DNA of 30,872 nt from a virus (Duplodnaviria; Heunggongvirae; Uroviricota; Caudoviricetes), in IMG/VR virus record IMGVR_UViG_2657245091_000018; one strand, written 5' to 3'. Shown piece by piece: positions 1 through 30,872 of the stretch; within the stretch, counting starts at the first letter, position 1; each line of letters starts with the position of its first letter. The translations under genes were made by a program, and so were the position numbers. The notes under the pieces were generated by a model. It was given only the letters and a program-made list of their open reading frames with translations. It made no database searches and was not told the DNA's origin.

Positions 1-150
1 AAAAACCGTGCAGAAGTGGAACTGGCCACACTCACGTGGGTGGACTGGTATAACAATCGACGATTGCTGGGAAGGCTGGGTCATATCCCTCCGGCAGAAG
101 CAGAAAAAGCTTATTATGCTTCCATCAGAAACGATGATCTGGCAGCCTGA
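1..150 (+). CDS. IS3-family DDE transposase (OrfB) C-terminal fragment; 5' part lies outside the window
   Basis: Frame 1 reads KNRAEVELATLTWVDWYNNRRLLGRLGHIPPAEAEKAYYASIRNDDLAA followed by TGA. The WVDWYNxRRL...IPPAE block is the conserved C-terminal tail of IS3-family transposases. The listed ORF 8..220 is in another frame and is not used. Confidence 0.75.
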   Translation, partial: KNRAEVELATLTWVDWYNNRRLLGRLGHIPPAEAEKAYYASIRNDDLAA

Positions 151-192
151 GTTCACAGATAAAACACTCTCCAGGAAAACCGGGGCGGTTCA
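1..192 (+). mobile_element. Right-hand end of an IS3-family insertion sequence, truncated by the window edge
   Basis: The transposase frame stops at 148-150. The next 42 nt, read on the complement, give TGAACCGCCCCGGTTTTCCTGGAGAGTGTTTTATCTGTGAAC. That is a 5'-TG...CA-3' IS3-family terminal inverted repeat and, from memory, resembles the IS629/IS1203-type end (TGAACCGCCCCGG...). The outer boundary is placed at the CA at 191-192. Confidence 0.75.
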
Positions 193-235
193 GTTCCACC
201 TCGCACAAGAAAAACGATAACGCCGCAGTGATGGA

Positions 236-715
236 TTATTTGAACCATTTACTGGATGGGTGAATGTCACCAATGTGGTGCGTTTCCTCGAAAGATTTTG
301 AGAAGTGCATACCGGGGATAGCGACATCGGCTTGATCCAGAATAGGAGCGTCGATAATGGCATTAATAAAAAACTGGGCACTTTGCTTTGCTAATTCTAA
401 TGAGTCAAAGCCATTACCTGAACTTTCGGTAACTTTAGACAGTTGTCCATTTTTTGAGATAAATAACTCCCAGCCCCATAGCGATTCATGCTGTTTTAAA
501 GAAATAACTACAGATGGACAGTTTTCTGTATCGCCAGAATTAATATCGTCACCAGCCTTAATAAAAATTGGCGATTCCATAAGGCCTACAAAGTTCTCAA
601 GGTCATCAATGGCTTTAGGTCTTGTTTCAAATAGTGGACTTTCAAAGAGGGGGGAACCATCGGAAAGTACCCAGTGTGATCCGTGGTCTTTTTTAAAAAA
701 CACATTGAATTTCAT
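236..715 (-). CDS. Hypothetical protein, possibly tandem YegP/DUF1508-like domains (159 aa)
   Basis: Start set at ATG 715 (MKFNVFF...) because the minus strand reads AGAAGGAGttgtaATG, a strong SD with 5-nt spacing. The ORF-track version starts 48 nt further upstream (763). Each half shows the pattern aromatic-x-W/F-x-L..NG..SE...A..., e.g. WGWELFISKNGQLSKVTESSGNGFDSLELAKQSAQFFINAI. The resemblance to YegP is judged by eye only. GC is lower than in the phage core genes. Confidence 0.6.
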   Translation of the reverse strand: MKFNVFFKKDHGSHWVLSDGSPLFESPLFETRPKAIDDLENFVGLMESPIFIKAGDDINSGDTENCPSVVISLKQHESLWGWELFISKNGQLSKVTESSGNGFDSLELAKQSAQFFINAIIDAPILDQADVAIPGMHFSKSFEETHHIGDIHPSSKWFK

Positions 716-742
716 TACAACTCCTTCTGTGTTGGTGATTGT

Positions 743-778
743 TATGCCTGATTCACTGCTCAAAGTTACACAGGCATA
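743..778. promoter_or_regulatory. Inverted repeat in the divergent early intergenic region (possible operator)
   Basis: TATGCCTG (743-750) - N20 - CAGGCATA (771-778) lies inside the 138-bp gap between the minus-strand gene (start 715) and the first rightward ORF (854). The position fits an operator or early promoter region, but no binding protein or convincing hexamers can be assigned. Confidence 0.2.
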
Positions 779-853
779 GCGATGTTATCACAGGAAACAC
801 GTGCCGGGCGTGGGGTTATATCCCGGCATCTTTTCAATATGACGGAGATCAAC

Positions 854-1075
854 ATGGACTTAACACAGTGCCCTTCACTCGCCAGCCTGCTCACCCACGG
901 CCAGCAGATCACCCACCGTCAGCATCAACGCGGCTGGATTGAAACCCCGGACGGGCGGTTCTTCCAGCCTAAAGCGGCAGATGTTCAATTTGTTAAAAAC
1001 TGCCGTGTACCGTTTATGTCGCGCCCGCGTAATAAGCGCCGCTGGTTTTCCCGCTTAATGGGCATCTTTGCGTAG
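854..1075 (+). CDS. Hypothetical early-region protein (73 aa)
   Basis: The frame is open from 782. Start set at ATG 854, preceded by GGAG (844-847, 6-nt spacer); ATG 839 is also possible. The C-terminus is basic and there is no recognisable domain. It is the first gene of the rightward operon that continues into dam and the replication gene. Confidence 0.45.
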   Translation: MDLTQCPSLASLLTHGQQITHRQHQRGWIETPDGRFFQPKAADVQFVKNCRVPFMSRPRNKRRWFSRLMGIFA

Positions 1076-1090
1076 TTCGGGGAGGTGGTT

Positions 1091-1480
1091 ATGTTGATGG
1101 ATAAGACAGGACAACAGCCAGGCCGTCGCCAGTTCTTAGAGCAACGGGCTCGACTGCAAGCAAGTTTGAACGTCTCACGCGTGAACGACACTGCAACCCG
1201 TTTTAACCGCCTGGATGATGCCTGTAAAAAGGTGATTTTCATCCTGGCAAACGATGCGTCCAGATACATAGCCGGAATGCCGAAGCTGACCGCCAAACAG
1301 CTGGGTTGTACTTACGAAAATCTAACCGAAAAGGAGCAAACGTGCCTTTTGATGGGCATTAAGCGCCTTTCCGAATTTGCAGCATCAATGCCGTGGGAAT
1401 TTGAGGACTACGCCGCACCACGCGCCGAAATTCAGGCGATACGCGACAAACCACCCGCGCCAGATAACGCAGTAAATTAA
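1091..1480 (+). CDS. Hypothetical early-region protein (129 aa)
   Basis: ATG 1091 is preceded by GGAGG (1081-1085, 5-nt spacer); the ORF-track start at 1085 is a GTG inside the SD. Amino-acid composition looks protein-like. No motif recognised. Confidence 0.6.
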   Translation: MLMDKTGQQPGRRQFLEQRARLQASLNVSRVNDTATRFNRLDDACKKVIFILANDASRYIAGMPKLTAKQLGCTYENLTEKEQTCLLMGIKRLSEFAASMPWEFEDYAAPRAEIQAIRDKPPAPDNAVN

Positions 1481-1550
1481 CAACTAACTACCCACAAAAA
1501 AGAAACAGGCGCTAACGCGTCGGGCTTCTTGCACCCTGGAGAAAGTAAAA

Positions 1551-2441
1551 ATGATTCGATCTCTCGTTAAATGGCCCGGTGGTAAAGGCCGCGTTATGCC
1601 TGATTTGCTGCCGATTCTGCCGAAAGCCGATTGCCTGGTGGAACCGTTTGTCGGCGGTGCTTCTGTTTTCCTCAATACTGAATATCGCCGTTATATCCTG
1701 GGTGATATCAACCCAGATTTAATTAACCTGTATCGCCAGATAACCCGCTGGCCTGATGCGGTGATCGACGCTGCTCGCCCACTGTTTAAAGTGTACGGCG
1801 ATAAAGACGGCTATAAGTGGATCCGCGATGATTTCAACGCCCGCGCCCGTGACCTACTGTCATTGCGCAGTGTGTTTGAAGATGGGCCGGACGCGGGCAA
1901 GATTCTTCGTGCAGCACAATTTCTTTACCTGAACCGTCACGGATATAACGGCGTAGTACGCTACAACCAACAGGGTGGATATAACGTTCCCTTTGGGCGT
2001 CACAAAACCCCGCCTTACTTCCCGGAAGAACAAATCCGTTTATTCTCTGAAAAAGCTAACGACACGAAAGCTATTTTCGTGTGCTGCGATTTCCAGAGCA
2101 CGTTAAAAATCATGATTGGTAGTGACGCGGTTATCTATTGCGATCCGCCATACCTGCCAACAAGCGAAACCGCTAATTTCACCCAATACCACACCGCCCC
2201 GTTTGGGATTAAAGAGCATCGCCAGTTAGCTGCCGCTCTGCTGGATATTAACCGCCTTACTGGTTCGCCGGTGATCCTGTCCAATAGCGACACCCCAGCC
2301 ACCTGCGAGATTTATCGCTCTTTCAACTTCCAGGAAATTAGCGTTAACCGTTCTGTCAGCGCGAACGCCATTACCCGAGGGGCCGCCAGTGAGGTGATCG
2401 GTATTCTCAAGGTTGCGACTTCTACGGGCATATGTGAATGA
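1551..2441 (+). CDS. dam: Dam-type DNA N6-adenine methyltransferase (GATC-type, D12 class), phage-encoded orphan
   Basis: Collinear by eye with E. coli Dam: VKWPGGK, CLVEPFVGGASVFLNT (FxGxG AdoMet site), FLYLNRHGYNGVVRYN, YNVPFGRHKTPPYFPEE, IYCDPPYLP (DPPY catalytic motif), ANFTQYHT, ILSNSDT. SD GGAGAAAG lies upstream. Its stop overlaps the next start (ATGA at 2438-2441). Confidence 0.95.
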   Translation: MIRSLVKWPGGKGRVMPDLLPILPKADCLVEPFVGGASVFLNTEYRRYILGDINPDLINLYRQITRWPDAVIDAARPLFKVYGDKDGYKWIRDDFNARARDLLSLRSVFEDGPDAGKILRAAQFLYLNRHGYNGVVRYNQQGGYNVPFGRHKTPPYFPEEQIRLFSEKANDTKAIFVCCDFQSTLKIMIGSDAVIYCDPPYLPTSETANFTQYHTAPFGIKEHRQLAAALLDINRLTGSPVILSNSDTPATCEIYRSFNFQEISVNRSVSANAITRGAASEVIGILKVATSTGICE

Positions 2442-5050
2442 CTAACGCTTTCGCATGGCCTTGGAACGCACCGCGTCCAGCTGTTGGCCCGTACATCTAT
2501 GAACCGAAAAAAATCGCCCCGCTTGCTGGGGCGGTGGCGCATCATCCTGCCGTAAAAAAACATATCGATCACATCTTCAAACGTGCCGGTTACAATCCCG
2601 CCGAAGTTCGTGACCGTGATGCGCTCATCCAGGCGCTGGACAGGTACGAACCATGCGGCCTGCCACTGGCCGCCCATCAAAATATAATCCGGCAAGAAAT
2701 GGAAGCCGCTAAAGCCACGGCGGCAGCCTGGGCCAATACGCCAGAAGGTGTCGAAGCACGTTTATTATCAGAGCCGTTCTTCATTCGTGAAGTCTGGCGT
2801 AAAAAAATTGAGTGGTTACGGGTCAACCGTGAAACCAGACACACCAATGATTTTCTTATGGGGACAGTGAAAAAATCATTGCTGCGTCTTGATGTTGTGC
2901 GCACAAGGCAAGGTGTTTCGCCTGATATCACCGGCGAACTGGCCGCGTACTGGTTCGGGCGCTGGCAACGGCTGGCTGATTTCACAAAGCGGGAAGCACT
3001 AAGCGCCGCTAATGAGATCGCCAGCCGCATGGCTGAAATGCTGGGGACGGAATGCGAAGCCCTGGGACAGAATGTTTCCGACATGAACGTCGAAGAACTG
3101 GACTGGCTTTATTGTCATCTGGGCCGCGAAATGCTGGCGCTTCGCATTGTGCCGCCTGCATGGTATGCGCCGTGGGAACGTGATCGGATATGTACGGCCA
3201 TTTTGCGTATGGCTTCGCCTGACTGGTGGGGGCGCAAAATCTGGCGCCTGCGTTGTGACTGGCGCGAAAACCAGCTGCGAGCCGTTGGCGCGGTAAATAA
3301 AAAAGCGCACGCATACGTTAGCGCTTCCAGCCTGATCGAGTGGCAGGAACAGCGCCGTAAAAACCGGGATTTTTTCAAAAGTCATGAACTGGTAGACGAA
3401 GACGGCAACGTTTCCTCACTTGAGGACATGATTAATAAATCCACGTCAAACCCGGCTATTCGTCGCCATGAGCTTATGGCCCGAATGGCTGGGGTTGAGC
3501 TTGTTGCCCAAAGTCGCGGCGATGTTGGCATCTTCCTGACAATCACTTGCCCGTCGAAATATCACAGTAATATTGCATCCGGCCACCATAACGCCAAATG
3601 GAATCATTCCACCGTCGCCCAGGCGCAGTGCTATTTATGCCGTGTGTGGAACCGGGCAACCGCCAAACTGAAACGCGAAGATTTGCGCCCTTATGGCTTC
3701 CGTGTCGCCGAGCCGCATCACGATGGGACACCACACTGGCACGCGTTGCTGTTTATGCCACAAGAGCAAGTCAAAGCCACGGTTGCGATCCTTCGCACCT
3801 ACTTCATTGCGGAAGACCGCGACGAGCTGGGCCGCAATACCGGCGCTCGTTTCAAGTCAAAAAAAATGGACCCACGGAAAGGGTCAGCAACGGCATACAT
3901 CGCTAAATACATTTCGAAGAATATCGACGGCCACGCGCTGGCCGGTGAACTGGACGACGAAAGCGGCAAGCCGCTGAATGAAAGCGCCAAATATGCAATG
4001 GCCTGGGCATCGCTTCACCGTATCCGCCAGTTTCAGCCCATCGGACAGCCGCCCATATCGGTTTACCGCGAGCTGCGCAAACTTAGTAATCAGATCACGA
4101 CCCGACAGAAAATTGACAGTACCTTCAAACGTGGTGCGCCATTGCTTGTGGATCCTGCAATGGATGCGGTTTGCGCCGCTGCCGATGTCGGATGCTTTGC
4201 TACTTACATCATCCGCCAGGGTGGTGTTTTGATCCCGCGAGAAAACTATGTCGTCCGTCTGGCCTATCAGCCCGCTGATGAAATGAATGCTTATTGTGAG
4301 ATCCCCGAAAAGGTTTTCGGGGTCTGGTCGCCGCGTCTGGGGGATGCCTCCCGTATTTGCACCCGTCTGGTTAAGTGGAAAATTCGAGCCAAATCCAAAA
4401 CCGTCACTGGGGCCAAAAGCGGCCCCGGTTTGGGGGTTGACCTTTTGCCGTCGCCAACCGGCGACGCTTGGAGTTCTGTCAATAACTCTACGGAAGACGA
4501 AAAAATCACCGATTTTTCGCCTGGTGTGGAGGGTATTACAGAAGAATCAGAAGAGGAAATCGTCGATTTTGAAAATATGGACCAGCCAACGCGGCGCAAA
4601 TTGATACGGCGACTACGTGAAGCACCATTCAAAAGGCGGCACAGCGGATCACCTTATGAACCAGGGAGCGAATTAGATGTTGCCTGGCGTTCTGCCGTGG
4701 AAAAAACCGAGGCCAGATCGGTGGCTGATAAAGCCAGGCGGGCAGCGCTTGCCCCTGCGGTTGCCAGTCTGCTGGCTGATGCGGCGTTGTGTTTGGTTGA
4801 GATTTCAGAGATTCAGGCCGTTTCGCTGTTAATGGGGAGCCGTCTGGAGATTGGCGGGAAATTTTATCAAGCCAGTGCTGGCGGCCAGTTGATAACGCGT
4901 CAATTACCTAATGAGTCACGGACGGTGAATAAATTATGGGAACATTTACGGGATAACCACGGCATTGATGCCACGCACCTGCGGTTTGATCCGGTCGGGG
5001 AATATCAAAAAATGCTGGCGGGTGCGGAAGGTCGCTACCCTAAAGAATGA
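2438..5050 (+). CDS. P2 gpA-family replication initiation endonuclease (rolling-circle, HUH class), 870 aa
   Basis: HUH-type metal motif GTPHWHALLF and the paired catalytic tyrosines YIAKY (ATAYIAKYISKNIDG), as in P2 gpA. Size and position (after early ORFs, before the head genes) match the P2 family. Translationally coupled to dam. Confidence 0.9.
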   Translation: MTNAFAWPWNAPRPAVGPYIYEPKKIAPLAGAVAHHPAVKKHIDHIFKRAGYNPAEVRDRDALIQALDRYEPCGLPLAAHQNIIRQEMEAAKATAAAWANTPEGVEARLLSEPFFIREVWRKKIEWLRVNRETRHTNDFLMGTVKKSLLRLDVVRTRQGVSPDITGELAAYWFGRWQRLADFTKREALSAANEIASRMAEMLGTECEALGQNVSDMNVEELDWLYCHLGREMLALRIVPPAWYAPWERDRICTAILRMASPDWWGRKIWRLRCDWRENQLRAVGAVNKKAHAYVSASSLIEWQEQRRKNRDFFKSHELVDEDGNVSSLEDMINKSTSNPAIRRHELMARMAGVELVAQSRGDVGIFLTITCPSKYHSNIASGHHNAKWNHSTVAQAQCYLCRVWNRATAKLKREDLRPYGFRVAEPHHDGTPHWHALLFMPQEQVKATVAILRTYFIAEDRDELGRNTGARFKSKKMDPRKGSATAYIAKYISKNIDGHALAGELDDESGKPLNESAKYAMAWASLHRIRQFQPIGQPPISVYRELRKLSNQITTRQKIDSTFKRGAPLLVDPAMDAVCAAADVGCFATYIIRQGGVLIPRENYVVRLAYQPADEMNAYCEIPEKVFGVWSPRLGDASRICTRLVKWKIRAKSKTVTGAKSGPGLGVDLLPSPTGDAWSSVNNSTEDEKITDFSPGVEGITEESEEEIVDFENMDQPTRRKLIRRLREAPFKRRHSGSPYEPGSELDVAWRSAVEKTEARSVADKARRAALAPAVASLLADAALCLVEISEIQAVSLLMGSRLEIGGKFYQASAGGQLITRQLPNESRTVNKLWEHLRDNHGIDATHLRFDPVGEYQKMLAGAEGRYPKE

Positions 5051-5054
5051 ATTA

Positions 5055-5126
5055 AATCACGCTATCCGTCGCAGCTGGTTGCGTCGGATAGCGTGATTCT
5101 GCGGGGGCGGGCGGCAAAGAGCCCGC
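5055..5126 (+). terminator. Long hairpin plus second GC hairpin just downstream of the replication gene (possible terminator; cos-like G-run, see findings)
   Basis: A perfect 14-bp inverted repeat, AATCACGCTATCCG (5055-5068) / CGGATAGCGTGATT (5085-5098), has an inner extension CGCA/TGCG. It is followed by GCGGGC (5107-5112) - N8 - GCCCGC (5121-5126) and then ATTT. The T-tract is weak, so terminator function is uncertain. Confidence 0.35.
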
Positions 5127-5347
5127 ATTTGAGTTCTGTCAGCGCGATGCCCCTAATCCAATATCTAAATATGCAGTTACGGCATAATGTTAATAGCGGT
5201 CATATTCGGTATGCTCCAGTTAGAAACTACGCTGCGATGTTAAAGATGAGTGATACAAGTGAGTGGGCTAGGCTGTTTGACTCAGCAGAGTAAAGAGGTA
5301 ATCTTGTTTAAGACAAGTTTCAAGATAGAATGATTAATGTTATTTGA

Positions 5348-5383
5348 AGATTTATGTAATACAATATCATTGCAGAGATTTTT
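5348..5383. repeat. Left copy of the imperfect direct repeat bracketing the cargo ORF
   Basis: AGATTTATGTAATACAATATCATTGCAGAGATTTTT. It aligns with 8201-8235 through shared blocks AGATT, ATGTAAT, TATCATTG and AGAGATTT (about 28 identities, one 3-nt indel). It ends 32 nt upstream of the ATG at 5415. Confidence 0.7.
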
Positions 5384-5414
5384 AGATAATTGATAAATCA
5401 TGTTGTCTTATTAA

Positions 5415-8207
5415 ATGTGGGGTCTGATTTTGGAAAGAAAAATTATTTTTAATAATGGTTTTTTAAGTATAAATAGGGAAGTTATAATTATCTTCTTGAT
5501 CTACTTTATTCTGGTCGGGTTGGGTATTTCCGGTGTAATCTACTCTAGATATGTTGATGAAGGGGTAAAGTATTTACTTGTAACACCATCTTTTCTCAAT
5601 AATTCCCCATTGAATTGGACTACTAGTGTTTGGGCGGGAGTTTTAGGCATACATGGAACTATTGCTGCACTATCAATTACATTTATGGGAATGTTTGTTA
5701 GTCAGGTTTCTAATTATTCTGAACATGGCTTTGAAAATATTTGTAAGTCGATGTTGTTGCGGAAAACTAGTTTTTTAAAGTTTAGTTTAAATTCTATTTT
5801 TAGTCTTTTAAGTGGTATCGTATTGCTTTCATGTGGTGGCGGCATGATTACTTATGCTATATCCATTTTTGTATCGTTATACTTTATTTTTAATTATGGT
5901 TCAATGTATCTGAAATTATATAATGTTACTGAGAATCCAACTATAATAACTGATCGTTTATTTTTTGAGCTTGATAAGGCTAAAAATGATTATTTATTGA
6001 TTGACGAACGTAGAAGAACTATAGAAAATAAATTTTTAAACATGATTAATGATTTTGAATATATTCATTATGGGTGGGATTCCGATTTTATCAATAAAGG
6101 ACAACGTAAGTTAAATATTTTCCAAAATAATCAAAATGTCATTATTAATGATTTTTGTCCAATTTGCTTTAAAGAAATTAACAATGAGCTAGAGCGTTTT
6201 TCGAAAGTGGTACGTACTGATTTACGCGTGAATCTTAACTTTATATATCCACTATCAACCTCATCGGTTCATATTGAAGTGCAAGATGGAGCGTCGATCG
6301 ATGAGCTATTAATTAGTAATGTTACAAAACTATTGAAAAAAGGATTGGTGTTCAGTTCAGCTCCTGAAAGCTTCTTGAATTACGGTAAGTATGAAGATGC
6401 AGTAGTTATTAGCTTAAGAAATAGTCTTTTTAGTGGTAATGAGTTAGCGTTAGATTTTAGCATAAGAGCTATCTTCACATTAGTTAGTGAAACTGAATTA
6501 GTTAAAGTAATACATAACCTCAATCACTCTTTTGGTTATACTAACAAAAAAAATAATATAGAGTATTCAATTTTTGCTGCTTTTTATATGAAGGTTAGTT
6601 CTGAAGTGAGTGGGTATAAAAACTATAATATAGTGTGTGATGCTCTTCGATCGATTATGGATTTGGGAAGGTATATTTATGATAATGAGCAATATGATGA
6701 ATTTTATAAATTGATATCACCGTCATTGGAACATCGTGCTCAATATAGTTTAGGTGATCCAGAATATCGTTTTTTTGATTTATATATGTCAACGGTGAGA
6801 GACAACATCTTGTCAAAGAATTATTTGGCATTTAGCCTGAATACTCGATTCTTGACTGAGAAATTTCGTTATCCAGAGTCATCTGATGATGGCGAAACCC
6901 TTAGTATCATTGAGAACAAGATGGTATCGTGTGTAAGACAGGTTATAACTTTACTGATTATTAGGCTGTGCTATTTATCTGAAAAAAGTGATGGGCATCA
7001 GGAGGAATTGAGAATAATAAAACAGAATTTAATGAAATGGTTAGCACCTTCATTCCTAGAAGATCTTTTTTATAAGAGTGGCGTGTATGATGTTATATTT
7101 ACAGTCCCATCTGAACCTGATTTTGATGCAAGTAGAACTTTAAGAGATATACCTGATTATGAGGTTGCAACCTTTTCAATAAATAACGATGCTTTCAAAG
7201 CAGTATCCCTTTTAATGACTCAAACATTATTTAATAAAAACAACTTCAATCCTATTTTTATACGTAATAAAAAAGAGTTTATTAAAAATACAAAAATAAC
7301 AACTCATGAACTGCAATCACTTATATCATATTTGAAAGGTGATGAATTTTCAGCTTTATTAGAGTTGATTAATGAAGGATCTTCTCAAGAAACAAATCGG
7401 ATGGAGGTTGCAGAGCATCTTGAAAGTATAATTTCTGTAAAAAATGAATTAATCGCAAATTCTATTGTTTCTTCTGACCTTGATAAGGTTCTGGTTAATA
7501 AATACATAGATAAAGTATCAATATCATTAGGTGGGTATTTTAATAAATTCGTAGATATTGATTCTATTCCTGTGTCAAATTCAGTTGTCTGCAATCCATT
7601 CTATTCATTGATTAATAAGAGAGAAGTCTTGCAGTCAATTGATAAAGTGCATTATTCAATGAATAGTTCACATCATGCTGAAGTGTTTGTCTATGCTTGG
7701 CTTCATAAAATGCTTGATGGAATTAAAGGCCAATATAAAGATGTAAATGAGATCGAAGATGTAAGTGAACTACCTTCCGATAAGCTTATAACAATTCATT
7801 ACATGGTTAAAGGAGAGGCAAGTGTTTACCGTTACTCAAAAGGTATGAGAATAACAGATTCAAAAGGAGTTTTGGGTTTGGGGTCTCCTGGTCTTTACTA
7901 CATGGATTTTTTGAGCGTATTTTCCTGTCTGCGGAATACTAATTTATTTGATTTGAAAATTGAAAGTATTTCTGATGAGAATATTTCCTTAGTTAAGGGG
8001 TTGTATAATTTCAAGGATGAAAATCCATTGATGTACGCGCTGATGTCTATTAGGATTAATTTGGAATTTATTAATAACGATGGCTTGTCGTTTTATTATA
8101 TTTCTGTAGATAGTTGTAAAAAAATCACTGCATTACATGAACAAAAACTTCGTCTATCTTTTAATGATAAAAAACCAATGGATGATATTGGTGAACTTTC
8201 AGATTAA
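5415..8207 (+). CDS. Large membrane-anchored protein of unknown function (930 aa); candidate hotspot-encoded anti-phage or exclusion protein
   Basis: An uninterrupted 2793-nt ORF in roughly 25-30% GC DNA is unlikely by chance, because stop codons are AT-rich. Hydrophobic helices lie at residues ~23-43, 69-95, 123-140 and 144-163 (nt 5481-5903). They are followed by ~765 aa of soluble N/K/I/S/E-rich sequence. I can recognise no Walker A, HNH/HxH, PD-(D/E)xK, Toprim, TIR or SIR2 signature. The ATG at 5415 directly follows an in-frame TAA and has no clear SD; TTG 5430, downstream of GGGG, is an alternative start. Confidence 0.85.
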   Translation: MWGLILERKIIFNNGFLSINREVIIIFLIYFILVGLGISGVIYSRYVDEGVKYLLVTPSFLNNSPLNWTTSVWAGVLGIHGTIAALSITFMGMFVSQVSNYSEHGFENICKSMLLRKTSFLKFSLNSIFSLLSGIVLLSCGGGMITYAISIFVSLYFIFNYGSMYLKLYNVTENPTIITDRLFFELDKAKNDYLLIDERRRTIENKFLNMINDFEYIHYGWDSDFINKGQRKLNIFQNNQNVIINDFCPICFKEINNELERFSKVVRTDLRVNLNFIYPLSTSSVHIEVQDGASIDELLISNVTKLLKKGLVFSSAPESFLNYGKYEDAVVISLRNSLFSGNELALDFSIRAIFTLVSETELVKVIHNLNHSFGYTNKKNNIEYSIFAAFYMKVSSEVSGYKNYNIVCDALRSIMDLGRYIYDNEQYDEFYKLISPSLEHRAQYSLGDPEYRFFDLYMSTVRDNILSKNYLAFSLNTRFLTEKFRYPESSDDGETLSIIENKMVSCVRQVITLLIIRLCYLSEKSDGHQEELRIIKQNLMKWLAPSFLEDLFYKSGVYDVIFTVPSEPDFDASRTLRDIPDYEVATFSINNDAFKAVSLLMTQTLFNKNNFNPIFIRNKKEFIKNTKITTHELQSLISYLKGDEFSALLELINEGSSQETNRMEVAEHLESIISVKNELIANSIVSSDLDKVLVNKYIDKVSISLGGYFNKFVDIDSIPVSNSVVCNPFYSLINKREVLQSIDKVHYSMNSSHHAEVFVYAWLHKMLDGIKGQYKDVNEIEDVSELPSDKLITIHYMVKGEASVYRYSKGMRITDSKGVLGLGSPGLYYMDFLSVFSCLRNTNLFDLKIESISDENISLVKGLYNFKDENPLMYALMSIRINLEFINNDGLSFYYISVDSCKKITALHEQKLRLSFNDKKPMDDIGELSD

Positions 8208-8235
8208 ATGTAATGTATCATTGTAGAGATTTATT
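8201..8235. repeat. Right copy of the imperfect direct repeat bracketing the cargo ORF
   Basis: AGATTAAATGTAATGTATCATTGTAGAGATTTATT. It includes the last codons and the TAA stop (8205-8207) of the 930-aa ORF. Fragments recur at 8403-8412 (ATGTAATGTA) and 8467-8476 (GATTTATGTA, identical to 5349-5358). Confidence 0.7.
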
Positions 8236-8367
8236 CTTACAGTGTTTGAACGCGTTTATTCACTAAGGATTGTTTCTATGTTGTTTATATAGGATATTGA
8301 TAGTGCGTAAAAGTATGATTTTATAATGTGTAGGCAATGGGCTGGATAGGGCAATCCTTTACTTATT

Positions 8368-8398
8368 TGAAAACCGCCGCAATTTGAATGTGCGGCGG
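8368..8398 (-). terminator. Rho-independent terminator of the terminase-portal-ogr-like leftward operon
   Basis: On the minus strand: CCGCCGCA - 9-nt loop - TGCGGCGG (perfect 8-bp GC-rich stem, 8374-8381 / 8391-8398), followed by TTTTCAAAT. It lies about 70 nt downstream of the stop at 8470. Confidence 0.65.
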
Positions 8399-8469
8399 AG
8401 GGATGTAATGTACATTAGGTGTTCAAAGGATTGATGCTTGCGCCGTACATCTATGTGTAGCAGTGGGAT

Positions 8470-8796
8470 TTATGTAGTTTGCCCACTGAGCAGGTCCAGC
8501 GCGAATTGACGTTCTTCCGGCTTGAGCCGGTCAATCAGGAATTTAACCAGCTTGTTGCCGGTCAGCCCGCTGGGGCTGAGGGTATGTGAAAACTCAACGC
8601 TATAAACAAATGTATGACCACATTCCACTTCTGTGCAGCCACAGTATAAAGACGCCAGTTTTTTATCTTTCCAGTCAGATTTGCGAATGATGGCCGGTGA
8701 GCCGCATTCAGGACATTTAATTTTAAAAACTCGCATGTTCACCATCCCGCACGCCATTGCTAATAATGGGGGGGATTTTAACTTAACTGCGCTCAT
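8470..8796 (-). CDS. Ogr/Delta-type zinc-finger late transcription activator homologue
   Basis: KCPECG...(x22)...CTEVEC gives C-x2-C-x22-C-x4-C, the spacing I recall for P2 Ogr. The long form (108 aa) starts at an ATG overlapping the portal stop (ATGA at 8793-8796). A shorter canonical form, MRVFKIKCPECG, would start at 8736 and is preceded by GGTG. Confidence 0.8.
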   Translation of the reverse strand: MSAVKLKSPPLLAMACGMVNMRVFKIKCPECGSPAIIRKSDWKDKKLASLYCGCTEVECGHTFVYSVEFSHTLSPSGLTGNKLVKFLIDRLKPEERQFALDLLSGQTT

Positions 8797-9854
8797 TTTT
8801 CGCCCTTTTCGGTGGCAATTGCCGGGATATCCACGTCAAAAACCAGGTGCAAGTGTGCGGGGATCTCCGGGTCATTATTGACGCCGTTCATTAGCTTGCG
8901 CTGCAAGGGGATAACTTCATCCTTGCGATAGGTTGTGCGGGCGGTTTCAGGGTTGCCCATTACCGCGCCGTTGGTCGGGATGATACCCGCCAGGCCAGCG
9001 GGGAAACGGTGGGCGGTAAAGATATCCTGCGCGGTTATCCCTTTGATGTTGGCAAATTCATCCTTTGCGCTGACTTCACCCACTGGCATGATTTTAACCC
9101 CTTCCGGGTCGCCCTTCGGGATGTTGATAAACATATTTCGGAAGTTACCCAGCCCTTTGGACTGGGCGATCTTCTCTTTGATTTCATTTTCCATTTCCAG
9201 CGTAAGATTCGGATCGCTGGTATAGAGAATAAAGCCCATATGTGCCCCATTATTGTAGTAACGGCGTCGGAAGATGGTTGCCTCACTGTTGAGTAACACC
9301 GAATGGATGCCGCCGATATAGTCAGGCAGGCCATACACCTGCTGGCGCGGGTCGTACATTTTAAAAAAGACGATGTCTTCCGGTTCATAGATAAGTGCTG
9401 GCCCTTCCTGCAAAACAGCAAACGCCCCGTCTTTTCGGCAGCGCAGATACAGCGACGGCAGCGGCAGCAGGTCGATCACTTCCCCGAATACGTTACGAAT
9501 TTTCAGGATAGCGACGTCACCAAACAGCAGGTAATCAAAGACAGCCTGTTCGACCTGGTCAGGCGTCAGGCCGCCGCCGATGTAGCCACCGGCAACCATA
9601 TTGCGCCGCGCATACAGTACCCCACCGTGCTGGCCGTTAAGGTTCGGCAACTGGGCCAGCGCTAGGCGATCAATCGGGAGTCGCCAGTGGTCATACTCAT
9701 TGTCATACCAGATATTGTGATAATCAGTGCCGGTCGTCAGGATGGGTTCGGGTTCGCCAAATGTGATCACGCTTCCGCGCCCTGGCGTGAAGGATTCAAC
9801 CTTGCTGCCGGTCATGGACCTGAATTTTTTATTATTACGCTGTTTCTTTGTCAT
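8793..9854 (-). CDS. Portal protein (P2 gpQ-like), 353 aa
   Basis: Size and position are those of P2 Q: downstream of the large terminase on the leftward late operon, with an ATGA overlap to the terminase stop at 9851-9854. The protein composition is well formed. Confidence 0.85.
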   Translation of the reverse strand: MTKKQRNNKKFRSMTGSKVESFTPGRGSVITFGEPEPILTTGTDYHNIWYDNEYDHWRLPIDRLALAQLPNLNGQHGGVLYARRNMVAGGYIGGGLTPDQVEQAVFDYLLFGDVAILKIRNVFGEVIDLLPLPSLYLRCRKDGAFAVLQEGPALIYEPEDIVFFKMYDPRQQVYGLPDYIGGIHSVLLNSEATIFRRRYYNNGAHMGFILYTSDPNLTLEMENEIKEKIAQSKGLGNFRNMFINIPKGDPEGVKIMPVGEVSAKDEFANIKGITAQDIFTAHRFPAGLAGIIPTNGAVMGNPETARTTYRKDEVIPLQRKLMNGVNNDPEIPAHLHLVFDVDIPAIATEKGEK

Positions 9855-11662
9855 GCTGCTTTCCCAAAGTACCAGCCCGATGGGCGGTCATATTCGTGAT
9901 CGATAGGTTCGTTAATTACGGCGTGCGAGATAGCGAAGAAAACATCTGCATGGCCGGTCGCGTCTGAACGTTCGGCAACAAACGTCAGCGCGTTGCCGCT
10001 GTTGGTTGTCGTGCGCCGGATAGCCATAAAGCTGGGCGGAATTTCGACGCGCTCTTTGTTCGTTTCGTCTACGGCGTCTTTTGCCCATTCGATGCGCTTA
10101 CGCTCGACAACGTCGATCATCTTCATTACCAGACGGTTTTTGCTTTCGACGCTGTAAAGAATGGGTGTGGCTTCGCGCGGTGCAAACTTGCTGACCAGGT
10201 CATAAACGCCCTTACCAATGCCGGTTGTATCGATCCCGATGTAAGTGATGTTAAAGCGGCGCATAAGCTGCTTTATCTGGTCGGCCTGCCAGCTGAAGTT
10301 AAAGCCCTGCCATTGCCAGACGGCCAGCACGCGGAAGCGCTCGCCGTCCTCTATGGGGGGCGCGATTAACACAAAGGTGGAGTTGTCGCCGGATCGTGAC
10401 GGGTCAAAGCCTGCCCATACTTCGCGATTGCCGAAGGGCCGCGCAGCGGTCAGATCAAAGTCGCCCCATGTGGCCCGGTCCACTTCGCAGCCGACAAGCG
10501 CGGAGAACTTGAACACCGCGTCCTTACTGTCAACAAACTGGCACATGTAGAGCATGGCGAACGCGGTCGGGCTGTATTTGTTGCGCAGCCGTTCAATATC
10601 GACAAGCGCACCGAGGCCACCTTCGATAGCGTCTTCCATCGTTATGATGTAGCGCCAGATCTGGTCCGGGCAGAGAATACCCTGGCGCATTTCGCTTTCT
10701 GTCGGGAACGCCACACCTTTGCGTTTCGGGTCGTCCCCGCGCCAGGCTTCGCCAGTCCATACCGGGTAAGCCTGGTGCGTTTTCGCGCTGGGCGTCGAAA
10801 AGTAGGTCGTCCGGTATTTGTTATGCGTTGCCATTGCGCTGGCAACTTCGTGCAGGCGCGTGAACTTCGGGATCCAGAAAACCTCATCGCCATACAGGTG
10901 GCCGTTAAAGCCCTGCGCGGTGCTGGCGTTCGTGGACAAAAAGCGCAGTATTGCGCCGTTGCTGAGGCGGATATTTTTACCCGTCAGCGTCACGCCGAAA
11001 TGGTTCTGGGCGATCTGGACGATGTATTCACGGAAGATTTCAGACTGGGAGCGGCTTGCAGAGAAAAAGACCTGGTTATCACCGGTAATGACAGCATCTT
11101 CGAATGCCTCCCAGGCGAAATAATAGGTCATGCCGACCTGTCGGCTTTTCAGAATGAAGCGCCAGTCTTCGCCTTTATGTTCGCGGCAGTGCAGCTGGTA
11201 CTCGAAGAGATGTTCCCGCGCCCAGGTGTCGAGCATTTCCGGTGTAATACCGGAAACGTCGTTTTTCTTATACCGGCGCTTTCTTTCCTCTGGTTCCCCG
11301 CCTGCGCTGCTGAGGCAGTACCCTTCACCATCATAAGCCGCTTTCTGGGCCTGAATTTCTGCCAGCTTTTCGGCGTGTTTGTTGCGCTGCGCCATGAGTT
11401 TCACATGGTGAGCAATCAGATCGCGCAGTTCTTCCAGTTCCAGCGCTGTTTTTTTCTCGCGGCGGGAGAGCTGGTCGATACGGCGGGCGATGACATTTTC
11501 CACCGATTCAACAGGCAGCAGTGATGCCCACTTCCCGACATCAGCCCAGTGGTAAATTGTACGCGGTGGAATATTCAGTTCCTGCGCAATATCTTTCGGC
11601 GTCCAGCTTTTCATATAAAGCGTGCGGGCCGCTTCTTTTAATTCATCGGAATATTTAGCCAT
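9851..11662 (-). CDS. Terminase large (ATPase) subunit (P2 gpP-like), 603 aa
   Basis: N-terminal HTH-like segment (WTPKDIAQELNIPPRTIYHW). Terminase Walker-A variant ILKSRQVGMTYYFA. Divergent from the scaffold/capsid operon, as for P2 P/O. Confidence 0.9.
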   Translation of the reverse strand: MAKYSDELKEAARTLYMKSWTPKDIAQELNIPPRTIYHWADVGKWASLLPVESVENVIARRIDQLSRREKKTALELEELRDLIAHHVKLMAQRNKHAEKLAEIQAQKAAYDGEGYCLSSAGGEPEERKRRYKKNDVSGITPEMLDTWAREHLFEYQLHCREHKGEDWRFILKSRQVGMTYYFAWEAFEDAVITGDNQVFFSASRSQSEIFREYIVQIAQNHFGVTLTGKNIRLSNGAILRFLSTNASTAQGFNGHLYGDEVFWIPKFTRLHEVASAMATHNKYRTTYFSTPSAKTHQAYPVWTGEAWRGDDPKRKGVAFPTESEMRQGILCPDQIWRYIITMEDAIEGGLGALVDIERLRNKYSPTAFAMLYMCQFVDSKDAVFKFSALVGCEVDRATWGDFDLTAARPFGNREVWAGFDPSRSGDNSTFVLIAPPIEDGERFRVLAVWQWQGFNFSWQADQIKQLMRRFNITYIGIDTTGIGKGVYDLVSKFAPREATPILYSVESKNRLVMKMIDVVERKRIEWAKDAVDETNKERVEIPPSFMAIRRTTTNSGNALTFVAERSDATGHADVFFAISHAVINEPIDHEYDRPSGWYFGKAA

Positions 11663-11722
11663 GCGGCTATTATGGCGGGATTATTTTGCAGAATTGATAA
11701 TTAAATATCGGTAAAAAGTGGC

Positions 11723-11746
11723 TATGTATTTATAACCGAATACATA
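11723..11746. promoter_or_regulatory. Dyad symmetry element in the divergent late-promoter region (candidate Ogr-type activator site)
   Basis: TATGTATT (11723-11730) - N8 - AATACATA (11739-11746), which reads TGT-N14-ACA. It lies in the 176-bp AT-rich gap between the terminase (start 11662, minus) and scaffold (start 11839, plus) genes. From memory, P2 late promoters carry TGT-N12-ACA upstream of -35, so the spacing differs here. Confidence 0.35.
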
Positions 11747-11838
11747 AGAAATAAAGCGGTCGCGCTGTTTTAATCAATTCGCAATACTGACCACCACAAA
11801 CGAATCATTGTTATTAAATTCATTATTAAAGGTCAGTT

Positions 11839-12900
11839 ATGCCGCAATCTCATTACCGCACGGATTGGCTATGTATTGCCACATCTGGAAAGGCTGTGGA
11901 CGGTCGCACCATTGAACCGCAATGGTTGATTGATGCGGCAGAAACCTACACCCGCAAAACCTACACGGCCATGATTTGGCCGCACCATCCGCAATGCGAT
12001 ATCAGCGAACGTGAATTTACCTGCAATCTGGGGGAAGTGGACGCGCTGAAAGTGGAAACGGAAGGTGATGTCACGAAGTTATATGCCCAGTTAATCCCAA
12101 ATCAATTTTTAATTGATGCCAATCGGCAGGGGCAAAAGTTATTTACGTCAGCAGAATTTGTCACTGATTTTGCAGGCAGTGGTCGTGAATATCTTTTTGG
12201 GCTGGCTGTGACGGATATTCCGGCAAGTCTGGGAACGGAAAAACTTAAATTCGTTTTAGCCGGTGAAGAAAAGGACGCCGAACGCGGGAGTCTGGAAACA
12301 TTCAGTTTAGGAAAATTACAGACAAGTAAACCGGATAAAAAAAATTCTTTCTGGTCGCGTTTATTTTCGGCCAGTAAAGATTTTACGCCAACCCCAGAGC
12401 CAAACACTGACAAGCCCACCGAGGGCGACGGAGAAAAAATGGAAGAATTAAAAGCGCTCATTCAGCAAATGCTGGATCTGCTTAAAAGCGGTAAAGACGC
12501 CGCAACGGGTGATGCTGACACGGTTGATACCCCTGAACAGGCCGCTGATGTGGTGGCAGATGTTGCCGCCCAGATCGCTGATGCTGCCGACGAGGTGGCC
12601 GAGCTGGCGCAGGACGTTATCGAAAACCCGGAAGACGAAGTCAAAGCGGAAGAATTCAGCGCCGCCAAAGCCAACCTGGCAAAAGTCATGAAGTCATTCA
12701 ATGTGACGCCAGCGAAGCGCCCACGCGCCAGCCGTCGCCGTGACTTTTCCGCCCGTCGCCAGCCAGCTGGCAACCAGATGGACAACCTTACCACGCAGCT
12801 GACTACCGTCCTGACTAAGTTGTCAGCGATGGAAAACGGCAATACGCGCCGCCCTGGCAGTGCGCCAGGCGGAAGCAAAGAACCGTTTGAGTTTGTTTAA
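11839..12900 (+). CDS. Capsid scaffolding protein / protease (P2 gpO-like), 353 aa
   Basis: The N-terminus YRTDWLCIATSGKAVDGRTIEPQWLIDAAETYTRKTYTAMIWPHH fits the gpO family pattern. It sits first in the rightward head operon. It contains an acidic D/A/E/V-rich low-complexity segment. Confidence 0.85.
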   Translation: MPQSHYRTDWLCIATSGKAVDGRTIEPQWLIDAAETYTRKTYTAMIWPHHPQCDISEREFTCNLGEVDALKVETEGDVTKLYAQLIPNQFLIDANRQGQKLFTSAEFVTDFAGSGREYLFGLAVTDIPASLGTEKLKFVLAGEEKDAERGSLETFSLGKLQTSKPDKKNSFWSRLFSASKDFTPTPEPNTDKPTEGDGEKMEELKALIQQMLDLLKSGKDAATGDADTVDTPEQAADVVADVAAQIADAADEVAELAQDVIENPEDEVKAEEFSAAKANLAKVMKSFNVTPAKRPRASRRRDFSARRQPAGNQMDNLTTQLTTVLTKLSAMENGNTRRPGSAPGGSKEPFEFV

Positions 12901-12928
12901 CAGCCATTCTTTTCAGGAATAAAAGATT

Positions 12929-13951
12929 ATGCAATTAACCCCAAAAGCAGAGCAGATGCTGCGTAAGTTTGCCGCAGGCCTGGCGAAAGCTAACGGCCAG
13001 GTGGACACGTCGCGCTACTTCTCGCTGACAAATCCGAAAGAAACCCAGCTGCGCAATGCCCTGCTGCAAAGTTCTGAGTTCCTGCGCCTGCTGCCCAATG
13101 TGCTGGATGTGGACCAGATCACCGGCCAGGTGGTCAGCACCGGTAAACCGGGTATTTACACCGGGCGTAAAAAAGATGGTCGTTTCTCCCGCGCCCTGGG
13201 CGTGTCCGGTAACGAGTACAAGCTGGTAGAAACGGATTCCGGTTCGTATCTGCCTTACTCCCTGCTGGTTGTCTGGGCGAACGCGGGCAGCGAAGAGGAG
13301 TTCTTCCAGCGTATTCAGGCATTCAGCAACGAATCTTTCGCGCTGGATATGCTGCGCGTGGCGTTCAACGGAACGAGTGTTGCAGAAGATACAGACCCGG
13401 AAGCCAACCCGAATGGCGAAGACGTCAACATCGGCTGGCACAAAATCGTTAAAGACCGTTCATCTGAGCAGATTATTTCTGATGCCGTCACTATCGGCGC
13501 GTCGGGTGCTGACTTTATTGGTCTGGATGCGGCAGTCACTGACCTGGTGCACACCTGCATTTATGAGCCATTCCGCAATGACCCGCGCCTGGTTGTGCTG
13601 GCTTCCGCTGACCTTATCGGCAACGACGCCACCACCATGATGAATAAGATTGATCGCCCGACTGAGAAAGTCGCCGCGCAGCTTATTGGCCGCCAGATTG
13701 CTGGCCGTACCGTGTACACCCCGCCGTTTATGCCGGAGGGGCGCCTTATCGTCACCACGCTGGACAACCTGCATATCTATACCCAGCAGGGCACACGTAA
13801 GCGTAAAGCGGAATGGAACGACGACCGCAAGCGCTTCGAGAATAACTATCTGCGCATGGAAGGTTACGGCGTCGAGCATGACGAGCTGTATGCGGCATTC
13901 GACAAAATCACCCTTGCGACCGGCGAAGTTGCACCGGGAGGGGGCGCGTAA
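12929..13951 (+). CDS. Major capsid protein (P2 gpN family), 340 aa
   Basis: Position between the scaffold and small terminase genes, and size. The N-terminal segment (FAAGLAKANGQVDTSRYFSLTNPKETQLRNALLQSSEFLRLL) is typical of P2-family capsid proteins. Confidence 0.9.
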   Translation: MQLTPKAEQMLRKFAAGLAKANGQVDTSRYFSLTNPKETQLRNALLQSSEFLRLLPNVLDVDQITGQVVSTGKPGIYTGRKKDGRFSRALGVSGNEYKLVETDSGSYLPYSLLVVWANAGSEEEFFQRIQAFSNESFALDMLRVAFNGTSVAEDTDPEANPNGEDVNIGWHKIVKDRSSEQIISDAVTIGASGADFIGLDAAVTDLVHTCIYEPFRNDPRLVVLASADLIGNDATTMMNKIDRPTEKVAAQLIGRQIAGRTVYTPPFMPEGRLIVTTLDNLHIYTQQGTRKRKAEWNDDRKRFENNYLRMEGYGVEHDELYAAFDKITLATGEVAPGGGA

Positions 13952-13953
13952 AA

Positions 13954-14655
13954 ATGGCCATGACCCCGTGTCAGCGACACCGAGCACGCGTGAAAGCCAC
14001 AAAGGCGCTGGATAAGTGCGAAGCCCTGACGGCATCGCCGGTCAGCTTTCACATTCAAATGCTGGAGCTGGAAAGGGATGTTGAACGGCTTCGCAGTCTG
14101 ACGCGTGCAGAACGCATGGACATGAAGCGCGACGTTCTTTTGCCGCGCTGGATGCCGACCGTCGAGGCATATCTCGCCGGTGATGCCCGCTTTGCCAATC
14201 CGGCCCTGGTTTACTGCGTGATCTGGCTGTTCGATACGGGGGAAATGGGCAAGGCGCTGGACTGGGCTGACGTGGCTATCAGTGAGAGCCAGGCCACGCC
14301 GGAAAACTTCAAAAGCAACCTGCCTGCCTTTGTGGCCGACACGGTGCTGGAGTGGGCGATCATGCAGGCGGAAGCCGGTCACAGCATCGAACCCTATTTC
14401 AGCCGCACGTTTGAAAACATCCGCGAAAAGTGGCGTTTGCACGAAGACATTAACGCGAAGTGGTTCAAGTTCGCCGGTCTTTACCTGCTGCGCGACGAGA
14501 AGGGGCAGCCGCGTGCCACTGCCGTGGATGATGTGAACACGCTGGAGCAGGCCGACGCCCTTTTGGCCCAGGCGGCGGCGTACAACAAAAACGCCGGAGT
14601 TAAGACCATGCGCGAAAAAATCCGCGCCCGGATTAACGGCCTGACCCAGCTTTAA
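13954..14655 (+). CDS. Terminase small (endonuclease) subunit (P2 gpM-like), 233 aa
   Basis: The N-terminal TPCQRHRARVKA resembles the gpM SPAQRH start. The position after the capsid gene matches the P2 order O-N-M-L. Confidence 0.8.
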   Translation: MAMTPCQRHRARVKATKALDKCEALTASPVSFHIQMLELERDVERLRSLTRAERMDMKRDVLLPRWMPTVEAYLAGDARFANPALVYCVIWLFDTGEMGKALDWADVAISESQATPENFKSNLPAFVADTVLEWAIMQAEAGHSIEPYFSRTFENIREKWRLHEDINAKWFKFAGLYLLRDEKGQPRATAVDDVNTLEQADALLAQAAAYNKNAGVKTMREKIRARINGLTQL

Positions 14656-14757
14656 CGACTCCCGCAAGCCGGGACGGGCGCGGGGGAGGCATCAACCATG
14701 CGGTTGTTGGCCGTGGAACCCGTTAGCCCGTTTCTATTGCAAAACCGAGGTGCGCCA

Positions 14758-15231
14758 ATGAGTGGCCCAAGTTTCAGTATCAGCGGCAAGCCGGTGACGG
14801 TGACGCCAACAGCGATCACCAACGGCGTGACATTCTGGCCCGATCTCGATCTGGCCGAGTTTCAGAAGGTGCGCACGCTACCCGCCGATCTGCCGCCAGA
14901 AACCGCAGGCGTGGCCCTGCTGGCTGCTATTGCGGAAGTAAACGACGCGCTGGCCGACGTGGTGACGTACTGGAACGCGAAAGCCTGCGAGCGGGCTGCA
15001 GATGTACCGGGTGCAAAGATGGGCGACGAAACCCAGTTAACAGCCCAGTACAAAAAAGCGGTCTACGCCCGCGCAAAGGCCGATTTGCTGGGGGAGTTCG
15101 CCACCATCGGGCGGCGTGAATCGCATCCGGGGCAGGAAAGCCAGGACACCCGCGCCAGCCTGCTGGCCGAGGCGGCCAACGTGATGCGAAACATGCTGCG
15201 GCAACCACGCGTGGGGGTGCATCTGATATGA
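14758..15231 (+). CDS. Head completion/stabilisation protein (P2 gpL-like), 157 aa
   Basis: Start set at ATG 14758, preceded by GAGGTG; the ORF-track start at 14698 lacks an SD. The segment FWPDLDLAEFQKVRTLPADLPPETAGVALLAAIAEVNDAL fits the gpL family pattern. Confidence 0.8.
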   Translation: MSGPSFSISGKPVTVTPTAITNGVTFWPDLDLAEFQKVRTLPADLPPETAGVALLAAIAEVNDALADVVTYWNAKACERAADVPGAKMGDETQLTAQYKKAVYARAKADLLGEFATIGRRESHPGQESQDTRASLLAEAANVMRNMLRQPRVGVHLI

Positions 15232-15704
15232 GCCAGCTTGAAAGCCTGACGGCGTTTATTACGGCAAATCTGCCGCCTGATGCCATGCAGATGTTTTCCA
15301 GTTCAATGGAGGATTGCGAGCTGGTACGCAACGCCAAAGCGCTGGGAAACAACCAGCGCCGGATCGGAGTGCTGACTTACACCGCCCGTTTGTCGTGGGA
15401 TGACTTCCCCTACCGCAAATATTCGCCGGGGCTGATTTATGCCCTGGTGCTGGCCTGGGTGGATGAGTTCGCCAACGAGCTGCGCGACGAACTGAAGTTA
15501 GCCGATCCCACCGTGGACCCGGAGTTCGACGACGAAGGGTCATGCATTCTGGATGTGGTTGTCCCGCTGGTTGATCCGCTGGTCCTGCGTGAAGTGGAAA
15601 AAGGGCCGATCCCTTTCAAGGGCAAGAAATGGGACATCGTAAACCCCGAAATCTGGGAGGCGTCGCAACTGGAATTTATTGTCCAGCGTGGTGACGCGTC
15701 GTGA
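15228..15704 (+). CDS. Tail completion protein (gpR-like), 158 aa
   Basis: ATGA-coupled to the gpL-like gene. Position and size are as for P2 R. Assignment is mostly positional. Confidence 0.45.
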   Translation: MSQLESLTAFITANLPPDAMQMFSSSMEDCELVRNAKALGNNQRRIGVLTYTARLSWDDFPYRKYSPGLIYALVLAWVDEFANELRDELKLADPTVDPEFDDEGSCILDVVVPLVDPLVLREVEKGPIPFKGKKWDIVNPEIWEASQLEFIVQRGDAS

Positions 15705-16396
15705 TCCGTGGGGAGCTGAACCAGCAACAGCTAAAGCAGATGCGGGAAACGCTGGCAAAAGCTGACCTTCCCCCGCGTAAGCGCCAGCGCCTTTTATGGC
15801 GTATTGCAAAGCTGGGCATTGTCGCAGCGGCAAAACGTCACCAGCGCCAGCAGGCGGCCCCGGACGGTACGCCGTGGGAGCCGCGCAAGCGTGGCAAAGG
15901 GAAGATGTTAAAAGGGCTGCCCAAGCTGTTGGCCGTGCGCGAAATGCCGGAGATTCAGGGGGTAAGAATTTACCTCAAGGGCGGGAACTACCGGAACGGG
16001 ACGAAGCCCATCGCGGCGGGTCTGGTCGGCGCGGTCCAGCAGGACGGCGCACGGATCCAGATGAAAGCCAGTAACGCCCCGCGTAAGCCGCAGGCTGACA
16101 AGCCAGCGCTACCGCGACAGGCCAAGCGTCTGCGGGCGCTGGGTTACAAAACCCGCAAGGGCAAACGCTGGGTTAAGCCGTCCAGCAAGCAAATCATGGA
16201 AACCATGAGCATGGCCCAGGCGGGATTACTGATTCGAAAACTGAAAGGCACACCCTCAAAACGCACATGGACCATTGATATTCCTGGGCGCGTTTTTCTG
16301 GGGGTGAGCAACGACGAATTTAACCAAATTATTGCGCGGCAAATGCAGGCAATCGGCTTCGGCTGGGACGTCAACGCGCAGCAAATCAGGGGGTAA
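15701..16396 (+). CDS. Virion morphogenesis / tail completion protein (gpS-like), 231 aa
   Basis: GTG start in a GTGA overlap with the preceding stop. The basic N-terminal region (RKRQRLLWRIAKLGIVAAAKRHQRQQAAPDGTPWEPRKRG) is like phage virion-morphogenesis family proteins. Confidence 0.5.
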   Translation: MIRGELNQQQLKQMRETLAKADLPPRKRQRLLWRIAKLGIVAAAKRHQRQQAAPDGTPWEPRKRGKGKMLKGLPKLLAVREMPEIQGVRIYLKGGNYRNGTKPIAAGLVGAVQQDGARIQMKASNAPRKPQADKPALPRQAKRLRALGYKTRKGKRWVKPSSKQIMETMSMAQAGLLIRKLKGTPSKRTWTIDIPGRVFLGVSNDEFNQIIARQMQAIGFGWDVNAQQIRG

Positions 16397-16398
16397 AA

Positions 16399-17541
16399 AT
16401 GACCTGGCCGAATGTCAACGTCAGTCAGAAAAACCGCTTCAACGGCACAACGAACGACGTCGAGCGCGTCATCCTCTTTGTGGGTTACGGCGACACTAAC
16501 ATCGGGAAAACCCAGTCGCTGAATACCGGCAGCGATCTGGATAAAGCCCTGGGCGACAAAGACAGCCCGTTAAAAAATATGGTGGCCGCAGCGGCCAATA
16601 ACGCCGGTCAGAACTGGTTTGCTTACGTGCATGTGCTGGCAGAACCAGACAAGGAAGCCGAGGGCTATAAACCAGATGAAGACTGGATGAACGCGGTCAA
16701 GATGGCCCAGAGCGTGGCATCCGTGGAAGGGGTTTTCCTGGTATTTGATACCGACGAAGTGGCAACCATCAACCGTGCAACGGAAATGCGTATCACCTTG
16801 CAGGCTAATTATGGGCGATTTATCTGGTTTGGCCTTGCGATAGGCGGGCCGAAACAGGGCGAAGCATGGGCCGATTATGTGACGCGCCTGGCACAACTCC
16901 AGGACGGTATTGCGTCACCGGGTGTGCAACTGGTCCCGCGTCTGTGGGGCAATGAACCCGGCGTCCTGGCCGGTCGCTTGTGTAACCGTTCGGTGACGGT
17001 GGCAGACAGCCCCGCCCGCGTTGCAACCGGCGCAGTCACCGCGCTGGGGCGTGACAAACTGCCGGTTGACGGGACGGGAGCCGAAATTGATCTGTCCGTG
17101 TTGCAGTCCCTGCAGGTGAACCGCTACAGCGTGCCGATGTGGTATCACGACTATGACGGCATCTACTGGGCTGACGGTCGCACCCTGGACGTTGAAGGCG
17201 GCGATTATCAGGTCATTGAAAACGTGCGCGTGGTTGATAAAGCATCCCGACGCGTCCGTCTGCGTGCTATCCCCAAAATTGCCGATCGTTCACTGAACAG
17301 CACACCGGGCAGCATTGCCGCGCATGAAACCTATTTCGGCAAGCCGCTGCGTGAAATGGCGATTTCAACCCAGATCAATGGCGTCGAATTTCCGGGCGAA
17401 GTGAAGCCACCAAAGGACGGTGACATCACCATCACCTGGACCAGTAGCGAAGCGGTACAGATTTACCTTGTGGTTCGACCGTATGAGAGCGCGAAAGAAA
17501 TCAGCGTCAGCATCGAACTGGACACCTCACTGGAGAGCTAA
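16399..17541 (+). CDS. Contractile tail sheath protein, 380 aa
   Basis: Precedes a ~150-aa tube-sized gene. It contains the sheath C-terminal motif G-x-x-W-x-x-GRTL (YDGIYWADGRTLD), comparable to the GxxxWGxRT motif of P2 FI-type sheaths. Confidence 0.6.
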   Translation: MTWPNVNVSQKNRFNGTTNDVERVILFVGYGDTNIGKTQSLNTGSDLDKALGDKDSPLKNMVAAAANNAGQNWFAYVHVLAEPDKEAEGYKPDEDWMNAVKMAQSVASVEGVFLVFDTDEVATINRATEMRITLQANYGRFIWFGLAIGGPKQGEAWADYVTRLAQLQDGIASPGVQLVPRLWGNEPGVLAGRLCNRSVTVADSPARVATGAVTALGRDKLPVDGTGAEIDLSVLQSLQVNRYSVPMWYHDYDGIYWADGRTLDVEGGDYQVIENVRVVDKASRRVRLRAIPKIADRSLNSTPGSIAAHETYFGKPLREMAISTQINGVEFPGEVKPPKDGDITITWTSSEAVQIYLVVRPYESAKEISVSIELDTSLES

Positions 17542-17544
17542 TCA

Positions 17545-18000
17545 ATGACTGAACGTATTAGCGGCGGATCGTTCGATGTGAACTACGACAGCATCATGAT
17601 TCACGTCGAAAACGCCACCGTCACCATTACGGATAACAGCGCCGTTGCGCAGTCGCGTGGCATCCCGAACGGCCACACGAAAGGGTCAGTTTCGGCGGAT
17701 GTGGAAGTCGAAGTCGATTCCCAGAGCTTTAAAAAGTTTACCGCCGTTGCCCGTGCCGCAGGTTCCTGGCGAGCCATTCCGGCAAAGGACTTTTTGTTCT
17801 ATGCCAATGCGGGGGATGACGAAGAAAAAATCGAGGTGTTTGGCTGTGTTCCGACGCTGTCCGACATCGTCAACATCAACCCCAACGAGGCCAGCAAAAC
17901 CACGAAAAAAATTAAATTCATGGTGACAAGCCCGGACTTTGTCGCGATTGACGGCGTGCCGTACCTGTCAGCCCGTGACACTCGAGATCTGAAAGGCTGA
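17545..18000 (+). CDS. Tail tube protein, 151 aa
   Basis: Immediately follows the sheath gene and has the typical tube size. Assignment is positional. Confidence 0.5.
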   Translation: MTERISGGSFDVNYDSIMIHVENATVTITDNSAVAQSRGIPNGHTKGSVSADVEVEVDSQSFKKFTAVARAAGSWRAIPAKDFLFYANAGDDEEKIEVFGCVPTLSDIVNINPNEASKTTKKIKFMVTSPDFVAIDGVPYLSARDTRDLKG

Positions 18001-18004
18001 CACG

Positions 18005-18316
18005 ATGATGAACGGAGAAACGTCACTGCTTGAAAAGCTGTTGCTTATCGGGGCCGTGATCGGCCTGGGGCAACTGATGGTCAGCAATGAGCGAATCACA
18101 ACCCGTCTGCTGGTCGGGCGGATGATTCTGGGATCTGCAGTCGCACCGCTGGCCGCAATCCCGCTGCTGAAATTCCCCGATATGCCGGAACTGGTCGTCA
18201 TTGGGCTGGCCTGCGCCCTGGGCATTCTGGGAAGTGCGTTTATTGAGGCGGGGCTAAAGCGCTGCCTGGACATGTATATCAAGCGATGGGGGAGCAAGCG
18301 CAATGAAACTGAGTGA
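18005..18316 (+). CDS. Holin (three predicted TM segments, charged C-terminus), 103 aa
   Basis: Hydrophobic segments LLLIGAVIGLGQLMV, LLVGRMILGSAVAPLAAIPLL and LVVIGLACALGILGSAFI, with a basic tail KRWGSKRNETE. It lies directly upstream of the endolysin. It has tandem Met start codons. Confidence 0.7.
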   Translation: MMNGETSLLEKLLLIGAVIGLGQLMVSNERITTRLLVGRMILGSAVAPLAAIPLLKFPDMPELVVIGLACALGILGSAFIEAGLKRCLDMYIKRWGSKRNETE

Positions 18317-18641
18317 AAAACAGCAACTTTTTACGGTGATGATCGCCAGCCTGATTCATTTTGCCCAGGAAAAAGGCTATCGCCTGACGTTTGGCGAAGC
18401 GTACCGCACGCCGGAACAGGCCGCGCTTAACGCAAAAAAAGGGAGCGGCATTACTAACAGCCTGCATACCCAGCGCCTTGCGGTGGATTTTAACCTGTTT
18501 ATTAACGGCGAATACCAGACCGACAGCGCCGCATATCGCCCCCTGGGCGAATACTGGGAATCTATCGGCGGATCGTGGGGTGGACGTTTCAGTAAGCCGG
18601 ACGGGAACCATTTCAGTCTTGAGCATAACGGGGTTCGCTGA
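18303..18641 (+). CDS. Endolysin, peptidase M15 (VanY-like zinc peptidase) family, 112 aa
   Basis: Zn-ligand pattern SLHTQRLAVD (H-x6-D) and GNHFSLEH. It lies between the holin and the spanins. Confidence 0.8.
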   Translation: MKLSEKQQLFTVMIASLIHFAQEKGYRLTFGEAYRTPEQAALNAKKGSGITNSLHTQRLAVDFNLFINGEYQTDSAAYRPLGEYWESIGGSWGGRFSKPDGNHFSLEHNGVR

Positions 18642-19024
18642 TGCGCAATTTGCTGGGTCTTTTGCTGATTCTGGCAGCTGCAATGTCAGCGGGCTGGCAG
18701 GCGCATGACTGGCACGACGCAAAGCTGAAACTCGCTGCCAGTGAAGCGGCAGAACAAACGCGCCAGATTGTTGTTGAGGTGACACAGCAGTCTGGTGAAG
18801 CGCTGGAAGCAAAACTCGCGGAGCTGAGGGCCAATGAAATTCATACGGAACGGGTTATCCGCACGGAAACCATTAAATCGGTTTTTAGCAATGTTTGTGC
18901 TTCTGATGATTACGTCCGGTTGTTCAACGAAAGTGCAGATCAAGCCGAACGAAAATTATCAGGAAAACCAGCTGGCACTTTGCCCGGTCACGTTGCCACG
19001 TCTGGCCGGACCGACCGGAAGTGA
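18641..19024 (+). CDS. i-spanin (Rz-like), 127 aa
   Basis: N-terminal TM LLGLLLILAAAMSAGW followed by a charged coiled-coil-like periplasmic region. ATGA overlap with the endolysin stop. Confidence 0.7.
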   Translation: MRNLLGLLLILAAAMSAGWQAHDWHDAKLKLAASEAAEQTRQIVVEVTQQSGEALEAKLAELRANEIHTERVIRTETIKSVFSNVCASDDYVRLFNESADQAERKLSGKPAGTLPGHVATSGRTDRK

Positions 19025-19130
19025 CTTTGACGCGGCGCTGAAAGCCTACCGGCTGATGTATACCGACTGCGCCGCCCGACATAACGCCCTGGTGGGCATC
19101 ATTCGACAACGTAAGGAATTAGCACAATGA
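18834..19130 (+). CDS. o-spanin (Rz1-like outer-membrane lipoprotein), overlapped architecture
   Basis: It starts in a different frame inside the i-spanin gene and extends 106 nt beyond it. The signal peptide has a basic n-region and a lipobox-like LLMITSG|C. A shorter start at ATG 18891 is possible. Confidence 0.65.
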   Translation: MKFIRNGLSARKPLNRFLAMFVLLMITSGCSTKVQIKPNENYQENQLALCPVTLPRLAGPTGSDFDAALKAYRLMYTDCAARHNALVGIIRQRKELAQ

Positions 19131-19396
19131 GCAAATCGAAAAAAATCGCCATGACCGTGGCGGGCGTAAATCTGAGCTTTGAGCCGAATAAAACCGCGTT
19201 CAACAACCTGCTTAACGAAATGACCATGACCAATAAAGTTGCCCCAATGGTGACGTATCTGGGCCGCATTGTTGATGCCGAGTGTAAAGAGGCGCTCAAC
19301 AAGCTGATGGAAGATTATCCGGGCTGCGAAATGCAGATCGTCGAGAAGGTTAACGAAATTTACTCCCCAAAACTTGAGATCGAAGTAAAAAACTGA
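19127..19396 (+). CDS. Tail assembly chaperone, short form (P2 gpE / lambda gpG analogue), 89 aa
   Basis: A small gene immediately upstream of the tape measure gene. It ends with a slippery heptamer, and a start-less open -1 frame follows it. Confidence 0.7.
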   Translation: MSKSKKIAMTVAGVNLSFEPNKTAFNNLLNEMTMTNKVAPMVTYLGRIVDAECKEALNKLMEDYPGCEMQIVEKVNEIYSPKLEIEVKN

Positions 19397-19584
19397 CGGC
19401 GCGGGTAGCGGCCATTCGCACGAATGCCCTGGAGCAATACCTTGCCTTGCGCCGCTATTACCTCCCGCACGAAGACGACGACGAAGAAAGCATCGCCCGC
19501 GCCCTGTGGCTGGATGAATATTTCGCCCAGACCCGCGCCAGTAAGACGGCGGAAGGGATAGCAATCGCATTTAACGGAAACTGA
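19127..19584 (+). CDS. Tail assembly chaperone, -1 frameshift-extended form (gpE+E' / gpGT analogue)
   Basis: After slippage the frame reads KKLTARVAAIRTNALEQYLALRRYYLPHEDDDEESIARALWLDEYFAQTRASKTAEGIAIAFNGN and then TGA at 19582-19584. That stop is 1 nt before the tape measure ATG (19586). The 190-bp segment has no ATG-initiated ORF in this frame. Confidence 0.6.
19387..19393 (+). promoter_or_regulatory. Programmed -1 ribosomal frameshift slippery site A_AAA_AAC
   Basis: Zero-frame codons are GTA AAA AAC TGA. The heptamer fits X_XXY_YYZ. The -1 frame beginning at 19393 stays open for 63 codons. Confidence 0.65.
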
Positions 19585-19585
19585 T

Positions 19586-21700
19586 ATGAGCCACCTGGAT
19601 TTTACCCTGAGCCTGATCGATAAGCTGACGCGGCCATTAAAGACGGCCCAGTCTTCGCTGTCTGGCTTTGCTGAAAAATCGCAGGAGTCTTTTACAAAAA
19701 TCGGGATTGGTGCGGCGGCTGTCTGGGGCGTGGCGCAGTCCATCGCGGGCGTGGTGGGTCCGGCGTATGAGATGAACGCCGCGCTTGCAGAAGTGGGTTC
19801 CAAAGGCGTAGCAGAGGACGCGCTGAAGCGTATGTCCGGCGAAGCCATGCGATTCAGTATGCGCTACGGCAAAGGGGCCGTTGATGTGGTCCGGTCAAGC
19901 TACGCGATGAAAGGCGCAATGGCGGGCCTGTCCGATCTGGACCTGCCCCGCGTTACCATCGCGGCCAATACCCTGGCCGCAGGCGTCAAGGCCAGCGGCG
20001 AAGAGGCAGGCGAATACATCGGCGCGATGGCGTCACGTTTCAACGCGGAATTGTCCAGTCTGGGGCATGTGCGTTTTGCCGAAGAGCTGGCAGGAAAAAC
20101 GGCGTACATGGTGCAAAACTTCGGCGTGAAAATGCAGACCATGCAGGAGCTTATCGAGGGGACGAAAAGCGCCGGTGCTGACTTTGGCGTCAGCCTGGAT
20201 GAACAGTTCGCCGTACTGGGTACGCTTTCGCGCACGCTGGGTACTGAGGCCAGCGGGATCTACGAGCAGTTTTTACGCAGCGCCCCGGCTGCCGCTGAAA
20301 AGCTGGGTATGAGCTTTGTCGATGCCACCGGAAAAATGCTGCCGATGGGCGACATTCTGCAAAAACTCCAGAACAAATACGGGCAGAGCATTGAAGGGAA
20401 CGTCAAGGCACAACAGGCGCTGGATGCCGCGTTCGGTGGTGGTGCTGACGTTATCAAAAAGCTGTACGGCCAGCAGGATAAATTAAACCGCAGCATCACC
20501 GAGCTGGGCCGAAATGACGGGATGAAACGCGCCCAGGAAATGGCCGAACGAATGGCTGAGCCGTGGGAACGTATCAAAGCGACATTCTTTGCCATTCGCG
20601 TGGCGATTGGTAACACGCTGTTCCCTATCCTGTCGCCGCTGATGAACCGTATTGCCGACGTGGGGACAAAATTTGCCCGCTGGCTGGATATGTTCCCGAA
20701 TATTGCCCGCTGGCTGGGTTACATCACCCTGGGCGTGCTGTCCTTCGGGTTGGCTGGGGCGGCGGTCAATATCGTGATGGGGGTCTTTGGCTTCACCATG
20801 ACAGGGCTGGCCGCAATTGCAAAAGTGCTGGGCGGGGCATGGAAACTCCTGTTATGGACGCTCAACCTGTTGCGTCCGTCCCTGCTGACGACGCGCATCG
20901 GTCTGGCTGCATTGTGGATCCAGTCAAAATTACTGGCGCTGTGGACGGGCGTCTGCCGCATCGCGCTTGCTGCATGGAATATCGCGTTAAAGGCCGGAGC
21001 CATTGCCATGCGGGTTTACGGTGCGGCGACCATGTTTGCCGGGGCGGCAATGCAACTCCTGATGAGTCCGATCACTCTGATCGTTGCCGGGCTGGCACTT
21101 CTGGCCGTGGGGGTCTGGTATGTCATCACCCACTGGGAAGAACTGGCGGCAGCAATCATGGATACGTCGGCTTTTGCCTGGGTGATGTCGGTCGCTGAAC
21201 AGGTAGGCCAGGTGTTTGCGCAGGTCTGGCAGTCCATCACAGACGGCTGGGCCGTGGTGGTTGATTTCTTTGCCGGTCTTTCCCCGCTTGCCACCTTTGA
21301 AGGGTTCGCACAAACCATCGGCGGGGTATTCAGCAAACTTTTTGACGTCCTCAAAAATACCTTTGCGTCTACCTATAACTGGATTGTCGAGAAGTTAAAC
21401 AAGATCCCCGGCGTAAACATCGACCTGAAAACCGTTTCGCCACCGGCAGCGGCTGCCGTTCCGGCAAATGCGGTCATTCCTGACAGTGCTGCAGGTTCAT
21501 CGAAGCTAAACAGCCCGTCCGTGCTGACGGGGAACCGAATTAATGCAGGCATCCCACGCGGCGGCCTGATGAGTCAGGTTAAAAACGACAGCAAAACCGC
21601 TGTTGATAACCGTAAAACGTGGGGCGATACCTACATCAACGCCCCCAATGGAATCACCCCGGCCCAGCTGGCTGAATGGCAGGAGCTTAACGCAGGATGA
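19586..21700 (+). CDS. Tail tape measure protein, 704 aa
   Basis: A large A/G/L/M-rich protein with a long hydrophobic central-to-C-terminal stretch. It follows the chaperone pair and precedes the baseplate genes. Confidence 0.85.
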   Translation: MSHLDFTLSLIDKLTRPLKTAQSSLSGFAEKSQESFTKIGIGAAAVWGVAQSIAGVVGPAYEMNAALAEVGSKGVAEDALKRMSGEAMRFSMRYGKGAVDVVRSSYAMKGAMAGLSDLDLPRVTIAANTLAAGVKASGEEAGEYIGAMASRFNAELSSLGHVRFAEELAGKTAYMVQNFGVKMQTMQELIEGTKSAGADFGVSLDEQFAVLGTLSRTLGTEASGIYEQFLRSAPAAAEKLGMSFVDATGKMLPMGDILQKLQNKYGQSIEGNVKAQQALDAAFGGGADVIKKLYGQQDKLNRSITELGRNDGMKRAQEMAERMAEPWERIKATFFAIRVAIGNTLFPILSPLMNRIADVGTKFARWLDMFPNIARWLGYITLGVLSFGLAGAAVNIVMGVFGFTMTGLAAIAKVLGGAWKLLLWTLNLLRPSLLTTRIGLAALWIQSKLLALWTGVCRIALAAWNIALKAGAIAMRVYGAATMFAGAAMQLLMSPITLIVAGLALLAVGVWYVITHWEELAAAIMDTSAFAWVMSVAEQVGQVFAQVWQSITDGWAVVVDFFAGLSPLATFEGFAQTIGGVFSKLFDVLKNTFASTYNWIVEKLNKIPGVNIDLKTVSPPAAAAVPANAVIPDSAAGSSKLNSPSVLTGNRINAGIPRGGLMSQVKNDSKTAVDNRKTWGDTYINAPNGITPAQLAEWQELNAG

Positions 21701-22032
21701 GTACCGAACCGTTATACATCGACCTTTTGATCACTGACGGCGATTTCACGCTGGACAGCGGCAACGAGCCGCGCCGTTGCGATAACCGCGACAGCATCAC
21801 CCAGGACATTATTCACAGCATTCTGGAAAGCGGTATCACCACCCGCCTGATCGGTGAACGCAGCCCGACAATGCGCGGTGACGTGCTGACGCAACTGTCC
21901 TTACTGGTGGAAAGCGACGAACGTCTGGTCCCAGGAACCATAGTGATCACCGAAGAAACCCTTTCGAGGTTGTATATCACGGCGGAAACCTACGATTTCG
22001 GCCCTGTCAGTACAGAGGTTAACTATGACTGA
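21697..22032 (+). CDS. Baseplate assembly protein (gpW / gp25-like), 111 aa
   Basis: ATGA-coupled to the tape measure gene. The pattern DLLITDGDFTLD...SITQDIIHSILESGITTRLIGERSP resembles the gpW/gp25-type motif (Q.I...L.T..GER). It lies upstream of a J-like gene. Confidence 0.5.
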   Translation: MSTEPLYIDLLITDGDFTLDSGNEPRRCDNRDSITQDIIHSILESGITTRLIGERSPTMRGDVLTQLSLLVESDERLVPGTIVITEETLSRLYITAETYDFGPVSTEVNYD

Positions 22033-23209
22033 GAAACCCGACGTTGATTTCGAAAAGGTACTGAATGACAGCGGGATGCCCGCGACAGAGGCCGAAATTA
22101 CGGCGGCATTTAAAGCCACCGTGCAGGCGGAAGGGTTCGTCACAAACACGTCGAGAATGTCACCTTTCTGGCGGCTGATTTCGAAGATTGTCACCACGCC
22201 GGTGTTATGGCTGCGTGCGGCGCTGATCGATGTGGTTCTGCGCAATATGTTTGTTGCGACTGCCACCGGTCCCATGCTGCGCCTGCTGGCCTGGGCGGTT
22301 CATATCGAGCCTAAACCGGCCAGTGCTGCCGCTGGCGTGCTGCGATTCTTCAAGCTGAATGCGGCGGATGTGGTCGTCGTGCCTGCCGGAACACTGGTGC
22401 AAACAGAGCGCATTAACGGCGTGGTTTACGTGCTGGCCGTGAATGAAGACGTGACACTGCCTGCCGGGGTTGAAAGCGGGCTGGTTCCCGTCACGGCGAC
22501 CGGCACCGGCAGCGGCTATAACCTTGCGCCAGGCTATTACCGGATCTTACCTGTTGCAGTAGCTGGAATCGCCAGCGCGGTCAATGAGGACGAATGGCTG
22601 ATTACGCCAGGGGCTAACGAGGAAAGCGACGACGAGCTGCGCGACCGCACCCGCAACCAGTTTAATCTGGTGGGGAATTACCACTCTGACGCTATCTACC
22701 GCAGCATGATTGCCAGCGTGCTGGGCCTGAGCATTGATCGCATCTACTTTTTGCACGATGCCCCGCGTGGGCCGGGTACGGCAAATGCTTATCTGTTACT
22801 GGACAGCGGCGAAATATCACAGCCCTTTATTGATGCGGTTAACGATTATGTGAATACCCAGGGCCACCACGGACACGGTGATGATCTGCAGTGTTATGCC
22901 ATGCCGGAAACCAGTCACACCCTGGCGGTTACTGTCTATGTCAAAAGCGTGGAAAACATGGAAGCGGAAGACCTGAGCGCGTTAAAAACCGGTATTACCG
23001 ACCTGATTCGTTGCGCGTTTCGCGAGAACGCCAATTACGACGTTAAAAAGACGCAGCCCTATTCGCGCTATTCCTTTTCGAATCTGGGCCGCGAGATCCA
23101 CAAGGCTTTTCCGGTTGTCGATTCACTGCATTTTTCACTAACGGATATTGTCAGCGAACTGTCGGTCCCGCGCCTGTCAGGGTTAACGGTGGAGATTGAA
23201 AATGACTGA
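22025..23209 (+). CDS. Baseplate J-like protein, 394 aa
   Basis: Position between the W-like and I-like genes, size, and overlaps with both neighbours. Confidence 0.65.
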   Translation: MTEKPDVDFEKVLNDSGMPATEAEITAAFKATVQAEGFVTNTSRMSPFWRLISKIVTTPVLWLRAALIDVVLRNMFVATATGPMLRLLAWAVHIEPKPASAAAGVLRFFKLNAADVVVVPAGTLVQTERINGVVYVLAVNEDVTLPAGVESGLVPVTATGTGSGYNLAPGYYRILPVAVAGIASAVNEDEWLITPGANEESDDELRDRTRNQFNLVGNYHSDAIYRSMIASVLGLSIDRIYFLHDAPRGPGTANAYLLLDSGEISQPFIDAVNDYVNTQGHHGHGDDLQCYAMPETSHTLAVTVYVKSVENMEAEDLSALKTGITDLIRCAFRENANYDVKKTQPYSRYSFSNLGREIHKAFPVVDSLHFSLTDIVSELSVPRLSGLTVEIEND

Positions 23210-23795
23210 GTTTTCGAAGTTGCTTTCCGGTCTGAAATTGCCGTCGTGGCTGAACAAAGGCGACCCCGCCAGGCTGTTGCGTGGCAGCGTGAAGTTCTGG
23301 TCGCAGGTGTACGGGTGGATCACCTGGCCGTTAAAGCAGTTTGACCCGCTGGTTTGCCCTGAGCCGCTGTTGAACCTGATTGCCTGGGAGCGCGACATCG
23401 ATCGGTTTAAGGGGGAGCCGCTCGACATCTTCCGCAAGCGGGTGAGTTACGCATTTATCAATGCGCAGCAGGCCGGAGAGGTGGCGGGCTTTATTGCCAT
23501 TTTTGAGCGACTGGGGATTGGTTACGTTGAATTACTGGAACGGCAGGACGGACTCGACTGGGACGTGATTGTCGTTCGAGTGACAAGCAGCCAGGTTGCG
23601 GAAAATGGCGATCTCCTGCTGGAAATCATTCGCAAATATGGGCGCACATGCCGCCGTTACCAGTTTGAAGTAATCGACACCCTGCCACTGAATATCAATA
23701 TTGGCTGGTATCAGGGGGAATATATTTGCTGGCCTGCCACCCTGGGCGATGTGAATAACCAGTCAGAAGCAACATATAGCGCAAGTTTGAAGTAG
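23196..23795 (+). CDS. Tail protein I-like baseplate protein, 199 aa
   Basis: The conserved gpI-family block [23 protein letters not shown] (P..CP..LL..LAWE..vD). It lies directly upstream of the tail fibre gene. Confidence 0.7.
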
Positions 23796-23806
23796 AGGGA
23801 ATATTA

Positions 23807-25771
23807 ATGTCACAGGCCGTCATTACAAAAGCATTTGCAGAGTGGAAAGCCCAGCAGGCAATTAATAACCAGCCCGTCACGCTGGATGAGTTTATTTTTG
23901 CTTATATTCCGGGGCTGGATGCTGACAAGCCGATTAATAATACTGAAACAACGCCAGCGGAAGATAAAATAGTTTGTCGTCAGGCGGTGAATAAAGCCGG
24001 TGTTGTGAATGAAAACTCTGTCGTTTATTCCGTTACCCTGGGGGCGGATGTGGGCGATTTTGATTTCAACTGGATCGGGCTGGCAAATAAGGCAACGGGT
24101 ACACTGGCGATGATTATTCACGCCCCGACCCAACGAAAAATTAAAAACGCAGACGGTCAGCAGGGAAACGTTCTTGTTCGTTCCATGCTGATGGAATACA
24201 GCGGAGCCAGGGAAGCGACCGAAATTAACACTCCGGCAGAGACATGGCAGATTGATTTTACTGCCCGACTGGTGGGAATGGATGAACGCCAGCGCCGGGA
24301 AAATATCGATCTGTATGGCGCAGCGGCATTTTTTGATTCGGGCTATCTGGTCGCAAAGTCCGGCAATCAGTTTTTTGTCACAAAGGGGGCGGGATATGTC
24401 GCCGGATTGCGTGCCGAATTGCCCGCAAACTTCAATATCACAGTATCCGCGAAACCGACAAAAATCTGGCTTGATGTGAGCTGGACCGGGACGTTAACAA
24501 GCGAATGGGCTGTACAGAGCAAAATTACTGTTGCTGCAGATCTTGCCGATTATGTGCTGGGCGGTGTGCAGCATTATGTCTTTGCGGTGGCGAGTATTGA
24601 TGCTGCCGGAAATATCACTGACCTGCGCCCGAAAGGCACGCTAAATGACCAGGCGGCCAGCGATGCGCTGAAAAAGCATGAACAATCCCGAAATCACCCT
24701 GATGCATCAACCAGTGAAAAGGGTTTTGTGCGGTTAAGCAGTGAAACGAACAGTGATTCCGAAGCGATGGCCGTCACGCCAAAAGCATTAAAAGCGGTGA
24801 ATGAGAATGCAAATGGCCGCGTTCCGGCATCACGAAAAGTGAACGGCCATGCCCTGAATGGAGATATCAATGTCACTTCACGGGATATTTTTGACGGCCA
24901 GGTTATAGCGATTGGTGCAAATAAGAATCTGGATGATTACCAGGTACCGGGGCTTTATTTTCAGGAAGCGAACAACAATACCAGTGCAGCAATGAATTAC
25001 CCGGAGAATAGCGCGGGTTCTCTGATGGTACTGAGAGGTGCCGGAGTCACTCAGGTTTATCGTGTGTACAACAGCTCGCGCAGTTATTCGCGCAGCAAGT
25101 ATTCAACGCTGGCATGGACGCCGTGGATGCCAGAAGATTCTTACCCTGTCGGCGCACCTATCCCCTGGCCATCGGATGTTACCCCGACAGGGTACGCCTT
25201 AATGCAGGGGCAGCCCTTTGATAAAGCGGTCTATCCATTGCTAGCGATTGCCTATCCTGCGGGGATTATCCCGGACATGCGAGGCCAGACGATTAAGGGT
25301 AAACCGAACGGTCGCGCGGTACTCTCGTATGAACAGGATGGTGTTATATCGCATACCCACGGAGCCAGTATTTCCGATACCGATTTGGGGACGAAATACA
25401 CCAGCTCTTTTGATTATGGTTCAAAACCAACAACCAGTTTTGACTACGGCAATAAATCCTCCACTGAGGGTGGGTGGCACGCACATAACTTTCGTTATTG
25501 CGCAACGTCTGCATACCGGGATACCCCCGGTCAGGGGCTGGGGATGCATTCGTCTAATGTTTCATGGGCGGCGGGAGATCGCATTGAGGGAAGCGGTAAT
25601 CATGCTCATGTGACATGGATCGGCCCTCATGATCACTGGGTGGGTATTGGTGCGCATAACCATTATGTGGTTATGGGCTATCACGGACATACAGCGACCG
25701 TTCATGCCGCAGGAAATGCGGAAAATACCGTTAAAAATATTGCGTTTAACTACATTGTGAGGCTTGCCTGA
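23807..25771 (+). CDS. Tail fibre protein (gpH-like N-terminus, tail-collar domain, His-rich C-terminal tip), 654 aa
   Basis: The N-terminus [31 protein letters not shown] matches the P2-H-type fibre N-terminal domain. [27 protein letters not shown] is a common fibre motif. The collar-domain pattern is [33 protein letters not shown]...[11 protein letters not shown] (25145-25300). Five HxH motifs lie near the C-terminus. Confidence 0.9.
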
Positions 25772-26358
25772 TGACTTTTGAAATGACCGGAGAAAACCGG
25801 ACAATTACCATCTATAACCTGCGTGCTGATACAAATGAATTTATCGGGAAAAGTGATGGGTTTATCCCTGCTAATACCGGTTTGCCTGCTAACAGTACCA
25901 ATATTGCGCCACCGCCGATGAAAGCCGGTTTTGTCGCTGTATTTAATTCTGCGTCAGAAAAATGGTCACTTGTTGAAGACCATCGCGGGAAAATTGTTTA
26001 CGACATTCTCACCGGGAAATCCATCACGATTGATGAATTAGGTCAGTTACCTGACGACGTTGTTTCCGTTGCGCCGGAAGGCCATTTTGTTAAATGGAAT
26101 GGTAAAAAATGGGTGCATGATGCTGACGCAGAAAAAACGGCACAGATTACACAGGCTACACAGCAAAAAGACAGTCTTCTGGCGCTGGCTGCATCAAAAA
26201 TTGCCCCATTACAGGATGCTGTTGATCTGGATATTGCAACGGAAGAGGAAACAGCGCTTTTGCTGGCGTGGAAAAAATACAGGGTTTTGATTAATCGTAT
26301 TAAGCCAGAAGATGCGCCAGATATTGACTGGCCGGAGGTTCCGGGCGATGTGGCGTGA
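25771..26358 (+). CDS. Tail fibre assembly protein (gpG/Tfa family), 195 aa
   Basis: Typical Tfa features: IYNLRADTNEFIG near the N-terminus and the C-terminal LLAWKKYRVLINRI...DWPEVP. The start overlaps the fibre gene stop. Confidence 0.9.
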   Translation: MTFEMTGENRTITIYNLRADTNEFIGKSDGFIPANTGLPANSTNIAPPPMKAGFVAVFNSASEKWSLVEDHRGKIVYDILTGKSITIDELGQLPDDVVSVAPEGHFVKWNGKKWVHDADAEKTAQITQATQQKDSLLALAASKIAPLQDAVDLDIATEEETALLLAWKKYRVLINRIKPEDAPDIDWPEVPGDVA

Positions 26359-27076
26359 GTCGGTTATAAAGATTGCTGATGATATGGGGGCGCTGGCCTG
26401 TTCAATTGTGCCAGCGCATCCCTGGGTTTACGGTCTGGGACAGAACACCGATTCAGGCGGTTATCTCAGTCCGGCCAATGCGCTGGGATACCTTGCTAAA
26501 AAGCTGTTATCCGGTGGCGGTAGCGGTAGCGGTGATGTCATCGTCATGATGGTGGCGGAGAATACCCACGATGCTTTTATGCAGGGACTGAATAAACTGT
26601 CCACCGTATTTCCGGCCCCGGTATTTACGCAGGTAAGCCGTATGGCCGCAGCCGCCGCAGAACTCAGCACGGTAAAAATGCAGTTGCCGGTTAAAGCCGA
26701 TGTATTGCCAGCCAGTGCGCCGTTATCAGTCTCAACCAACCGGCTGGCGCTGAATGCCCAGCGTGTTGCCGCCGCGCAGCTGGCCGCCGCAGTCAGTACC
26801 ACCACAACAGATCTAAAAAACCAGGTGACGGGATTTATTCAGGAACGGGCCGGTTTGCTGTCCTCGCTCAGCCAGGGACTGGACGACCTGAAAGCCGCCA
26901 GTGCGAATATTTTTGCATTCAGTTACAGCGGGAGTTATGCCGTTGCTGCCGCAGAATTGCTGAAAGGCATCCCGCAAACAACGGCAGTGCATACCGCCGC
27001 GATGATGTTTATCGGGGATTCGTTATCTGACTTAGGGAAGATGCTACATGAGCCAGACCGCATTACTCGCGCTTGA
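26348..27076 (+). CDS. Hypothetical tail-module protein (242 aa)
   Basis: Start moved to ATG 26348, preceded by GGAGG (26334-26338, 9-nt spacer), rather than 26312. GC is like the phage core and the gene overlaps both neighbours. It contains a GGGSGSG linker and A-rich segments. No function recognised. Confidence 0.6.
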   Translation: MWRESVIKIADDMGALACSIVPAHPWVYGLGQNTDSGGYLSPANALGYLAKKLLSGGGSGSGDVIVMMVAENTHDAFMQGLNKLSTVFPAPVFTQVSRMAAAAAELSTVKMQLPVKADVLPASAPLSVSTNRLALNAQRVAAAQLAAAVSTTTTDLKNQVTGFIQERAGLLSSLSQGLDDLKAASANIFAFSYSGSYAVAAAELLKGIPQTTAVHTAAMMFIGDSLSDLGKMLHEPDRITRA

Positions 27077-27590
27077 TGGTGAAGGGATCGCCATGCAGAA
27101 CATGCTGGTTTCACCTTCCATGCAGTTTCAGGAAAAGGACCAGTCGGGCCAGACATCGAGCACGGCCAATGCTGAACAGGGTATCAAGGCCAAAGAGCTG
27201 CGCGTATCGGGTCTGGTGACATTCGACGACGAAGCCGTCTTACAGCGGCTTTTCCAGCTGGCATCCGCGACCGAAGCCAGCGGCGCACTGAAAAAGTACC
27301 GCGTCGCCAATGCGACGGCGACGGCTATCAACCTTCGTGAAGCCACGTTTACCGGTCAGATTGATGCCGTACCGCAGGAGGATCGCCTTGCCTGGCAGGT
27401 AAGTTTCACCCTGCGTGAAAAAGGCAGCGTCCCGGAAAAACGACAGGCCCGAAAAGGCAACGCGACGGCCAGCACCAAGCAAACAGGGGCAAAGGGCGCG
27501 GGTCCGGCTGCCGGAGCTGATGAGCCAGCCGACAAAATGAGCTGGTTTGAAGAAAAGGTCTTAAAGCCGGTCAACGATGCGCTGGGGTAA
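27048..27590 (+). CDS. Hypothetical tail/baseplate-associated protein (180 aa)
   Basis: ATG 27048 is preceded by AGGGAAG. It overlaps the previous gene by 29 nt and lies directly upstream of the hub-spike gene. No function recognised. Confidence 0.6.
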   Translation: MSQTALLALDGEGIAMQNMLVSPSMQFQEKDQSGQTSSTANAEQGIKAKELRVSGLVTFDDEAVLQRLFQLASATEASGALKKYRVANATATAINLREATFTGQIDAVPQEDRLAWQVSFTLREKGSVPEKRQARKGNATASTKQTGAKGAGPAAGADEPADKMSWFEEKVLKPVNDALG

Positions 27591-27597
27591 TTAAACG

Positions 27598-29322
27598 ATG
27601 AAACCAATTAAACGCCTGTACCTTTCCTCTGATCCGGTCCATCTGATTGACTGCAATATCGTGCTGGAGCTGAACGCGTGCGGTCGGGGGTTTATTACGG
27701 CGGGGACAGAGACAGATTACACCGGCAAAATGGTGCGTATCGATGTTGGTTATGATGGTCTGGTCCTGCGCTGGTTTACCGGGTACGTCGAACGGTCACA
27801 GCCTGCTGATAATGGAACATGCCGGTTGTTCGTGCGTGAGCTGGTCGGCATCTTTGATAAATTGTGGCCGTGTTCTTTCCAGCATCCAACGTTGCGCCAG
27901 ATTACTGACTGGATAAGTGAGCAAAGCGGGCTGACCGTCACAACGCCGGTCGGCGCTGCTTATGCAGATAAACCGATCCCCCACTTTACGCACAGCGGCA
28001 CGGGCTATCAGCTTTTTGCCAGTCTGGGCCGTGCATTTTCAGTGACGGATTATCTTTGGTATCAGTTGCCGGACGGGGATGTCTTCGTCGGCGCTGCGGA
28101 GCATAGTCTTTTTGCGGGAAAACCAGTGGAGATCCCGCACGAATTTAGCCAGGAATCGGCAGGCGGAAATTCAATGGTTGTGCCAATGATTCAGAGCCTG
28201 CGCCCGGGTGCGGAGGTAAACGGCCAGCGGCTGAACCAGGTCCGGCTAAATAACGATGACATGGCAATTACCTGGCAGCCCCGCAACAAAGCCAACGGCC
28301 AGCCATTGCAAAAATCACCCATTCAGCGGCAGATTGAAAACGCATTCCCGGAGCTGGCAAGCGGCCTGCATCTTCCAAGATTCGCTAGGGTGGAAGCGCC
28401 AAGCGAGGATGTTTCAGGGGGGGATATTGCCGATCCATTCCGCCCACGCTATGCCGTGGATCTCCAGCTGCTTGACGAAGACGGCAAGCCAGCCGCAAAT
28501 ACGCCGATCTATTCTGCCGTTCCACTACCTGTGCCAATGGCGGGCAGCGAGTCAGGAATGTTTCAGTTTCCGCCCCCTGGCACGCTGGTTGAAGTTGGGT
28601 TCACTGAGGGGCGGCAGGATAAGCCCTTTGTGCGTCAGATTATGGCGGAGGGTCATAACCTGCCAGCGGTTAAACCCGGTGAGCAGTTGCAGCAACAGCG
28701 CGATGGTGTATCGCAGCGCGTGACGGTTGCCGGAGACTGGGAACGCCAGACGGATCAGACAATCCGCGAAAACTCCATGACTCGCGAAGTCACCACCGAC
28801 GAAGAGATCCGCAAAGTGGTTGCCCGTGAAACTACGGTCCAGGCAACAGATAAAACAACCGTGCTTGGCACGGCCACACTTCTGGCCGGGGCGGTCGTTC
28901 ATATCAGCGAGGGGGATTACAGCGTCGGCACATCCGGCAACCTGACAGTAACCTGCAGCAAGGACAATTCCGTCAGTGTTGGCCGGAACGTGAAACGGGA
29001 TGTCGCGGGCAATGTTACAGACGACGTGAAAGGGGATGTCACGTCAAACGTCAGCGGCGCACTGACTGAAAAAATCAGCGGCATTCGCCGAAGTGTGGCC
29101 CAGGCGCAACAACTGATTGCCCCGGTGGTAAAGCTGGGAAGCGAAGAGATTAACGTCCTGACACTGCTCACCGACACCCTGGACGTGGTGAGGGAGCTGG
29201 CAGAGACTGCCGCATCACATACTCACCCCAATACGGGGGCCAGTGGGCAGGCGGCGCAGTTCACCGCAACGGCCAATAAAACCGGCACATTGAAAAGCAA
29301 ATACGGCCCCCTGATAGCCTGA
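27598..29322 (+). CDS. Baseplate hub fused to central spike (gpD-like N-terminal half plus gpV-like OB-fold, beta-helix and HxH apex; VgrG-like), 574 aa
   Basis: It is the last gene of the tail operon, as gpD is in P2. The OB-fold motif FQFPPPGTLVEVGFTEGRQDKPFVRQIM (28561-28644) matches the gpV/VgrG pattern PxxGxxVxVxFxxGdxdxPxV. Short V/N/D/T repeats (NVKRDVAGNVTDDVKGDVTSNVSG) suggest a beta-helix. SHTHP (H at 29218-29226) sits near the C-terminus. Confidence 0.6.
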   Translation: MKPIKRLYLSSDPVHLIDCNIVLELNACGRGFITAGTETDYTGKMVRIDVGYDGLVLRWFTGYVERSQPADNGTCRLFVRELVGIFDKLWPCSFQHPTLRQITDWISEQSGLTVTTPVGAAYADKPIPHFTHSGTGYQLFASLGRAFSVTDYLWYQLPDGDVFVGAAEHSLFAGKPVEIPHEFSQESAGGNSMVVPMIQSLRPGAEVNGQRLNQVRLNNDDMAITWQPRNKANGQPLQKSPIQRQIENAFPELASGLHLPRFARVEAPSEDVSGGDIADPFRPRYAVDLQLLDEDGKPAANTPIYSAVPLPVPMAGSESGMFQFPPPGTLVEVGFTEGRQDKPFVRQIMAEGHNLPAVKPGEQLQQQRDGVSQRVTVAGDWERQTDQTIRENSMTREVTTDEEIRKVVARETTVQATDKTTVLGTATLLAGAVVHISEGDYSVGTSGNLTVTCSKDNSVSVGRNVKRDVAGNVTDDVKGDVTSNVSGALTEKISGIRRSVAQAQQLIAPVVKLGSEEINVLTLLTDTLDVVRELAETAASHTHPNTGASGQAAQFTATANKTGTLKSKYGPLIA

Positions 29323-29389
29323 CAAAAAAGCGGCATAACCGCACACCTCACCAGACACCACAGAACGCGCCACAGCAGGCGCAAAGATT

Positions 29390-29425
29390 AAAGGTCGCCA
29401 CCGTGCGGCCTTTCTTTCGTTCGTT
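29390..29425 (+). terminator. Rho-independent terminator of the tail operon
   Basis: AAA-GGTCGC (29393-29398) - 6-nt loop - GCGGCC (29405-29410) - TTTCTTTCGTTCGTT, with one G-U pair. It lies 68 nt downstream of the stop at 29322. Confidence 0.6.
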
Positions 29426-29527
29426 CAACAGCGGCCCACAGCGTAAGCGACAGCAGGCAAACGGAAGCGGATCCAGGACGGAAACGGCGCTACACCGCAC
29501 CCGCCTGCGCAGTTTGGATCATAAAAA

Positions 29528-29816
29528 TTTTGCAAAAGAAATTTTGTGCAAAGCACCCCGCCAGCCTGCGCCGCTGCTGGGCTTTTGCATCCTGCGGGCG
29601 TTGCACTCTGCGCAAAGATTTGCAGCACTTTGCAAAAGTCATCGCGCCGCCAGCTACTAACTGACTGGATAACATGATGTTTTTAAAAGGATCGTTTTGG
29701 TTTCCGTGACGATCAAAATGATTAGGTGGTATCCGATGGTTTTCGGGGGCGGATATCGTGAAGCCTTGTGCGGTGAGGGCTGGCGGCTAGTTTGCTTTGA
29801 TTTGGGTTTTGCAAAA
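29528..29816. repeat. Cluster of TTTTGCAAAA palindromes and TTTGC/GCAAA half-sites in non-coding DNA
   Basis: The perfect 10-bp palindrome TTTTGCAAAA occurs at 29528-29537 and 29807-29816. CTTTGCAAAAG occurs at 29628-29638. GCAAAGATTTGC occurs at 29612-29623. Further half-sites lie at 29548, 29584 and 29791. I count at least 11 half-sites in about 290 bp. Confidence 0.6.
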
Positions 29817-29852
29817 TGATGCACGAAGTTTTGATAAAAGGATCTCTAGCTA

Positions 29853-29887
29853 AGGGGGAGGGGAACGTATAAAAACCCCCGCCCTCT
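29853..29887. other. GC-rich imperfect hairpin downstream of the AbiH-like gene (possible non-canonical terminator)
   Basis: AGGGGGAGGGG (29853-29863) - 12-nt loop - CCCCCGCCCTCT (29876-29887), with one mismatch and one wobble pair. It starts 20 nt beyond the minus-strand stop at 29907. There is no clean U-tract after the stem on either strand. Confidence 0.3.
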
Positions 29888-29906
29888 GGGTGATATTTTG
29901 TTCTAT

Positions 29907-30872
29907 TTATAGAAGTTTACTTACTGAAATCAGTTTGGGTGATTTAATGCCAATCTCACATAATGTTGTATGATGTGCTTCACGCTCAGTTTCCTGATAA
30001 TAGGTGGCTATCCATTCCGTATTTTCACTAACAATGCTATGTATAAAAGAAAAGTAGGGAACATCTACAGATGATAACGAATGGCCGATGATGATGATTT
30101 CGTCTACGTTGCTGAGATTTTTAAAAAATTTAGCGCTGTCAGCAATGACTTTTTCAGTATTCTTAAAAGAACAAGTGAAGTATTTATTAATAGTCTGCTT
30201 TCCCATTTCATAAGAGTGATCGTAATTATCAGCCATACACTGACGCCACTCTTCAAGTTCTTCATCGGTTGCATTTTCGGGCGGGACTGCTTCCTTTTCT
30301 TCAAAGTTGATAGGGTCAATACCATGACCTAAAATCAACTGTTGATCTGATGATGCTTTTCCATGGATATATAAAATTTGTCTATCATCAATACCATAGT
30401 ATTTCTGAAGAGTCTCAGTATAATTAAAACTGATAAAGATAGAGTCAGAATCGATACGCAATCTTTTATTTAAATTAAGTTCGGGGTAGTTAACCTGCAA
30501 TATAAATGACTTGAATTGTGTTAAAAGCCCTTCGGTTAAATTTTTTAGTATACGTTCCATTTCAATGCTTAATGAGCCCCAGTCCTTGTCACGAAAATCA
30601 GGGCTGCTAATTTGGGGTAAAAGATAGCAAAACTCTTCGAGCACTGACTCTGTATCCAGACCCGCTAAGCTGTTTTCGAAATCAGACCAAAGAAAATGTT
30701 TTGACTTATCAACTGCGGAAAGTTTAGGGGGTAAGTCAGTAAATCCCATAAAATCAACCAAGTGATCGTAAATGTCTTGGTCTTTCTTCCGAAGATAATC
30801 CCCAAATGAGAAATAGCTCGTGTCAAGTTCGTGATGCAGATCAAACCCATTCCCGATGATGTATAGCTTCAT
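29907..30872 (-). CDS. abiH: AbiH-family abortive infection protein, 321 aa
   Basis: The N-terminus MKLYIIGNGFDLHHELDTSYFSFGDYL matches the hallmark IIGNGFDLxHGLxTSYxDF start of the AbiH family (Pfam AbiH, from memory). The gene is AT-rich. Its ATG is the last triplet of the window, so its promoter lies outside. Confidence 0.8.
   Translation of the reverse strand: MKLYIIGNGFDLHHELDTSYFSFGDYLRKKDQDIYDHLVDFMGFTDLPPKLSAVDKSKHFLWSDFENSLAGLDTESVLEEFCYLLPQISSPDFRDKDWGSLSIEMERILKNLTEGLLTQFKSFILQVNYPELNLNKRLRIDSDSIFISFNYTETLQKYYGIDDRQILYIHGKASSDQQLILGHGIDPINFEEKEAVPPENATDEELEEWRQCMADNYDHSYEMGKQTINKYFTCSFKNTEKVIADSAKFFKNLSNVDEIIIIGHSLSSVDVPYFSFIHSIVSENTEWIATYYQETEREAHHTTLCEIGIKSPKLISVSKLL

Follow-up and report, generated by a model that had tools for sequence, protein, structure and literature searches.

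A single-gene cassette in the gpA-to-portal hotspot of a P2-like prophage encodes a four-TM protein of an apparently undescribed family, a candidate for phage defence or exclusion

What does the large AT-rich gene lodged between the replication gene gpA and the portal gene of a P2-like Escherichia coli prophage do, and how did it get there? We analysed a window of 30,872 nucleotides (the whole stretch of IMG/VR record IMGVR_UViG_2657245091_000018), in which one ORF of 2793 nt (5415-8207, + strand, ATG start) encodes a protein of 930 aa and, as stated in a preliminary description of this DNA, fills an AT-rich island. The corresponding RefSeq product, WP_000439987.1, has 925 aa and begins at an alternative TTG start at 5430. 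The GC content of the ORF is 30.8% (GC3 25%), compared to 53.7% for gpA and 53.3% for the remainder of the window; the range of 23-30% given earlier for the island holds for its low end only, whereas the full range in 100-nt windows is 0.20 to 0.40. The cargo gene is real and under constraint (dN/dS 0.106), and the P2-like prophage that carries it is a rare one.

The gpA-to-portal (gpA-gpQ) interval of P2-like phages is a published defence hotspot, occupied by old and tin in P2 (PMC9122126), and the same hotspot is treated by Moura de Sousa et al. 2026 (PMC13586616) and in a preprint. The order of genes in the window, namely, gpA (2438-5050, +; PF05840 Phage_GPA, E=3e-107), the cargo gene, ogr (8470-8796, -) and the portal gene (8793-9854, -), fits this definition, in agreement with the placement proposed earlier. 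The right conserved flank (8470-9854) is recognised by PF04606 and PF04860, and the surrounding phage genes overlap, as had been observed, with 4 nt shared by ogr and portal and another 4 nt by portal and terminase. When related prophages are aligned, as the preliminary description had advised, the flanks are conserved and the slot between them is either empty (L007 and L009) or filled with other cargo. For instance, L010 carries a recognised defence pair, consisting of a GmrSD_N/NsnA/PD-T4-2_A-like gene and a RiboL-PSP HEPN gene, and the slot of L008 encodes a protein of 571 aa whose match to HEPN_Apea is weak and falls below the cutoff. The portals are 88-92% identical in L007, L008 and L010, and gpA is 72-82% identical to those of L007-L011. 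These comparisons indicate that the content of the slot varies among the closest relatives with conserved flanks, and that the cargo gene is not a core gene present in all of them. The cargo resembles that of the P2 hotspot (old/tin) in occupying the same position, in being different or absent in relatives, in its exchange between backbones and in forming an AT-rich, stand-alone unit. By contrast, ogr here sits between the cargo and the portal, and the cargo protein resembles neither Old nor Tin nor any PADLOC family in sequence or fold.

Homology to the empty-site relative L007 stops at 5126 and resumes at 8468-8478, where it also resumes for L008 and L010. The comparison with L007 places the variable segment at 5127-8468, a somewhat larger interval than the 5290-8469 previously assigned to the island. 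The intergenic flanks have the lengths reported before, 364 nt (5051-5414) and 262 nt (8208-8469), but are not empty. The stop codon of gpA is followed by two hairpins (5055-5126, +), the last segment shared with L007, one with 19-nt arms forming a 95% complementary inverted repeat (5055-5098) and the other with a GC-rich stem resembling a terminator (5107-5126). Beyond them, at about 5165-5293 (+), lies a pseudogene fragment corresponding to the C-terminus of a donor gpA; the 66-aa ORF at 5093-5293 was rejected as a gene, being this gpA-tail relic. The AT-rich leader (5294-5414, +; 22-23% GC in 100-nt windows) presumably contains the promoter and 5'UTR; a promoter scan of the window found no consensus sigma-70 site upstream of the cargo gene. 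On the opposite side, an AT-rich trailer (8208-8369, +) is followed by the terminator hairpin of ogr (8370-8398, -), read from the sequence as an 8-bp GC stem and TTTT. A direct repeat of 25-28 nt brackets the ORF, with one copy in the leader (5354-5381) and one in the trailer (8208-8232). It was discarded as a cassette-type repeat, given that it exceeds shuffled sequence by a small margin only and that six homologous loci lack it.

Aligned with the gpA tail of L002, the relic yields a BLOSUM62 local score of 124, compared to a shuffle maximum of 44 (n=300), and positions 5171-5257 share 76% DNA identity with L002 9233-9319. As this relic shows, the cassette was passed on directly by another P2-like phage. 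The left crossover lies in the 3' end of gpA, with a piece of the donor gene carried along, and the relic marks the left scar of a cassette swapped between P2-like phages. Cargo and backbone similarities are discordant across loci, and this discordance, together with the donor gpA-tail scar, shows horizontal transfer of the cargo gene between P2-like phages. As a case in point, the scar is a concrete example of cassette movement between phages at the P2 hotspot. The earlier proposal of acquisition from a low-GC donor is unsupported, because low GC is a property of the whole family: the enterobacterial members all have 29-32% GC, despite divergence to 31-58% identity, and a recent import from such a donor was rejected on this ground.

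The family is small, with about 50 clusters, and almost wholly confined to Enterobacterales, with hosts including Serratia, Klebsiella, Rahnella, Cedecea, Morganella and Cronobacter. At 30 of 40 other loci (a count that is not de-replicated), gpA or a gpA fragment lies directly upstream, and these loci have P2-like backbones with portals 48-99% identical to that of L004. No homologue was found in sequenced phages (DNA and tblastn searches) or plasmids. Other copies reside in different defence contexts: P0070 lies between the Ogr/Delta and integrase genes of a P4-like satellite, the P4 defence hotspot; P0086 is located about 100 bp downstream of an hsdM-hsdS-hsdR operon (type I R-M), with an integrase gene on the other side; and P0089 adjoins a ScoMcrA-SBD/HNH gene (McrA-like). 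Homologues have also been retained in prophages reduced to remnants and as lone copies in the chromosome, some of these lone copies in core contexts at cueR-copA, clpA-proximal and icd-proximal sites. About one quarter of the loci are without recognisable defence or mobile context. No conserved partner gene was found at the homologous loci, the upstream ORFs considered for this role being gpA fragments or locus-specific.

Searches with the 930-aa protein against Pfam and NCBIfam returned no match, as did a PDB sequence profile search, PADLOC-DB v2.0.0 yielded 0 families at E<=1, and the only PHROGs matches were to two families, both of unknown function. These results accord with the initial view of a single-gene cargo outside the described families. 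When 49 family members were compared with Pfam at E<=10, the matches amounted to scattered noise, with no family matching more than three members. A possible link to DUF2254 (PF10011), raised at the outset, was not borne out, since this family gave no match to the cargo protein at E<=1 and is absent among the 25 most frequent families listed for the 49 members at E<=10. There was no Pfam or PADLOC match to Old (ATPase + Toprim) or Tin, nor to KwaA or KwaB (DUF4868), and no homology to a structural, replication or housekeeping protein was found. This outcome and the non-core status of the gene, both named beforehand as possible refutations, favour the preliminary interpretation. Neither the accession nor the protein was found in the literature searched, and the protein was not found in the portion covered of the supplements of Rousset 2022. 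The newly named P4 systems Crouga, Bandua, Aernus, Toga, Reve and Hailong were considered and set aside, as their architecture differs. Judged from its sequence, the cargo protein appears to belong to no described family.

Further insight comes from an AlphaFold model of the protein (pLDDT 85). Hydropathy, the model and conservation delineate a four-TM membrane module at residues 14-173 (5454-5933, +), in which the hydropathy peaks (residues 24-42, 76-94, 120-139 and 141-160) agree with the modelled helices (14-46, 68-99, 120-139 and 144-173), corroborating the four N-terminal hydrophobic helices noted previously. This module is the most conserved part of the protein (dN/dS 0.049 for residues 61-175). 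TM2 (LGIHGTIAALSITFMGMFV.QVS) is nearly invariant across the family, its otherwise invariant histidine being missing in the most distant relatives, and strong conservation extends to the periplasmic TM1-TM2 loop (P58, S59, W68, W73). It is followed by a stalk helix (176-211) and a small alpha/beta domain (217-315), defined by the model and conservation (5940-6362, +), which together constitute the least conserved region (dN/dS 0.157), a candidate for the specificity or sensor region. The remainder comprises a HEAT/ARM-like alpha-solenoid (318-716; 6366-7562, +) and a C-terminal beta-rich domain (717-916; 7563-8162, +), in which K735-R736-E737 is invariant, D743 is conserved and a K-R...DGVH motif persists in the most distant relatives too. 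The model thus predicts a distinctive layout, in which the four TM helices are combined with an alpha-solenoid and a beta domain. The 765-aa cytoplasmic portion is constrained throughout (dN/dS 0.09-0.16). As the preliminary description had suspected, there is no defensible catalytic motif: 49 family members share no Walker A, HExxH or comparable motif, and a CxxC, present in 15 of the 49, was rejected as a metal site for lack of conservation. Likewise, no enzyme fold was found in the rest of the protein, which has no recognisable nucleotide-signalling domain.

The cargo gene probably encodes a membrane-anchored protein of an undescribed family that acts on its own in anti-phage defence or in exclusion. 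This role is suggested by its position in the hotspot, the variable slot, the recurrence and transfer of the gene, the defence contexts of homologues, their retention in decayed prophages, the second AT-rich island of the same prophage, which encodes AbiH and serves as an internal calibration, and the prior provided by P4 hotspots, where protection was observed for six of eight randomly chosen loci whose function was unknown (PMC13586616). Alternatively, the gene might have no anti-phage role. It would then be a moron conferring some other advantage (in membrane or stress physiology, or in interaction with the host), or a factor for counter-defence or for the life cycle of the phage that shares the hotspot by chance; we consider this distinctly unlikely. 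According to Table S5A, hotspot cargo includes non-defence genes, such as DinI and StbA, and PADLOC has no model matching the protein; both observations speak against a defence reading, as do the absence of an upstream consensus promoter, the loci without recognisable defence or mobile context and the loss of the TM2 histidine in the most distant relatives. Consistent with a different benefit are also the solitary homologues in the core chromosome and the start of the gene only 56-140 nt past gpA at several homologous loci, a spacing that makes co-transcription with early lytic genes, rather than lysogen expression, possible, so that at these loci the cargo gene may be part of the early lytic transcript. 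However, retention under strong constraint after phage decay argues against a life-cycle role, the many lifestyles of the hosts argue against a role in virulence, and the P4 hotspot, R-M and McrA-like neighbours would be an unlikely coincidence.

How might such a protein act? In the RexAB system of lambda, the four-TM ion channel RexB is activated by the cytoplasmic sensor RexA. Like RexB, the cargo protein is prophage-borne, and its four-TM module matches RexB in loop spacing and approximately in size; an LYNxT motif immediately past TM4 and the alignment of the four hydrophobic blocks add to the likeness. The hhalign comparison of TM2-TM4 with RexB is colinear and weak (probability 7-21%, E 0.001-0.005), its score being reached by 1 of 250 and 3 of 300 hydropathy-preserving block shuffles. 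The coincidence of conserved residues was discarded as support for homology, because it falls within the null (84/250), and the Pfam RexB family (PF15968) is absent among the matches listed for the 49 members at E<=10. The similarity of the module to RexB is thus weak, unproven and below any accepted threshold. The cytoplasmic part shows no similarity to RexA (hhalign probability 0.1%), and, in contrast to the two proteins of RexAB, the cargo is one 930-aa polypeptide with no RexA-like partner nearby; the proposed parallel is the coupling of a cytoplasmic sensor to a membrane effector.

Given that the membrane module is the most conserved and constrained part, that no enzyme fold occurs elsewhere and that the RexB match is colinear, the module may be the effector. 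The cytoplasmic part, consisting of the variable alpha/beta domain, the alpha-solenoid and the C-terminal beta domain and devoid of a catalytic fold, would bind a phage-derived trigger, and the signal would travel via the long stalk helix to the conserved four-TM bundle, which would permeabilise or depolarise the inner membrane, resulting in a Rex-like abortive infection from a single polypeptide. We regard this sensor-to-effector direction and the depolarisation mechanism as a tentative possibility. In the opposite arrangement, the four-TM module would sense attachment, DNA injection or membrane perturbation, whereas the solenoid and C-terminal domain would bind or sequester phage DNA or proteins, without membrane collapse. 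A precedent is Kiwa, in which a tetramer of four-TM KwaA senses membrane changes and cytoplasmic KwaB acts (PMC11785009), so that a four-TM component is likewise coupled to a non-enzymatic cytoplasmic one. The conserved periplasmic TM1-TM2 loop and the nature of alpha-solenoids as binding scaffolds are compatible with this polarity, to which all the contextual evidence for defence applies equally. Nevertheless, it seems unlikely: no PADLOC family, any KwaA/KwaB models included, matches the protein, and the fastest-evolving part is cytoplasmic, which fits a phage-contacting sensor rather than an effector. The cargo also differs from Kiwa in being a single fused gene with an alpha-solenoid and a beta domain as its cytoplasmic folds. 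Hydrolase-3TM, RT-nitrilase-TM and 2TM-1TM-TIR, found in the same P2/P4 hotspots, include TM proteins presumed to be suicide effectors (PMC9122126), but in those systems a small TM protein is joined by an enzymatic or signalling partner; for the cargo protein, neither a recognisable enzymatic or nucleotide-signalling domain nor a conserved partner gene was found.

Quite improbable, in our assessment, is constitutive superinfection exclusion, by which genome entry would be blocked at the inner membrane without sensing or cell death, for example, through occupation or alteration of a host membrane component required for DNA translocation. SieB-type cargo does occur in the P2 hotspot tables. The protein is a prophage-borne inner-membrane protein, and the extreme conservation of its TM segments might stem from interaction with a host membrane protein that is itself conserved. 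Known Sie proteins, however, are small, the constrained cytoplasmic portion of the cargo protein is hard to square with a passive block, and the type I R-M and P4 satellite neighbourhoods point to defence in general, not to exclusion specific to prophages.

At its most speculative, the sensor-to-membrane-effector reading would make the cargo a one-polypeptide Rex-type immune protein, in which a RexB-related four-TM channel is fused to a large, non-enzymatic sensor whose C-terminal domain, a diverged HK97-type capsid-like fold, would engage phage head-assembly or packaging components; binding of the trigger would open the channel and abort the infection. This scenario is quite improbable, but, if true, it would provide the first distant relatives of RexB beyond lambdoid phages and a tractable single-gene model for Rex-like channel gating, and a true RexB link would be relevant to how Rex exclusion works, a question of long standing. 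More generally, if the cargo gene is protective, it would represent a new single-gene defence family missed by current annotation tools, and, being small, nearly exclusive to Enterobacterales and easily tested in E. coli, this family would be a convenient model for the coupling of a sensor to the membrane.

The single AT-rich ORF of the preliminary description was recovered at the same coordinates (5415-8207, +; 930 aa) and with the same non-coding flanks of 364 nt and 262 nt, whereas the late genes overlap each other by 4 nt. RefSeq carries this frame from a TTG start at 5430 as a hypothetical protein (WP_000439987.1). The GC content of this cargo gene is 30.8% (GC3 25%), compared to 53.7% for gpA and 53.3% for the rest of the window. 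Upstream lies gpA (2438-5050, +; Pfam PF05840, E=3e-107), and downstream, on the minus strand, the Pfam-confirmed ogr (8470-8796), portal (8793-9854) and terminase (9851-11662) genes. Directly 3' of gpA, positions 5055-5126 contain a hairpin with 19-bp arms and a GC-rich element (TGCGGGGGCGGGCGGCAAAGAGCCCGC); both are conserved in L007, a relative whose site is empty, and may together represent the terminator of the early operon. The GC-rich part may resemble the cos ends of P2 and 186; if it is indeed cos, the cargo gene would lie between cos and the portal gene, a location that differs from that of old and tin in P2. The ORF is flanked by the two copies of an imperfect direct repeat (5354-5381, ATGTAATACAATATCATTGCAGAGATTT; 8208-8232, ATGTAAT---GTATCATTGTAGAGATTT). 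Its local score is 31, where 200 shuffles reached at most 30; six homologous loci showed no counterpart, and the repeat may be fortuitous or a locus-specific recombination remnant.

The cos-proximal gpA-gpQ interval is the hotspot of P2 (Rousset et al., PMC9122126) and has been confirmed as its main defence locus (Moura de Sousa et al., PMC13586616). Among complete E. coli genomes, the flanks of the slot match only the 19 genomes that carry the cargo gene, and more distant relatives were therefore compared, namely, the five whose gpA is most similar (72-82% identity), four of which span the interval. The portal proteins of L007, L008 and L010 are 88-92% identical to that of the window. As the preliminary description had anticipated, the slot is variable between conserved flanks: it is empty in Enterobacter L007 (gpA-ogr interval of about 250-330 nt) and Buttiauxella L009 (about 80 nt), and holds other cargo in two genomes. 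Buttiauxella L010 (12691-14746, -) encodes a GmrSD_N/DUF262 protein (PADLOC NsnA 9e-76, PD-T4-2_A 5e-46) and a RiboL-PSP HEPN protein, and Kluyvera L008 (12604-14319, -) encodes one 571-aa protein, itself another uncharacterised cargo candidate, with a weak, below-cutoff match to HEPN_Apea and no PADLOC match. DNA homology with L007 ends at 5126 and restarts at 8469, which delimits the variable segment to 5127-8468.

The cargo family is a recurrent occupant of this hotspot and moves between phages. In other P2-like prophages, from E. coli, Enterobacter and Serratia, homologues with 58%, 37% and 31% identity immediately follow gpA and precede the portal gene, and all 12 IMG/VR contigs and 13 of the 17 metagenome loci have this arrangement, intact or decayed. 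Overall, gpA or a fragment thereof precedes the cargo homologue in 30 of 40 loci (not de-replicated). Similarities of cargo and backbone are discordant: relative to L004, the L025 portal is 97% identical and the cargo 42%, whereas the corresponding values for L029 are 57% and 79%. The stretch at ~5165-5293 (+), a formerly unexplained 66-aa ORF that we reject as a gene, encodes a second gpA C-terminus, a recombination scar from cassette exchange. The relic most closely resembles the gpA tail of the E. coli prophage L002, which carries the nearest homologue of the cargo gene (BLOSUM score 124 versus a shuffle maximum of 44; 76% DNA identity over 87 nt). A gpA C-terminal relic (L003 9580-9861) also lies upstream of a Citrobacter 'orphan' copy after clpA, and L015 retains an internal gpA fragment (5974-6945). 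Between gpA and the cargo homologue, L002 further encodes a 183-aa protein with a zinc-ribbon-like CxxC...CxxC pattern (9365-9916, +), present in this prophage only, with no PADLOC match and no counterpart elsewhere. Acquisition from a low-GC donor, as initially proposed, is not supported: all enterobacterial family members have 29-32% GC against 46-55% in their flanks, indicating that low GC is a stable family trait rather than a mark of recent import. The distant relatives have the same GC content as their surroundings.

The cargo ORF is a real, constrained gene of a narrow, undescribed family, with an overall dN/dS of 0.106 across eight members (77-84% identity). Searches of Pfam, NCBIfam and PADLOC with the protein, some of them suggested in the preliminary description, returned no match, leaving the DUF2254 link raised there unsupported by Pfam, and PHROGs yielded two families, both of unknown function. 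A word-indexed search retrieved 53 clusters, all labelled hypothetical and none with a Pfam domain, the named ones being exclusively from Enterobacterales (~910-935 aa). When 1.84 billion cluster representatives were searched in full with an HMM, only 46 matches emerged, including a few very distant full-length relatives (P0070, P0071, P0086 and P0089). No homologue was found in sequenced phages or plasmids. The gene is rare in E. coli: 19 of 5,426 complete genomes have it, invariably within this prophage adjoining yegR/yegS, in copies that share at least 99.8% identity. It is intact in all of them, possibly bar one, where RefSeq has two hypothetical proteins under the match. An IS3-family transposase gene occupies the early region of the prophage in the reference genome (L001 13887-15100), the window starting inside or just after it; given this insertion, that prophage may be defective.

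Hydropathy and an AlphaFold model agree on the four N-terminal transmembrane (TM) helices noticed from the sequence, placing them within residues 14-173. By the positive-inside rule, both termini, and hence the 765-aa soluble part, are likely cytoplasmic. The model, built from a 49-sequence alignment, is confident (pLDDT 85, pTM 0.66). In it, TM1-TM4 lead into a long stalk helix (residues 176-211) and then a small alpha/beta domain (217-315); residues 318-716 are helical, and the protein ends with a beta-rich C-terminal domain (729-897) and a final helix. Conservation and constraint are highest in TM2-TM4 and their loops (dN/dS 0.049), and the stalk and alpha/beta region is the least conserved (0.157). 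TM2, rich in small and polar residues, contains a motif (LGIHGTIAALSITFMGMFV.QVS) nearly invariant among proteins with overall identity of just 23-58%. No enzyme fold was detected anywhere in the protein and, consistent with the first reading, 49 members have no conserved catalytic motif, be it Walker A, HExxH or another; the CxxC is present in only 15 of them. Because the TM module is the most constrained part and no enzyme fold is seen elsewhere, the most economical interpretation would make the membrane module the effector and the cytoplasmic part the sensor. The opposite, Kiwa-like arrangement would pair a membrane sensor with a cytoplasmic effector.

Lambda Rex is the obvious analogue. 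RexA has no similarity to the cargo protein. The RexB profile is colinear with TM2-TM4 over 97 columns (HH probability 7%, E 0.005), and the two share an LYNxT motif just after TM4, where the alignment ends. Against a TM-only sub-alignment, RexB scored 27.6 (HH probability 21%, E 0.001), a value reached by 3 of 300 and 1 of 250 shuffles preserving the hydropathy layout; the reversed profile scored 11.4. The count of coinciding conserved residues did not exceed the shuffle null (84/250), and the Pfam RexB model did not match the cargo family. From these sequence comparisons, the possible link to RexB is a lead at roughly P=0.01, not a result. NCBI gives several RexB (PF15968) homologues (P0093, P0098, P0100 and P0111) the name 'biopolymer transporter ExbB', a hint that annotators perceive a similarity between RexB and ExbB; this bears on the idea that these four-TM modules are ion-conducting.

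Other contexts of the family are of the defence type. P0070, distant from the cargo protein yet retaining the TM2 motif, is flanked by the Ogr/Delta and integrase genes of a P4-like satellite, the interval published as the P4 defence hotspot (PMC9122126). P0086 (Ca. Thiodiazotropha) is ~100 nt downstream of a type I R-M operon on the same strand, with an integrase gene on its other side, and P0089 adjoins a ScoMcrA-SBD/HNH gene. In the R-M operon (L016 1785-9903), a 301-aa ORF without Pfam or PADLOC matches lies between two hsdM-like genes. The cargo gene also persists in decayed prophage remnants (in Serratia, with the order integrase gene, gpA fragment, cargo, gpD, ogr), and solitary copies adjoin icd, clpA or cueR/copA or reside in a CP4-type island; the family has no conserved partner gene. 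At the far end of the same prophage, a second AT-rich island (29907-30872, -; about 35% GC) encodes a 321-aa abortive-infection protein, AbiH (Pfam PF14253, E=2.4e-60; PADLOC AbiH, E=2.1e-29), whose ORF begins within the window's last bases. In the P4 hotspot, six of eight randomly picked loci of unknown function were protective, and none of the systems named in that study has the architecture of the cargo protein (PMC13586616).

Several independent lines of context thus support the view, already taken in the preliminary description, that this gene is hotspot cargo and an undescribed candidate defence gene. A role in defence is the probable function, and the specific model of Rex-like depolarisation is a tentative one. 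The competing explanations are the Kiwa-like arrangement, passive superinfection exclusion and a non-defence moron. No consensus promoter was found upstream of the gene in the window. The distance from gpA to the start of the gene is 56-140 nt in several phages, which would allow co-transcription with the early genes, a caveat to all defence readings. The novelty would be architectural, that of a variant among the hotspot-borne, membrane-linked defence genes already known; the category will not surprise a specialist, but the candidate is well delimited and readily testable, and its possible connection to RexB is of interest.

Follow-up and report, generated by a model that had tools for sequence, protein, structure and literature searches.

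Imperfect direct repeats flanking the cargo gene of a P2-family prophage: position, rarity and possible origin

The stretch of DNA analysed here (the window, 30,872 nucleotides) belongs to a P2-family, Irrigatiovirus-like (SI7/SW5-like) prophage of E. coli, in which a large cargo gene lies between two imperfect direct repeats of ~35 bp. The question that this locus raises is whether the repeats delimit the cargo, regulate it, or record something of how it arrived. The original prediction had left three options for the pair: that the left copy is left over from the 3' end of an earlier cargo gene, that both copies are recombination or target-duplication scars bounding a cassette, or that they are a shared regulatory element.

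The cargo slot and its contents

The genes of the window are ordered gpA, cargo slot, ogr and portal, so that the slot falls between gpA and the portal gene (Table 1). When the window was compared with ~40 relatives whose slots are empty or carry other cargo, backbone homology ended at 5125-5130, after the cos-like hairpin, and restarted at 8469, at the ogr stop; nucleotide identity to relatives is ~90% through the resident gpA region as far as the first of these points and 80-91% on the ogr side from the second. No part of the cassette between them is common to any relative except an identical prophage. Among 58 ogr-anchored loci, the slot varies in length from 36 to 3419 bp and its contents are unrelated, being a methylase, AT-rich ORFs or nothing at all. 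The locus is thus a member of the hotspot known from P2-like phages by both its location between gpA and portal and its hypervariable content within conserved flanks. On the gpA side, the inverted repeat and the hairpin folded together give -46 kcal/mol (z=-5.7), and the hairpin agrees with the P2 cos region (GGGCGAGGCGGGGAAAGCAC) at 25 of 35 positions. It is also the sole cos candidate in the empty 123-bp slots of two relatives (L037 and L043), where nothing is present besides inverted repeat, hairpin and terminator; from these likenesses, the hairpin is a putative cos of this backbone.

Table 1. Coordinates of features in the gpA-to-portal region of the window
Feature	Position	Strand	Basis or remark
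gpA replication endonuclease, resident SI7/SW5-type backbone	2438..5050	+	Pfam Phage_GPA E=3e-107; RefSeq 'replication endonuclease'
Inverted repeat, 19-nt arms, directly 3' of gpA	5055..5098	.	95% complementary; also in relatives
GC-rich cos-like hairpin GCGGGCGGCAAAGAGCCCGC, last backbone element before the variable slot	5100..5126	.	homology to ~30 relatives stops here
Cargo cassette (content of the hypervariable slot)	~5131..8468	.	mostly AT-rich, GC 0.22-0.37 between ~5290 and 8340
Relic, 3' end (last ~45 codons and stop) of a foreign P2/L080-type gpA	5162..5293	+	blastx, blastn
Relic, Shine-Dalgarno and first codons of a ~180-aa 'partner' gene	5294..5312	+	alignments from the gpA relic run on through here
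Possible decayed fragment of a cargo-family gene (codons ~96-117, QVSxYSExGFEDICKSxLLR)	5313..5378	+	Smith-Waterman (SW), family DNA profile
Left copy of ~35-bp imperfect direct repeat, AGATTTATGTAATACAATATCATTGCAGAGATTTTT	5348-5383	+	
Cargo ORF, 930 aa, N-terminal membrane region	5415..8207	+	RefSeq start TTG at 5430
Right copy of ~35-bp imperfect direct repeat, AGATTAAATGTAATGTATCATTGTAGAGATTTATT	8201-8235	+	stop TAA inside at 8205-8207
Relic colinear with the ogr/Q-operon terminator region of L080/L078-type phages	8339..8411	-	SW
ogr/Delta-like zinc-finger late activator	8470..8796 (RefSeq 8470-8745)	-	Pfam Ogr_Delta E=3.5e-16; RefSeq annotation
Portal gene (gpQ)	8793-9854		

The cassette consists of the cargo ORF and relics, with gpA and ogr as its neighbours, and no recombinase or transposase was found in or beside it. 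The cargo protein belongs to no Pfam, NCBIfam or PADLOC family and matches phrog_10073 and phrog_18005, both of which are labelled 'unknown function'. Its AF2 model (pLDDT 83.6) had no informative structural neighbour, and the family is not mentioned in the literature searched. In 18 of 21 other loci, the cargo homologue is placed between gpA and the portal gene, on many P2-like backbones, and none of the 21 has cargo genes in tandem. Because of this position, the family, which is ~930 aa in length and membrane-anchored, may be regarded as a reasonable candidate for an antiviral gene. Copies of the cassette were found in 19 E. coli genomes as well as in IMG/VR and metagenome contigs, and because all of them are 99.5-100% identical, they provide no independent lineage for testing shared ancestry or constraint. 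The four SNPs in their flanks all fall outside the repeats, where just 0.7 would be expected to fall inside.

Both flanks of the cargo gene contain relics of phages of another type. On the left, the gpA relic matched the gpA C-termini of four phages (L080, L077, L005 and L004) by blastx with E=2e-11 to 1e-10 and gave 72.6% identity over 164 nt by blastn (E=2e-22); its amino acid identity is 63% to the gpA of L080 versus 40% to the window's own gpA. The start codon of the partner-gene relic has changed from ATG to TTG at 5305. In donor-type phages, the partner gene precedes the cargo homologues. The extent of this relic past ~5312 is ambiguous, since the partner start and codons 91-92 of the cargo both read ATGTTT. 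On the right, the terminator relic matched L080 (p<0.002) and L078 (p=0.006), and it retains a hairpin at 8374-8398 with a T-run on the minus strand (-15.8 kcal/mol, z=-3.6). The cos core is absent beside it, with a gap where donors carry GGTGACGGGGGGAAAGCCCGCG (alignment A3); a second cos site seems to have been put out of action in this locus. One phage, L080, combines a P2-type gpA, the partner gene, a cargo homologue and cos with the ogr/portal backbone of the window, to which it is 90% identical in nucleotides from 8469 on.

The interval that follows the partner-gene relic spans most of the left repeat copy, and it is possible, judging from its resemblance to the family, that it derives from a cargo-family gene. 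Its SW scores were 39 against L005, 33 against L080 and 27 against L004 (p<0.002 to 0.015), only 1 of 644 natural AT-rich segments matched the family as well, and it was the top match of the family DNA profile among 324 AT-rich segments, with an E value of merely 0.39-0.49. The best family match of the left copy itself is to codons ~107-118, in the N-terminal membrane region, and is not secure. The left spacer also has a rival match in a distant clade of the cargo family, where it scores 38 against codons ~787-818. Because one spacer of 23% GC thus yields two mutually exclusive matches to different parts of cargo-family genes, with scores of 38-39, statistics on this DNA are fragile, which suggests that chance similarity is commoner there than the null distributions imply.

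The repeat pair and its rarity

The strings quoted in the original prediction were all present at the positions given for them. The two copies are in direct orientation, 2.85 kb apart, one on each side of the sole intact gene of the cassette, and 31 nt separate the end of the left copy from the cargo ATG at 5415. Their best local alignment has 28 identities (~80% identical), in agreement with the count first proposed; two indels, of 1 nt and 3 nt, take the place of the single 3-nt indel that had been described. With Smith-Waterman scoring of +2/-3/-5/-2, the pair scores 33, where a copy matched against itself scores 70-72. No similarity was detected past ~35 bp, even when gaps were made cheap, and the similarity ends 28 nt beyond the cargo stop. 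The first base of the right copy is the last base of the TCA codon after which homologous genes stop: homologues end in ...TCA and a stop, and the window reads ...TCA GAT TAA (alignment A3). The right copy therefore supplies the last codon and the TAA stop of the cargo ORF, and it begins no more than 1 nt from where the ORF loses colinearity with its homologues.

The rarity of the pair depended on the comparison. In a flank-versus-flank test (121 x 269 nt; dinucleotide shuffles, n=2000), shuffled sequences gave a mean score of 19.3 (sd 2.8), and 0.1% of them reached 33, as did 0.3% in a second run (p about 0.001-0.003); over the flank-versus-flank nulls, p was about 0.0005-0.003. In natural AT-rich DNA of related phages, this score was reached in 0 of 501 and 0 of 179 comparisons (maxima 28 and 32), and neither copy scored above 25, versus 33 for the pair, on either strand of 95.6 kb of slot DNA from 56 relatives. 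When the 3.1-kb AT-rich island was matched against itself, the pair ranked second to a match of 35 at 6551/7274, and 3 of 40 shuffled islands (7.5%) contained a match of at least 33 somewhere. The pair is unusual flank against flank, and the result for the island as a whole weakens this.

The shorter echoes are not beyond chance. These are ATGTAATGTA at 8208 and 8403 and GATTTATGTA at 5349 and 8467; the probability of any 10-mer common to both flanks is 0.11, that of a 10-mer repeated inside the right flank is 0.08, and ATGTAAT occurs 3 times where 1.0 is expected (P=0.08). Furthermore, 8 of the 10 bases of the echo at 8467-8476 (those at 8469-8476) are backbone kept in relatives, reading TTTATGC... 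and comprising the ogr stop and last codons. The original prediction, too, had called such 10-mers weak on their own.

Origin of the pair

The reading that we favour, and hold tentatively, is that the pair is non-functional rearrangement debris inside a mosaic cassette and does not mark its borders. The source of the cassette would be an L080-like phage with a P2-type gpA, a ~180-aa partner, a 930-aa cargo, cos, terminator, ogr and portal, and the cargo would have been swapped by recombination in or beside conserved backbone, at the hairpin at 5100-5126 and at the ogr stop at 8469. From this donor, the cassette would retain ~45 terminal codons of gpA and the beginning of the partner gene, the bulk of which would have been lost, as would the core of a second cos. 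The two copies, at ~80% identity, would then be decayed versions of one short stretch of debris, the left one lying in a scrambled spacer, maybe as a fragment of an earlier cargo-family gene, and the right one fused precisely to the 3' end of the present ORF, to which it would have given the last codon and the stop. Such an arrangement could have arisen if a short piece of the target was duplicated when the present gene and its 31-nt leader were spliced into older DNA, or if a tandem duplication later collapsed; no intermediate forms (a tandem copy, an intact older gene or a single-copy site) were found. The positions of the junctions, the gpA and terminator relics and the lack of the motif in other phages were observed directly; we infer both the shared ancestry of the two copies, rather than a chance likeness, and the direction of the rearrangements at the locus. 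It is unlikely that the pair is specifically the footprint of the cargo gene and its 31-nt leader splicing into a resident older family gene at codons ~107-118, in the conserved membrane segment, with duplication of ~35 bp of the target.

A close rival is pure coincidence, in which two non-coding stretches of low complexity and 23-37% GC are alike by chance and have neither shared history nor function, and this explanation has a substantial, though lesser than even, probability. It would account for the second rank of the pair among the self-matches of the island and the shuffled islands that equal it, for echoes at the chance level, and for a similarity that does not extend beyond the copies; in addition, the pair was chosen post hoc from a 30-kb window, and at least one of the two exclusive matches of the left spacer must be spurious. 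Set against this are the rarity of the pair when flank is compared with flank (0.1-0.3% of shuffles and 0 of 680 natural comparisons), the best score of 25 in the slots of related phages, and the start of the right copy exactly at the ancestral end of the ORF. A shared cis element is rather improbable. The same protein or RNA might be bound 5' of the start and 3' of the stop, or a weak hairpin with a U-rich tail in both UTRs might tune the cargo mRNA in expression or stability: a single hairpin drawing fits both copies, with an inner stem UGUAAU/AUUG(C/U)A, in which a C-to-U difference retains a G-U pair and the 3-nt indel falls in the loop, each copy is followed by a U-rich run, and both are invariant in all sampled genomes, though this is uninformative. 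However, the two hairpins fold very weakly, at -5 kcal/mol (z -2.1) and -1 kcal/mol (z +0.9), the right one being no better than shuffles, no sigma-70 promoter or terminator pattern overlaps either copy, no Rfam match was found at E<=1 in 5000-8900, and no same-strand gene lies downstream of the right copy. Nor does such an element flank the 21 homologous genes, most of which have the partner gene abutting their start; in these loci, upstream and downstream flanks compared at p=0.03-0.96 with no score above 27, and the motif of the window scored at most 20 in the flanks. The proposal of a shared regulatory element therefore finds no support in promoters, terminators, Rfam, shared stable structure or homologous genes.

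Even less probable is that the left copy is literally the last codons, stop and downstream flank of an earlier cargo gene that lay upstream. The right copy does span the end of the present gene, with a similarity that stops shortly past the stop codon, and the spacer in which the left copy lies can be shown to be relic DNA, but the left flank has no protein or DNA similarity to the C-terminal region or downstream flank of the family (53 homologous proteins, 5 donor loci). Moreover, the sequence just upstream of the left copy resembles the ORF end only at the chance level (3/8 bases), any family match of the copy falls at codons ~107-118, and the tandem arrangement that this explanation calls for has no counterpart in the 21 other loci. 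What remains of the suggestion of a previous-cargo relic is a left flank built of relics and the turnover that goes with it; the derivation of the left copy from a cargo 3' end does not. As for recombination sites or a target-site duplication bounding a mobile cassette, the direct orientation of the copies, one on either side of the only intact gene, is what such sites would show, but the explanation has almost no probability left. Homology to the backbone breaks at 5125-5130 and 8469, not at 5348 or at 8201/8235, which puts the copies 218 bp (left) and 233 bp (right) inward of the junctions; the copies are just ~80% identical, with indels, and neither recombinase nor transposase accompanies them. 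Empty or differently loaded slots have no copy, and the comparison with relatives that had been proposed as a check, which covered ~40 phages and found no copy of the motif in any of them, refutes the idea of delimiting scars; as bounds of the cassette, the copies are ruled out.

Relation to the P2 hotspot

Debris of this kind is nothing out of the ordinary in a phage hotspot that is already known. In P2-like phages, the cos-proximal anti-phage hotspot is tin/old, which separates gpA from gpQ (Rousset et al. 2022, PMC9122126), and the slot described here resembles it in being hypervariable and often AT-rich, in falling between gpA and portal beside a cos-like element, in holding unrelated content among otherwise similar phages, and in that its cargo family recurs there in many P2-like backbones. 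It differs in that ogr lies between slot and portal in the Irrigatiovirus-like backbone, that its cos-like hairpin stands between gpA and the cargo, P2 and L080 carrying cos on the portal side, and that the cargo has no recognised defence domain. The hotspot and the pseudogene remnants between its genes have been described in print as traces of intense recombination (PMC9122126; PMC13586616), and replication genes are the core genes most often found as pseudogenes in defective elements (PMC13586616, 2026). As in the remnants of P2/P4 defence hotspots, the non-coding scraps found here resemble core genes, in this case gpA, and unknown genes; in contrast to those remnants (PMC13586616), they can be placed in a colinear order that mirrors a donor (gpA end, partner start, cargo and terminator, with the cos core missing), and a short debris stretch may be duplicated on both sides of an intact gene.

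The pair is also reminiscent of target-site duplications and att-type repeats, which are likewise direct repeats on either side of an acquired gene. It is unlike them in lying off the junction with conserved DNA, in its imperfect identity with indels, and in having no associated recombinase and no copy in empty sites, and its copies are far longer than transposon duplications. In ToxI-type antitoxins, the repeats stand in tandem immediately before a small toxin gene (~170 aa), and the array closes with a terminator. Compared by anatomy, the pair shares with the ToxI repeats of type III toxin-antitoxin systems a unit of ~35-36 nt beside a phage-defence-type gene; it differs in that its two copies are single and stand 2.85 kb apart, on either side of a gene for 930 aa, and it has no Rfam match.

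If the pair were indeed the footprint of a cargo gene splicing into an older family gene, cargo swapping in P2-like hotspots would use the remnants of old cargo as landing pads, by a route at which the literature so far has only guessed. For the repeats themselves the outcome is largely negative: they do not mark the cassette, show no sign of function and are unfit for defining cargo boundaries or for annotation as sites. The locus as a whole serves as a tidy illustration of hotspot turnover in a phage of the P2 family, with exact junctions, in which the foreign gpA tail and the start of the partner gene reveal the type of phage from which the cargo came.

The prophage and the borders of its variable slot

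The window represents an E. coli prophage of the P2 family. A chromosomal prophage matching positions 4300-9900 at 99.9-100% identity is present in 19 of 5426 complete E. coli genomes, in all 19 with the same cargo. Salmonella phages SW5, SW3, and SI7 (Peduoviridae, Irrigatiovirus) match the flanks at 93-95% identity. The slot DNA around the only intact slot ORF has a GC content of 22-37%, compared with approximately 50-58% for the backbone. A methyltransferase gene precedes gpA, and L004-L006 and L079, which are phages of the donor-type arrangement, carry such a gene at the equivalent position. The AbiH-family abortive-infection gene is a second defence-type cargo of the same prophage. Four independent contigs (L010, L011, L081, and L082) match the window from position 193 onward only, and there is probably a prophage end or other variable junction near this position.

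Coordinates of features in the window
Feature	Position	Strand	Remarks
D12-class N6-adenine DNA methyltransferase gene	1551-2441		directly 5' of gpA
gpA replication endonuclease	2438-5050		
Inverted repeat, 19 bp	5055-5098		
GC hairpin	5107-5126		GCGGGCGGCAAAGAGCCCGC
Variable slot	between gpA and ogr/Delta-like gene		
Left copy of repeat	5348-5383		
Sole intact slot ORF, 930 aa	5415-8207		RefSeq start, TTG 5430
Right copy of repeat	8201-8235		
Promoter-like TTGATA-19 nt-TATAAT	8297-8327	plus	faces ogr
Stable hairpin	8374-8398		
Perfect 12-bp palindrome	8405-8416		TAATGTACATTA
ogr/Delta-like zinc-finger gene	8470-8796	minus	
Portal and terminase genes	beyond ogr/Delta-like gene		
AbiH-family gene	29907-30872	minus	Pfam AbiH, E=2e-60; far end of window

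The cassette borders were located with 58 related loci, which were retrieved from IMG/VR by an ogr protein anchor, and in each of which gpA and ogr were placed before comparison with the window. In about 30 loci whose gpA is of the window's type, homology stops at 5125-5130, directly after the conserved inverted repeat and the GC hairpin, and it restarts at 8469, one base ahead of the ogr stop codon, in about 40 loci. Between these borders (5131-8468), nothing is common to any compared locus except the identical prophage. The slot varies in length from 36 to 3419 bp; in some loci it holds a DNA methylase, in others AT-rich ORFs of several unrelated kinds, and in some nothing. Two loci, L037 and L043, have an empty slot of 123 bp, in which the inverted repeat and the hairpin are followed by 18 nt and then by a bidirectional terminator abutting ogr.

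It had been suggested in the original prediction, as one of three possibilities, that the two copies of an imperfect direct repeat around the cargo ORF are scars delimiting the cassette. This reading fails by the refutation condition set in that prediction, because the left and right copies sit 218 bp and 233 bp, respectively, inside the cassette and neither was found in the slots of 56 relatives (95.6 kb); a role of the copies as boundary sites is contradicted by the actual junctions and is hardly conceivable. Cassette exchange at this locus would proceed through the conserved backbone on both sides, which fits a proposal for P2-like hotspots that combines a cos-end-initiated event with a homologous crossover (PMC9122126).

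Relics in the flanks of the cargo gene

The left flank contains a small ORF (5162-5293) that matches the last ~45 codons of a different type of gpA gene and is a relic of a foreign-type gpA 3' end. It matched the gpA C-termini of the related phage loci L080, L077, L005, and L004 in blastx (E=2e-11 to 1e-10), with 72.6% identity across 164 nt at the nucleotide level (E=2e-22), and its amino acid identity is 63% to the gpA of L080 versus 40% to the window's own gpA. These loci are P2-like phages carrying homologues of the 930-aa cargo, usually with a partner gene of ~180 aa before the cargo. The alignment extends past the gpA stop and the Shine-Dalgarno sequence and covers the opening codons of the partner gene, the ATG of which is TTG in the window, and the remainder of the partner gene is absent.

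Most of the left copy falls within 5313-5378, a stretch that looks like codons ~96-117 (QVSxYSExGFEDICKSxLLR), where conservation in the cargo family is highest, with scores of 39, 33, and 27 against L005, L080, and L004, respectively; 1 of 644 natural segments scored as well, and the translation has blocks in a consistent frame (QVS; FEDLCNTISLQRFL). It was the top match of a DNA profile of the cargo family, but only at E=0.39-0.49, and a rival match with a score of 38 pairs 5303-5397 with codons ~787-818 of a distant clade. Neither match was recovered in a protein profile search of six-frame translations of the flanks, and a weak minus-strand match in that profile analysis (E=0.005, 4.3 bits) conflicts with the DNA-level matches and was taken as noise. 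On balance, 5313-5378 is somewhat more likely than not to derive from codons ~96-117. The partner-gene 3' end was also considered as a source of the left copy on account of a likeness by eye in L080 (AGATT-ATGTA-TCATCG), but it was ruled out, as a DNA profile built from the 3' ends of five partner genes had no match in the window and Smith-Waterman comparisons with partner genes gave p=0.09-0.96. A continuation of the homology to the partner 5' end through the left copy was likewise rejected, since a lenient alignment went as far as 5369 but was not significant.

The right copy begins at 8201, the last base of a TCA codon after which all close homologues stop. Because it starts at the end codon of the homologues, the last codon and the TAA of the window's ORF are supplied by the right copy, and this position favours a real junction. 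The right flank has no similarity to the cargo family; a relic of the family's membrane segment, which if real would support insertion with target duplication, was not supported (all p>0.09). Further on, 8339-8411 is colinear with the DNA downstream of cos in L080 (p<0.002) and L078 (p=0.006), and the stable hairpin within it reads as the minus-strand terminator of the ogr/portal operon. In L080 and L078, a cos core (…GGTGACGGGGGGAAAGCCCGCG…) similar to the P2 cohesive end GGCGAGGCGGGGAAAGCAC lies beside the terminator region, and it is absent from the window: 8300-8345 is colinear with L080 5925-5975 and L078 5915-5960, minus a stretch of ~17-23 nt with the cos core CGGGGGAAAGCCCG. This absence suggests that a redundant second cos site has been disabled.

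Several other elements were observed in these regions. In L004, L005, L077, L078, L079, and L080, the first ~130 nt past the cargo stop are non-coding but conserved, and TGCAC motifs recur in this block (…TGCAAGATACTGCACGATTTTGCACAAA…GTGCACAAAAAC…), which lies ahead of cos and of which just a faint trace is left in the window (8300-8320). The promoter-like element facing ogr is near consensus, with a spacer one base over the scanner limit, and the palindrome lies just beyond the terminator hairpin. After gpA, the near-perfect inverted repeat is followed by the GC hairpin, which resembles the P2 cohesive-end region, and both are kept in all SI7-like relatives; 5100-5126, where 25 of 35 positions match P2, is a putative cos. 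Should 5055-5126 be cos, the positions of cos and cargo slot would be reversed relative to P2.

L080 has the ogr and portal backbone of the window (90% nucleotide identity from 8469), but its gpA is of the P2 type, and it carries the partner gene and cos along with a cargo homologue. The simplest history would be that an L080-organised phage recombined with an SI7-like phage through a crossover in the gpA 3' end, giving two cos-like sites, one of which was later lost; the direction of these events is what we infer. Cassette exchange through the conserved backbone also agrees with a report that small remnants of pseudogenes abound in P2-like hotspots (PMC13586616).

Significance and possible origins of the repeat pair

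The strings quoted for the repeat were all found in place, and the pair of ~35 bp was confirmed, its best local alignment having 28 identities, one 1-nt indel, and one 3-nt indel (Smith-Waterman score 33). The reading we favour, though only tentatively, is that the copies are decayed duplicates of one short relic stretch, made when the present gene joined older material, with no present function beyond the stop codon. Its main rival is coincidence, which is a serious possibility and on which the composition-shuffle control was divided. The pair is rare when the left flank (5294-5414) is compared with the right flank (8201-8469), since a score of 33 was reached in 0.1% of 2000 dinucleotide shuffles (0.3% in a second run), but 3 of 40 shuffled islands held a match of at least 33. 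Likewise against coincidence, none of 501 and none of 179 comparisons in natural AT-rich DNA of related phages reached 33 (maxima 28 and 32), and the best match to either copy in the relatives' slots scored 25. In favour of coincidence, the pair is only the second-best self-match inside the AT-rich island, cheaper gap costs worsened its significance without lengthening the alignment, and the left spacer gives two mutually exclusive matches, with scores of 38-39, to different parts of cargo-family genes. At least one of these must be spurious, and p-values near 0.002 on left-spacer DNA are therefore fragile. In a gap-free search, the pair was reduced to a core of 17 nt with 16 identities, among many other pairs of similar size in the island. 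A longer gapped duplication was rejected: a second colinear block (5398-5411 and 8275-8288) is present, but cheap-gap alignments lower the significance. The 10-mer echoes, proposed as further pieces of the repeat, proved to be at chance level (P=0.08-0.11), and positions 8469-8476 of the last one are conserved ogr sequence.

The two remaining proposals fared less well. The idea that the left copy is literally the 3' end of a previous cargo gene found no sequence support and is very improbable. A shared cis-acting element is conceivable, in that both copies can be drawn as the same small hairpin with a U-rich run, but it is unsupported and unlikely: the hairpins are weak (-5 and -1 kcal/mol, the right copy no better than shuffles), neither copy has a sigma-70-like or terminator-like site or an Rfam match, and 21 homologous loci, 11 of them from IMG/VR and the other 10 from protein look-ups and a genome scan, all lack an upstream/downstream repeat and the window motif. 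The repeats are thus not a property of the cargo family, and in the donors the start of the partner gene has no similarity to the end of the cargo gene. Comparison by eye with Xer/dif-like, IHF-like, and P2 Ogr-box sequences (the last with the consensus TGT-N12-ACA) gave no convincing match. Across nine sequence variants, the four SNPs of the non-coding flanks (5392, 5403, 8267, and 8457) are all outside the copies, which is uninformative because only 0.7 would be expected inside. Among complete E. coli genomes, cassette DNA was found in the same 19 prophages alone, and plasmids and phages (at blastn sensitivity), IMG/VR (17-mer scan), and a metagenome collection (pattern scan) yielded only the same prophage or chance matches. 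A profile scan of genome contigs with the cargo protein alignment gave only 3 distant loci, none with the cassette, and the pattern TTTGAAGATNTATGTAA was too unspecific as an IMG/VR probe (at least 120 unrelated matches, no family members).

The cargo family

The cargo family (phrog_10073/18005) is restricted to Enterobacterales, with 53 clusters at 25-58% identity and an N-terminal membrane region; besides the window's ORF, its members are in L004-L007, L074-L080, and L207-L217. It had no Pfam, PADLOC, or NCBIfam match, and the AF2 model of the cargo (pLDDT 83.6) had generic helical-repeat neighbours alone, none of them informative. The partner gene that often precedes the cargo, and is missing in the window, contains CxxC. 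In the Citrobacter portucalensis chromosome (L007 3223-3861), an island flanked by clpA and a U32 peptidase gene has a cargo homologue beside a gpA fragment. The fragment, annotated as a 93-aa ORF, is 41% identical to the C-terminal part of gpA across 211 aa; this locus is a decayed P2-like prophage retaining the cargo gene.

The hotspot, its cos-adjacent position, and the recombination scraps are already known, and the repeat pair itself is no new kind of feature; what is new is that the hotspot occurs here in an Irrigatiovirus-like backbone and that its cargo is uncharacterised. In 18 of 21 other loci, the 930-aa family occupies the interval from gpA to the portal gene of P2-like phages, which makes it a candidate hotspot-resident antiviral gene, and, as an issue separate from the repeat pair, it is worth antiviral testing.

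Follow-up and report, generated by a model that had tools for sequence, protein, structure and literature searches.

An AbiH-family gene as probable defence cargo between the last late gene and the attachment site of a P2-like Escherichia coli prophage

AbiH is an abortive infection system whose lactococcal prototype was reportedly described by Prevots et al. in 1996, and to our knowledge its mechanism has been unknown since that year. In PADLOC and DefenseFinder it appears as a single-gene system named 'AbiH', and its protein belongs to Pfam family PF14253. A 2026 review describes lactococcal AbiH as SIR2-like in structure, with NAD+ depletion as the proposed activity, and still lists the mechanism as unknown (PMC13064643). 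AbiH has been placed among the antiphage SIR2 ('SIRim') proteins, and NAD+ depletion is proposed for it (PMC13064643; bioRxiv 10.1101/2024.09.18.613514). These NADase effectors include ThsA of Thoeris, DSR2, SIR2-HerA (Nezha), KomC, Avs5 and human FAM118B, and their catalytic pair consists of Asn and His, represented by N112 and H152 in ThsA (bioRxiv 10.1101/2024.09.18.613514).

Defence genes carried by P2-like prophages are also well documented, and several hotspots for them have been described. They include the intervals from gpA to portal, downstream of gpL, from integrase to att, and from integrase to primase (PMC13586616), of which the gpA-to-portal hotspot was defined in both PMC9122126 and PMC13586616. 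Additionally, a 'third hotspot' was reported between a tail protein and CI (bioRxiv 10.1101/2024.10.15.618418). The locus described here resembles the P2-like hotspots (old/tin at gpA-portal, Z/fun, and the third hotspot) in carrying small, low-GC cargo flanked by conserved phage genes, with defence genes that differ between related phages.

The window, meaning the whole stretch of 30,872 nucleotides that was analysed, is 100% identical to positions 221708-252579 of E. coli 2011C-4251 (NZ_CP027388.1). At its right-hand end lies abiH (29907..30872, minus strand), an intact open reading frame of 321 aa that starts with ATG and whose product begins with MKLYIIGNGFDLHHELDTSYFSFGDYL. A 321-aa frame on the minus strand, assigned to the AbiH family and awaiting a Pfam check, had been proposed by an earlier, sequence-only reading of this DNA, and both the frame and the assignment are borne out. 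The product matches PF14253 with E = 2.4e-60 and 205.3 bits (curated cutoff 30.9), and the match spans residues 3-291 and profile positions 1-260 of 260, which is the full length of the model. Moreover, the PADLOC AbiH model matches the same product (E = 2.1e-29), and RefSeq names the identical protein 'bacteriophage abortive infection AbiH family protein'. On these profile matches, abiH is a genuine AbiH-family gene. Its GC content is 36.5%, against 56.3% in the adjacent tail gene and 51% over the entire window, in agreement with the low-GC contrast that had been pointed out earlier. The ATG occupies the very end of the window, so that the promoter region and the DNA further to the right fall outside it; that DNA was taken from the source genome.

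The likeness to lactococcal AbiH includes membership of the same Pfam family by a full-length profile match, and it extends to a single gene without a conserved partner, carriage by mobile elements and a predicted SIR2-like fold. The two differ in host and carrier. Here the gene belongs to a Gram-negative enterobacterium and a temperate P2-like phage, whereas lactococcal AbiH is chromosomal and linked to conjugative elements (PMC13064643).

The SIR2-like fold predicted for the abiH product shows in fold comparison and in its motifs. In an alignment of 89 homologues, all matching PF14253, 25 residues are invariant, and the invariant motifs are G7-N8-G9-F10-D11, F149-N150, H170, G182-H183 and G263-H264-S265. 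Their order is that of sirtuins: strand 1 and a Gly-rich loop, a strand followed by N150, a helix, a strand with I-H170-G, and a strand with G-H-S. A helical insert follows strand 1 and the CxxC zinc module is absent, so the protein is predicted to have a SIR2-type Rossmann fold with a helical insert and no Zn-binding module. SIRim proteins have been described with this same set of features (bioRxiv 10.1101/2024.09.18.613514). Judged by motif order, N150 and H170 are the candidate catalytic pair; H183, which is also invariant, could be the catalytic histidine. The predicted relationship to SIR2 is visible at the level of the fold only. Foldseek links to SIR2 folds are weak (E = 2e-3 to 0.4), Pfam SIR2/SIR2_2 gave no hit in the 89 AbiH members at E up to 5, an AbiH profile search of PDB sequences returned no sirtuin and only chance hits to 5'-nucleotidase and lipase, and hhalign of AbiH against E. 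coli CobB gave an uninformative probability of 0.5%. Compared with the SIRim effectors, AbiH is a stand-alone protein of 321 aa with no fused sensor domain (SLOG, STAND or C-terminal sensor), no partner such as HerA or ThsB, and no detected similarity at the profile level. The earlier remark that the AbiH mechanism is poorly understood remains right experimentally, but a SIR2-like fold with proposed NAD+ depletion had already been published (PMC13064643; bioRxiv 10.1101/2024.09.18.613514).

The window takes in most of a P2-family prophage sitting between yegR and yegQ. The early part of this prophage contains, in order, integrase, repressor and cox, an IS3 insertion, a methylase, the replication endonuclease gpA, a 930-aa low-GC gene and ogr. 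The late part continues with portal and terminase, capsid, lysis and tail modules (the last including an HP1_ORF34-type baseplate protein), a 574-aa last late gene and abiH, after which comes yegQ. The product of the last late gene (27598..29322, plus strand) is baseplate or spike-like, and the gene forms the conserved left anchor of the slot in which abiH lies. After it stands a terminator-like hairpin with a 9-pair stem and a T-rich tail (29390..29413, plus strand; L001 20068-20091), which is kept in relatives. The orientation of abiH is opposite to that of the tail operon and the same as that of yegQ. A relE/parD toxin-antitoxin pair is found just past yegQ.

The nearest relatives of the late region are Salmonella phages SI7, SW3 and SW5 of the genus Irrigatiovirus. 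The integrase shares 86.6% identity with P2 Int and just 51% with its SI7 counterpart, which indicates that the prophage is a mosaic of an Irrigatiovirus-type late region and a P2-type int/att module. By these sequence comparisons, the late region and the packaging site are Irrigatiovirus/HP1-like, and the integrase/att module is P2-type. Given the IS3 insertion in its early region, the prophage of strain 2011C-4251 may be defective.

The DNA to the left of abiH had earlier been taken as non-coding DNA of about 50% GC. The contrast in GC is real, but far from being an anonymous spacer, this DNA is strongly conserved over at least nine genera and most likely contains a packaging site (cos) with a short cohesive end. 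It contains a 33-nt core, GACGGAAACGGCGCTACACCGCACCCGCCTGCG (29477..29509, no strand assigned), which is invariant in 15 sequences from at least nine genera and is probably where cos is cleaved. In Salmonella phage SW5, the linear record has its last base at the position corresponding to window 29498 and its first at 29497, and the SI7 assembly is without exactly the 7 nt CTACACC (29490-29496), a candidate cohesive end. Phage HP1 has cohesive ends of 7 nt. An array of TTTGCAA-type repeats adjoins the core (29528..29638, no strand assigned), and one further copy lies at 29807-29818. In the Ewingella, Kosakonia and Brenneria relatives, a TTTCAG/CTGAAA-type motif replaces every TTTGCAA-type copy, with positions unchanged. 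Such a joint replacement of all copies at the same positions suggests that the repeats co-vary with a DNA-binding protein, and they are candidate binding sites for terminase or an accessory protein. If cos is placed in this way, the virion map would read cos, about 410 nt, abiH, terminator, P arm, attP and int.

SI7 and the Citrobacter and Kluyvera prophages, relatives free of cargo, were aligned to obtain the boundaries of the DNA that carries abiH. In these, a single terminator hairpin, AAAAACCCCCGC...GGGGTTTTT, stands right before the attP arm with its TGTGGAC sites. Homology between E. coli and these relatives ends after AAAAACCCCCGC and returns at the AAAACCCCGC...GGGGTTT hairpin (about L001 21627) and the TGTGGAC arm sites. 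The copy of AAAAACCCCCGC at the left boundary, the 5' half of the terminator hairpin, lies at 29871..29882 (plus strand), and the near-copy AAAACCCCGC marks the right border of the insert, beyond the window end. The part of this low-GC insert inside the window covers 29883..30872 (no strand assigned). The whole insert measures about 1.07 kb and runs about 77 nt past the window end, as far as a terminator hairpin of P2 type (L001 21625-21651, or ~30947-30973 if the window numbering is continued). It holds abiH as its sole gene, which leaves flanks of 77 nt upstream of the ATG and 24 nt downstream of the stop codon.

The DNA upstream of abiH is 94% conserved among three phage-associated copies, and a search there for sigma-70 promoters gave 3 consensus hits with 4.0 expected, which is the chance level; no convincing -35/-10 pair was found in the 77 nt before the ATG. 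A hairpin just downstream of the stop codon was considered as the abiH terminator and is unsupported, the stability of the RNA being no better than that of shuffled sequence (z = -0.25). H-NS silencing has been shown for other low-GC cargo of P2 prophages (bioRxiv 10.64898/2026.09.05.749240), and by analogy the present insert may be silenced by H-NS. Since no convincing sigma-70 promoter was seen and H-NS silencing is possible, expression of AbiH in the lysogen is an assumption of what follows.

The same slot was mapped in relatives. For the 574-aa gene, thirteen relatives in other genera were gathered, and at their loci the conserved block and arm sites were located, along with the open reading frames in between. 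The slot is essentially empty in SI7, Citrobacter and Kluyvera. In one relative (L017) it holds a 269-aa AbiJ-like/Abi_C gene, oriented as abiH and followed by a TGTGGAC site; in others it holds a Shosta-like pair of ShosA and a ShosT-like gene (L018), a 590-aa HEPN_Apea protein (L019), a reverse transcriptase (L016), a Tlde1-domain protein (L021), or a 131-aa reading frame without an assigned family (L020). This comparison is suggestive of a cargo slot after the cos block that is variable among relatives and in several of them occupied by other defence-type genes; in E. coli its content, abiH, is of atypical composition (36.5% GC against 56.3%).

With respect to the described P2 hotspots, abiH lies in neither of the two classical ones, gpA-to-portal and Z/fun within the tail genes. 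It differs from them in its place between the last late gene with cos and the P arm of attP, on the side of att opposite to the integrase. The minor hotspot of PMC13586616 is located between integrase and att, unlike the abiH slot, and the 'third hotspot' of bioRxiv 10.1101/2024.10.15.618418, which is delimited loosely as tail to CI, takes in the abiH position only in a broad sense. The classical gpA-to-portal hotspot is instead the place of the 930-aa gene (5415..8207, plus strand; 30.8% GC), which lies between the replication endonuclease and ogr/portal. Together with abiH, this gene had been taken to make the element a defence carrier. Its low GC and its hotspot position fit that proposal, but its product matched no family in PADLOC or Pfam, so a prophage carrying defence at two loci is plausible and only half shown.

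The position of abiH relative to the attachment site was established from the source genome. A 22-bp exact repeat, AAAAAATAAGCCCGTGTAAGGG, is present once between yegR and the integrase stop codon (L002 10299-10320) and once between the abiH ATG (L001 21550) and the yegQ stop codon (L001 21887), where it occupies L001 21716-21737. The right copy lengthens to a 27-nt P2-type core, AAAAAATAAGCCCGTGTAAGGGAGATT (L001 21716-21742), located 166 bp past the abiH start codon and just beyond the window end. Moreover, L001 21623-21742 aligns with bacteriophage P2 24263-24382, a segment annotated with the rho-independent terminator of the ogr/F operon, Int P-arm sites, an IHF site and the attP core. In other words, a P2-type terminator and the Int P-arm and IHF sites stand between abiH and the right att core. 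A tRNA was ruled out as the integration site: tRNA and Rfam scans over the whole window gave no matches, and the prophage is integrated at the terminator of a protein gene, yegQ. The sequence-only reading had offered prophage-end cargo, a moron next to attR, as one possibility and had pointed to the DNA on the right as the place to look for att repeats; the duplicated core, with its right copy past abiH and P2-type arm elements between, agrees with this. By this mapping, abiH is prophage cargo between attL and attR and belongs to the phage genome.

The distribution of the junction leads to the same result. A 701-nt probe across abiH, attR and yegQ was run against 5,426 complete E. coli genomes and reached a coverage of at least 80% in exactly 19 of them. 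In most other E. coli genomes, homology to the probe starts at its position 317, the first base of the att core. In the K-12 and B type strains, which hold an old P2 remnant (gpD', ogrK) at the yegQ site, it starts at position 245, in the P arm, and strain UMNF18 represents the empty site, with yegR directly followed by yegQ. The phage tail region (at least 99.9% identity) occurs only in the same 19 genomes that have abiH. Thus abiH is never found there without phage DNA at yegQ: each of the 19 carriers has the tail genes of the phage and shares the junction. The case that the sequence-only reading had named as evidence against phage cargo, abiH at this site in strains lacking the prophage, was therefore not encountered in these genomes.

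Copies of abiH outside this E. coli lineage allow its conservation to be assessed. Salmonella has a 92%-identical AbiH in the same arrangement of yegQ, abiH and tail gene, and an intact, 83%-identical abiH is present in a prophage remnant of another enterobacterium (L006). Between its two att cores, this remnant retains only the final ~140 nt of the tail gene and the cos block, then abiH, a fragment of portal, ogr, a 570-aa cargo gene and an integrase stub; structural genes amounting to about 20 kb and the stretch from int to gpA are lost. The 570-aa gene was tested for homology with the 930-aa gene of the window and is unrelated, and it matched nothing in Pfam or PADLOC. A comparable case is the cryptic P2 remnant of K-12 (gpD' pseudogene, ogrK, yegQ), which uses the same attB at the yegQ terminator and keeps a P2-type P arm. 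It retains ogr and a gpD fragment without a defence gene, whereas the L006 remnant has kept both abiH and another cargo gene, along with the cos block. The persistence of abiH after loss of the phage points to a benefit for the host.

Across the three phage-linked copies, which are 8-17% diverged, the gene has exactly 321 codons and is unbroken in each. Its dN/dS is 0.36-0.39 in these copies, compared with 0.09 for the tail gene, and on these ratios abiH is under purifying selection that is somewhat relaxed. More distant homologues are numerous (857 at E <= 1e-5), yet beyond the three phage-linked copies the best identity falls to about 56%. These 56%-identical homologues sit in CP4-57-type integrative islands, flanked by variable HNH nuclease genes, and share no neighbour with phage abiH; plasmid-borne homologues are about 45% identical. 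The neighbours of abiH homologues therefore differ entirely between the phage context, the remnant and the CP4-57-type islands, and by this comparison abiH is an AbiH-type single-gene system, a conserved partner gene being absent. A tblastn search of 50,697 deposited phage genomes found no AbiH homologue. Phage-borne AbiH is nevertheless not unprecedented, since IMG/VR contains 106 relatives on predicted viral contigs. Those lying at most 3 kb from a viral-contig end number 17 of 51, against 6.8 expected, which is weak evidence for a terminal position, as proviruses are called with imprecise boundaries and the set was not dereplicated.

Taken together, abiH is probably single-gene AbiH defence cargo, a 'moron', of a P2-like E. 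coli prophage, acting through destruction of NAD+. The lysogen would make AbiH and hold it inactive. Infection by another phage would then activate the protein, probably by oligomerisation, as in other antiphage SIR2 enzymes, in which the usual switch is the assembly of filaments or tetramers. Its SIR2-like active site (with N150 and H170 as candidate residues and GNGFD and GHS as the NAD-binding loops) would then destroy NAD+. The loss of NAD+ would stop phage production in the infected cell, so that the lysogen population, and hence the prophage, would be protected. For the chemistry on its own, supposing that abiH is a defence gene, infection-triggered NAD+ depletion is modestly favoured as the way in which AbiH would act, given the sirtuin motif order, the SIRim-type features and the published structural conclusion on lactococcal AbiH. 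The same active site may instead operate without bulk depletion of NAD+, by ADP-ribosylation or deacylation of a specific phage or host target or by producing a signalling nucleotide; this is considered unlikely.

Two further explanations concern the status of the gene as defence cargo. The first base of the att core is where homology begins in prophage-free chromosomes, and strains without the prophage run from yegR straight to yegQ. These facts bear on the suggestion, also made in the sequence-only reading, that abiH is a host gene that only abuts the prophage end, being the first gene of an adjacent defence island. Such a reading could appeal to the direct adjacency and common orientation of abiH and the core gene yegQ, to a low GC that is equally compatible with a chromosomal island, and to the toxin-antitoxin pair close beyond yegQ. 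However, abiH is separated from yegQ by the att core as well as by Int arm sites, an IHF site and a terminator of P2 type, and abiH without phage DNA was never found in the 5,426 E. coli genomes. The att mapping, the 19 carriers and the empty site of UMNF18 exclude the host-island alternative for practical purposes, leaving it exceedingly improbable.

A different proposal is that abiH, although kept as cargo, does not at present serve defence in E. coli and is silenced, neutral, or of service to the phage itself, as in lysis-lysogeny physiology or against satellites. No promoter was identified upstream of abiH, low-GC prophage cargo is commonly silenced by H-NS (bioRxiv 10.64898/2026.09.05.749240), and the dN/dS exceeds that of the tail gene (0.37 vs 0.09), all of which would suit this proposal. 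The E. coli lineage is also rare and nearly clonal (19 genomes, at least 99.9% identical), so that persistence of the gene in E. coli says little. Against this, the ratio is well below 1 and the 321-codon frame is unbroken over copies that are 8-17% diverged, all catalytic-type AbiH motifs are invariant, and the same slot in relatives carries other recognised defence genes. The copy in a remnant from which nearly all phage genes have gone argues for a benefit to the host and not to the phage. On balance, absence of a defence role is quite unlikely, and defence cargo carried by the prophage is the preferred reading of abiH.

As a prophage carrying a defence gene, the finding is clear but ordinary, since AbiH is already annotated in RefSeq, defence genes of P2-like prophages are well documented, and the SIR2-like character of AbiH has been published. 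What is added here is a base-level map of the insert between cos and attP, evidence that this slot varies among relatives, and a case of the gene outliving its prophage. The practical value lies in a tractable AbiH model: E. coli has its own stand-alone copy of 321 aa, and the 1.07-kb insert that bears it is defined. With coliphage panels and E. coli genetics, NAD+ depletion, the trigger, and the control of the off-state in a SIR2 domain that has neither partner nor sensor become directly testable.

Beyond this, P2-family phages with Irrigatiovirus/HP1-like tails might have a distinct, undissected hotspot of defence cargo between cos and the attP arm, and the stand-alone AbiH of E. coli might be the minimal self-sensing SIR2 effector. 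This is a speculative combination, and we regard it as rather improbable. If it were true, the cargo would lie at the very tip of the chromosome as packaged and, in the lysogen, beside attR. Such an end position could explain the swapping of genes at the terminator hairpin, as well as the survival of cargo, along with cos, through the decay of a prophage, as in the L006 remnant. In this way, defence genes domesticated by the host could remain linked to a phage packaging site.

By its sequence, the phage is a mosaic in which a P2-type integrase and att module is joined to late genes and a probable cos region of the Irrigatiovirus/HP1-like type. Its integrase shares 86.6% identity with that of P2 and 51% with that of the Salmonella phage SI7 (L002 10405-11412, on the left side of the source locus, against L003 6822-7829), and ogr (window 8470-8796) adjoins the portal gene; in P2, ogr lies at the att end. 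The abiH gene occupies the exact joint of the two modules. At the other end, the window starts inside an IS3-family element present in this strain (window 1-~150; L002 12645-13858), which splits the prophage's early region, separating the ORFs on the cox side from the fil-like gene. Because of this interruption, the prophage of this strain may be defective.

The apparent spacer located 3' of the last tail gene (window 29323-29830) is kept in at least nine genera; it probably represents the cos site of the phage. Both ends of the linear record of Salmonella phage SW5 fall exactly within this block, and precisely seven nucleotides of its core (29477-29509), CTACACC (29490-29496), are missing from the SI7 assembly. 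The core is accompanied by repeats (29528-29638 and 29807-29818); in a distant subgroup, the TTTGCAA repeats beside it are exchanged as a set for TTTCAG repeats, which suggests that they are binding sites co-evolving with a packaging protein.

Just past the window end, the att core overlaps the terminator hairpin of yegQ (L001 21724-21751). In the Salmonella and remnant copies, the two sides of the stem change in pairs (CCTGTGTAA/TTACACGGG versus CCTGCGTAA/TTACGCAGG), and such paired changes indicate that integration rebuilds a working yegQ terminator. A variable locus external to the prophage lies further on, between yegQ and yegP, where a relE/parE-parD toxin-antitoxin pair (L001 23351-23945) is present in this strain and in UMNF18 and missing in the one K-12-type strain examined.

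When the slot was placed by its position after the cos block in relatives of this phage from Ewingella, Kosakonia and Brenneria, it was found to be filled by defence-type genes other than abiH. Its contents included a reverse transcriptase (L016 9016-9774), an AbiJ-like/Abi_C gene (L017 9030-9839), ShosA with a ShosT-like gene (L018 8289-10494), a HEPN_Apea protein (L019 6758-8530) and a Tlde1-domain protein (L021 4293-4784). The classical P2 hotspot between gpA and ogr/portal holds a plus-strand gene of 930 aa and 30.8% GC (window 5415-8207), with neither a PADLOC match nor a significant Pfam match, which is a candidate for an uncharacterised defence gene.

This hotspot position is filled by a different, likewise unannotated cargo gene of 570 aa, unrelated to that of the window, in a doubly deleted prophage remnant lying between two att cores (L006 1-5700, a Logan contig of SRR28386961; related contigs L007-L009). 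The host is another enterobacterium, with 77-86% nucleotide identity to E. coli core genes. Apart from this gene, the remnant retains nothing more than abiH with the cos block, a portal fragment, ogr and an integrase stub; it represents a clear case of defence cargo that has outlived its phage.
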